In this document: positions 1 through 44,786 of the stretch, piece after piece
Numbering within the stretch: position 1 is the first letter of the stretch
Layout: the number at the start of each line of letters is the position of its first letter
Position numbers and translations under genes: made by a program
Origin: Naegleria gruberi
Taxonomy: Eukaryota
NCBI GenBank assembly: GCA_000004985.1
Contig: GG738965.1
Length of the DNA stretch: 44,786 nt
Reading direction: 5' to 3' (one strand)
The notes under the pieces: generated by a model
Databases searched by the model: none
The model's input: only the letters and a program-made list of their open reading frames with translations
What the model was told of the DNA's origin: nothing

Positions 1-17
1 TCTGATACACAGTAGTA

Positions 18-500
18 GTGAATCATCACACAACTTCGGAGATTGAATCATCCTCGTCTTCATCTTTATCAACAACTACATCAACAACAACTGATAATAA
101 TAAACAAATATATAGAACATGGATTAAAAAACAACAAGTACCATTAGGATGTTCAATATTACAATTATTTGTTAAAGAGAATGATATAATAGAAATTAAT
201 CAACCATTATTTGAATATAAAGTATATAATGTAAATCATAATGGTGTTATTGGTGATAGAGTTGGTGTATTCTTAGCAAGTATTTATAAAAATTTAAAGA
301 ATAATTCATTGTGCAAGGCTAAAATTGTTAAAATTTTAATGTCTAATCAGTCTGATTTAATTTCACAAACAAATCCATATCATATTACACAAGAAAATCA
401 AAGAATTGTTTTACATATTCAATATATTGATACAAGTGTTAAAGAAGAAATTACAAATCAAGATTTTGAACCACAAGTGCCAACTTATACTTTATTATAA
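18..500 (+). CDS. 3' part of a hypothetical protein with Ser/Thr-rich N-terminal region; 5' end lies outside the window
   Basis: Frame is open from nt 6 to TAA at 498-500 with no in-frame ATG until far downstream. A cag acceptor at 10-12 suggests this exon follows an intron. Codon usage matches neighbouring genes. No recognisable domain. Confidence 0.4.
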   Translation: MNHHTTSEIESSSSSSLSTTTSTTTDNNKQIYRTWIKKQQVPLGCSILQLFVKENDIIEINQPLFEYKVYNVNHNGVIGDRVGVFLASIYKNLKNNSLCKAKIVKILMSNQSDLISQTNPYHITQENQRIVLHIQYIDTSVKEEITNQDFEPQVPTYTLL

Positions 501-537
501 AATTATTTTTTATTTTATTAATTTTATTTTTAATAAT

Positions 538-2661
538 TTATTTATTTTTAATTAAAATAGATTGACCTGACATTTCAATATTTTTATAACATTTAAAAAT
601 ATTAATATTTGAATTTTTAAATAATTTAAATTCCCATGTATTTTCTAAATTATTTTTAAAATTTTCAATTGTATTTTTTTTAAATACATATTTAGTAATA
701 ATTTTATAACTTGAACGATTTTTTCTTGTTTGTTTATGAAGAGGTTGACAACAATTAATTACTATAAATGTATTATTATATTCAGTTACACAAATTAAAT
801 CTCTATAAAAACAAATTTCATTTAAATAATCTTCATTAACATTTTCTTTAATTGTAAATTCTAATTTTCCTTTTTTAGTATTATTTAATTTATTAAATTC
901 TAAAATATAAATATCATCATCAATTACAATATCACTAGGTTTACCTAAACTTCCTTTTTTAATACAAATTAATTCTTTAACATGTTTTTTTTGATAATAT
1001 ATTGTTTTATAATAATTTAAATTTAATATTTCATTATTATTACCATTTATATTATTATTATTAGAATTATTAGATAATTCATTTGATGATTTAATTGATT
1101 CAGTAAATTCTTCCAATGATAATTGTTTTTTAGTATTATTATTTGTATTAATATTATTATTATTATTATTGGTTGTATTGTTAATATTTTTTGAATTATT
1201 ATTTGATGATTTTAATTTTTTTCTATTTAATTGTTTTGATTGTTTTGAAAAAGTTAAATAACANNNNNNNNNNNNNNNNNNNNNNNNNNNNNNNNNNNNN
1301 NNNNNNNNNNNNNNNNNNNNNNNNNNNNNNNNNNNNNNNNNNNNNNNNNNNNNNNNNNNNNNNNNNNNNNNNNNNNNNNNNNNNNNNNNNNNNNNNNNNN
1401 NNNNNNNNNNNNNNNNNNNNNNNNNNNNNNNNNNNNNNNNNNNNNNNNNNNNNNNNNNNNNNNNNNNNNNNNNNNNNNNNNNNNNNNNNNNNNNNNNNNN
1501 NNNNNNNNNNNNNNNNNNNNNNNNNNNNNNNNNNNNNNNNNNNNNNNNNNNNNNNNNNNNNNNNNNNNNNNNNNNNNNNNNNNNNNNNNNNNNNNNNNNN
1601 NNNNNNNNNNNNNNNNNNNNNNNNNNNNNNNNNNNNNNNNNNNNNNNNNNNNNNNNNNNNNNNNNNNNNNNNNNNNNNNNNNNNNNNNNNNNNNNNNNNN
1701 NNNNNNNNNNNNNNNNNNNNNNNNNNNNNNNNNNNNNNNNNNNNNNNNNNNNNNNNNNNNNNNNNNNNNNNNNNNNNNNNNNNNNNNNNNNNNNNNNNNN
1801 NNNNNNNNNNNNNNNNNNNNNNNNNNNNNNNNNNNNNNNNNNNNNNNNNNNNNNNNNNNNNNNNNNNNNNNNNNNNNNNNNNNNNNNNNNNNNNNNNNNN
1901 NNNNNNNNNNNNNNNNNNNNNNNNNNNNNNNNNNNNNNNNNNNNNNNNNNNNNNNNNNNNNNNNNNNNNNNNNNNNNNNNNNNNNNNNNNNNNNNNNNNN
2001 NNNNNNNNNNNNNNNNNNNNNNNNNNNNNNNNNNNNNNNNNNNNNNNNNNNNNNNNNNNNNNNNNNNNNNNNNNNNNNNNNNNNNNNNNNNNNNNNNNNN
2101 NNNNNNNNNNNNNNNNNNNNNNNNNNNNNNNNNNNNNNNNNNNNNNNNNNNNNNNNNNNNNNNNNNNNNNNNNNNNNNNNNNNNNNNNNNNNNNNNNNNN
2201 NNNNNNNNNNNNNNNNNNNNNNNNNNNNNNNNNNNNNNNNNNNNNNNNNNNNNNNNNNNNNNNNNNNNNNNNNNNNNNNNNNNNNNNNNNNNNNNNNNNN
2301 NNNNNNNNNNNNNNNNNNNNNNNNNNNNNNNNNNNNNNNNNNNNNNNNNNNNNNNNNNNNNNNNNNNNNNNNNNNNNNNNNNNNNNNNNNNNNNNNNNNN
2401 NNNNNNNNNNNNNNNNNNNNNNNNNNNNNNNNNNNNNNNNNNNNNNNNNNNNNNNNNNNNNNNNNNNNNNNNNNNNNNNNNNNNNNNNNNNNNNNNNNNN
2501 NNNNNNNNNNNNNNNNNNNNNNNNNNNNNNNNNNNNNNNNNNNNNNNNNNNNNNNNNNNNNNNNNNNNNNNNNNNNNNNNNNNNNNNNNNNNNACAGCAG
2601 GAACAGGTGAAGAAGGATCAGTGGAGATATATACTTCCAACAAATTTAAATATTTAACCAT
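538..2661 (-). CDS. hypothetical poly-Asn protein, middle 1264-2593 masked
   Basis: ATG at 2661-2659 (MVKYLNLLEVYISTDPSSPVPA) runs into the mask. The same frame resumes at 1263 and ends at TAA (plus tta 538-540). The 241-aa visible C-terminal part has Asn homopolymers and a Lys-rich globular tail with no family I can name. Convergent with the previous gene; stops are 37 nt apart. Confidence 0.5.
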   Translation of the reverse strand: MVKYLNLLEVYISTDPSSPVPAXXXXXXXXXXXXXXXXXXXXXXXXXXXXXXXXXXXXXXXXXXXXXXXXXXXXXXXXXXXXXXXXXXXXXXXXXXXXXXXXXXXXXXXXXXXXXXXXXXXXXXXXXXXXXXXXXXXXXXXXXXXXXXXXXXXXXXXXXXXXXXXXXXXXXXXXXXXXXXXXXXXXXXXXXXXXXXXXXXXXXXXXXXXXXXXXXXXXXXXXXXXXXXXXXXXXXXXXXXXXXXXXXXXXXXXXXXXXXXXXXXXXXXXXXXXXXXXXXXXXXXXXXXXXXXXXXXXXXXXXXXXXXXXXXXXXXXXXXXXXXXXXXXXXXXXXXXXXXXXXXXXXXXXXXXXXXXXXXXXXXXXXXXXXXXXXXXXXXXXXXXXXXXXXXXXXXXXXXXXXXXXXXXXXXXXXXXXXXXXXXXXXXXXXXXXXXXXXXXXXXXXXXXXXXXXXXXXXXXXXXXXXCYLTFSKQSKQLNRKKLKSSNNNSKNINNTTNNNNNNINTNNNTKKQLSLEEFTESIKSSNELSNNSNNNNINGNNNEILNLNYYKTIYYQKKHVKELICIKKGSLGKPSDIVIDDDIYILEFNKLNNTKKGKLEFTIKENVNEDYLNEICFYRDLICVTEYNNTFIVINCCQPLHKQTRKNRSSYKIITKYVFKKNTIENFKNNLENTWEFKLFKNSNINIFKCYKNIEMSGQSILIKNK
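1152..1170 (-). repeat. (ATT)n / (AAT)n trinucleotide run encoding poly-Asn
   Basis: tattattattattattatt seen directly; lies within the coding sequence of the 538-2661 gene. Confidence 0.7.
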
Positions 2662-2825
2662 TTAATTTAAATATATTGACAATAACAAGATTAGAAAACA
2701 TTTTAAATGTTTGTGATAAAACTGTTGTTGAAATTCTATAAAATTTTCAATTATTTTGTTTTCTTTTACAAGTGCCGAGTTTCTTTTTTTTGAAATTGCA
2801 ATAGAGATTATTCCTCTTTAAATTT

Positions 2826-4298
2826 CTATTTTCTTGTCATTTCCTCATCATCAATTTCTTCCAAATCTTCTTCTTCTTCCTTATCACTGTTAAGTGAATC
2901 TAAATCATCTGATAATCTTGTACTTGAATCATCATTATCTGATTTTGAAATATTCTTCTTCATTTCTTCTTCATTATCATTATCATTGTTATTATCATCC
3001 TTATTATCATCATTATTATCATTCTTATTTAATAAATTAATTGATTTTAAAATATGATAATGTTTAAAACATTCTAAATGATTATTTCTTTTTAACCATG
3101 GTTTATAAAATTTTAATTCCTTTCTAATAGATTTACGTGAATGTTGAATTGGATCTGGATATTTCATTAATTGATACATTTCAGAATTAGTTTGATCAAA
3201 CATTTCAAAAAGTAAATCAATAAAAAAAGGATTATATAAACCAGTACGTGTCATTCTATGAATTTTAAATATTTCAATTGCTTTTTCAACATTTTCAATA
3301 ATTTTCTTTTTTAATAAATAATAACAAATTACAAAACCAGTTCTATTTAAACCATGTGTACAATGAATTAAAATATATTTAGTAGGATTATTAGAAATAT
3401 ATAAATCAATATCATTTACAATTGTATCCATTTGTTCTGTAAATAATTTTACATTTAAATTCTTATTTAAATCATGAATATTCATATAATATGATAAATA
3501 TTTCATATTTAAAGGTAAATCATTCTTTTTATAAAATTCAACACAACATAAATCAATTATTAATCCAATATCTTGTTCATATTTGGTATTAAAATGTTCT
3601 TGTATTAATGAAATGGATGAATTATTTGGATATTTAAAATATTGTGGACTTAATGGACATTTAAGTGGAATAAATTTAGTATTGGGTATTAATTCTCCAA
3701 ATAAGGGTGTTACTTGTGGCCAACCTTTGGGAATTTTACGATACTTCTTAGAATTGGAAAAATAATTTCTAATTACATTTTGACTTGAATTATTTAAATT
3801 ATTATCTAAATTATTATTATCTAAATTATTATTATTTAAATTATTATTTAAATTATTATCTAAATTATTATTATTGGTGGAAGAGGAGGTGGTAGTATTA
3901 TTATTATTATTATCATTGGTGGTATTTAAATTATCTGATGATGATGATGTATTTGAAGATAGTTGATTAATATAATCTGTTACATTCCGTATGGCAAATG
4001 GATATTTTGAAATATAATTTTCATTATTATAATAGTTTCCTCCTCCTGTTGAATATGATGATGATGATGTAGTAGTATTATTATTAGATGATCCATTATT
4101 ATCATCATTAGATGATGAATTTGTACTATTATTTGTGTAAGAAGAAGAATCGGAGTAGTTTTGATATTTTTGTTTCTTGTAATTTCGTCTCCTATATGAT
4201 GATGATCCACTTCTTGAATTTCCATAATTATTATATCCACCATCATGATGGTATGATCTCTTTTCACTACTACGATGATGATTATTACTATCACTCAT
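2826..4298 (-). CDS. stand-alone cysteine-phosphatase-fold RNA 5'-phosphatase (DUSP11/PIR1-like or mRNA-capping-enzyme triphosphatase-like), 490 aa
   Basis: Uninterrupted ORF from ATG 4298 to stop at 2826. Central domain carries KIPKGWPQVTPLFGELIPNTKFIPLKCPL, IGLIIDLCCVEFYKKNDLP and the P-loop ILIHCTHGLNRTGFVICYYLL (HCxxGxxRT). These match DUSP11 (VHCTHGLNRTGYLICRYL) and the Mce1 triphosphatase domain (VHCTHGFNRTGF). No KxDG guanylyltransferase domain follows. N-terminal third is a Ser/Asn/Tyr/Arg low-complexity region and the C-terminus is an acidic Asp/Glu/Asn tail. Confidence 0.7.
   Translation of the reverse strand: MSDSNNHHRSSEKRSYHHDGGYNNYGNSRSGSSSYRRRNYKKQKYQNYSDSSSYTNNSTNSSSNDDNNGSSNNNTTTSSSSYSTGGGNYYNNENYISKYPFAIRNVTDYINQLSSNTSSSSDNLNTTNDNNNNNTTTSSSTNNNNLDNNLNNNLNNNNLDNNNLDNNLNNSSQNVIRNYFSNSKKYRKIPKGWPQVTPLFGELIPNTKFIPLKCPLSPQYFKYPNNSSISLIQEHFNTKYEQDIGLIIDLCCVEFYKKNDLPLNMKYLSYYMNIHDLNKNLNVKLFTEQMDTIVNDIDLYISNNPTKYILIHCTHGLNRTGFVICYYLLKKKIIENVEKAIEIFKIHRMTRTGLYNPFFIDLLFEMFDQTNSEMYQLMKYPDPIQHSRKSIRKELKFYKPWLKRNNHLECFKHYHILKSINLLNKNDNNDDNKDDNNNDNDNEEEMKKNISKSDNDDSSTRLSDDLDSLNSDKEEEEDLEEIDDEEMTRK
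3791..3875 (-). repeat. imperfect 12-18-nt tandem repeat (taaattattatt variants) encoding NNLDNN/NNLNNN reiterations
   Basis: Direct reading of the plus strand: ttatctaaattattattatctaaattattattatttaaattattatttaaattattatctaaattattattatt. In frame within the phosphatase N-terminal low-complexity region. Confidence 0.65.
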
Positions 4299-4554
4299 GA
4301 TGATGAAATAGTTCTTTTAGTATAACGGCTTTTTTTTGAATATTTTGAATCTAATAATTAGTTGAAGATATTATTGTGATTCTAATTGACTCTCCTGAGA
4401 TATCGAGATTACAAGTTAGGAGCCGAATTATTCTAGTGTAGGGAGTAGTTTGATGTACTTTAATCTAGTTATCATTTTGTATTATTTATAAGAACATCAG
4501 TTGTTTGTTGTATGAAGAGAATGATTTTCAAAGCCTAAAAAAAGAAGCAACATA
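4299..4554. promoter_or_regulatory. divergent promoter region between the RNA phosphatase gene (-) and the Hip gene (+)
   Basis: 256-nt non-coding interval flanked by two head-to-head start codons (4298 minus, 4555 plus). No specific motif identified. Confidence 0.35.
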
Positions 4555-6272
4555 ATGGAGGGTATCAAGTTTTCAGCCTTACAACTAGATTCCTTGAAGC
4601 AATTTGTAAAGGTTTGTTGTATTTATATATTACATTTCATTATAAGTGCAACGAATAATAATAATAGTATATTAAATACAATCCGAGAGTTTNNNNNNNN
4701 NNNNNNNNNNNNNNNNNNNNNNNNNNNNNNNNNNNNNNNNNNNNNNNNNNNNNNNNNNNNNNNNNNNNNNNNNNNNNNNNNNNNNNNNNNNNNNNNNNNN
4801 NNNNNNNNNNNNNNNNNNNNNNNNNNNNNNNNNNNNNNNNNNNNNNNNNNNNNNNNNNNNNNNNNNNNNNNNNNNNNNNNNNNNNNNNNNNNNNNNNNNN
4901 NNNNNNNNNNNNNNNNNNNNNNNNNNNNNNNNNNNNNNNNNNNNNNNNNNNNNNNNNNNNNNNNNNNNNNNNNNNNNNNNNNNNNNNNNNNNNNNNNNNN
5001 NNNNNNNNNNNNNNNNNNNNNNNNNNNNNNNNNNNNNNNNNNNNNNNNNNNNNNNNNNNNNNNNNNNNNNNNNNNNNNNNNNNNNNNNNNNNNNNNNNNN
5101 NNNNNNNNNNNNNNNNNNNNNNNNNNNNNNNNNNNNNNNNNNNNNNNNNNNNNNNNNNNNNNNNNNNNNNNNNNNNNNNNNNNNNNNNNNNNNNNNNNNN
5201 NNNNNNNNNNNNNNNNNNNNNNNNNNNNNNNNNNNNNNNNNNNNNNNNNNNNNNNNNNNNNNNNNNNNNNNNNNNNNNNNNNNNNNNNNNNNNNNNNNNN
5301 NNNNNNNNNNNNNNNNNNNNNNNNNNNNNNNNNNNNNNNNNNNNNNNNNNNNNNNNNNNNNNNNNNNNNNNNNNNNNNNNNNNNNNNNNNNNNNNNNNNN
5401 NNNNNNNNNNNNNNNNNNNNNNNNNNNNNNNNNNNNNNNNNNNNNNNNNNNNNNNNNNNNNNNNNNNNNNNNNNNNNNNNNNNNNNNNNNNNNNNNNNNN
5501 NNNNNNNNNNNNNNNNNNNNNNNNNNNNNNNNNNNNNNNNNNNNNNNNNNNNNNNNNNNNNNNNNNNNNNNNNNNNNNNNNNNNNNNNNNNNNNNNNNNN
5601 NNNNNNNNNNNNNNNNNNNNNNNNNNNNNNNNNNNNNNNNNNNNNNNNNNNNNNNNNNNNNNNNNNNNNNNNNNNNNNNNNNNNNNNNNNNNNNNNNNNN
5701 NNNNNNNNNNNNNNNNNNNNNNNNNNNNNNNNNNNNNNNNNNNNNNNNNNNNNNNNNNNNNNNNNNNNNNNNNNNNNNNNNNNNNNNNNNNNNNNNNNNN
5801 NNNNNNNNNNNNNNNNNNNNNNNNNNNNNNNNNNNNNNNNNNNNNNNNNNNNNNNNNNNNNNNNNNNNNNNNNNNNNNNNNNNNNNNNNNNNNNNNNNNN
5901 NNNNNNNNNNNNNNNNNNNNNNNNNNNNNNNNNNNNNNNNNNNNNNNNNNNNNNNNNNNNNNNNNNNNNNNNNNNNNNNNNNNNNNNNNNNNNNNNNNNN
6001 NNNNNNNNNNNNNNNNNNNNNNNNNNNNNNNNNNNNNNNNNNNNNNNNNNNNNNNNNNNNNNNNNNNNNNNNNNNAACTTTGTCATCCACATGTAATGAA
6101 ACTTGTTTCTGGAGATGAATATTTAATGAAAGGATTTCAAAATCCAAGACTCGTAAATGCAATTAATGAAATTGCTATGAATCCATCAGCCTTCTTGAAA
6201 TATAATCATGACATTGAGGTTGTAACAATGTTTAAAAAGTTTACAGAAATTATAGGAAAGGCAAATAAATAA
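4555..6272 (+). CDS. Hsc70-interacting protein (Hip/ST13-like co-chaperone); join(4555..4611,4668..6272), interior 4693-6075 masked
   Basis: Exon 1 MEGIKFSALQLDSLKQFVK ends at a GT donor (gtttgt, 4612). A 56-nt AT-rich intron ends ...aataatag (4667). Exon 2 begins YIKYNPRV, which matches the Hip N-terminus [23 protein letters not shown]. After the mask, in frame 0, KLVSGDEYLMKGFQNPRLVNAINEIAMNPSAFLKYNHDIEVVTMFKKFTEIIGKANK* (stop 6270-6272) aligns with the Hip C-terminal STI1/DP domain ([49 protein letters not shown]). The ORF-track end at 6096 is a different frame. The join across the mask is inferred. Confidence 0.55.
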
Positions 6273-6374
6273 TTGGCAATTCTCTTAATCAAGTTGATAT
6301 ATTGTAAAGAATTTGATTGTAGAAGAACAATGAACAATGTGATTGTCTTATTACTAATAATATCATAAATAAAA

Positions 6375-6933
6375 ATGTCAAAAGTTAATGATGAACTAGA
6401 TTGTAATGAAATTGTTCCACGATTATTTCTCGGAAGTGAAGATGCTGCCTATGCAGATATCAATATATTAAAAGGAGAACCCTATAAATTCACTCATATT
6501 TGTGTATGTGGTTTCGGGCTCATTAAGAAACATGAGAAAACATCTCAAATTGAATATCATCATATCAAGGCTGTTGATTTACCAGTTTATAACATTACAA
6601 AAGATGTCAAATCATGTGCAGAGTTTATTGACAATGCACTGAATGGAGATGAAAATAATAGAGTACTTGTTCATGTAGGTTTGTTCTGATTAAAATTCAA
6701 ATAGGAACATATTAACTACAAACATTATCTAAATAATCATCATTGTAATTATATTAAATTATTATTATTAAAAGTGTTCAAGAGGAGTGAGTAGAAGTGC
6801 CTCCATAGTAACAGCCTACTTGATGTTGAAGAAGGGAATGACATTTGAAGAAGCATACTATGGTAATGTAAAGAAGAAACGTTCCATTGTTTGTCTCAAT
6901 CAAGGATTTGCAGAACAATTAAAAGGCTTGTAA
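6375..6933 (+). CDS. small classical dual-specificity protein phosphatase (DUSP), 153 aa; join(6375..6674,6775..6933)
   Basis: Exon 1 (MSKVNDELDC...RVLVH) ends at donor gtaggt (6675). A 100-nt AT-rich intron ends ...ttattaaaag (6774). Exon 2 CSRGVSRSASIVTAYLMLKKGMTFEEAYYGNVKKKRSIVCLNQGFAEQLKGL* (stop 6931-6933) restores the catalytic motif VHCSRGVSRS (CX5R). Upstream LFLGSEDAAYA and the acid loop AVDLPVYNI are typical DUSP. A-rich start context aaaaATG. Confidence 0.75.
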
Positions 6934-8142
6934 ATTACTAAAGAACAATAGAATATTGTGGTGATGTAATCAGAATTGAAACAAGCCATCCATCATCACT
7001 CTCGTATCGCTGTTGGTTTGTCTCATAGCAACGTTGATGATGTTGGTGTACAACAAGCAGATTAATTGCCATCATGATACCACAATGAACCCTTTATCCG
7101 TAAATCATCATTGATTCCAATATTTCAGCAACAATATTTGCGCAATCAGGCATGTTCACAACAAAATGATTGATGGTGATGAGATTGCCAGTAGGGAACA
7201 ATTGTGTTTTCTTCCTCTTGTTTGCAAAGTTTTTTAGCGGGTTTTTCCAAGTGAAAGAAGAAAACTTTGTTGTTAAAAAAACGAATCACAAAAATATTAG
7301 CGAACAAGTTGTTTGCCGCGCTTTTTGATTTTTTCAAAAGTAAAAAAACGATAAAGATTACCATCGCTCCGGTTTTCGTCATCACACAGCAGTAATTTAT
7401 ATAGATCATCATCATTTGNNNNNNNNNNNNNNNNNNNNNNNNNNNNNNNNNNNNNNNNNNNNNNNNNNNNNNNNNNNNNNNNNNNNNNNNNNNNNNNNNN
7501 NNNNNNNNNNNNNNNNNNNNNNNNNNNNNNNNNNNNNNNNNNNNNNNNNNNNNNNNNNNNNNNNNNNNNNNNNNNNNNNNNNNNNNNNNNNNNNNNNNNN
7601 NNNNNNNNNNNNNNNNNNNNNNNNNNNNNNNNNNNNNNNNNNNNNNNNNNNNNNNNNNNNNNNNNNNNNNNNNNNNNNNNNNNNNNNNNNNNNNNNNNNN
7701 NNNNNNNNNNNNNNNNNNNNNNNNNNNNNNNNNNNNNNNNNNNNNNNNNNNNNNNNNNNNNNNNNNNNNNNNNNNNNNNNNNNNNNNNNNNNNNNNNNNN
7801 NNNNNNNNNNNNNNNNNNNNNNNNNNNNNNNNNNNNNNNNNNNNNNNNNNNNNNNNNNNNNNNNNNNNNNNNNNNNNNNNNNNNNNNNNNNNNNNNNNNN
7901 NNNNNNNNNNNNNNNNNNNNNNNNNNNNNNNNNNNNNNNNNNNNNNNNNNNNNNNNNNNNNNNNNNNNNNNNNNNNNNNNNNNNNNNNNNNNNNNNNNNN
8001 NNNNNNNNNNNNNNNNNNNNNNNNNNNNNNNNNNNNNNNNNNNNNNNNNNNNNNNNNNNNNNNNNNNNNNNNNNNNNNNNNNNNNNNNNNNNNNNNNNNN
8101 NNNNNNNNNNNNNNNNNNNNNNNNNNNNNNNNNNNNNNNNNA

Positions 8143-8343
8143 TCTCAAAATGAATTATCCCAAGCTGAAATTTGTTTCCAATTCACAGATAGTTCCTTTA
8201 CACGAGCCTACTCAAAGAAGGTCAAAGTTGAAAAGAGCAAGAATAATAGAGGAGGTTCAAAACCACACGGATTTGTTGATATCACAGATAGTCTAATTGG
8301 AAAGATGGCATTTAGTAGCAATCCATACCCTACAGAAGAGTAG
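8143..8343 (+). CDS. 3' terminal fragment of a gene mostly hidden in mask 7419-8141
   Basis: Frame-1 ORF SQNELSQAEICFQFTDSSFTRAYSKKVKVEKSKNNRGGSKPHGFVDITDSLIGKMAFSSNPYPTEE* runs out of the mask to TAG 8341-8343, with codon usage like the CDK gene. The opposite-strand tail at 7297-7418 uses many CGN/GGC codons and is less likely. Strand and frame inside the mask cannot be verified. Confidence 0.3.
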   Translation, partial: SQNELSQAEICFQFTDSSFTRAYSKKVKVEKSKNNRGGSKPHGFVDITDSLIGKMAFSSNPYPTEE

Positions 8344-8789
8344 TATTAATCCACTTTTATCATTGATAATTTTCCTTTTCATACCCTTCATACCCAATAA
8401 TTCCCAAATTTGATTTCATCATGAACCTTCCTCTACAAAAAGTTCCACGCTCTTTATTCAACAACAAACCCTACTACAATCATCATCATCATCTTGTACT
8501 TCCTTGTATTGTATCACTTAACTTATATAATAATCTATTGAAGATGAATAAATTATTACTAGGACACTTTATTAAAATGTTCATTTCTCGTAGTCTTCTA
8601 TGACATGTTGTACAAAAGAGGTAAAGATTAAATAACACCTACTAAATATTAATATAGGGAATCTAATTATTGAACAACAATTAACCATTTGTTAAGTTAG
8701 TTATGAGAGTTTCAGCAAGGTTGGATAAACGAAAACATTAATAGGTATCAACATATAGAAAGAGCTAGTTTTCAGTCACTAACATGAAA

Positions 8790-8860
8790 TCGGGTGTGGT
8801 ATAGTGGTAGCATTCCAGACTGTCACTCTGGCGACCCGGGTTCAATTCCCGGCACTCGAG
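8790..8860 (+). tRNA. tRNA-Asp (anticodon GUC)
   Basis: tcgggtg/cactcga is a 7-bp acceptor stem with one G-U pair. D-arm gtatagtggtag (A box), anticodon stem ccaga/tctgg, loop cTGTCac giving GTC. T-arm ccggg-ttcaatt-cccgg (B box). Discriminator G. Confidence 0.85.
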
Positions 8861-8865
8861 ATTAA

Positions 8866-8884
8866 TTTTAGCTTTATCTTTTAG
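8866..8884 (+). terminator. Pol III oligo-T terminator for tRNA-Asp
   Basis: tttt at 8866-8869 and a second T4 within ctttatctttt follow directly after the tRNA. Confidence 0.5.
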
Positions 8885-9419
8885 TTTTGAGTATTAATTT
8901 TTCAATCATATGAAGAAATATATGTACTATACACAGGTACCAAATTTCAAAATTTCATCTCTTAAAACCATAGAAAGAATAATCTCAGTTTAGACACTTT
9001 TTTTTTTCCTATTAAAAATATTTTTATTTCCATGTTAAATGAGCCAATCTACATATTCACAAATATTCCATTCACAACCCATGGCTGGTAAGAATAGAGT
9101 GGTCAAAGGGCAAGCTTCGCTATTTCAAATCCCACCTTCTGCAGATTTTATTTCCATATTTTTCGATTGAAATATATTTCCTAATACGTTTTTATCACAA
9201 TCTGCAAAGTTGGTATTCAGATGAAAATTTCATCAATTATTCCCCTATGAATATAATATTTATTAACAATTTTTAATTTTGAATTAATAGAACGGTTTCT
9301 GCTATTTCAAAATCTCGCGAATAATAATTGAGAATCTCAAATTGTGTATTCTCACTCATGACATCATCACATTGTAACTCGTGATAATTGTTTCCCTTCA
9401 GTTCCATAAATTAAAAAAA

Positions 9420-9911
9420 ATGTCAAACTTTGTTGATCTACCATCCGAGTTGCAAATTGAAATATTTTCCAATCTCTCTGTTAAACATTTAAAAAACATT
9501 CTTTCTATTAACAAATCAACTCATGAGCAATTGGTTCAATCAGAAACTTTTTGGAGAACTTTGATCAAGAATTATTCGAAATTGTTAGGAAGTGATTCTA
9601 GAGTTGAAAAATCAGTACAAGAATTATTAGAAATTGCAGAAATCAAGAAAAAATTCATTGAATTGATAGAAATGAAAAAGAGAACCACTGAAGAATTCCA
9701 AATGACATCTCTGAAATTAAAATACATGTTGAGAGAATTAGAAATGGCTCAGAGAGAAATGCAAGCAGGAAATGAAAGTGTTTTGCTATTAGGAGGAACC
9801 ATCAGCGATCAGCTCAATATTGGAATGGAAAGAATGAAACAAGAATGTGAAAGTGTGAAAAAGGAAAAGGAAGAAATTGAAGAAAAGTTAAGGAAATTGA
9901 TTATTGATTAA
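9420..9911 (+). CDS. F-box domain protein with C-terminal coiled coil, 163 aa
   Basis: ATG at 9420 in context ttaaaaaaaaATG. The track start at 9381 is a GTG codon. F-box consensus LPSELQIEIFSNLSVKHLKNILSINKSTHEQLVQSETFW. The remainder is a Glu/Lys-rich heptad-like region. Stop TAA 9909-9911. Confidence 0.7.
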   Translation: MSNFVDLPSELQIEIFSNLSVKHLKNILSINKSTHEQLVQSETFWRTLIKNYSKLLGSDSRVEKSVQELLEIAEIKKKFIELIEMKKRTTEEFQMTSLKLKYMLRELEMAQREMQAGNESVLLLGGTISDQLNIGMERMKQECESVKKEKEEIEEKLRKLIID

Positions 9912-9975
9912 TACAATTTCAAATAAATATTTAACAAAATATCCTCCCATGCCAGAAGAATGAAAAATACAATAT

Positions 9976-10569
9976 TTATGTACAAGGATTATCTCGTGCT
10001 GCATCTTCATTGTCTTCATCATCTTCATTCTTATCGAACATGTACTCCAATGCACAATCTACCTTACCCGTTTTCCATTTAGAACGCAGTGATATGTATG
10101 CTTGCAATTGTTTTTCTGTTAATCAGGCAAATTTTTGTTCCTCTCTTCAAGTTGTTTCAATTCAATTGTTTGTAATGAGATGGCATCACTAATTTCATTA
10201 GAACATTTCTTATCTTCCTCAGCAGCTAATGTAATTCCAAATTCCTCAACTATTACATCCTCTTGTTGCTCTCTGTCAAAGTCTCCTTCAAAGTTTAAAG
10301 GAGTTTAATTAATGTCTTTAACAAACCAAGGAAGAATAGTGGTACAATGTTCCGAAACATTGATGAAAACCTCACTCGAAATTAATCCCTTACCAAAGAT
10401 TAATGAGCGCAATAGTTTTTGGGAGGGAGTGGTAGGTCTACTCTTTGTTTAGGATGAGATGGAGATGATACAGTGTGTTGTTTCCTTTGTGGAGTTCCTT
10501 TCTTGTTATTACAAAACATTTCGAATAATTATTTGAAATTCTTAAAGTGCGAACAGACAAAGTGGACAT
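9976..10569 (-). other. minus-strand coding-like segments: unresolved multi-exon gene or decayed gene
   Basis: Reverse strand gives an A-context ATG at 10569 (MSTLSVRTLRISNNYSKCF...). In other frames it gives EVFINVSEHCTTILPWFVKDIN, FEGDFDREQQEDVIVEEFGITLAAEEDKKCSNEISDAISLQTIELKQLEERNKNL, and an acidic terminus KQLQAYISLRSKWKTGKVDCALEYMFDKNEDDEDNEDAARDNPCT* (stop = plus tta 9976-9978). The plus strand is clearly antisense-like (runs of tcttcatcatc). I could not place GT..AG introns of plausible length to join the frames. Confidence 0.25.
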
Positions 10570-10705
10570 TTCAGTTTCCAGCGCCTCTATTGTGCTATGA
10601 GTTTGAGAGAAACATTTCTTTTTTTCTCAACTTTAATTGTAAATCATATAAAATAATAATTTGTAAATAAAAAACATAAGAATCTTCTTTGAATAAATGA
10701 ATAGT

Positions 10706-12011
10706 TTAGTATGAATAAGGTTGAAAATTGAATACAATCCAAACATAGGTGAATGATCCAACAATAACACAAAACGAGACAAACATGATAATGATTTGAA
10801 TAATAAATCCCAACCATTTCTTTTCCTTCTTAATCATACATAAAATTGTAATGAATGCAAATGAAGTGATCAAGTAAGCAATTGTAATGCAAATAAAATA
10901 ACCTCTTGAAATGGAAATTATTTTGAATGCCATGACAATTCCACACAATCCTTCAAATATAGCAAGTAATATTAAATAACCAATGAGTAGAAATATGGCA
11001 TTCAATCTATAAACATGTTCTTGATTAACTAAATTGTTGTCACATGTCTCTTCATTATTCACCTGTTCTTGATTCGAATTGTTTTGAGGAGTATAACTCA
11101 TGTCAAGTTTAGAATTAAATAAAGTTTGCTTGATGGTGTGTAAGTGCTTTCTCAGTTTTACAGAGATTGTCTCTTTGAAAGTAATCATCTCTTGATTCGA
11201 TTTCTTCTTTCCATTCTTTTTTTCCTTAATCCATAAAAGTAATTTTTCACCAAGAGTAATTTTAGGAACATTCGAATACAGAGCTCTATAGAATGGCATT
11301 ATAAATTCCAATAAAGAAAGTAAAAGTAATGAAGAAATCAATGGTTGAAAGAAATTGAAAATATTCCACTTTCCAAATGTCTTTTCATACTTTACAATAA
11401 TTGGAATTAAATAAAGTAAATGNNNNNNNNNNNNNNNNNNNNNNNNNNNNNNNNNNNNNNNNNNNNNNNNNNNNNNNNNNNNNNNNNNNNNNNNNNNNNN
11501 NNNNNNNNNNNNNNNNNNNNNNNNNNNNNNNNNNNNNNNNNNNNNNNNNNNNNNNNNNNNNNNNNNNNNNNNNNNNNNNNNNNNNNNNNNNNNNNNNNNN
11601 NNNNNNNNNNNNNNNNNNNNNNNNNNNNNNNNNNNNNNNNNNNNNNNNNNNNNNNNNNNNNNNNNNNNNNNNNNNNNNNNNNNNNNNNNNNNNNNNNNNN
11701 NNNNNNNNNNNNNNNNNNNNNNNNNNNNNNNNNNNNNNNNNNNNNNNNNNNNNNNNNNNNNNNNNNNNNNNATATTCATCTTTTACTCTTGATGGATATT
11801 TTTCAATGAATGAATTATTTCCTAAATTAATAAAAAGAGTTTCTTCTGAATCAGGAGTTTCATGATTATCAGTACTATGAGAATTAGTTTGTGAAAAATT
11901 TAGATCGTTATTGGGTGAGTCAAGTATTGTTTGTATTTCGTCTTGATTATTCTCATTCCGATCATTATTAGAAAGTAAATGTTGTGATTCACCTTCCTCT
12001 TTGTTTGACAT
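10706..12011 (-). CDS. multi-pass membrane protein with hydrophilic N-terminal extension (hypothetical); interior 11423-11771 masked
   Basis: Start ATG at 12011-12009 in context aaaaaaaATGtcaaac (MSNKEEGESQHLLSNNDRNENNQDEIQ...FIEKYPSRVKDEY). After the mask a different frame carries at least six hydrophobic helices and ends VWIVFNFQPYSY* at 10706. The frame change implies an intron or indel inside the mask. The track's MKSISKYEMEMFWKIVRISLKK extension is less likely. Confidence 0.5.
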
Positions 12012-12131
12012 TTTTTTTAAAGAGATTCTTACAATCTTCCAAAACATTTCCATTTCATATTTTGAAATTGATTTCACACCACCTAATAATATATTTAATT
12101 GAATAAAAATTATATTAATTTAATAAAAAAA
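12012..12131. promoter_or_regulatory. 120-nt bidirectional promoter interval between the membrane-protein gene (-) and the GNAT gene (+)
   Basis: Head-to-head ATGs at 12011 (minus) and 12132 (plus) separated by AT-rich sequence with A-runs adjacent to both starts. Confidence 0.4.
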
Positions 12132-12662
12132 ATGAGTAAACCAAGTAGTGATAATAATAATTTCATCACATTCAGAGCAGCAACGGAACAAGATGGACCA
12201 CAAATTCTAGAAATGGTCACTCAAATTCTTACTAAATATGGTCTTAAACAAATTCAAGATCCTTCCGATAATATTGATGATGATTTATTAAATATTGAAA
12301 AGTATTACTTTACAAATAATGGTTATTTAGAAATAGTTGAATTAAATTCCAATTCTTCATCCATTGAATCAAAAATTATTGCCAGTTGTGGAATTTATAA
12401 ATTATCCGAAAGTAAATGTGAATTGAGAAAAATGTATTTGAGAGAGGAATATAGAGGAAAGGGATTAGGTAGAAAATTATTGGAAAGAGCCATAGAAAAA
12501 GCTAAGGAAATGAATTATAAACAAATGGAATTGGAAACTGCTTCTGTTTTAGTGGAGGCACTTGCATTGTATGAAAAATTTGGATTTTCAAGAGTTATTG
12601 ATTGTGAGGATAAACATTTATGTTCAAGATGTGATATTATTATGATTAAAGATTTAGTTTAA
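12132..12662 (+). CDS. GNAT-family N-acetyltransferase, 176 aa
   Basis: ATG 12132 in aaaaaaaATGagt; the track start at 12099 is a TTG codon. Acetyl-CoA binding motif A seen as LRKMYLREEYRGKGLGRKLLERAIEKAKEMNYKQMELET (R/QxxGxG/A), followed by ALYEKFGF, typical of the GNAT fold. Stop TAA 12660-12662. Confidence 0.8.
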   Translation: MSKPSSDNNNFITFRAATEQDGPQILEMVTQILTKYGLKQIQDPSDNIDDDLLNIEKYYFTNNGYLEIVELNSNSSSIESKIIASCGIYKLSESKCELRKMYLREEYRGKGLGRKLLERAIEKAKEMNYKQMELETASVLVEALALYEKFGFSRVIDCEDKHLCSRCDIIMIKDLV

Positions 12663-12709
12663 TGAAAAATATTACCCATCAGCAAAAAATTTCATGGCTC
12701 GCCACGTTA

Positions 12710-12780
12710 CCGTCTCGGGAGGAATCGAACCTCCGTCAATGGATTCAAAGTCCACTATGCTACCATTACACCACGAGACG
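12710..12780 (-). tRNA. tRNA-Gln (anticodon UUG)
   Basis: Reverse complement reads cgtctcg tg gtgtaatggtagcata gtgga cTTTGaa tccat tgac ggagg ttcgatt cctcc cgagacg g. Perfect 7-bp acceptor stem, anticodon loop giving TTG, canonical T-arm GGTTCGATTCC (plus strand shows ggaatcgaacc). T6 (plus a12684-a12689) 20 nt downstream on the minus strand. Confidence 0.85.
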
Positions 12781-13005
12781 AGCACATTCATTATAAAAGT
12801 ATTTCACATTTCCCTACCTCGTTCAATTAAGCTTGTATCATTTTAGTCATCTATATTGTTTGCTTCTAAAATTATACTAAATTCTTGGAATACATGATAA
12901 ACAAGTTATGATTCAAATAATTTCAAACTAGGAAAATGATTGTTGGGTCCAATTAAAATAATAAAAATTAATGGCGTTTCATTTTAGGTATTATATTTCA
13001 AAATA

Positions 13006-13350
13006 TTATTGTGATTGAGCTCCACACCAACTTCCAATCAATCCACTAGCAACAGTATATGCAATCAGAGAAATCCATTCTCCAAACTCATCATCCGAAG
13101 TAAACATCATCATACCCAAACTATTCAATGTAATTGCACATGTACATCCCAATCCAGTTGGCCATCCGATTCCCCATTCCCATTGATAGGCAGCACTAAA
13201 GAAAAAACCCAAAGATACACTCGTCACTGGACAAATTAGTAATGGAGATTGTTTGAAATATTTACATGCTAATAGGAATGTTGGTGCTGATAAAACAAAC
13301 CCACAAATTAAACCAAAAAGAAATACATCACTAGACTTGGCGCGAGACAT
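13006..13350 (-). CDS. small hydrophobic membrane protein, 114 aa, 3-4 predicted TM helices (hypothetical)
   Basis: ATG at 13350-13348 in context ataaaaaATGtct. MSRAKSSDVFLFGLICGFVLSAPTFLL... is continuous to a stop at 13006. Gly/Trp-rich hydrophobic segments; no family assignment possible by eye. Confidence 0.55.
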   Translation of the reverse strand: MSRAKSSDVFLFGLICGFVLSAPTFLLACKYFKQSPLLICPVTSVSLGFFFSAAYQWEWGIGWPTGLGCTCAITLNSLGMMMFTSDDEFGEWISLIAYTVASGLIGSWCGAQSQ

Positions 13351-13421
13351 TTTTTATAGTGGACAACAAGATTGACTTTCTAATTCTTGTTTTAATCTTT
13401 CTATCTAAACAAAATTTCAGA

Positions 13422-13502
13422 CGCAGACTGCAGGATTCGAACCTACGAAGGTTTCCCCAACAGATTTCAAGTCTGTCGCCTTAACCACTCGGCCAAGTCT
13501 GC
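13422..13502 (-). tRNA. tRNA-Ser (anticodon UGA), long variable arm
   Basis: Reverse complement reads gcagact tg gccgagtggttaaggc g acaga cTTGAaa tctgt tggggaaaccttcg gtagg ttcgaat cctgc agtctgc g. Acceptor stem 7/7 paired, anticodon TGA, a 14-nt extra arm characteristic of Ser, T-arm GGTTCGAAT. T4 directly downstream (plus aaaa 13411-13414). Confidence 0.85.
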
Positions 13503-13753
13503 TACGAGTGTTGCCGTAAACATCCAAAAATTGTGCAAACTGGAGAAGAATAGTGTTATGAGCCTTTGAATACATTTAGAAGTTATTGTTGCTTGTTATT
13601 AAAAAATATAATGATGTGAATTGATTGGTTAGAGTACGAATAAGTTCCAATTGTTACATTTTCAAGAATTTAGAAGAATGCTTTTTCTTCCTAATCTGAA
13701 GATTTTTTATTAGTTTCGGTAGTATACTAAAATTTTCATCACACACAAAAAGA

Positions 13754-13789
13754 ATGCCTCCAAGAACAAGATCTGCATCTGGAAAAAGG
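13754..13789 (+). CDS. start of an unknown gene running into the 27-kb masked block
   Basis: ATG in context cacaaaaagaATGcc followed by MPPRTRSASGKR with A/T-ending codons. Only 12 codons are visible before the N run begins. Confidence 0.3.
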
Positions 13790-16700
13790 NNNNNNNNNNN
13801 NNNNNNNNNNNNNNNNNNNNNNNNNNNNNNNNNNNNNNNNNNNNNNNNNNNNNNNNNNNNNNNNNNNNNNNNNNNNNNNNNNNNNNNNNNNNNNNNNNNN
13901 NNNNNNNNNNNNNNNNNNNNNNNNNNNNNNNNNNNNNNNNNNNNNNNNNNNNNNNNNNNNNNNNNNNNNNNNNNNNNNNNNNNNNNNNNNNNNNNNNNNN
14001 NNNNNNNNNNNNNNNNNNNNNNNNNNNNNNNNNNNNNNNNNNNNNNNNNNNNNNNNNNNNNNNNNNNNNNNNNNNNNNNNNNNNNNNNNNNNNNNNNNNN
14101 NNNNNNNNNNNNNNNNNNNNNNNNNNNNNNNNNNNNNNNNNNNNNNNNNNNNNNNNNNNNNNNNNNNNNNNNNNNNNNNNNNNNNNNNNNNNNNNNNNNN
14201 NNNNNNNNNNNNNNNNNNNNNNNNNNNNNNNNNNNNNNNNNNNNNNNNNNNNNNNNNNNNNNNNNNNNNNNNNNNNNNNNNNNNNNNNNNNNNNNNNNNN
14301 NNNNNNNNNNNNNNNNNNNNNNNNNNNNNNNNNNNNNNNNNNNNNNNNNNNNNNNNNNNNNNNNNNNNNNNNNNNNNNNNNNNNNNNNNNNNNNNNNNNN
14401 NNNNNNNNNNNNNNNNNNNNNNNNNNNNNNNNNNNNNNNNNNNNNNNNNNNNNNNNNNNNNNNNNNNNNNNNNNNNNNNNNNNNNNNNNNNNNNNNNNNN
14501 NNNNNNNNNNNNNNNNNNNNNNNNNNNNNNNNNNNNNNNNNNNNNNNNNNNNNNNNNNNNNNNNNNNNNNNNNNNNNNNNNNNNNNNNNNNNNNNNNNNN
14601 NNNNNNNNNNNNNNNNNNNNNNNNNNNNNNNNNNNNNNNNNNNNNNNNNNNNNNNNNNNNNNNNNNNNNNNNNNNNNNNNNNNNNNNNNNNNNNNNNNNN
14701 NNNNNNNNNNNNNNNNNNNNNNNNNNNNNNNNNNNNNNNNNNNNNNNNNNNNNNNNNNNNNNNNNNNNNNNNNNNNNNNNNNNNNNNNNNNNNNNNNNNN
14801 NNNNNNNNNNNNNNNNNNNNNNNNNNNNNNNNNNNNNNNNNNNNNNNNNNNNNNNNNNNNNNNNNNNNNNNNNNNNNNNNNNNNNNNNNNNNNNNNNNNN
14901 NNNNNNNNNNNNNNNNNNNNNNNNNNNNNNNNNNNNNNNNNNNNNNNNNNNNNNNNNNNNNNNNNNNNNNNNNNNNNNNNNNNNNNNNNNNNNNNNNNNN
15001 NNNNNNNNNNNNNNNNNNNNNNNNNNNNNNNNNNNNNNNNNNNNNNNNNNNNNNNNNNNNNNNNNNNNNNNNNNNNNNNNNNNNNNNNNNNNNNNNNNNN
15101 NNNNNNNNNNNNNNNNNNNNNNNNNNNNNNNNNNNNNNNNNNNNNNNNNNNNNNNNNNNNNNNNNNNNNNNNNNNNNNNNNNNNNNNNNNNNNNNNNNNN
15201 NNNNNNNNNNNNNNNNNNNNNNNNNNNNNNNNNNNNNNNNNNNNNNNNNNNNNNNNNNNNNNNNNNNNNNNNNNNNNNNNNNNNNNNNNNNNNNNNNNNN
15301 NNNNNNNNNNNNNNNNNNNNNNNNNNNNNNNNNNNNNNNNNNNNNNNNNNNNNNNNNNNNNNNNNNNNNNNNNNNNNNNNNNNNNNNNNNNNNNNNNNNN
15401 NNNNNNNNNNNNNNNNNNNNNNNNNNNNNNNNNNNNNNNNNNNNNNNNNNNNNNNNNNNNNNNNNNNNNNNNNNNNNNNNNNNNNNNNNNNNNNNNNNNN
15501 NNNNNNNNNNNNNNNNNNNNNNNNNNNNNNNNNNNNNNNNNNNNNNNNNNNNNNNNNNNNNNNNNNNNNNNNNNNNNNNNNNNNNNNNNNNNNNNNNNNN
15601 NNNNNNNNNNNNNNNNNNNNNNNNNNNNNNNNNNNNNNNNNNNNNNNNNNNNNNNNNNNNNNNNNNNNNNNNNNNNNNNNNNNNNNNNNNNNNNNNNNNN
15701 NNNNNNNNNNNNNNNNNNNNNNNNNNNNNNNNNNNNNNNNNNNNNNNNNNNNNNNNNNNNNNNNNNNNNNNNNNNNNNNNNNNNNNNNNNNNNNNNNNNN
15801 NNNNNNNNNNNNNNNNNNNNNNNNNNNNNNNNNNNNNNNNNNNNNNNNNNNNNNNNNNNNNNNNNNNNNNNNNNNNNNNNNNNNNNNNNNNNNNNNNNNN
15901 NNNNNNNNNNNNNNNNNNNNNNNNNNNNNNNNNNNNNNNNNNNNNNNNNNNNNNNNNNNNNNNNNNNNNNNNNNNNNNNNNNNNNNNNNNNNNNNNNNNN
16001 NNNNNNNNNNNNNNNNNNNNNNNNNNNNNNNNNNNNNNNNNNNNNNNNNNNNNNNNNNNNNNNNNNNNNNNNNNNNNNNNNNNNNNNNNNNNNNNNNNNN
16101 NNNNNNNNNNNNNNNNNNNNNNNNNNNNNNNNNNNNNNNNNNNNNNNNNNNNNNNNNNNNNNNNNNNNNNNNNNNNNNNNNNNNNNNNNNNNNNNNNNNN
16201 NNNNNNNNNNNNNNNNNNNNNNNNNNNNNNNNNNNNNNNNNNNNNNNNNNNNNNNNNNNNNNNNNNNNNNNNNNNNNNNNNNNNNNNNNNNNNNNNNNNN
16301 NNNNNNNNNNNNNNNNNNNNNNNNNNNNNNNNNNNNNNNNNNNNNNNNNNNNNNNNNNNNNNNNNNNNNNNNNNNNNNNNNNNNNNNNNNNNNNNNNNNN
16401 NNNNNNNNNNNNNNNNNNNNNNNNNNNNNNNNNNNNNNNNNNNNNNNNNNNNNNNNNNNNNNNNNNNNNNNNNNNNNNNNNNNNNNNNNNNNNNNNNNNN
16501 NNNNNNNNNNNNNNNNNNNNNNNNNNNNNNNNNNNNNNNNNNNNNNNNNNNNNNNNNNNNNNNNNNNNNNNNNNNNNNNNNNNNNNNNNNNNNNNNNNNN
16601 NNNNNNNNNNNNNNNNNNNNNNNNNNNNNNNNNNNNNNNNNNNNNNNNNNNNNNNNNNNNNNNNNNNNNNNNNNNNNNNNNNNNNNNNNNNNNNNNNNNN

Positions 16701-19700
16701 NNNNNNNNNNNNNNNNNNNNNNNNNNNNNNNNNNNNNNNNNNNNNNNNNNNNNNNNNNNNNNNNNNNNNNNNNNNNNNNNNNNNNNNNNNNNNNNNNNNN
16801 NNNNNNNNNNNNNNNNNNNNNNNNNNNNNNNNNNNNNNNNNNNNNNNNNNNNNNNNNNNNNNNNNNNNNNNNNNNNNNNNNNNNNNNNNNNNNNNNNNNN
16901 NNNNNNNNNNNNNNNNNNNNNNNNNNNNNNNNNNNNNNNNNNNNNNNNNNNNNNNNNNNNNNNNNNNNNNNNNNNNNNNNNNNNNNNNNNNNNNNNNNNN
17001 NNNNNNNNNNNNNNNNNNNNNNNNNNNNNNNNNNNNNNNNNNNNNNNNNNNNNNNNNNNNNNNNNNNNNNNNNNNNNNNNNNNNNNNNNNNNNNNNNNNN
17101 NNNNNNNNNNNNNNNNNNNNNNNNNNNNNNNNNNNNNNNNNNNNNNNNNNNNNNNNNNNNNNNNNNNNNNNNNNNNNNNNNNNNNNNNNNNNNNNNNNNN
17201 NNNNNNNNNNNNNNNNNNNNNNNNNNNNNNNNNNNNNNNNNNNNNNNNNNNNNNNNNNNNNNNNNNNNNNNNNNNNNNNNNNNNNNNNNNNNNNNNNNNN
17301 NNNNNNNNNNNNNNNNNNNNNNNNNNNNNNNNNNNNNNNNNNNNNNNNNNNNNNNNNNNNNNNNNNNNNNNNNNNNNNNNNNNNNNNNNNNNNNNNNNNN
17401 NNNNNNNNNNNNNNNNNNNNNNNNNNNNNNNNNNNNNNNNNNNNNNNNNNNNNNNNNNNNNNNNNNNNNNNNNNNNNNNNNNNNNNNNNNNNNNNNNNNN
17501 NNNNNNNNNNNNNNNNNNNNNNNNNNNNNNNNNNNNNNNNNNNNNNNNNNNNNNNNNNNNNNNNNNNNNNNNNNNNNNNNNNNNNNNNNNNNNNNNNNNN
17601 NNNNNNNNNNNNNNNNNNNNNNNNNNNNNNNNNNNNNNNNNNNNNNNNNNNNNNNNNNNNNNNNNNNNNNNNNNNNNNNNNNNNNNNNNNNNNNNNNNNN
17701 NNNNNNNNNNNNNNNNNNNNNNNNNNNNNNNNNNNNNNNNNNNNNNNNNNNNNNNNNNNNNNNNNNNNNNNNNNNNNNNNNNNNNNNNNNNNNNNNNNNN
17801 NNNNNNNNNNNNNNNNNNNNNNNNNNNNNNNNNNNNNNNNNNNNNNNNNNNNNNNNNNNNNNNNNNNNNNNNNNNNNNNNNNNNNNNNNNNNNNNNNNNN
17901 NNNNNNNNNNNNNNNNNNNNNNNNNNNNNNNNNNNNNNNNNNNNNNNNNNNNNNNNNNNNNNNNNNNNNNNNNNNNNNNNNNNNNNNNNNNNNNNNNNNN
18001 NNNNNNNNNNNNNNNNNNNNNNNNNNNNNNNNNNNNNNNNNNNNNNNNNNNNNNNNNNNNNNNNNNNNNNNNNNNNNNNNNNNNNNNNNNNNNNNNNNNN
18101 NNNNNNNNNNNNNNNNNNNNNNNNNNNNNNNNNNNNNNNNNNNNNNNNNNNNNNNNNNNNNNNNNNNNNNNNNNNNNNNNNNNNNNNNNNNNNNNNNNNN
18201 NNNNNNNNNNNNNNNNNNNNNNNNNNNNNNNNNNNNNNNNNNNNNNNNNNNNNNNNNNNNNNNNNNNNNNNNNNNNNNNNNNNNNNNNNNNNNNNNNNNN
18301 NNNNNNNNNNNNNNNNNNNNNNNNNNNNNNNNNNNNNNNNNNNNNNNNNNNNNNNNNNNNNNNNNNNNNNNNNNNNNNNNNNNNNNNNNNNNNNNNNNNN
18401 NNNNNNNNNNNNNNNNNNNNNNNNNNNNNNNNNNNNNNNNNNNNNNNNNNNNNNNNNNNNNNNNNNNNNNNNNNNNNNNNNNNNNNNNNNNNNNNNNNNN
18501 NNNNNNNNNNNNNNNNNNNNNNNNNNNNNNNNNNNNNNNNNNNNNNNNNNNNNNNNNNNNNNNNNNNNNNNNNNNNNNNNNNNNNNNNNNNNNNNNNNNN
18601 NNNNNNNNNNNNNNNNNNNNNNNNNNNNNNNNNNNNNNNNNNNNNNNNNNNNNNNNNNNNNNNNNNNNNNNNNNNNNNNNNNNNNNNNNNNNNNNNNNNN
18701 NNNNNNNNNNNNNNNNNNNNNNNNNNNNNNNNNNNNNNNNNNNNNNNNNNNNNNNNNNNNNNNNNNNNNNNNNNNNNNNNNNNNNNNNNNNNNNNNNNNN
18801 NNNNNNNNNNNNNNNNNNNNNNNNNNNNNNNNNNNNNNNNNNNNNNNNNNNNNNNNNNNNNNNNNNNNNNNNNNNNNNNNNNNNNNNNNNNNNNNNNNNN
18901 NNNNNNNNNNNNNNNNNNNNNNNNNNNNNNNNNNNNNNNNNNNNNNNNNNNNNNNNNNNNNNNNNNNNNNNNNNNNNNNNNNNNNNNNNNNNNNNNNNNN
19001 NNNNNNNNNNNNNNNNNNNNNNNNNNNNNNNNNNNNNNNNNNNNNNNNNNNNNNNNNNNNNNNNNNNNNNNNNNNNNNNNNNNNNNNNNNNNNNNNNNNN
19101 NNNNNNNNNNNNNNNNNNNNNNNNNNNNNNNNNNNNNNNNNNNNNNNNNNNNNNNNNNNNNNNNNNNNNNNNNNNNNNNNNNNNNNNNNNNNNNNNNNNN
19201 NNNNNNNNNNNNNNNNNNNNNNNNNNNNNNNNNNNNNNNNNNNNNNNNNNNNNNNNNNNNNNNNNNNNNNNNNNNNNNNNNNNNNNNNNNNNNNNNNNNN
19301 NNNNNNNNNNNNNNNNNNNNNNNNNNNNNNNNNNNNNNNNNNNNNNNNNNNNNNNNNNNNNNNNNNNNNNNNNNNNNNNNNNNNNNNNNNNNNNNNNNNN
19401 NNNNNNNNNNNNNNNNNNNNNNNNNNNNNNNNNNNNNNNNNNNNNNNNNNNNNNNNNNNNNNNNNNNNNNNNNNNNNNNNNNNNNNNNNNNNNNNNNNNN
19501 NNNNNNNNNNNNNNNNNNNNNNNNNNNNNNNNNNNNNNNNNNNNNNNNNNNNNNNNNNNNNNNNNNNNNNNNNNNNNNNNNNNNNNNNNNNNNNNNNNNN
19601 NNNNNNNNNNNNNNNNNNNNNNNNNNNNNNNNNNNNNNNNNNNNNNNNNNNNNNNNNNNNNNNNNNNNNNNNNNNNNNNNNNNNNNNNNNNNNNNNNNNN

Positions 19701-22700
19701 NNNNNNNNNNNNNNNNNNNNNNNNNNNNNNNNNNNNNNNNNNNNNNNNNNNNNNNNNNNNNNNNNNNNNNNNNNNNNNNNNNNNNNNNNNNNNNNNNNNN
19801 NNNNNNNNNNNNNNNNNNNNNNNNNNNNNNNNNNNNNNNNNNNNNNNNNNNNNNNNNNNNNNNNNNNNNNNNNNNNNNNNNNNNNNNNNNNNNNNNNNNN
19901 NNNNNNNNNNNNNNNNNNNNNNNNNNNNNNNNNNNNNNNNNNNNNNNNNNNNNNNNNNNNNNNNNNNNNNNNNNNNNNNNNNNNNNNNNNNNNNNNNNNN
20001 NNNNNNNNNNNNNNNNNNNNNNNNNNNNNNNNNNNNNNNNNNNNNNNNNNNNNNNNNNNNNNNNNNNNNNNNNNNNNNNNNNNNNNNNNNNNNNNNNNNN
20101 NNNNNNNNNNNNNNNNNNNNNNNNNNNNNNNNNNNNNNNNNNNNNNNNNNNNNNNNNNNNNNNNNNNNNNNNNNNNNNNNNNNNNNNNNNNNNNNNNNNN
20201 NNNNNNNNNNNNNNNNNNNNNNNNNNNNNNNNNNNNNNNNNNNNNNNNNNNNNNNNNNNNNNNNNNNNNNNNNNNNNNNNNNNNNNNNNNNNNNNNNNNN
20301 NNNNNNNNNNNNNNNNNNNNNNNNNNNNNNNNNNNNNNNNNNNNNNNNNNNNNNNNNNNNNNNNNNNNNNNNNNNNNNNNNNNNNNNNNNNNNNNNNNNN
20401 NNNNNNNNNNNNNNNNNNNNNNNNNNNNNNNNNNNNNNNNNNNNNNNNNNNNNNNNNNNNNNNNNNNNNNNNNNNNNNNNNNNNNNNNNNNNNNNNNNNN
20501 NNNNNNNNNNNNNNNNNNNNNNNNNNNNNNNNNNNNNNNNNNNNNNNNNNNNNNNNNNNNNNNNNNNNNNNNNNNNNNNNNNNNNNNNNNNNNNNNNNNN
20601 NNNNNNNNNNNNNNNNNNNNNNNNNNNNNNNNNNNNNNNNNNNNNNNNNNNNNNNNNNNNNNNNNNNNNNNNNNNNNNNNNNNNNNNNNNNNNNNNNNNN
20701 NNNNNNNNNNNNNNNNNNNNNNNNNNNNNNNNNNNNNNNNNNNNNNNNNNNNNNNNNNNNNNNNNNNNNNNNNNNNNNNNNNNNNNNNNNNNNNNNNNNN
20801 NNNNNNNNNNNNNNNNNNNNNNNNNNNNNNNNNNNNNNNNNNNNNNNNNNNNNNNNNNNNNNNNNNNNNNNNNNNNNNNNNNNNNNNNNNNNNNNNNNNN
20901 NNNNNNNNNNNNNNNNNNNNNNNNNNNNNNNNNNNNNNNNNNNNNNNNNNNNNNNNNNNNNNNNNNNNNNNNNNNNNNNNNNNNNNNNNNNNNNNNNNNN
21001 NNNNNNNNNNNNNNNNNNNNNNNNNNNNNNNNNNNNNNNNNNNNNNNNNNNNNNNNNNNNNNNNNNNNNNNNNNNNNNNNNNNNNNNNNNNNNNNNNNNN
21101 NNNNNNNNNNNNNNNNNNNNNNNNNNNNNNNNNNNNNNNNNNNNNNNNNNNNNNNNNNNNNNNNNNNNNNNNNNNNNNNNNNNNNNNNNNNNNNNNNNNN
21201 NNNNNNNNNNNNNNNNNNNNNNNNNNNNNNNNNNNNNNNNNNNNNNNNNNNNNNNNNNNNNNNNNNNNNNNNNNNNNNNNNNNNNNNNNNNNNNNNNNNN
21301 NNNNNNNNNNNNNNNNNNNNNNNNNNNNNNNNNNNNNNNNNNNNNNNNNNNNNNNNNNNNNNNNNNNNNNNNNNNNNNNNNNNNNNNNNNNNNNNNNNNN
21401 NNNNNNNNNNNNNNNNNNNNNNNNNNNNNNNNNNNNNNNNNNNNNNNNNNNNNNNNNNNNNNNNNNNNNNNNNNNNNNNNNNNNNNNNNNNNNNNNNNNN
21501 NNNNNNNNNNNNNNNNNNNNNNNNNNNNNNNNNNNNNNNNNNNNNNNNNNNNNNNNNNNNNNNNNNNNNNNNNNNNNNNNNNNNNNNNNNNNNNNNNNNN
21601 NNNNNNNNNNNNNNNNNNNNNNNNNNNNNNNNNNNNNNNNNNNNNNNNNNNNNNNNNNNNNNNNNNNNNNNNNNNNNNNNNNNNNNNNNNNNNNNNNNNN
21701 NNNNNNNNNNNNNNNNNNNNNNNNNNNNNNNNNNNNNNNNNNNNNNNNNNNNNNNNNNNNNNNNNNNNNNNNNNNNNNNNNNNNNNNNNNNNNNNNNNNN
21801 NNNNNNNNNNNNNNNNNNNNNNNNNNNNNNNNNNNNNNNNNNNNNNNNNNNNNNNNNNNNNNNNNNNNNNNNNNNNNNNNNNNNNNNNNNNNNNNNNNNN
21901 NNNNNNNNNNNNNNNNNNNNNNNNNNNNNNNNNNNNNNNNNNNNNNNNNNNNNNNNNNNNNNNNNNNNNNNNNNNNNNNNNNNNNNNNNNNNNNNNNNNN
22001 NNNNNNNNNNNNNNNNNNNNNNNNNNNNNNNNNNNNNNNNNNNNNNNNNNNNNNNNNNNNNNNNNNNNNNNNNNNNNNNNNNNNNNNNNNNNNNNNNNNN
22101 NNNNNNNNNNNNNNNNNNNNNNNNNNNNNNNNNNNNNNNNNNNNNNNNNNNNNNNNNNNNNNNNNNNNNNNNNNNNNNNNNNNNNNNNNNNNNNNNNNNN
22201 NNNNNNNNNNNNNNNNNNNNNNNNNNNNNNNNNNNNNNNNNNNNNNNNNNNNNNNNNNNNNNNNNNNNNNNNNNNNNNNNNNNNNNNNNNNNNNNNNNNN
22301 NNNNNNNNNNNNNNNNNNNNNNNNNNNNNNNNNNNNNNNNNNNNNNNNNNNNNNNNNNNNNNNNNNNNNNNNNNNNNNNNNNNNNNNNNNNNNNNNNNNN
22401 NNNNNNNNNNNNNNNNNNNNNNNNNNNNNNNNNNNNNNNNNNNNNNNNNNNNNNNNNNNNNNNNNNNNNNNNNNNNNNNNNNNNNNNNNNNNNNNNNNNN
22501 NNNNNNNNNNNNNNNNNNNNNNNNNNNNNNNNNNNNNNNNNNNNNNNNNNNNNNNNNNNNNNNNNNNNNNNNNNNNNNNNNNNNNNNNNNNNNNNNNNNN
22601 NNNNNNNNNNNNNNNNNNNNNNNNNNNNNNNNNNNNNNNNNNNNNNNNNNNNNNNNNNNNNNNNNNNNNNNNNNNNNNNNNNNNNNNNNNNNNNNNNNNN

Positions 22701-25700
22701 NNNNNNNNNNNNNNNNNNNNNNNNNNNNNNNNNNNNNNNNNNNNNNNNNNNNNNNNNNNNNNNNNNNNNNNNNNNNNNNNNNNNNNNNNNNNNNNNNNNN
22801 NNNNNNNNNNNNNNNNNNNNNNNNNNNNNNNNNNNNNNNNNNNNNNNNNNNNNNNNNNNNNNNNNNNNNNNNNNNNNNNNNNNNNNNNNNNNNNNNNNNN
22901 NNNNNNNNNNNNNNNNNNNNNNNNNNNNNNNNNNNNNNNNNNNNNNNNNNNNNNNNNNNNNNNNNNNNNNNNNNNNNNNNNNNNNNNNNNNNNNNNNNNN
23001 NNNNNNNNNNNNNNNNNNNNNNNNNNNNNNNNNNNNNNNNNNNNNNNNNNNNNNNNNNNNNNNNNNNNNNNNNNNNNNNNNNNNNNNNNNNNNNNNNNNN
23101 NNNNNNNNNNNNNNNNNNNNNNNNNNNNNNNNNNNNNNNNNNNNNNNNNNNNNNNNNNNNNNNNNNNNNNNNNNNNNNNNNNNNNNNNNNNNNNNNNNNN
23201 NNNNNNNNNNNNNNNNNNNNNNNNNNNNNNNNNNNNNNNNNNNNNNNNNNNNNNNNNNNNNNNNNNNNNNNNNNNNNNNNNNNNNNNNNNNNNNNNNNNN
23301 NNNNNNNNNNNNNNNNNNNNNNNNNNNNNNNNNNNNNNNNNNNNNNNNNNNNNNNNNNNNNNNNNNNNNNNNNNNNNNNNNNNNNNNNNNNNNNNNNNNN
23401 NNNNNNNNNNNNNNNNNNNNNNNNNNNNNNNNNNNNNNNNNNNNNNNNNNNNNNNNNNNNNNNNNNNNNNNNNNNNNNNNNNNNNNNNNNNNNNNNNNNN
23501 NNNNNNNNNNNNNNNNNNNNNNNNNNNNNNNNNNNNNNNNNNNNNNNNNNNNNNNNNNNNNNNNNNNNNNNNNNNNNNNNNNNNNNNNNNNNNNNNNNNN
23601 NNNNNNNNNNNNNNNNNNNNNNNNNNNNNNNNNNNNNNNNNNNNNNNNNNNNNNNNNNNNNNNNNNNNNNNNNNNNNNNNNNNNNNNNNNNNNNNNNNNN
23701 NNNNNNNNNNNNNNNNNNNNNNNNNNNNNNNNNNNNNNNNNNNNNNNNNNNNNNNNNNNNNNNNNNNNNNNNNNNNNNNNNNNNNNNNNNNNNNNNNNNN
23801 NNNNNNNNNNNNNNNNNNNNNNNNNNNNNNNNNNNNNNNNNNNNNNNNNNNNNNNNNNNNNNNNNNNNNNNNNNNNNNNNNNNNNNNNNNNNNNNNNNNN
23901 NNNNNNNNNNNNNNNNNNNNNNNNNNNNNNNNNNNNNNNNNNNNNNNNNNNNNNNNNNNNNNNNNNNNNNNNNNNNNNNNNNNNNNNNNNNNNNNNNNNN
24001 NNNNNNNNNNNNNNNNNNNNNNNNNNNNNNNNNNNNNNNNNNNNNNNNNNNNNNNNNNNNNNNNNNNNNNNNNNNNNNNNNNNNNNNNNNNNNNNNNNNN
24101 NNNNNNNNNNNNNNNNNNNNNNNNNNNNNNNNNNNNNNNNNNNNNNNNNNNNNNNNNNNNNNNNNNNNNNNNNNNNNNNNNNNNNNNNNNNNNNNNNNNN
24201 NNNNNNNNNNNNNNNNNNNNNNNNNNNNNNNNNNNNNNNNNNNNNNNNNNNNNNNNNNNNNNNNNNNNNNNNNNNNNNNNNNNNNNNNNNNNNNNNNNNN
24301 NNNNNNNNNNNNNNNNNNNNNNNNNNNNNNNNNNNNNNNNNNNNNNNNNNNNNNNNNNNNNNNNNNNNNNNNNNNNNNNNNNNNNNNNNNNNNNNNNNNN
24401 NNNNNNNNNNNNNNNNNNNNNNNNNNNNNNNNNNNNNNNNNNNNNNNNNNNNNNNNNNNNNNNNNNNNNNNNNNNNNNNNNNNNNNNNNNNNNNNNNNNN
24501 NNNNNNNNNNNNNNNNNNNNNNNNNNNNNNNNNNNNNNNNNNNNNNNNNNNNNNNNNNNNNNNNNNNNNNNNNNNNNNNNNNNNNNNNNNNNNNNNNNNN
24601 NNNNNNNNNNNNNNNNNNNNNNNNNNNNNNNNNNNNNNNNNNNNNNNNNNNNNNNNNNNNNNNNNNNNNNNNNNNNNNNNNNNNNNNNNNNNNNNNNNNN
24701 NNNNNNNNNNNNNNNNNNNNNNNNNNNNNNNNNNNNNNNNNNNNNNNNNNNNNNNNNNNNNNNNNNNNNNNNNNNNNNNNNNNNNNNNNNNNNNNNNNNN
24801 NNNNNNNNNNNNNNNNNNNNNNNNNNNNNNNNNNNNNNNNNNNNNNNNNNNNNNNNNNNNNNNNNNNNNNNNNNNNNNNNNNNNNNNNNNNNNNNNNNNN
24901 NNNNNNNNNNNNNNNNNNNNNNNNNNNNNNNNNNNNNNNNNNNNNNNNNNNNNNNNNNNNNNNNNNNNNNNNNNNNNNNNNNNNNNNNNNNNNNNNNNNN
25001 NNNNNNNNNNNNNNNNNNNNNNNNNNNNNNNNNNNNNNNNNNNNNNNNNNNNNNNNNNNNNNNNNNNNNNNNNNNNNNNNNNNNNNNNNNNNNNNNNNNN
25101 NNNNNNNNNNNNNNNNNNNNNNNNNNNNNNNNNNNNNNNNNNNNNNNNNNNNNNNNNNNNNNNNNNNNNNNNNNNNNNNNNNNNNNNNNNNNNNNNNNNN
25201 NNNNNNNNNNNNNNNNNNNNNNNNNNNNNNNNNNNNNNNNNNNNNNNNNNNNNNNNNNNNNNNNNNNNNNNNNNNNNNNNNNNNNNNNNNNNNNNNNNNN
25301 NNNNNNNNNNNNNNNNNNNNNNNNNNNNNNNNNNNNNNNNNNNNNNNNNNNNNNNNNNNNNNNNNNNNNNNNNNNNNNNNNNNNNNNNNNNNNNNNNNNN
25401 NNNNNNNNNNNNNNNNNNNNNNNNNNNNNNNNNNNNNNNNNNNNNNNNNNNNNNNNNNNNNNNNNNNNNNNNNNNNNNNNNNNNNNNNNNNNNNNNNNNN
25501 NNNNNNNNNNNNNNNNNNNNNNNNNNNNNNNNNNNNNNNNNNNNNNNNNNNNNNNNNNNNNNNNNNNNNNNNNNNNNNNNNNNNNNNNNNNNNNNNNNNN
25601 NNNNNNNNNNNNNNNNNNNNNNNNNNNNNNNNNNNNNNNNNNNNNNNNNNNNNNNNNNNNNNNNNNNNNNNNNNNNNNNNNNNNNNNNNNNNNNNNNNNN

Positions 25701-28700
25701 NNNNNNNNNNNNNNNNNNNNNNNNNNNNNNNNNNNNNNNNNNNNNNNNNNNNNNNNNNNNNNNNNNNNNNNNNNNNNNNNNNNNNNNNNNNNNNNNNNNN
25801 NNNNNNNNNNNNNNNNNNNNNNNNNNNNNNNNNNNNNNNNNNNNNNNNNNNNNNNNNNNNNNNNNNNNNNNNNNNNNNNNNNNNNNNNNNNNNNNNNNNN
25901 NNNNNNNNNNNNNNNNNNNNNNNNNNNNNNNNNNNNNNNNNNNNNNNNNNNNNNNNNNNNNNNNNNNNNNNNNNNNNNNNNNNNNNNNNNNNNNNNNNNN
26001 NNNNNNNNNNNNNNNNNNNNNNNNNNNNNNNNNNNNNNNNNNNNNNNNNNNNNNNNNNNNNNNNNNNNNNNNNNNNNNNNNNNNNNNNNNNNNNNNNNNN
26101 NNNNNNNNNNNNNNNNNNNNNNNNNNNNNNNNNNNNNNNNNNNNNNNNNNNNNNNNNNNNNNNNNNNNNNNNNNNNNNNNNNNNNNNNNNNNNNNNNNNN
26201 NNNNNNNNNNNNNNNNNNNNNNNNNNNNNNNNNNNNNNNNNNNNNNNNNNNNNNNNNNNNNNNNNNNNNNNNNNNNNNNNNNNNNNNNNNNNNNNNNNNN
26301 NNNNNNNNNNNNNNNNNNNNNNNNNNNNNNNNNNNNNNNNNNNNNNNNNNNNNNNNNNNNNNNNNNNNNNNNNNNNNNNNNNNNNNNNNNNNNNNNNNNN
26401 NNNNNNNNNNNNNNNNNNNNNNNNNNNNNNNNNNNNNNNNNNNNNNNNNNNNNNNNNNNNNNNNNNNNNNNNNNNNNNNNNNNNNNNNNNNNNNNNNNNN
26501 NNNNNNNNNNNNNNNNNNNNNNNNNNNNNNNNNNNNNNNNNNNNNNNNNNNNNNNNNNNNNNNNNNNNNNNNNNNNNNNNNNNNNNNNNNNNNNNNNNNN
26601 NNNNNNNNNNNNNNNNNNNNNNNNNNNNNNNNNNNNNNNNNNNNNNNNNNNNNNNNNNNNNNNNNNNNNNNNNNNNNNNNNNNNNNNNNNNNNNNNNNNN
26701 NNNNNNNNNNNNNNNNNNNNNNNNNNNNNNNNNNNNNNNNNNNNNNNNNNNNNNNNNNNNNNNNNNNNNNNNNNNNNNNNNNNNNNNNNNNNNNNNNNNN
26801 NNNNNNNNNNNNNNNNNNNNNNNNNNNNNNNNNNNNNNNNNNNNNNNNNNNNNNNNNNNNNNNNNNNNNNNNNNNNNNNNNNNNNNNNNNNNNNNNNNNN
26901 NNNNNNNNNNNNNNNNNNNNNNNNNNNNNNNNNNNNNNNNNNNNNNNNNNNNNNNNNNNNNNNNNNNNNNNNNNNNNNNNNNNNNNNNNNNNNNNNNNNN
27001 NNNNNNNNNNNNNNNNNNNNNNNNNNNNNNNNNNNNNNNNNNNNNNNNNNNNNNNNNNNNNNNNNNNNNNNNNNNNNNNNNNNNNNNNNNNNNNNNNNNN
27101 NNNNNNNNNNNNNNNNNNNNNNNNNNNNNNNNNNNNNNNNNNNNNNNNNNNNNNNNNNNNNNNNNNNNNNNNNNNNNNNNNNNNNNNNNNNNNNNNNNNN
27201 NNNNNNNNNNNNNNNNNNNNNNNNNNNNNNNNNNNNNNNNNNNNNNNNNNNNNNNNNNNNNNNNNNNNNNNNNNNNNNNNNNNNNNNNNNNNNNNNNNNN
27301 NNNNNNNNNNNNNNNNNNNNNNNNNNNNNNNNNNNNNNNNNNNNNNNNNNNNNNNNNNNNNNNNNNNNNNNNNNNNNNNNNNNNNNNNNNNNNNNNNNNN
27401 NNNNNNNNNNNNNNNNNNNNNNNNNNNNNNNNNNNNNNNNNNNNNNNNNNNNNNNNNNNNNNNNNNNNNNNNNNNNNNNNNNNNNNNNNNNNNNNNNNNN
27501 NNNNNNNNNNNNNNNNNNNNNNNNNNNNNNNNNNNNNNNNNNNNNNNNNNNNNNNNNNNNNNNNNNNNNNNNNNNNNNNNNNNNNNNNNNNNNNNNNNNN
27601 NNNNNNNNNNNNNNNNNNNNNNNNNNNNNNNNNNNNNNNNNNNNNNNNNNNNNNNNNNNNNNNNNNNNNNNNNNNNNNNNNNNNNNNNNNNNNNNNNNNN
27701 NNNNNNNNNNNNNNNNNNNNNNNNNNNNNNNNNNNNNNNNNNNNNNNNNNNNNNNNNNNNNNNNNNNNNNNNNNNNNNNNNNNNNNNNNNNNNNNNNNNN
27801 NNNNNNNNNNNNNNNNNNNNNNNNNNNNNNNNNNNNNNNNNNNNNNNNNNNNNNNNNNNNNNNNNNNNNNNNNNNNNNNNNNNNNNNNNNNNNNNNNNNN
27901 NNNNNNNNNNNNNNNNNNNNNNNNNNNNNNNNNNNNNNNNNNNNNNNNNNNNNNNNNNNNNNNNNNNNNNNNNNNNNNNNNNNNNNNNNNNNNNNNNNNN
28001 NNNNNNNNNNNNNNNNNNNNNNNNNNNNNNNNNNNNNNNNNNNNNNNNNNNNNNNNNNNNNNNNNNNNNNNNNNNNNNNNNNNNNNNNNNNNNNNNNNNN
28101 NNNNNNNNNNNNNNNNNNNNNNNNNNNNNNNNNNNNNNNNNNNNNNNNNNNNNNNNNNNNNNNNNNNNNNNNNNNNNNNNNNNNNNNNNNNNNNNNNNNN
28201 NNNNNNNNNNNNNNNNNNNNNNNNNNNNNNNNNNNNNNNNNNNNNNNNNNNNNNNNNNNNNNNNNNNNNNNNNNNNNNNNNNNNNNNNNNNNNNNNNNNN
28301 NNNNNNNNNNNNNNNNNNNNNNNNNNNNNNNNNNNNNNNNNNNNNNNNNNNNNNNNNNNNNNNNNNNNNNNNNNNNNNNNNNNNNNNNNNNNNNNNNNNN
28401 NNNNNNNNNNNNNNNNNNNNNNNNNNNNNNNNNNNNNNNNNNNNNNNNNNNNNNNNNNNNNNNNNNNNNNNNNNNNNNNNNNNNNNNNNNNNNNNNNNNN
28501 NNNNNNNNNNNNNNNNNNNNNNNNNNNNNNNNNNNNNNNNNNNNNNNNNNNNNNNNNNNNNNNNNNNNNNNNNNNNNNNNNNNNNNNNNNNNNNNNNNNN
28601 NNNNNNNNNNNNNNNNNNNNNNNNNNNNNNNNNNNNNNNNNNNNNNNNNNNNNNNNNNNNNNNNNNNNNNNNNNNNNNNNNNNNNNNNNNNNNNNNNNNN

Positions 28701-31700
28701 NNNNNNNNNNNNNNNNNNNNNNNNNNNNNNNNNNNNNNNNNNNNNNNNNNNNNNNNNNNNNNNNNNNNNNNNNNNNNNNNNNNNNNNNNNNNNNNNNNNN
28801 NNNNNNNNNNNNNNNNNNNNNNNNNNNNNNNNNNNNNNNNNNNNNNNNNNNNNNNNNNNNNNNNNNNNNNNNNNNNNNNNNNNNNNNNNNNNNNNNNNNN
28901 NNNNNNNNNNNNNNNNNNNNNNNNNNNNNNNNNNNNNNNNNNNNNNNNNNNNNNNNNNNNNNNNNNNNNNNNNNNNNNNNNNNNNNNNNNNNNNNNNNNN
29001 NNNNNNNNNNNNNNNNNNNNNNNNNNNNNNNNNNNNNNNNNNNNNNNNNNNNNNNNNNNNNNNNNNNNNNNNNNNNNNNNNNNNNNNNNNNNNNNNNNNN
29101 NNNNNNNNNNNNNNNNNNNNNNNNNNNNNNNNNNNNNNNNNNNNNNNNNNNNNNNNNNNNNNNNNNNNNNNNNNNNNNNNNNNNNNNNNNNNNNNNNNNN
29201 NNNNNNNNNNNNNNNNNNNNNNNNNNNNNNNNNNNNNNNNNNNNNNNNNNNNNNNNNNNNNNNNNNNNNNNNNNNNNNNNNNNNNNNNNNNNNNNNNNNN
29301 NNNNNNNNNNNNNNNNNNNNNNNNNNNNNNNNNNNNNNNNNNNNNNNNNNNNNNNNNNNNNNNNNNNNNNNNNNNNNNNNNNNNNNNNNNNNNNNNNNNN
29401 NNNNNNNNNNNNNNNNNNNNNNNNNNNNNNNNNNNNNNNNNNNNNNNNNNNNNNNNNNNNNNNNNNNNNNNNNNNNNNNNNNNNNNNNNNNNNNNNNNNN
29501 NNNNNNNNNNNNNNNNNNNNNNNNNNNNNNNNNNNNNNNNNNNNNNNNNNNNNNNNNNNNNNNNNNNNNNNNNNNNNNNNNNNNNNNNNNNNNNNNNNNN
29601 NNNNNNNNNNNNNNNNNNNNNNNNNNNNNNNNNNNNNNNNNNNNNNNNNNNNNNNNNNNNNNNNNNNNNNNNNNNNNNNNNNNNNNNNNNNNNNNNNNNN
29701 NNNNNNNNNNNNNNNNNNNNNNNNNNNNNNNNNNNNNNNNNNNNNNNNNNNNNNNNNNNNNNNNNNNNNNNNNNNNNNNNNNNNNNNNNNNNNNNNNNNN
29801 NNNNNNNNNNNNNNNNNNNNNNNNNNNNNNNNNNNNNNNNNNNNNNNNNNNNNNNNNNNNNNNNNNNNNNNNNNNNNNNNNNNNNNNNNNNNNNNNNNNN
29901 NNNNNNNNNNNNNNNNNNNNNNNNNNNNNNNNNNNNNNNNNNNNNNNNNNNNNNNNNNNNNNNNNNNNNNNNNNNNNNNNNNNNNNNNNNNNNNNNNNNN
30001 NNNNNNNNNNNNNNNNNNNNNNNNNNNNNNNNNNNNNNNNNNNNNNNNNNNNNNNNNNNNNNNNNNNNNNNNNNNNNNNNNNNNNNNNNNNNNNNNNNNN
30101 NNNNNNNNNNNNNNNNNNNNNNNNNNNNNNNNNNNNNNNNNNNNNNNNNNNNNNNNNNNNNNNNNNNNNNNNNNNNNNNNNNNNNNNNNNNNNNNNNNNN
30201 NNNNNNNNNNNNNNNNNNNNNNNNNNNNNNNNNNNNNNNNNNNNNNNNNNNNNNNNNNNNNNNNNNNNNNNNNNNNNNNNNNNNNNNNNNNNNNNNNNNN
30301 NNNNNNNNNNNNNNNNNNNNNNNNNNNNNNNNNNNNNNNNNNNNNNNNNNNNNNNNNNNNNNNNNNNNNNNNNNNNNNNNNNNNNNNNNNNNNNNNNNNN
30401 NNNNNNNNNNNNNNNNNNNNNNNNNNNNNNNNNNNNNNNNNNNNNNNNNNNNNNNNNNNNNNNNNNNNNNNNNNNNNNNNNNNNNNNNNNNNNNNNNNNN
30501 NNNNNNNNNNNNNNNNNNNNNNNNNNNNNNNNNNNNNNNNNNNNNNNNNNNNNNNNNNNNNNNNNNNNNNNNNNNNNNNNNNNNNNNNNNNNNNNNNNNN
30601 NNNNNNNNNNNNNNNNNNNNNNNNNNNNNNNNNNNNNNNNNNNNNNNNNNNNNNNNNNNNNNNNNNNNNNNNNNNNNNNNNNNNNNNNNNNNNNNNNNNN
30701 NNNNNNNNNNNNNNNNNNNNNNNNNNNNNNNNNNNNNNNNNNNNNNNNNNNNNNNNNNNNNNNNNNNNNNNNNNNNNNNNNNNNNNNNNNNNNNNNNNNN
30801 NNNNNNNNNNNNNNNNNNNNNNNNNNNNNNNNNNNNNNNNNNNNNNNNNNNNNNNNNNNNNNNNNNNNNNNNNNNNNNNNNNNNNNNNNNNNNNNNNNNN
30901 NNNNNNNNNNNNNNNNNNNNNNNNNNNNNNNNNNNNNNNNNNNNNNNNNNNNNNNNNNNNNNNNNNNNNNNNNNNNNNNNNNNNNNNNNNNNNNNNNNNN
31001 NNNNNNNNNNNNNNNNNNNNNNNNNNNNNNNNNNNNNNNNNNNNNNNNNNNNNNNNNNNNNNNNNNNNNNNNNNNNNNNNNNNNNNNNNNNNNNNNNNNN
31101 NNNNNNNNNNNNNNNNNNNNNNNNNNNNNNNNNNNNNNNNNNNNNNNNNNNNNNNNNNNNNNNNNNNNNNNNNNNNNNNNNNNNNNNNNNNNNNNNNNNN
31201 NNNNNNNNNNNNNNNNNNNNNNNNNNNNNNNNNNNNNNNNNNNNNNNNNNNNNNNNNNNNNNNNNNNNNNNNNNNNNNNNNNNNNNNNNNNNNNNNNNNN
31301 NNNNNNNNNNNNNNNNNNNNNNNNNNNNNNNNNNNNNNNNNNNNNNNNNNNNNNNNNNNNNNNNNNNNNNNNNNNNNNNNNNNNNNNNNNNNNNNNNNNN
31401 NNNNNNNNNNNNNNNNNNNNNNNNNNNNNNNNNNNNNNNNNNNNNNNNNNNNNNNNNNNNNNNNNNNNNNNNNNNNNNNNNNNNNNNNNNNNNNNNNNNN
31501 NNNNNNNNNNNNNNNNNNNNNNNNNNNNNNNNNNNNNNNNNNNNNNNNNNNNNNNNNNNNNNNNNNNNNNNNNNNNNNNNNNNNNNNNNNNNNNNNNNNN
31601 NNNNNNNNNNNNNNNNNNNNNNNNNNNNNNNNNNNNNNNNNNNNNNNNNNNNNNNNNNNNNNNNNNNNNNNNNNNNNNNNNNNNNNNNNNNNNNNNNNNN

Positions 31701-34700
31701 NNNNNNNNNNNNNNNNNNNNNNNNNNNNNNNNNNNNNNNNNNNNNNNNNNNNNNNNNNNNNNNNNNNNNNNNNNNNNNNNNNNNNNNNNNNNNNNNNNNN
31801 NNNNNNNNNNNNNNNNNNNNNNNNNNNNNNNNNNNNNNNNNNNNNNNNNNNNNNNNNNNNNNNNNNNNNNNNNNNNNNNNNNNNNNNNNNNNNNNNNNNN
31901 NNNNNNNNNNNNNNNNNNNNNNNNNNNNNNNNNNNNNNNNNNNNNNNNNNNNNNNNNNNNNNNNNNNNNNNNNNNNNNNNNNNNNNNNNNNNNNNNNNNN
32001 NNNNNNNNNNNNNNNNNNNNNNNNNNNNNNNNNNNNNNNNNNNNNNNNNNNNNNNNNNNNNNNNNNNNNNNNNNNNNNNNNNNNNNNNNNNNNNNNNNNN
32101 NNNNNNNNNNNNNNNNNNNNNNNNNNNNNNNNNNNNNNNNNNNNNNNNNNNNNNNNNNNNNNNNNNNNNNNNNNNNNNNNNNNNNNNNNNNNNNNNNNNN
32201 NNNNNNNNNNNNNNNNNNNNNNNNNNNNNNNNNNNNNNNNNNNNNNNNNNNNNNNNNNNNNNNNNNNNNNNNNNNNNNNNNNNNNNNNNNNNNNNNNNNN
32301 NNNNNNNNNNNNNNNNNNNNNNNNNNNNNNNNNNNNNNNNNNNNNNNNNNNNNNNNNNNNNNNNNNNNNNNNNNNNNNNNNNNNNNNNNNNNNNNNNNNN
32401 NNNNNNNNNNNNNNNNNNNNNNNNNNNNNNNNNNNNNNNNNNNNNNNNNNNNNNNNNNNNNNNNNNNNNNNNNNNNNNNNNNNNNNNNNNNNNNNNNNNN
32501 NNNNNNNNNNNNNNNNNNNNNNNNNNNNNNNNNNNNNNNNNNNNNNNNNNNNNNNNNNNNNNNNNNNNNNNNNNNNNNNNNNNNNNNNNNNNNNNNNNNN
32601 NNNNNNNNNNNNNNNNNNNNNNNNNNNNNNNNNNNNNNNNNNNNNNNNNNNNNNNNNNNNNNNNNNNNNNNNNNNNNNNNNNNNNNNNNNNNNNNNNNNN
32701 NNNNNNNNNNNNNNNNNNNNNNNNNNNNNNNNNNNNNNNNNNNNNNNNNNNNNNNNNNNNNNNNNNNNNNNNNNNNNNNNNNNNNNNNNNNNNNNNNNNN
32801 NNNNNNNNNNNNNNNNNNNNNNNNNNNNNNNNNNNNNNNNNNNNNNNNNNNNNNNNNNNNNNNNNNNNNNNNNNNNNNNNNNNNNNNNNNNNNNNNNNNN
32901 NNNNNNNNNNNNNNNNNNNNNNNNNNNNNNNNNNNNNNNNNNNNNNNNNNNNNNNNNNNNNNNNNNNNNNNNNNNNNNNNNNNNNNNNNNNNNNNNNNNN
33001 NNNNNNNNNNNNNNNNNNNNNNNNNNNNNNNNNNNNNNNNNNNNNNNNNNNNNNNNNNNNNNNNNNNNNNNNNNNNNNNNNNNNNNNNNNNNNNNNNNNN
33101 NNNNNNNNNNNNNNNNNNNNNNNNNNNNNNNNNNNNNNNNNNNNNNNNNNNNNNNNNNNNNNNNNNNNNNNNNNNNNNNNNNNNNNNNNNNNNNNNNNNN
33201 NNNNNNNNNNNNNNNNNNNNNNNNNNNNNNNNNNNNNNNNNNNNNNNNNNNNNNNNNNNNNNNNNNNNNNNNNNNNNNNNNNNNNNNNNNNNNNNNNNNN
33301 NNNNNNNNNNNNNNNNNNNNNNNNNNNNNNNNNNNNNNNNNNNNNNNNNNNNNNNNNNNNNNNNNNNNNNNNNNNNNNNNNNNNNNNNNNNNNNNNNNNN
33401 NNNNNNNNNNNNNNNNNNNNNNNNNNNNNNNNNNNNNNNNNNNNNNNNNNNNNNNNNNNNNNNNNNNNNNNNNNNNNNNNNNNNNNNNNNNNNNNNNNNN
33501 NNNNNNNNNNNNNNNNNNNNNNNNNNNNNNNNNNNNNNNNNNNNNNNNNNNNNNNNNNNNNNNNNNNNNNNNNNNNNNNNNNNNNNNNNNNNNNNNNNNN
33601 NNNNNNNNNNNNNNNNNNNNNNNNNNNNNNNNNNNNNNNNNNNNNNNNNNNNNNNNNNNNNNNNNNNNNNNNNNNNNNNNNNNNNNNNNNNNNNNNNNNN
33701 NNNNNNNNNNNNNNNNNNNNNNNNNNNNNNNNNNNNNNNNNNNNNNNNNNNNNNNNNNNNNNNNNNNNNNNNNNNNNNNNNNNNNNNNNNNNNNNNNNNN
33801 NNNNNNNNNNNNNNNNNNNNNNNNNNNNNNNNNNNNNNNNNNNNNNNNNNNNNNNNNNNNNNNNNNNNNNNNNNNNNNNNNNNNNNNNNNNNNNNNNNNN
33901 NNNNNNNNNNNNNNNNNNNNNNNNNNNNNNNNNNNNNNNNNNNNNNNNNNNNNNNNNNNNNNNNNNNNNNNNNNNNNNNNNNNNNNNNNNNNNNNNNNNN
34001 NNNNNNNNNNNNNNNNNNNNNNNNNNNNNNNNNNNNNNNNNNNNNNNNNNNNNNNNNNNNNNNNNNNNNNNNNNNNNNNNNNNNNNNNNNNNNNNNNNNN
34101 NNNNNNNNNNNNNNNNNNNNNNNNNNNNNNNNNNNNNNNNNNNNNNNNNNNNNNNNNNNNNNNNNNNNNNNNNNNNNNNNNNNNNNNNNNNNNNNNNNNN
34201 NNNNNNNNNNNNNNNNNNNNNNNNNNNNNNNNNNNNNNNNNNNNNNNNNNNNNNNNNNNNNNNNNNNNNNNNNNNNNNNNNNNNNNNNNNNNNNNNNNNN
34301 NNNNNNNNNNNNNNNNNNNNNNNNNNNNNNNNNNNNNNNNNNNNNNNNNNNNNNNNNNNNNNNNNNNNNNNNNNNNNNNNNNNNNNNNNNNNNNNNNNNN
34401 NNNNNNNNNNNNNNNNNNNNNNNNNNNNNNNNNNNNNNNNNNNNNNNNNNNNNNNNNNNNNNNNNNNNNNNNNNNNNNNNNNNNNNNNNNNNNNNNNNNN
34501 NNNNNNNNNNNNNNNNNNNNNNNNNNNNNNNNNNNNNNNNNNNNNNNNNNNNNNNNNNNNNNNNNNNNNNNNNNNNNNNNNNNNNNNNNNNNNNNNNNNN
34601 NNNNNNNNNNNNNNNNNNNNNNNNNNNNNNNNNNNNNNNNNNNNNNNNNNNNNNNNNNNNNNNNNNNNNNNNNNNNNNNNNNNNNNNNNNNNNNNNNNNN

Positions 34701-37700
34701 NNNNNNNNNNNNNNNNNNNNNNNNNNNNNNNNNNNNNNNNNNNNNNNNNNNNNNNNNNNNNNNNNNNNNNNNNNNNNNNNNNNNNNNNNNNNNNNNNNNN
34801 NNNNNNNNNNNNNNNNNNNNNNNNNNNNNNNNNNNNNNNNNNNNNNNNNNNNNNNNNNNNNNNNNNNNNNNNNNNNNNNNNNNNNNNNNNNNNNNNNNNN
34901 NNNNNNNNNNNNNNNNNNNNNNNNNNNNNNNNNNNNNNNNNNNNNNNNNNNNNNNNNNNNNNNNNNNNNNNNNNNNNNNNNNNNNNNNNNNNNNNNNNNN
35001 NNNNNNNNNNNNNNNNNNNNNNNNNNNNNNNNNNNNNNNNNNNNNNNNNNNNNNNNNNNNNNNNNNNNNNNNNNNNNNNNNNNNNNNNNNNNNNNNNNNN
35101 NNNNNNNNNNNNNNNNNNNNNNNNNNNNNNNNNNNNNNNNNNNNNNNNNNNNNNNNNNNNNNNNNNNNNNNNNNNNNNNNNNNNNNNNNNNNNNNNNNNN
35201 NNNNNNNNNNNNNNNNNNNNNNNNNNNNNNNNNNNNNNNNNNNNNNNNNNNNNNNNNNNNNNNNNNNNNNNNNNNNNNNNNNNNNNNNNNNNNNNNNNNN
35301 NNNNNNNNNNNNNNNNNNNNNNNNNNNNNNNNNNNNNNNNNNNNNNNNNNNNNNNNNNNNNNNNNNNNNNNNNNNNNNNNNNNNNNNNNNNNNNNNNNNN
35401 NNNNNNNNNNNNNNNNNNNNNNNNNNNNNNNNNNNNNNNNNNNNNNNNNNNNNNNNNNNNNNNNNNNNNNNNNNNNNNNNNNNNNNNNNNNNNNNNNNNN
35501 NNNNNNNNNNNNNNNNNNNNNNNNNNNNNNNNNNNNNNNNNNNNNNNNNNNNNNNNNNNNNNNNNNNNNNNNNNNNNNNNNNNNNNNNNNNNNNNNNNNN
35601 NNNNNNNNNNNNNNNNNNNNNNNNNNNNNNNNNNNNNNNNNNNNNNNNNNNNNNNNNNNNNNNNNNNNNNNNNNNNNNNNNNNNNNNNNNNNNNNNNNNN
35701 NNNNNNNNNNNNNNNNNNNNNNNNNNNNNNNNNNNNNNNNNNNNNNNNNNNNNNNNNNNNNNNNNNNNNNNNNNNNNNNNNNNNNNNNNNNNNNNNNNNN
35801 NNNNNNNNNNNNNNNNNNNNNNNNNNNNNNNNNNNNNNNNNNNNNNNNNNNNNNNNNNNNNNNNNNNNNNNNNNNNNNNNNNNNNNNNNNNNNNNNNNNN
35901 NNNNNNNNNNNNNNNNNNNNNNNNNNNNNNNNNNNNNNNNNNNNNNNNNNNNNNNNNNNNNNNNNNNNNNNNNNNNNNNNNNNNNNNNNNNNNNNNNNNN
36001 NNNNNNNNNNNNNNNNNNNNNNNNNNNNNNNNNNNNNNNNNNNNNNNNNNNNNNNNNNNNNNNNNNNNNNNNNNNNNNNNNNNNNNNNNNNNNNNNNNNN
36101 NNNNNNNNNNNNNNNNNNNNNNNNNNNNNNNNNNNNNNNNNNNNNNNNNNNNNNNNNNNNNNNNNNNNNNNNNNNNNNNNNNNNNNNNNNNNNNNNNNNN
36201 NNNNNNNNNNNNNNNNNNNNNNNNNNNNNNNNNNNNNNNNNNNNNNNNNNNNNNNNNNNNNNNNNNNNNNNNNNNNNNNNNNNNNNNNNNNNNNNNNNNN
36301 NNNNNNNNNNNNNNNNNNNNNNNNNNNNNNNNNNNNNNNNNNNNNNNNNNNNNNNNNNNNNNNNNNNNNNNNNNNNNNNNNNNNNNNNNNNNNNNNNNNN
36401 NNNNNNNNNNNNNNNNNNNNNNNNNNNNNNNNNNNNNNNNNNNNNNNNNNNNNNNNNNNNNNNNNNNNNNNNNNNNNNNNNNNNNNNNNNNNNNNNNNNN
36501 NNNNNNNNNNNNNNNNNNNNNNNNNNNNNNNNNNNNNNNNNNNNNNNNNNNNNNNNNNNNNNNNNNNNNNNNNNNNNNNNNNNNNNNNNNNNNNNNNNNN
36601 NNNNNNNNNNNNNNNNNNNNNNNNNNNNNNNNNNNNNNNNNNNNNNNNNNNNNNNNNNNNNNNNNNNNNNNNNNNNNNNNNNNNNNNNNNNNNNNNNNNN
36701 NNNNNNNNNNNNNNNNNNNNNNNNNNNNNNNNNNNNNNNNNNNNNNNNNNNNNNNNNNNNNNNNNNNNNNNNNNNNNNNNNNNNNNNNNNNNNNNNNNNN
36801 NNNNNNNNNNNNNNNNNNNNNNNNNNNNNNNNNNNNNNNNNNNNNNNNNNNNNNNNNNNNNNNNNNNNNNNNNNNNNNNNNNNNNNNNNNNNNNNNNNNN
36901 NNNNNNNNNNNNNNNNNNNNNNNNNNNNNNNNNNNNNNNNNNNNNNNNNNNNNNNNNNNNNNNNNNNNNNNNNNNNNNNNNNNNNNNNNNNNNNNNNNNN
37001 NNNNNNNNNNNNNNNNNNNNNNNNNNNNNNNNNNNNNNNNNNNNNNNNNNNNNNNNNNNNNNNNNNNNNNNNNNNNNNNNNNNNNNNNNNNNNNNNNNNN
37101 NNNNNNNNNNNNNNNNNNNNNNNNNNNNNNNNNNNNNNNNNNNNNNNNNNNNNNNNNNNNNNNNNNNNNNNNNNNNNNNNNNNNNNNNNNNNNNNNNNNN
37201 NNNNNNNNNNNNNNNNNNNNNNNNNNNNNNNNNNNNNNNNNNNNNNNNNNNNNNNNNNNNNNNNNNNNNNNNNNNNNNNNNNNNNNNNNNNNNNNNNNNN
37301 NNNNNNNNNNNNNNNNNNNNNNNNNNNNNNNNNNNNNNNNNNNNNNNNNNNNNNNNNNNNNNNNNNNNNNNNNNNNNNNNNNNNNNNNNNNNNNNNNNNN
37401 NNNNNNNNNNNNNNNNNNNNNNNNNNNNNNNNNNNNNNNNNNNNNNNNNNNNNNNNNNNNNNNNNNNNNNNNNNNNNNNNNNNNNNNNNNNNNNNNNNNN
37501 NNNNNNNNNNNNNNNNNNNNNNNNNNNNNNNNNNNNNNNNNNNNNNNNNNNNNNNNNNNNNNNNNNNNNNNNNNNNNNNNNNNNNNNNNNNNNNNNNNNN
37601 NNNNNNNNNNNNNNNNNNNNNNNNNNNNNNNNNNNNNNNNNNNNNNNNNNNNNNNNNNNNNNNNNNNNNNNNNNNNNNNNNNNNNNNNNNNNNNNNNNNN

Positions 37701-40700
37701 NNNNNNNNNNNNNNNNNNNNNNNNNNNNNNNNNNNNNNNNNNNNNNNNNNNNNNNNNNNNNNNNNNNNNNNNNNNNNNNNNNNNNNNNNNNNNNNNNNNN
37801 NNNNNNNNNNNNNNNNNNNNNNNNNNNNNNNNNNNNNNNNNNNNNNNNNNNNNNNNNNNNNNNNNNNNNNNNNNNNNNNNNNNNNNNNNNNNNNNNNNNN
37901 NNNNNNNNNNNNNNNNNNNNNNNNNNNNNNNNNNNNNNNNNNNNNNNNNNNNNNNNNNNNNNNNNNNNNNNNNNNNNNNNNNNNNNNNNNNNNNNNNNNN
38001 NNNNNNNNNNNNNNNNNNNNNNNNNNNNNNNNNNNNNNNNNNNNNNNNNNNNNNNNNNNNNNNNNNNNNNNNNNNNNNNNNNNNNNNNNNNNNNNNNNNN
38101 NNNNNNNNNNNNNNNNNNNNNNNNNNNNNNNNNNNNNNNNNNNNNNNNNNNNNNNNNNNNNNNNNNNNNNNNNNNNNNNNNNNNNNNNNNNNNNNNNNNN
38201 NNNNNNNNNNNNNNNNNNNNNNNNNNNNNNNNNNNNNNNNNNNNNNNNNNNNNNNNNNNNNNNNNNNNNNNNNNNNNNNNNNNNNNNNNNNNNNNNNNNN
38301 NNNNNNNNNNNNNNNNNNNNNNNNNNNNNNNNNNNNNNNNNNNNNNNNNNNNNNNNNNNNNNNNNNNNNNNNNNNNNNNNNNNNNNNNNNNNNNNNNNNN
38401 NNNNNNNNNNNNNNNNNNNNNNNNNNNNNNNNNNNNNNNNNNNNNNNNNNNNNNNNNNNNNNNNNNNNNNNNNNNNNNNNNNNNNNNNNNNNNNNNNNNN
38501 NNNNNNNNNNNNNNNNNNNNNNNNNNNNNNNNNNNNNNNNNNNNNNNNNNNNNNNNNNNNNNNNNNNNNNNNNNNNNNNNNNNNNNNNNNNNNNNNNNNN
38601 NNNNNNNNNNNNNNNNNNNNNNNNNNNNNNNNNNNNNNNNNNNNNNNNNNNNNNNNNNNNNNNNNNNNNNNNNNNNNNNNNNNNNNNNNNNNNNNNNNNN
38701 NNNNNNNNNNNNNNNNNNNNNNNNNNNNNNNNNNNNNNNNNNNNNNNNNNNNNNNNNNNNNNNNNNNNNNNNNNNNNNNNNNNNNNNNNNNNNNNNNNNN
38801 NNNNNNNNNNNNNNNNNNNNNNNNNNNNNNNNNNNNNNNNNNNNNNNNNNNNNNNNNNNNNNNNNNNNNNNNNNNNNNNNNNNNNNNNNNNNNNNNNNNN
38901 NNNNNNNNNNNNNNNNNNNNNNNNNNNNNNNNNNNNNNNNNNNNNNNNNNNNNNNNNNNNNNNNNNNNNNNNNNNNNNNNNNNNNNNNNNNNNNNNNNNN
39001 NNNNNNNNNNNNNNNNNNNNNNNNNNNNNNNNNNNNNNNNNNNNNNNNNNNNNNNNNNNNNNNNNNNNNNNNNNNNNNNNNNNNNNNNNNNNNNNNNNNN
39101 NNNNNNNNNNNNNNNNNNNNNNNNNNNNNNNNNNNNNNNNNNNNNNNNNNNNNNNNNNNNNNNNNNNNNNNNNNNNNNNNNNNNNNNNNNNNNNNNNNNN
39201 NNNNNNNNNNNNNNNNNNNNNNNNNNNNNNNNNNNNNNNNNNNNNNNNNNNNNNNNNNNNNNNNNNNNNNNNNNNNNNNNNNNNNNNNNNNNNNNNNNNN
39301 NNNNNNNNNNNNNNNNNNNNNNNNNNNNNNNNNNNNNNNNNNNNNNNNNNNNNNNNNNNNNNNNNNNNNNNNNNNNNNNNNNNNNNNNNNNNNNNNNNNN
39401 NNNNNNNNNNNNNNNNNNNNNNNNNNNNNNNNNNNNNNNNNNNNNNNNNNNNNNNNNNNNNNNNNNNNNNNNNNNNNNNNNNNNNNNNNNNNNNNNNNNN
39501 NNNNNNNNNNNNNNNNNNNNNNNNNNNNNNNNNNNNNNNNNNNNNNNNNNNNNNNNNNNNNNNNNNNNNNNNNNNNNNNNNNNNNNNNNNNNNNNNNNNN
39601 NNNNNNNNNNNNNNNNNNNNNNNNNNNNNNNNNNNNNNNNNNNNNNNNNNNNNNNNNNNNNNNNNNNNNNNNNNNNNNNNNNNNNNNNNNNNNNNNNNNN
39701 NNNNNNNNNNNNNNNNNNNNNNNNNNNNNNNNNNNNNNNNNNNNNNNNNNNNNNNNNNNNNNNNNNNNNNNNNNNNNNNNNNNNNNNNNNNNNNNNNNNN
39801 NNNNNNNNNNNNNNNNNNNNNNNNNNNNNNNNNNNNNNNNNNNNNNNNNNNNNNNNNNNNNNNNNNNNNNNNNNNNNNNNNNNNNNNNNNNNNNNNNNNN
39901 NNNNNNNNNNNNNNNNNNNNNNNNNNNNNNNNNNNNNNNNNNNNNNNNNNNNNNNNNNNNNNNNNNNNNNNNNNNNNNNNNNNNNNNNNNNNNNNNNNNN
40001 NNNNNNNNNNNNNNNNNNNNNNNNNNNNNNNNNNNNNNNNNNNNNNNNNNNNNNNNNNNNNNNNNNNNNNNNNNNNNNNNNNNNNNNNNNNNNNNNNNNN
40101 NNNNNNNNNNNNNNNNNNNNNNNNNNNNNNNNNNNNNNNNNNNNNNNNNNNNNNNNNNNNNNNNNNNNNNNNNNNNNNNNNNNNNNNNNNNNNNNNNNNN
40201 NNNNNNNNNNNNNNNNNNNNNNNNNNNNNNNNNNNNNNNNNNNNNNNNNNNNNNNNNNNNNNNNNNNNNNNNNNNNNNNNNNNNNNNNNNNNNNNNNNNN
40301 NNNNNNNNNNNNNNNNNNNNNNNNNNNNNNNNNNNNNNNNNNNNNNNNNNNNNNNNNNNNNNNNNNNNNNNNNNNNNNNNNNNNNNNNNNNNNNNNNNNN
40401 NNNNNNNNNNNNNNNNNNNNNNNNNNNNNNNNNNNNNNNNNNNNNNNNNNNNNNNNNNNNNNNNNNNNNNNNNNNNNNNNNNNNNNNNNNNNNNNNNNNN
40501 NNNNNNNNNNNNNNNNNNNNNNNNNNNNNNNNNNNNNNNNNNNNNNNNNNNNNNNNNNNNNNNNNNNNNNNNNNNNNNNNNNNNNNNNNNNNNNNNNNNN
40601 NNNNNNNNNNNNNNNNNNNNNNNNNNNNNNNNNNNNNNNNNNNNNNNNNNNNNNNNNNNNNNNNNNNNNNNNNNNNNNNNNNNNNNNNNNNNNNNNNNNN

Positions 40701-40892
40701 NNNNNNNNNNNNNNNNNNNNNNNNNNNNNNNNNNNNNNNNNNNNNNNNNNNNNNNNNNNNNNNNNNNNNNNNNNNNNNNNNNNNNNNNNNNNNNNNNNNN
40801 NNNNNNNNNNNNNNNNNNNNNNNNNNNNNNNNNNNNNNNNNNNNNNNNNNNNNNNNNNNNNNNNNNNNNNNNNNNNNNNNNNNNNNNNNNNN

Positions 40893-41396
40893 AATTTTGA
40901 TTTGGCAAGTAAACTCAACTCCATTTGAAAAGAATCTGTAACGATAATATTTTATTCAACAAAATGCTAATTTCTCGATGGAATTAAGGTAGTTTTGAAA
41001 TCTGACTTCAAATTATGAATCCTCGCATTGACATACCCCTTGGGGTGGCAGCATTCTCAAAAATATGTAGAAATGAGTAAGAACGAGTGGTTAGGTGTTG
41101 TTCTATTGACATGCTTATTTTGGATTTGACAGCAGAAGAACAACAAAATTTTTTCTAAATAATTTATTTTCTTTCAAAAAACGCGTCAAATTTGAAGTAA
41201 ACGTGCTGTAAAACCCTTAAAATTTCCAATCTTATGTGAATTAATGTTTCAACTCATAATATGGCAAGCTTGAAAATCAAAATGATAATAATATTAGACA
41301 GACATTTCTTCCTTTTCAGAGAAGATGCTTCACAAAGATCCAAAACAGAGATGGGATACAATTCAGTGTCTTGAACCTTTGAAATATAGATATTAG
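40893..41396 (+). pseudogene. decayed CaMK-group protein kinase (subdomains VII-XI) with multiple in-frame stops; 5' part lies in the mask
   Basis: One reading frame (positions congruent to 0 mod 3) carries NFDLASKL (degenerate xIxDFGLAxK), then ILALTYPLGWQHSQKYVEMSKNEWLGVVLLTCLF (compare GTPxYxAPE...KYSxKxDIWSLGVVLYELL), then DISSFSEKMLHKDPKQRWDTIQCLEPLKYRY* (compare LLxKDPKKRxTxxQxLxHPW). That frame is broken by stops at 40926, 40965, 41016, 41127 and 41295. The +1 frame holds YFGFDSRRTTKFFLNNLFSFKKRVKFEV, resembling the [21 protein letters not shown] segment of DAPK/MLCK kinases. The spurious minus ORF start MELSLLAKSK at 40924 is antisense to this. Confidence 0.45.
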
Positions 41397-43307
41397 GACT
41401 TTTCTATCTTGCTTAAGATTTAATAATATAAGATCTATCAAATCGAGCAATGTGCTTAACAGAAACACCAGATAAAATAGCTCAGCGTTTTGTTATAGAG
41501 CTCTTGAATGAATCATTCAAAATAGTATTGGTGAGATAATGTAGTCAATCCATGAATATATTCTTTATAAAATACACCTTTTAATATGTCCTTACAAGGT
41601 GGCCTTTTGTCTGGATTGTAATGTAACTTATCTTTCCATCAAAATAATCCTCCAAATTTCTCTTCTCTATCAAAATTTTCACAACTTGTTTTCCATACCA
41701 CAAATCGATTTTGCAATCATCTAAATGTTTCACTAATTATGTTAAATTGTATAATATTTTGTAAAATGGACCAGTTATCCCTTCGCCTTTACATTTAAAG
41801 GAAAGATAGCATTGAACCACTGTTTTGAAACCAATGCACAATTCATTACAATCATCATGAAATGATAAAATTTCATAAATTACATCGTTCGAATGTTTCT
41901 CCTGTGAGTTGTGACATTTTTTGATGATGACAAGTTGATTCCTATCAACAACATGTTACTCCAATAGTTGTAAAAACAATTTGTAGAAAAGATATTATTG
42001 GTTCCTTCAATAGAACGGATAGGGTTGTTTTCAAAACATTCTGTTGAGAACAAAATTGGGAAAAACCTTAAAATTTCAAATCTTTCGTGGATATCATGAT
42101 TATNNNNNNNNNNNNNNNNNNNNNNNNNNNNNNNNNNNNNNNNNNNNNNNNNNNNNNNNNNNNNNNNNNNNNNNNNNNNNNNNNNNNNNNNNNNNNNNNN
42201 NNNNNNNNNNNNNNNNNNNNNNNNNNNNNNNNNNNNNNNNNNNNNNNNNNNNNNNNNNNNNNNNNNNNNNNNNNNNNNNNNNNNNNNNNNNNNNNNNNNN
42301 NNNNNNNNNNNNNNNNNNNNNNNNNNNNNNNNNNNNNNNNNNNNNNNNNNNNNNNNNNNNNNNNNNNNNNNNNNNNNNNNNNNNNNNNNNNNNNNNNNNN
42401 NNNNNNNNNNNNNNNNNNNNNNNNNNNNNNNNNNNNNNNNNNNNNNNNNNNNNNNNNNNNNNNNNNNNNNNNNNNNNNNNNNNNNNNNNNNNNNNNNNNN
42501 NNNNNNNNNNNNNNNNNNNNNNNNNNNNNNNNNNNNNNNNNNNNNNNNNNNNNNNNNNNNNNNNNNNNNNNNNNNNNNNNNNNNNNNNNNNNNNNNNNNN
42601 NNNNNNNNNNNNNNNNNNNNNNNNNNNNNNNNNNNNNNNNNNNNNNNNNNNNNNNNNNNNNNNNNNNNNNNNNNNNNNNNNNNNNNNNNNNNNNNNNNNN
42701 NNNNNNNNNNNNNNNNNNNNNNNNNNNNNNNNNNNNNNNNNNNNNNNNNNNNNNNNNNNNNNNNNNNNNNNNNNNNNNNNNNNNNNNNNNNNNNNNNNNN
42801 NNNNNNNNNNNNNNNNNNNNNNNNNNNNNNNNNNNNNNNNNNNNNNNNNNNNNNNNNNNNNNNNNNNNNNNNNNNNNNNNNNNNNNNNNNNNNNNNNNNN
42901 NNNNNNNNNNNNNNNNNNNNNNNNNNNNNNNNNNNNNNNNNNNNNNNNNNNNNNNNNNNNNNNNNNNNNNNNNNNNNNNNNNNNNNNNNNNNNNNNNNNN
43001 NNNNNNNNNNNNNNNNNNNNNNNNNNNNNNNNNNNNNNNNNNNNNNNNNNNNNNNNNNNNNNNNNNNNNNNNNNNNNNNNNNNNNNNNNNNNNNNNNNNN
43101 NNNNNNNNNNNNNNNNNNNNNNNNNNNNNNNNNNNNNNNNNNNNNNNNNNNNNNNNNNNNNNNNNNNNNNNNNNNNNNNNNNNNNNNNNNNNNNNNNNNN
43201 NNNNNNNNNNNNNNNNNNNNNNNNNNNNNNNNNNNNNNNNNNNNNNNNNNNNNNNNNNNNNNNNNNNNNNNNNNNNNNNNNNNNNNNNNNNNNNNNNNNN
43301 NNNNNNT

Positions 43308-44090
43308 TTTGCTGGTGAAAAGGAACCAAAAGCACTCTTTCCTGGTTCAGATGATGTGAATCAGCTTGAAAAGATATTTGAATGGTGTGGTACTCCTTCA
43401 ACGGAAGAATGGGCTGAGGTTGAAAATCTTGCTCATTGGAATGCTCTTAAACCAAAAGAATCAAAGAAGAGAAGACTCTTGGAAAGATTTGCAAACTTGA
43501 AATCATGCTCAAAGAAGGTTCTAGATTTACTTGATAAGCTTCTTGTGCTTAATCCTGCCAAACGATTAACAACCAATGAATGCTTAAATCACGACTGGTT
43601 CTGGGAAAAGGGTTCCACAACCAATATCAAACTCAAAAATCTTCCTTCAACAGCTACTAATGAATTCCTTACAAGAAAGAAGGGTGATAACAAACCAAAT
43701 GCACCTTCACATCAATTACCAGGTTCTACCAGTGTCCAACAGTTGCCACACAATATTAATCAGAGCTATGGTGTTTCATCTACATCATCCTCTCATCCAC
43801 CATTTGGTAGTAGTAATGGTAACAGACATTCCTATAATCCCTCTCACCATCATCAATCGTCACACCATAGCAGTCATCATTCGAACACTAGCTCCTCTCA
43901 CCATAATGGTAGCTCACATCATAATAGTCACCACCATCACCAATCATCACATCACCACTCTAGTAGCTCACATCATGGCTCAACTGGTTCAGGTCATTCC
44001 AATAATTATCATCGTGACAATAGGCATCACCATGATCCTCCTCAAAGAAATAACCAATTAGCACCTCCAAATAAGAAGGTTAAATATTAA
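43308..44090 (+). CDS. CDK9/P-TEFb-type cyclin-dependent kinase, C-terminal lobe plus His/Ser-rich tail (catalytic N-terminal part in mask 42104-43306; true start undetermined)
   Basis: FAGEKEPKALFPGSDDVNQLEKIFEWCGTPSTEEWAEVENLAHWNALKPKESKKRRLLERFANL... VLDLLDKLLVLNPAKRLTTNECLNHDWFWE aligns with human CDK9 ...PIMQGNTEQHQLALISQLCGSITPEVWPNV... ALDLIDKLLVLDPAQRIDSDDALNHDFFW. It is followed by ~150 aa of low complexity ending ...PPNKKVKY* (TAA 44088-44090). The frame-0 ORF is continuous into the mask from 42087, and another frame has an ATG at 42044. Confidence 0.7.
   Translation, partial: FAGEKEPKALFPGSDDVNQLEKIFEWCGTPSTEEWAEVENLAHWNALKPKESKKRRLLERFANLKSCSKKVLDLLDKLLVLNPAKRLTTNECLNHDWFWEKGSTTNIKLKNLPSTATNEFLTRKKGDNKPNAPSHQLPGSTSVQQLPHNINQSYGVSSTSSSHPPFGSSNGNRHSYNPSHHHQSSHHSSHHSNTSSSHHNGSSHHNSHHHHQSSHHHSSSSHHGSTGSGHSNNYHRDNRHHHDPPQRNNQLAPPNKKVKY
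43850..44040 (+). repeat. cat/cac/agc-rich coding low-complexity tract encoding (S/H)n: SHHHQSSHHSSHHSNTSSSHHNGSSHHNSHHHHQSSHHHSSSSHH
   Basis: Seen directly in the CDK tail. The antisense shadow ORF 43660-44061 is an artefact of this repeat. Confidence 0.65.
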
Positions 44091-44196
44091 TAAATGAGTT
44101 ATTTAAAGGAAAAAAATGGCACAGACTTTTTTATGAATTATAATAATGCAATAATGATTTGTGTTTAATATTATTTTGCATGACGATAATGATTTA

Positions 44197-44595
44197 TTAT
44201 TCAATGTGAATGAAGGACATTGTGGAAAATGGATCACCAAAAGGACATCCCAATTGTTGGTTTTGATTTATCGGAACTCTTTTTCTCTCTCCATTCCAAA
44301 TCATTAAATTGCTTGCAATTTCTATTGTCTTGGATTGCATATTTAGAGGAGCCCAGGATAATATTTCAAGTTGTGGGTCATGTTGGTGGTTGTGATTAAA
44401 GTTATTTGGTTTGTACAGGAGGGCTGATTTGTACTTAATCCAGAAAGCTCTATCAAACGCCTTTAGTAATTCATAGGTTTGTGGATTGGTACGTGGAAAG
44501 ATTGGATCTTTGGTGAGCAACAAATTTACAAACAAATCCAATTGTTCATGGGTGTTGAAAGTAATGCAATAATTTTGAATTTCAATGAATGCCAT
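44197..44595 (-). CDS. hypothetical protein, 132 aa (possibly a 3' exon; an upstream in-frame-open segment 44600-44774 may be exon 1)
   Basis: Continuous ORF MAFIEIQNYCITFNTHEQLDLFVNLLLTKDPIFPRTNPQTYELLKAFDRAFWIKYKSALLYKPNNF...GCPFGDPFSTMSFIHIE* with non-repetitive, globular-looking composition. Convergent with the CDK gene; stops are ~105 nt apart. An overlapping minus ORF 44526-44774 (MENNSFNNIKEMLTPKNPLSSEVKSV...SRKRSKSEG) could be a spliced upstream exon, but no convincing GT..AG pair was found. Confidence 0.35.
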   Translation of the reverse strand: MAFIEIQNYCITFNTHEQLDLFVNLLLTKDPIFPRTNPQTYELLKAFDRAFWIKYKSALLYKPNNFNHNHQHDPQLEILSWAPLNMQSKTIEIASNLMIWNGERKRVPINQNQQLGCPFGDPFSTMSFIHIE

Positions 44596-44786
44596 TGGAT
44601 TAGTTTCAACTTCTCGTGGACACCTTCACTCTTACTTCTTTTCCTTGATGTCTGCTGCACTGCTTCTGTAGTCAGCATATTATCTGGGACTGAGTGAACA
44701 GATTTAACCTCACTGCTGAGAGGGTTTTTTGGAGTGAGCATTTCCTTGATATTATTAAAGGAATTATTCTCCAAACCAAACTTTTG

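What the first reader, a model, noticed from the sequence alone, without database searches (positions are those of the whole stretch)
2826..4298. Stand-alone PIR1/DUSP11- or capping-enzyme-type RNA 5'-phosphatase with RS/Tyr-rich and poly-Asn N-terminus and acidic tail
The catalytic core (KIPKGW...FIPLKCPL, IGLIIDLCCVEFYKKNDLP, ILIHCTHGLNRTGFVICYYLL) is the RNA-specific branch of the cysteine-phosphatase fold, shared by metazoan capping-enzyme triphosphatase domains and DUSP11. No guanylyltransferase module (KxDG) is attached. So this is either a split capping-enzyme triphosphatase or a DUSP11-like RNA 5'-tri/diphosphatase acting on small RNAs. The N-terminal SEKRSYHHDGGYNNYGNSRSGSSSYRRRNYKKQKYQNY segment looks like an RS/RGG-type RNA-binding low-complexity region, which is unusual for this family.
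Basis: partly seen in the sequence, partly recalled or inferred. Interest (0 to 1): 0.5.

Follow-up and report, generated by a model that had tools for sequence, protein, structure and literature searches.

The report
Stand-alone RNA 5'-phosphatase gene in Naegleria
This is an intact Naegleria gruberi gene for a free-standing enzyme of the small family that strips phosphates from the 5' triphosphate ends of RNA (relatives of human DUSP11/PIR1 and of the capping-enzyme triphosphatase); it extends a known family to an amoeboflagellate and is not a new kind of system.

Summary

The subfamily is unresolved. NJ bootstraps, subgroup HMMs and structure scores do not separate PIR1-like from capping-type. 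Architecture and the Leu in the P-loop favour a PIR1-like RNA polyphosphatase. I could not find out which capping triphosphatase Naegleria uses, so a split capping enzyme stays possible (~0.13).

The "RS/RGG, unusual for the family" claim fails: there are 4 RS/SR dipeptides and no RGG, and human DUSP11 also has Arg-rich flanks. The sister-species orthologues carry a CCCH zinc finger at that position.

Verdict: new member of a known kind, moderate-low interest.

The parts
2826..4298 (-). Complete intronless CDS (490 aa plus stop at 2826-2828) = N. gruberi XP_002668728.1 / NAEGRDRAFT_76349
4149..4298 (-). aa 1-50: basic (+6) Tyr/Ser/Arg/His-rich disordered segment with an NLS-like basic cluster R36-K44 (RRRNYKKQK). 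The N. fowleri and N. lovaniensis orthologues have a CCCH zinc finger at this position
   Evidence: Homology to the finger is not supported
4023..4148 (-). aa 51-92: Ser/Asn/Thr-rich low-complexity linker, predicted disordered
3969..4007 (-). aa 98-110: KYPFAIRNVTDYI, a short motif conserved in all Naegleria-type orthologues (YPFAIRN / NPFAISN / YPFSISN); function unknown
   Evidence: alignment A1
3783..3950 (-). aa 117-172: poly-Asn / NNL(D/N) repeat region (50% Asn) encoded by 12- and 27-nt tandem repeats; absent from the orthologues
3183..3782 (-). aa 173-372: cysteine-phosphatase catalytic core of the RNA 5'-phosphatase branch (Mce1-TPase / PIR1 / BVP type)
3336..3365 (-). aa 312-321: P-loop HCTHGLNRTG; predicted nucleophile Cys313 (3360-3362) and phosphate-binding Arg319 (3342-3344)
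   Evidence: consensus HCTHGXNRT quoted in PMC5785229
3024..3182 (-). aa 373-425: basic (+8) helical C-terminal extension conserved among Naegleria orthologues and partly in Acrasis; no Pfam or PDB counterpart
2829..3023 (-). aa 426-490: acidic Asp/Glu/Asn-rich disordered tail (net -20); differs by indels between the two N. gruberi copies; absent from the orthologues
4299..4554 (.). 256-bp divergent intergenic region shared with the Hip (HipN/TPR) gene that starts at 4555 (+); stops in all frames, no room for a zinc-finger exon

Best explanation
The gene encodes a catalytically competent, free-standing RNA 5'-polyphosphatase of the cysteine-phosphatase RNA branch. Inferred mechanism, taken from characterised family members: Cys313 in the P-loop HCTHGLNRTG attacks the terminal phosphate of a 5'-triphosphorylated RNA. 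Arg319 and the loop amides hold that phosphate. A cysteinyl-phosphate intermediate forms and is hydrolysed without metal. The most likely role is PIR1/DUSP11/BVP-like: converting ppp-RNA (and pp-RNA) ends of non-capped transcripts to lower phosphorylation states. Candidate substrates are Pol III transcripts, RNA-dependent RNA polymerase or Dicer substrates, and viral RNAs. This would control their stability, their loading into silencing complexes or their ligatability. It probably does not act as the mRNA-capping triphosphatase. The disordered basic N-terminal segment (a CCCH zinc finger in N. fowleri and N. lovaniensis) and the basic C-terminal extension are inferred to supply RNA binding and nuclear targeting. 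The poly-Asn and acidic stretches are species-specific low-complexity additions. Shown: the ORF, the fold, the family, the intact catalytic motif, the stand-alone architecture and conservation across Heterolobosea. Inferred: the activity, the substrates, beta-phosphate removal and the cellular role.
Against: Subfamily placement is unresolved. In NJ bootstraps, the split between GTase-fused and stand-alone proteins gets 125/500. The first outside group joined to the Naegleria lineage is PIR1 in 229/500 replicates and capping enzymes in 147/500. Subgroup HMMs score capping-type TPase higher (114 bits) than metazoan DUSP11 (96 bits). The C-terminal helix (GLYNPFFIDLLF) resembles the capping-enzyme version more than the vertebrate DUSP11 one. 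I could not establish which triphosphatase or guanylyltransferase Naegleria uses for capping. No biochemical, expression or localisation data exist for this protein.
Confidence: 0.6

Rival explanations
1. Split capping enzyme. The protein is the mRNA-capping RNA triphosphatase of Heterolobosea, a cysteine-phosphatase-type TPase encoded separately from the guanylyltransferase. It removes only the gamma phosphate of nascent Pol II transcripts.
For: By sequence the domain is at least as close to capping-enzyme TPase domains as to metazoan DUSP11 (114 vs 96 bits; 131 vs 119 bits for the clade profile). It shares the capping-type C-terminal helix. The phylogeny does not exclude derivation from a capping enzyme. 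I found no other Naegleria member of the family and no Naegleria capping TPase, although those searches could not have shown one.
Against: Every GTase-associated TPase recovered here is fused to its GTase and has Phe or Tyr in the P-loop, not Leu. To my knowledge, no cellular organism has a free-standing Cys-type capping TPase. Related Discoba (trypanosomes) use a tunnel-type metal-dependent TPase (PMC4791841 abstract). The sister-species orthologues carry an RNA-binding CCCH finger and not a polymerase- or GTase-docking module. The N-terminal architecture differs between congeneric species. The nearest relative is source-annotated as PIR1.
Confidence: 0.13
2. End-healing enzyme for an RNA ligation or repair pathway. 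It converts 5'-ppp or 5'-pp ends to the 5'-p needed by an ATP-dependent RNA ligase. This is a special case of the PIR1-like reading.
For: In N. lovaniensis and N. fowleri the gene is convergent with, and 25-55 bp from, a 581-584-aa T4-Rnl1-type RNA ligase gene (PF09511). A PAP/OAS1-type nucleotidyltransferase gene lies nearby.
Against: Gene adjacency in eukaryotes is weak evidence, and the two species are close relatives, so this counts as one observation. The N. gruberi locus is rearranged and shows no ligase similarity in its readable part. Acrasis and the P0003 and P0017 loci have unrelated neighbours.
Confidence: 0.07
3. Not an RNA enzyme. It is a protein- or lipid-directed atypical dual-specificity phosphatase, or a non-catalytic phospho-ligand binder.
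For: Pfam files it only under the generic DSPc family (5.9e-10). Human PIR1 has weak activity on phosphoprotein substrates (PMC5785229).
Confidence: 0.07

Closest known systems
PIR1 / DUSP11 (human; C. elegans PIR-1): stand-alone RNA 5'-tri/diphosphatase
   Different: It does not group robustly with metazoan PIR1. It scores only 96 bits against a metazoan DUSP11 HMM, whereas capping TPases score about 150. It has a different C-terminal helix and a lineage-specific helical extension (aa 373-425). It also has a 3-residue deletion in the loop after the PLSP motif, a DLCC motif in place of DLT.T, and poly-Asn and acidic tails.
Triphosphatase domain of the metazoan/plant-type mRNA capping enzyme (RNGTT / Mce1, residues 1-210)
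   Different: No guanylyltransferase (PF01331/PF03919) is fused. The P-loop has Leu where all 10 GTase-fused relatives have Phe or Tyr.
Baculovirus phosphatase BVP (polynucleotide 5'-phosphatase, PDB 1yn9)
   Different: BVP is a minimal viral 168-aa protein without flanking regions. The present protein is cellular, and its relatives sit in ordinary protist genomes.
Stand-alone DSPc proteins of oomycetes (Phytophthora, Peronospora, Plasmopara and others; some auto-named 'mRNA-capping enzyme-like')
   Same: Protist, stand-alone, 190-340 aa. They are among the best matches to the heterolobosean clade profile (1e-38 to 1e-33).
   Different: They do not form a supported group with the Naegleria lineage (0/500). 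They are uncharacterised. Saprolegnialean relatives have tandem domains.

Membership tests
RNA-specific branch of cysteine phosphatases (capping-enzyme TPase / PIR1 / BVP) | P-loop consensus HCTHGxNRT(G) with the catalytic Cys and Arg | tested here: met
   HCTHGLNRTG at aa 312-321. The consensus is quoted in PMC5785229.
RNA-specific branch of cysteine phosphatases (capping-enzyme TPase / PIR1 / BVP) | Sequence closer to RNA phosphatases than to protein or lipid phosphatases | tested here: met
   RNGTT, PIR1 and BVP score 1e-16 to 1e-10 against PTEN at 1e-3. The clade profile gives 115-131 bits against 37 bits. All 20 near-invariant positions of 150 relatives are kept.
RNA-specific branch of cysteine phosphatases (capping-enzyme TPase / PIR1 / BVP) | Fold matches the solved RNA phosphatases best | tested here: met
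RNA-specific branch of cysteine phosphatases (capping-enzyme TPase / PIR1 / BVP) | Metal-independent, Cys-dependent hydrolysis of the 5' gamma-phosphate of ppp-RNA | not testable with these tools
   This needs recombinant protein and labelled ppp-RNA.
PIR1 / DUSP11 subfamily | Stand-alone protein with no guanylyltransferase domain | tested here: met
PIR1 / DUSP11 subfamily | Phylogenetic grouping with metazoan PIR1 to the exclusion of capping-enzyme TPase domains | tested here: inconclusive
PIR1 / DUSP11 subfamily | Removes both beta and gamma phosphates (ppp-RNA to p-RNA) | not testable with these tools
   This property defines PIR1 family members as against capping TPases (10.1101/2020.08.03.235143).
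PIR1 / DUSP11 subfamily | Basic (Arg-rich) segments flanking the core | tested here: met
   aa 1-50 have net charge +6 with the cluster RRRNYKKQK, and aa 373-425 have net charge +8. The human features are described in PMC5785229. This is a loose, compositional criterion.
Metazoan/plant-type bifunctional mRNA capping enzyme | TPase domain fused to a GTase (PF01331 + PF03919, KxDG nucleotidyl-transferase motifs) | tested here: not met
   No such Pfam hit at E<=1. The ORF ends in an acidic tail. No GTase is found in the readable window, and the orthologues also lack it.
Metazoan/plant-type bifunctional mRNA capping enzyme | Aromatic residue (Phe/Tyr) at the variable P-loop position.
   10 of 10 GTase-fused relatives with an intact loop have Phe or Tyr; this protein has Leu.
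CCCH zinc-finger / RNA-phosphatase fusion (N. fowleri and N. lovaniensis orthologues) | C-x7-C-x5-C-x3-H finger N-terminal to the phosphatase core | tested here: not met
   aa 1-185 contain no Cys. No CCCH pattern occurs in any frame of the readable window. Similarity of the Y/R/S-rich stretch to the finger is at chance level (142-744 of 2000 shuffles).

The most novel reading that the evidence does not exclude
Heterolobosea cap their mRNAs with a split enzyme in which this free-standing cysteine-phosphatase-type triphosphatase works with a separately encoded guanylyltransferase. To my knowledge no cellular organism is known to do this: Cys-type capping triphosphatases are otherwise always fused to the guanylyltransferase. 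The arrangement would be an intermediate between the fungal/protozoal split system and the metazoan/plant fused system.
Probability: 0.12. Interest if true: 0.6.

Novelty: new member of a known kind. Interest (0 to 1): 0.3.

Why it matters
PIR1/DUSP11 is described in the literature as a metazoan protein (PMC5785229). This gene and its relatives in Acrasis, other Naegleria species, unidentified protists and oomycetes show that free-standing RNA 5'-polyphosphatases of this fold are widespread among protists. That would be consistent with an early eukaryotic origin, but the unresolved phylogeny does not establish it. Control of RNA 5'-triphosphate ends matters for small-RNA loading, RNA decay and self/non-self discrimination. 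Naegleria has Dicer homologues, and its genus includes the lethal pathogen N. fowleri, whose orthologue has an added CCCH RNA-binding finger. The practical value is a defined candidate for biochemical work and for settling how Heterolobosea cap their mRNAs. It does not reveal a new mechanism.

Tried and rejected
1. Missed 5' exon with a CCCH finger or GTase: rejected. The 256-bp upstream region has stops in all frames and abuts the divergent Hip gene. No CCCH pattern occurs anywhere in the readable window.

2. The Tyr/Arg/Ser-rich stretch as a degenerate zinc finger: rejected. The local alignment score is reached by 7-37% of shuffles, and aa 1-185 contain no Cys.

3. Conserved linkage to the T4-Rnl1-type RNA ligase: seen in N. 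lovaniensis and N. fowleri only. There is no ligase similarity in the readable N. gruberi window, but 1264-2593 is masked.

4. Finding Naegleria's own capping enzyme: failed. A profile search with eight diverse GTase domains found 1,236 hits, but only the best 120 are listed and all are metazoan. Five literature searches gave nothing.

5. Using the clade-profile search (119 of 120 top hits stand-alone, including C. elegans PIR-1) as evidence for PIR1 affinity: discounted. Candidates are selected by shared 5-mers, and words such as HGLNR favour PIR1-type loops. The list also missed the query's own sequences.

6. Subfamily assignment by NJ phylogeny on 146 and 51 taxa: only the Naegleria clade is robust (200/200 and 500/500). 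Everything deeper is below 30%. The first Biopython bootstrap timed out.

7. Giant-virus origin of the clade: not supported. The 82-kb contig of relative P0017 carries ordinary eukaryotic genes (SHMT, PEPCK, TAF8, dynein light chain).

8. The first AF2 run on the full-length protein with 12 sequences was poor (pLDDT 57). It was replaced by a core-only run with 46 sequences.

Full report
**1. What is there**

Window 2826-4298 on the minus strand is a single 490-codon ORF. An in-frame stop lies six codons upstream of the ATG. At the window's 28.9% GC, an open stretch this long has a chance probability near 1e-18 by my arithmetic.

The protein is identical to NCBI XP_002668728.1 / NAEGRDRAFT_76349, a "predicted protein" of Naegleria gruberi, and the window is that organism's 44,786-bp scaffold. 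A second N. gruberi copy (NAEGRDRAFT_74005, 504 aa, on a 250-kb scaffold) is 95% identical. It differs by a single residue in the catalytic core and by indels in the low-complexity parts. This looks like an allelic or very recent duplicate under purifying selection on the core. About 72% of the window is N, and only 12.7 kb is readable.

**2. Anatomy**

- aa 1-50 are basic (+6) and rich in Ser, Tyr, Arg and His, with a cluster RRRNYKKQK.
- aa 51-92 are Ser/Asn/Thr-rich.
- aa 98-110 (KYPFAIRNVTDYI) are a short motif conserved in all Naegleria-type orthologues.
- aa 117-172 are 50% Asn, encoded by 12/27-nt tandem repeats.
- aa 173-372 are the phosphatase core.
- aa 373-425 are a basic helical extension conserved within the genus.
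- aa 426-490 are an acidic tail with net charge -20.

AlphaFold predicts residues 1-196 and 428-487 to be disordered. A second run on aa 165-425 with 46 sequences gives a confident model (pLDDT 87.5, pTM 0.86).

**3. Family**

Pfam sees only the generic DSPc family (5.9e-10). Solved-structure comparison is sharper. By sequence, human RNGTT triphosphatase scores 8.7e-17, PIR1/DUSP11 2.6e-16 and baculovirus BVP 6.6e-10, with PTEN next at 1e-3. A profile of the protist clade scores 131, 119 and 115 bits against these three, and 37 bits against the next hit.

The P-loop HCTHGLNRTG fits the RNA-triphosphatase consensus HCTHGXNRT quoted in PMC5785229. The protein keeps all 20 near-invariant positions of its 150 best relatives. 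Membership of the RNA-specific branch is therefore met on every testable criterion.

**4. Stand-alone architecture and relatives**

No guanylyltransferase domain is present. The 256-bp 5' flank is a divergent promoter shared with a Hip gene and has stops in all frames. No GTase occurs in the readable window.

An exhaustive HMMER search found 938 relatives. The nearest are the following:

- N. lovaniensis (433 aa) and N. fowleri (445 aa) orthologues;
- an unidentified Naegleria-like metagenomic protein;
- Acrasis kona P0014 (1e-34), annotated by its source as RNA/RNP complex-1-interacting phosphatase;
- metagenomic stand-alone proteins, one of which sits on an 82-kb contig with ordinary eukaryotic genes.

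The first GTase-fused enzyme (Ichthyophonus, 2.5e-17) appears at about the same level as the first DUSP11-type hits. Twelve of the 150 carry a GTase. All ten of those with an intact loop have Phe or Tyr at the variable P-loop position, where this protein and most stand-alone relatives have Leu.

**5. Subfamily: not resolved**

NJ trees recover the Naegleria clade at 100% and nothing deeper above 30%. In the balanced 51-taxon set, the capping | stand-alone split gets 125/500. The first outside partner of the Naegleria lineage is PIR1 in 229 replicates and capping enzymes in 147.

The clade-profile database search returned almost only stand-alone proteins: oomycetes, then metazoan PIR-1 including C. 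elegans. I discount this result because candidates are chosen by shared 5-mers, which favours Leu-type loops.

**6. The N-terminal segment**

It has four RS/SR dipeptides and no RGG, so it is not an RS or RGG domain. Human DUSP11 has Arg-rich segments at both ends, and the N-terminal one is needed for full activity in cells (PMC5785229). A basic flank is therefore typical of the family, not unusual.

The N. fowleri and N. lovaniensis orthologues carry a C-x7-C-x5-C-x3-H zinc finger at this position, in the same continuous ORF as the start of the core. N. gruberi has no cysteine in aa 1-185. Its similarity to the finger is at chance level, so a remnant cannot be claimed. NLS-like basic clusters occur at comparable positions in all orthologues.

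**7. Context**

In N. fowleri and N. lovaniensis the gene is convergent with a T4-Rnl1-type RNA ligase gene. The N. gruberi locus is rearranged. It keeps the divergent Hip neighbour but shows no ligase similarity in its readable part. Acrasis and the other relatives have unrelated neighbours. I treat the ligase link as a weak lead only.

**8. Mechanism and role**

By homology with Mce1, PIR1 and BVP, Cys313 should form a phosphocysteine intermediate with the terminal phosphate of ppp-RNA, and Arg319 should bind it. PIR1-family enzymes remove gamma and beta phosphates, whereas capping triphosphatases remove gamma only (10.1101/2020.08.03.235143).

Architecture, P-loop signature, the RNA-binding finger in the orthologues and the source annotation of the Acrasis protein favour a PIR1-like role on non-capped ppp-RNAs (confidence 0.6). 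N. gruberi has Dicer homologues, so a small-RNA role like that of C. elegans PIR-1 is possible but untested.

The split capping-enzyme reading stays open at about 0.13, because I could not learn what Naegleria uses for capping. [quoted passage not shown]

**9. Novelty**

No paper in the searchable library mentions the gene. It is a new, uncharacterised and divergent member of a known enzyme family. Its most notable aspects are the protist distribution of stand-alone members and the zinc-finger variant in the sister species. Interest is moderate-low.

Noticed in passing
window 6375-6674 and about 6775-6933 (+): A two-exon gene for a small classical dual-specificity phosphatase lies 2 kb from the RNA phosphatase gene. 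The sequence reads ...NRVLVH | ~100-nt intron | CSRGVSRSASIV..., and Pfam DSPc scores 1.5e-23. It belongs to a different branch of the same superfamily.
   Followed up: partly
L001 9914-11373 (N. lovaniensis); L005 8001-9396 (N. fowleri): The orthologues in the two sister species carry an N-terminal C-x7-C-x5-C-x3-H zinc finger fused to the RNA phosphatase core (source name 'C3H1-type domain-containing protein'). N. gruberi and the metagenomic P0003 lack it.
   Followed up: yes
L001 11426-13225 (-); L005 9420-11257 (-): A 581-584-aa T4-Rnl1-type RNA ligase gene (PF09511) is convergent with the phosphatase gene in N. lovaniensis and N. fowleri, and a PAP/OAS1-type gene lies a few kb further on. 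It is not detectable in the readable N. gruberi window.
   Followed up: partly
window 1264-2593, 4693-6075, 7419-8141, 11423-11771, 13790-40892, 42104-43306: Six N-runs cover about 72% of the window, including one of 27 kb. Neighbouring genes (Hip at 4555-6263, the gene at 538-2661) are only partly readable.
   Followed up: no
window 538-1263 (-): A 241-codon open stretch runs into the N-run. It has no Pfam match and no counterpart in the N. lovaniensis locus. It lies between the conserved 142-aa gene (18-500) and the phosphatase gene, at a rearrangement breakpoint relative to N. fowleri.
   Followed up: partly
relatives P0019, P0021 (Achlya), P0022 (Aphanomyces), P0020: Some relatives have two or three tandem RNA-phosphatase-type domains (saprolegnialean oomycetes). 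One metagenomic protein fuses an OTU protease domain to a copy whose P-loop His is replaced (VSCTFGINRTG).
   Followed up: no
150 best relatives: The variable P-loop residue in HCTHGxNRTG is Phe or Tyr in all 10 GTase-fused enzymes with an intact loop, and mostly Leu, Val or Ile in stand-alone proteins. This is a possible quick discriminator and needs a proper survey.
   Followed up: partly
window 43308-44087 (+): This is the C-terminal end of a protein kinase (Pfam Pkinase, last 40 profile positions), followed by a long Ser/His-rich tail (SHHHQSSHHSSHHS...).
   Followed up: no
window 12099-12662 (+) and 9381-9911 (+): The first is a GNAT acetyltransferase ORF (Acetyltransf_1, 8e-16). The second is a weak F-box-like ORF (below the Pfam cut-off). 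Both are unrelated to the finding.
   Followed up: no

What the first reader, a model, noticed from the sequence alone, without database searches (positions are those of the whole stretch)
43308..44090. CDK9-type kinase carrying its own histidine-rich tail
In metazoan P-TEFb the histidine-rich segment that contacts the Pol II CTD is on cyclin T, not on CDK9. Here the kinase subunit ends with ~110 aa of (S/H)n (SHHHQSSHHSSHHS...HHHHQSSHHHSSSSHH) plus a basic KKVKY end. It may be lineage-specific low complexity. But fusing a His-rich CTD-binding-like tract to the kinase would be a notable rearrangement of the P-TEFb architecture.
Basis: partly seen in the sequence, partly recalled or inferred. 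Interest (0 to 1): 0.5.

Follow-up and report, generated by a model that had tools for sequence, protein, structure and literature searches.

The report
Histidine-rich tail on Naegleria transcription kinase
The window holds the last third of an already-annotated Naegleria gruberi kinase of the CDK9/CDK12 family, whose disordered histidine/serine-rich tail is real and shared by related amoebae, but it is an ordinary low-complexity tail and shows no sign of being a domain moved over from cyclin T.

Summary
Window 43308-44090 (+) is an open frame ending in TAA. It encodes the last 100 residues of a CDK kinase domain and a 160-residue tail. The tail's 71-residue core is 37% His and 31% Ser, and it ends in PPNKKVKY.

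The window is a gap-ridden Naegleria gruberi scaffold. The rest of the gene lies in a 1203-N gap. The fragment is 100% identical to residues 408-667 of a full-length annotated N. gruberi protein (XP_002671051, 667 aa).

That protein belongs to the transcription-elongation CDK9/CDK12/CDKC family. The evidence is a PITSIRE helix, an alpha-D glycine, and a post-kinase NEF-RKK helix.

"CDK9-type" is not established. CDK12/13 score slightly higher than CDK9, and both the tree backbone and subfamily profiles are unresolved.

The His-rich composition and the terminal motif are shared by Naegleria-like, Willaertia and Acrasis orthologues. Similar tails occur in Balamuthia and Rhodelphis homologues. 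Other low-complexity tracts in the window are Asn/Ser-rich, not His-rich.

The most likely role is a disordered targeting tail plus a nuclear import signal. Kinase-borne disordered tails are normal in this family, and DYRK1A already carries its own His-rich domain.

Modest interest: a new member of a known kind.

The parts
42104..43306 (.). Assembly gap (1203 N) hiding the 5' part of the gene: the N arm, the N-lobe and most of the C-lobe (residues 1-407 of the full-length protein).
   Evidence: N-run map. The fragment equals residues 408-667 of P0272. No N-arm or kinase coding sequence is visible in 40893-42103.
43308..43607 (+). End of the kinase C-lobe (FAGEKEPKALF...NHDWFWE); residues 408-507 of XP_002671051.
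   Evidence: Pfam Pkinase. PDB phmmer finds CDK9, CDK12 and CDK1. pLDDT is 87-97 in the alignment-based AF2 model.
43641..43685 (+). Post-kinase C-terminal extension LPSTATNEFLTRKKG. It is the equivalent of the CDK12 DCHEL / CDK9 FEY 'HE motif + basic cluster' helix. Asn replaces His and the basic cluster is short (RKK).
   Evidence: Alignment A1: P520 and E526 invariant; L519, H525 and K530 at least 90% conserved. Predicted helix at 526-534, with mean pLDDT 91 for residues 521-530 and 68 for 531-540. The motif is described in PMC3973122.
43686..43820 (+). Ser/Pro/Gln/Asn-rich linker (DNKPNAPSHQLPGSTS...GSSNG). Only its start (APSHxL) aligns with close orthologues.
   Evidence: Tail alignment. 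pLDDT <50.
43821..44033 (+). His/Ser-rich core: 71 aa, 37% His and 31% Ser, built of (S2-4 H2-4) units. The longest His run is 4.
   Evidence: No tandem DNA repeat. pLDDT <50 and no secondary structure.
44001..44087 (+). Conserved terminal motif NNYHRD..R.HHD(A/P)P....APP(N/S/Y)KK(V/L)KY. The last 8 residues (44064-44087) form a K-K-x-K basic cluster, which I read as a nuclear localisation signal (inference).
   Evidence: The motif aligns across N. gruberi, L001, L003, Willaertia magna P0126 and Acrasis kona P0004.
44088..44090 (+). Stop codon TAA, followed by a second in-frame TAA.

Best explanation
SHOWN. The window carries the last 783 nt of the final exon of a gap-truncated second copy of N. 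gruberi gene NAEGRDRAFT_53182. That gene encodes XP_002671051 (UniProt D2VY61), 667 aa. The window copy is annotated XP_002668727, 'cell cycle dependent kinase C, partial'. The protein has three parts: a 216-aa disordered Asn/Ser/Thr-rich N arm with 7% His, a CDK catalytic domain of the transcription-elongation CDK9/CDK12/CDK13/CDKC/Ctk1 family, and a 160-aa disordered tail. Within that family the subfamily is unresolved; the nearest relatives are protist and plant 'CDKC' kinases.

SHOWN. The tail begins with the family's ATP-site-contacting helix (NEF...RKK). It continues as a His/Ser-rich low-complexity region and ends in a conserved HHD(A/P)P...APPxKKxKY motif. His-rich composition and the terminal motif are kept across the heterolobosean orthologues (two Naegleria-like genomes, Willaertia, Acrasis), while the intervening sequence and its length are not.

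INFERRED. The His/Ser tract is a compositionally selected disordered region. It acts as a weak, multivalent targeting module that concentrates the kinase on the Ser/Pro-rich Pol II tail or in nuclear transcription/splicing bodies. This is the role reported for the His-rich domains of human cyclin T1 and DYRK1A. The terminal KKVK cluster is a nuclear import signal.

INFERRED. The tract arose by compositional change in the disordered tail that kinases of this family ordinarily carry, not by transfer of a cyclin T domain.
For: Identity. P0001 is 100% identical on a contig of exactly 44786 bp. It shares a cluster with full-length P0272, and the fragment is identical to residues 408-667.

Family. 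P0272 has GFPITSIREI, DHDLAGL (the alpha-D glycine), DFG and YTNRVVTRWYRPPE. PDB phmmer gives CDK12 274.6, CDK13 265, CDK9 255.5, Ctk1 231 and the best cell-cycle CDK 229 bits. The top Foldseek hits are CDK12/13, then CDK9. The best database hits are Acrasis kona CDKC-1, then protists, plant CDKC-1/-2 and Balamuthia CDKC-1. The NJ tree separates the family from CDK2/CDK7 with 72% bootstrap support. In a 53-sequence alignment E526 of the extension is invariant. That extension is a defining feature of CTD elongation kinases (PMC3973122).

Disorder. The N arm and residues 539-667 have pLDDT <50 and no secondary structure, while the kinase domain has pLDDT 75-97.

Conservation. N. gruberi groups with L001 (93%), then L003 (98%), Willaertia (100%) and Acrasis (73%). 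All 6 members of the heterolobosean-type NJ clade scored (the window tail itself scores 45%) have at least 15% His in a 40-aa window of the C tail, with median tail His of 14%. The comparison groups are 17/59 other CDKC/CDK9-grade members and 8/86 CDK12/13-clade members. The terminal motif aligns. His uses both codons, Ser uses all six, and there is no tandem repeat.

Specificity. Other low-complexity tracts in the window, L001 and L003 are Asn/Ser/Thr-rich with at most 10% His per 40 aa.

Precedent. P-TEFb and DYRK1A enter condensates through His-rich low-complexity domains (PMC7948595, citing Lu et al. 2018).
Against: No functional data exist for this protein. The function of the tail rests on analogy only. 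The His tracts are short (at most 4 in a row) and interleaved with Ser, unlike the 13-His run of DYRK1A (from my own knowledge). One analysis reports that the N. gruberi Rpb1 C-terminal extension is Ser/Pro-rich but lacks heptad repeat structure (PMC3646058), so the human CTD analogy may not carry over. The N arm is also somewhat His-rich (7%), and His-rich patches occur in the N arms of 13/86 CDK12-clade proteins. His enrichment may therefore be a diffuse property of these disordered regions and not a discrete module. No proteome-wide null could be computed. The local control is only about 20 ORFs.
Confidence: 0.55

Rival explanations
1. Neutral low complexity. The His/Ser tract is a by-product of replication slippage and compositional drift in a disordered tail whose only constrained parts are the NEF-RKK helix and the terminal basic motif. 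The His-richness itself does nothing.
For: The sequence and length of the tract are not conserved between orthologues: tails are 160, 217 and 168 aa and only the ends align. The N. gruberi genes in the window are full of homopolymer-like tracts. The tail-only database search found nothing alignable.
Against: His enrichment persists across a clade reaching Acrasis and Willaertia, despite complete sequence turnover. The default low-complexity flavour nearby is Asn/Ser/Thr, not His. Mixed codon usage and the absence of tandem DNA repeats argue against recent slippage. His-rich tails recur in distant homologues from Balamuthia and Rhodelphis.
Confidence: 0.3
2. This is the P-TEFb kinase (a strict CDK9 orthologue pairing with cyclin T). 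In Heterolobosea the CTD-binding His-rich domain sits on the kinase instead of the cyclin, a true redistribution of P-TEFb modules.
For: NCBI and UniRef name the closest annotated relatives CDKC; from my own knowledge, plant CDKC is treated as the plant P-TEFb kinase, which was not checked here. The fragment alone scores marginally best against CDK9. His-rich domains are linked to CTD hyperphosphorylation (PMC7948595).
Against: The full catalytic domain does not prefer CDK9. It has PITSIRE, not PITALRE. An earlier phylogeny puts plant CdkC in the CTK1/CrkRS (CDK12) subclade, not the BUR1/CDK9 subclade (PMC521075). Homology between low-complexity His tracts cannot be shown. The cyclin partner and its sequence are unknown.
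Confidence: 0.1
3. The (S/H)n tract is a metal-binding or pH-sensing element (Zn2+/Ni2+/Cu2+ chelation, or protonation near pH 6) that regulates the kinase. It is unrelated to Pol II targeting.
For: Dense clusters of HH/HHH/HHHH separated by Ser resemble metal-chelating His tracts. This is general chemistry and was not tested here.
Against: There is no Cys/His pattern and no ordered structure. The spacing is not conserved among orthologues. Nothing in the locus suggests metal biology.
Confidence: 0.05

Closest known systems
Plant and protist CDKC kinases (Arabidopsis/Zea CDKC;1/CDKC;2, Acrasis kona CDKC-1, Balamuthia CDKC-1)
   Same: They are the best database matches: 45-55% identity over the catalytic domain. 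The layout is the same, with a kinase domain, an (H/N)E + basic helix and then a 100-200 aa disordered low-complexity tail containing a basic KRxK/KKxK cluster. The Balamuthia and Acrasis tails are also His/Ser-enriched.
   Different: Plant tails are Gly/Pro/Tyr/Gln/Arg-rich, not His-rich (P0059). Plants have PITAIRE and HE; Naegleria has PITSIRE and NE. Naegleria adds a 216-aa N arm.
Human CDK12/CDK13 (cyclin K partners) and yeast Ctk1
   Same: They give the highest sequence and structure scores among solved structures. The PITSIRE helix is identical to Ctk1. The C-terminal extension helix contacting the ATP site is shared (PMC3973122). They also have long disordered arms on both sides of the kinase domain.
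   Different: The protein lies outside the 97%-supported metazoan-type CDK12/13 clade. Its arms are N/S/T/H-rich, not classic RS/Pro-rich, and it is far shorter (667 aa against a median of 1037 aa).
Human CDK9 / cyclin T1 (P-TEFb) with the cyclin T1 histidine-rich domain
   Same: It belongs to the same kinase family (255.5 bits, 44% identity). A His-rich disordered segment is associated with the kinase complex (PMC7948595).
   Different: Human CDK9 is 372 aa with a 45-aa tail containing one His (sequence verified). Its His-rich domain is on the cyclin. Here the tract is on the kinase and is Ser-interleaved, and whether the partner cyclin is T-type is unknown.
DYRK1A (CMGC kinase with its own His-rich domain)
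   Same: It is a CTD kinase that carries a His-rich low-complexity segment in cis, C-terminal to the catalytic domain, and uses it to enter condensates (PMC7948595).
   Different: It is a different CMGC family (DYRK, not CDK) and does not depend on a cyclin. Its tract is a near-pure His run (from my own knowledge) rather than (S/H)n.
PRP4K/PRPF4B N-terminal KKHK / His-rich regions
   Same: It is another nuclear CMGC kinase whose disordered arm is annotated Lys/His- or His-rich in several eukaryotes. A Naegleria orthologue is included in the same figure (PMC8912934).
   Different: The His-rich region is N-terminal, the kinase acts in splicing, and there is no sequence relationship outside the kinase fold.

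Membership tests
CDK9/CDK12/CDK13/CDKC/Ctk1/Bur1 transcription-elongation CTD kinases | PITA(L/I)RE-type cyclin-binding alpha-C helix | tested here: met
   Full-length N. gruberi P0272 has GFPITSIREI, identical to yeast Ctk1 in PDB 7jv7_A. This region is not visible in the window because it lies in the gap.
CDK9/CDK12/CDK13/CDKC/Ctk1/Bur1 transcription-elongation CTD kinases | Glycine in helix alpha-D (DHDLxGL), which lets the C-terminal extension reach the nucleotide (PMC3973122) | tested here: met
   P0272 has EYVDHDLAGL. G299 is at least 90% conserved in alignment A1.
CDK9/CDK12/CDK13/CDKC/Ctk1/Bur1 transcription-elongation CTD kinases | [quoted passage not shown] | tested here: inconclusive
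   Window 43641-43685 encodes LPSTATNEFLTRKKG. Glu is invariant and Pro520 is invariant, but His is replaced by Asn in the heterolobosean clade, and the basic cluster is only RKK. AF2 predicts a confident helix at 526-534.
CDK9/CDK12/CDK13/CDKC/Ctk1/Bur1 transcription-elongation CTD kinases | Catalytic domain groups with the family and not with cell-cycle CDKs or CDK7 | tested here: met
   The NJ tree of 153 kinase domains separates the family from CDK2+CDK7 with 72% bootstrap support. PDB scores are CDK12/13/9 at 255-275 bits against the best cell-cycle CDK at 229 bits. The margin is moderate; Kimura distances to CDK2 and CDK9 are similar.
CDK9/CDK12/CDK13/CDKC/Ctk1/Bur1 transcription-elongation CTD kinases | Pairs with a cyclin T or K and phosphorylates the Pol II tail | not testable with these tools
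   No N. gruberi cyclin sequence could be retrieved, and there are no biochemical data.
CDK9 sensu stricto (P-TEFb kinase; BUR1/CDK9 subclade) | Closer to CDK9/Bur1 than to CDK12/Ctk1/CDKC | tested here: not met
   CDK12 scores 274.6 against CDK9 255.5 bits. BLAST gives 45.3% and 266 bits against 44.1% and 245 bits. Foldseek ranks 1-11 are CDK12/13. Subfamily profiles are equal at 338-346 bits. There is no supported grouping with human CDK9.
CDK9 sensu stricto (P-TEFb kinase; BUR1/CDK9 subclade) | PITALRE motif and a compact ~370-aa architecture | tested here: not met
   The motif is PITSIRE. The protein is 667 aa with a 216-aa N arm and a 160-aa tail.
Metazoan-type CDK12/CDK13 | Falls inside the CDK12/13 clade | tested here: not met
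   The 86-sequence clade containing human CDK12 has 97% bootstrap support and excludes the Naegleria group, yeast Ctk1, plant CDKC and CDK9.
Metazoan-type CDK12/CDK13 | Long RS-rich N-terminal arm | tested here: inconclusive
   The N arm is 216 aa and N/S/T-rich with 8% Arg. It opens with an R/D/S-rich stretch (RRNYHGDYNDRRSRDDVDNRERRHSGGRS), but there are no RS dipeptide arrays.
His-rich low-complexity domains of CTD kinases (cyclin T1 HRD, DYRK1A HRD): a functional class, not a homology family | Strong His enrichment in a disordered segment attached to a CTD-kinase complex | tested here: met
   The 71-aa core is 37% His and the best 40-aa window is 45% His. P=1e-25 against the local background. 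pLDDT is <50 with no secondary structure.
His-rich low-complexity domains of CTD kinases (cyclin T1 HRD, DYRK1A HRD): a functional class, not a homology family | Binds the Pol II CTD or drives co-condensation and boosts CTD hyperphosphorylation | not testable with these tools
   This needs biochemistry. One paper reports that the N. gruberi Rpb1 tail lacks heptad repeat structure (PMC3646058).

The most novel reading that the evidence does not exclude
His-rich disordered segments have been attached repeatedly and independently to Pol II-tail kinases: on the cyclin in vertebrate P-TEFb, on the kinase in DYRK1A, and on the kinase in heterolobosean, Balamuthia and Rhodelphis CDKC-type enzymes. 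That would imply a general physico-chemical affinity between His-rich disordered regions and Ser/Pro-rich Pol II tails. This affinity would predate canonical heptads, or be independent of them, because Naegleria's Rpb1 tail is reported to lack repeat structure.
Probability: 0.2. Interest if true: 0.55.

Novelty: new member of a known kind. Interest (0 to 1): 0.28.

Why it matters
If the tail really targets the kinase to the Pol II tail or to nuclear bodies, the heterolobosean enzymes would be a natural experiment. They would show that the His-rich module of the elongation-kinase machinery can sit on either subunit, and that it works with a non-canonical Pol II tail. That would support the idea that composition rather than sequence drives kinase-substrate co-condensation. 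As it stands, this is an annotated gene with an unusual but unexplained low-complexity flavour. It is useful mainly as a comparative data point, and as a caution that 'CDK9' labels on protist kinases are not resolved.

Tried and rejected
1. Classifying the visible fragment alone. CDK9, CDK12 and CDK1 all fall within 4.5 bits of each other, so it is not discriminating.

2. Synteny between the window and the orthologous loci L001 and L003. Only the kinase exon matches. Nothing upstream of the gap (40893-42103) encodes the N arm.

3. Retrieving the 250-kb scaffold that carries full-length P0272. It is not on record.

4. A database search with the tail alone, to see whether S/H-rich tracts are common in N. 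gruberi. There were 324 word-sharing candidates and none scored E<=10, not even the protein itself, presumably because of composition filtering.

5. Single-sequence AlphaFold2 of P0272. Mean pLDDT was 34.5, even in the kinase domain, so the model is uninformative. It was replaced by a 53-sequence alignment run.

6. NCBIfam scan. It returned only generic bacterial Ser/Thr-kinase models.

7. Finding the cognate cyclin. No practical query exists, because any cyclin T/K query would return only its 120 nearest, metazoan, relatives.

8. Resolving CDK9 against CDK12 by NJ bootstrap and by subfamily HMMs. Both were unresolved.

9. Literature. No paper describes this kinase or its tail. The Lu 2018 and Qiu 2009 papers are not held. 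They are cited only through papers that cite them, and the statement that the Bur1 C-terminal region binds the CTD rests on my own knowledge.

10. A tandem-repeat origin for the tract. Rejected.
Full report
WHAT IS IN THE WINDOW

The window is 72% N. It has six gaps, one of them 27,103 nt long. The finding's interval follows directly after a 1203-N gap (42104-43306).

From 43308 the + strand is open for 260 codons and stops at TAA 44088-44090. A search of 5.8 billion proteins returned a 100% match over the full length. The match is 'cell cycle dependent kinase C, partial [Naegleria gruberi]', on a contig of exactly 44,786 bp. The window is therefore a whole small scaffold of the N. gruberi draft genome, and the N runs are real assembly gaps.

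OBSERVATION

The first 100 residues are the end of a protein-kinase C-lobe (Pfam Pkinase; PDB phmmer). The remaining 160 residues are 22% Ser, 18% His and 12% Asn.

- The dense core is 71 residues (window 43821-44033), with 26 His and 22 Ser arranged as (S2-4 H2-4) units.
- The best 40-residue window is 45% His.
- The ten other ORFs in the window average 2.07% His, giving a binomial P=6e-19 for the tail and 1e-25 for the core.
- Tandem Repeats Finder finds nothing. His uses CAT and CAC (20:11) and Ser uses all six codons. The tract is maintained at the protein level and is not a fresh microsatellite.

The strictly S/H-rich part is about 70 aa, not about 110. And only a third of the kinase domain is visible.

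RECOVERING THE REST OF THE PROTEIN

Cluster look-up showed that the fragment shares a 90% cluster with a full-length N. gruberi protein. This is XP_002671051 / NAEGRDRAFT_53182 / UniProt D2VY61, 667 aa, on a 250-kb scaffold. The window fragment is identical to its residues 408-667. The window copy is therefore a redundant or allelic, gap-truncated copy of an already annotated gene.

Independently, I rebuilt two orthologues from Naegleria-like contigs:

- L001: three exons with GT-AG introns, 846 aa.
- L003: 655 aa.

All three proteins share one plan: a 190-330 aa low-complexity N arm, the kinase domain, and a His/Ser-rich tail.

WHICH KINASE FAMILY

The full-length protein has GFPITSIREI, DHDLAGL, DFG and YTNRVVTRWYRPPE.

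- PITSIRE is identical to yeast Ctk1, verified against PDB 7jv7_A.
- The alpha-D glycine and a post-kinase 'HE + polybasic' helix are the hallmarks of CTD elongation kinases (Bösken et al. 2014, PMC3973122).
- Here the helix reads NEFLTRKKG (window 43641-43685). Glu is invariant across a 53-sequence alignment. The usual His is Asn in the whole heterolobosean clade. AlphaFold2 with that alignment predicts a confident helix at this position.
- Against solved structures the catalytic domain scores CDK12 274.6, CDK13 265, CDK9 255.5, Ctk1 231 and the best cell-cycle CDK 229 bits.
- Foldseek ranks eleven CDK12/13 chains first, then CDK9.
- The best hits in the large database are Acrasis kona CDKC-1 (55% identity), unnamed protists, plant CDKC-1/-2 (47-49%) and Balamuthia CDKC-1.

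I built an NJ tree from 153 kinase domains. They comprised 150 representatives from a full-library phmmer search plus anchors: human CDK9, CDK7 and CDK2, verified; human CDK12, taken; and yeast Ctk1. The tree gives the following:

- The family separates from CDK2/CDK7 with 72% bootstrap support.
- N. gruberi groups with L001 (93%), then L003 (98%), then Willaertia magna (100%), then Acrasis kona (73%).
- A metazoan-type CDK12/13 clade of 86 sequences has 97% support and excludes Naegleria, Ctk1, CDKC and CDK9.
- The backbone is unresolved (0-27%).

Subfamily HMMs score the N. gruberi domain equally: CDK12/13 346, CDK9-group 345, Ctk1-group 343, plant CDKC 338. The protist CDKC-grade pool scores 377.

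An earlier Bayesian study placed plant CdkC in the CTK1/CrkRS subclade, not the BUR1/CDK9 subclade (Guo & Stiller 2004, PMC521075).

Conclusion: this is a transcriptional CDK of the CDK9/CDK12 family. 'CDK9-type' is not established, and the small signals that exist lean towards CDK12/Ctk1/CDKC. The refutation condition 'groups with a non-transcriptional CDK' is not met.

IS THE TAIL MORE THAN LINEAGE NOISE?

- Conservation. Tails differ in length (160, 217, 168, 137, 118 aa) and do not align internally. Both ends do align: LPxxxxNE(L/F)xx(R/K)KK, and NNYHRD..HHD(A/P)P..APPxKK(V/L)KY. All six members of the heterolobosean-type clade scored have at least 15% His in a 40-aa window, with a median tail His content of 14%. 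The N. gruberi tail itself, scored separately from the window fragment, reaches 45%.
- Recurrence elsewhere. 17/59 other CDKC/CDK9-grade tails and 8/86 CDK12-clade tails reach 15% His. The clearest cases are Rhodelphis limneticus (37.5%), Balamuthia (20%) and several unnamed protists.
- Specificity. Other low-complexity tracts in the window, L001 and L003 are Asn/Ser/Thr-rich, with up to 60% Asn per 40 aa, and never exceed 10% His per 40 aa in a real frame. This is a small sample of about 20 ORFs, not a proteome census. A tail-only database search meant to widen the sample returned nothing.
- Disorder. The N arm and residues 539-667 have pLDDT <50 and no secondary structure, while the kinase domain has pLDDT 75-97.

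MECHANISM (INFERRED)

The tail is best read as a compositionally constrained disordered region. It is flanked by two short functional motifs: the ATP-site helix and a terminal K-K-x-K cluster that looks like a monopartite nuclear import signal.

By analogy with the His-rich domains of cyclin T1 and DYRK1A, the His/Ser tract probably supplies weak multivalent contacts. Those domains take their kinases into condensates with the Pol II CTD (PMC7948595, citing Lu et al. 2018). Here the contacts would concentrate the kinase on the Ser/Pro-rich Pol II tail or in nuclear bodies.

The analogy is weakened in three ways:

- The His runs are short.
- The N arm is also 7% His.
- One report finds that the N. 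gruberi Rpb1 tail lacks heptad repeat structure (PMC3646058).

AGAINST A 'REARRANGEMENT OF P-TEFb'

Kinases of this family outside animals and fungi ordinarily carry 100-200 aa disordered tails. The short-tailed human CDK9 is the exception. A change in the composition of an existing tail is simpler than a domain transfer, and homology between His tracts cannot be demonstrated.

A CTD kinase with its own His-rich domain already exists (DYRK1A). From my own knowledge, which the tools could not check, the yeast Bur1 C-terminal region also contributes to CTD-dependent recruitment (Qiu et al. 2009, cited in PMC6639251). The cognate Naegleria cyclin could not be retrieved, so the key comparison remains undone.

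VERDICT

The feature is real and the family-level call is correct. The subfamily call and the architectural claim are not supported. The gene is already annotated. The His-rich tail has not been discussed in any paper I could find. It is a compositional variant of a known arrangement. Interest is modest. The most interesting reading still open is convergent recruitment of His-rich disordered regions to Pol II-tail kinases across eukaryotes.

Noticed in passing
window 1264-2593, 4693-6075, 7419-8141, 11423-11771, 13790-40892, 42104-43306: Six runs of N make up 72% of the window, including one of 27,103 nt. The scaffold is a loosely joined set of short contigs. The kinase exon duplicates a gene that is complete on a 250-kb scaffold, so this scaffold may be an allelic or redundant assembly product.
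   Followed up: partly
window 2829-4316 (-) and 6369-6686 (+): Two ORFs match the dual-specificity phosphatase domain (PF00782, 6e-10 and 7e-4). The first carries an extreme Asn/Ser/Thr-rich arm with 60% Asn in its best 40-aa window. This shows the usual low-complexity flavour of this genome.
   Followed up: partly
window 9378-9908 (+) and 12099-12659 (+): An F-box-like ORF (PF12937, 2.8e-4; below Pfam's cut-off) and a GNAT acetyltransferase ORF (PF00583, 8e-16).
   Followed up: no
window 40893-42103 (-): Several short minus-strand ORF pieces (48-73 aa) look like exons of an unidentified gene diverging from the kinase gene. There is no match to the neighbours of the orthologous kinase loci.
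   Followed up: no
P0124 (688 aa) and P0125 (903 aa), from the representative library: Two close relatives of the Acrasis kinase each contain two kinase-domain matches. P0125 has two complete domains, at 126-412 and 576-862. P0124 has two partial ones, at 130-370 and 493-688. They are either tandem paralogues fused by gene calling or true double-kinase proteins.
   Followed up: no
Heterolobosean clade, post-kinase helix (window 43662-43667; P0272 N525-E526): The otherwise at least 90% conserved His of the 'HE motif', which contacts the adenine N3 in CDK12, is Asn in six of the seven aligned heterolobosean-type tails; Willaertia magna P0126 keeps His (RHEL). The Glu stays invariant. This may alter nucleotide handling.
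   Followed up: partly
Willaertia magna P0126 C tail: The APPYKKVK motif that ends the Naegleria proteins is internal in Willaertia. It is followed by about 45 more residues with another HHHH patch, so the motif need not be C-terminal.
   Followed up: no
L003 2920-2944: The L003 orthologue reads 12 codons past the conserved ...KKLKY end (SHREEGHTANDW). This is either a real extension or an unrecognised terminal intron.
   Followed up: no
P0272 residues 1-60 (not in window): The N arm opens with an Arg/Asp/Ser/Asn/Tyr-rich stretch (RRNYHGDYNDRRSRDDVDNRERRHSGGRS). It is reminiscent of the RS/RD regions of splicing-linked kinases. Similar stretches occur in the L003, Willaertia and Acrasis N arms.
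   Followed up: no
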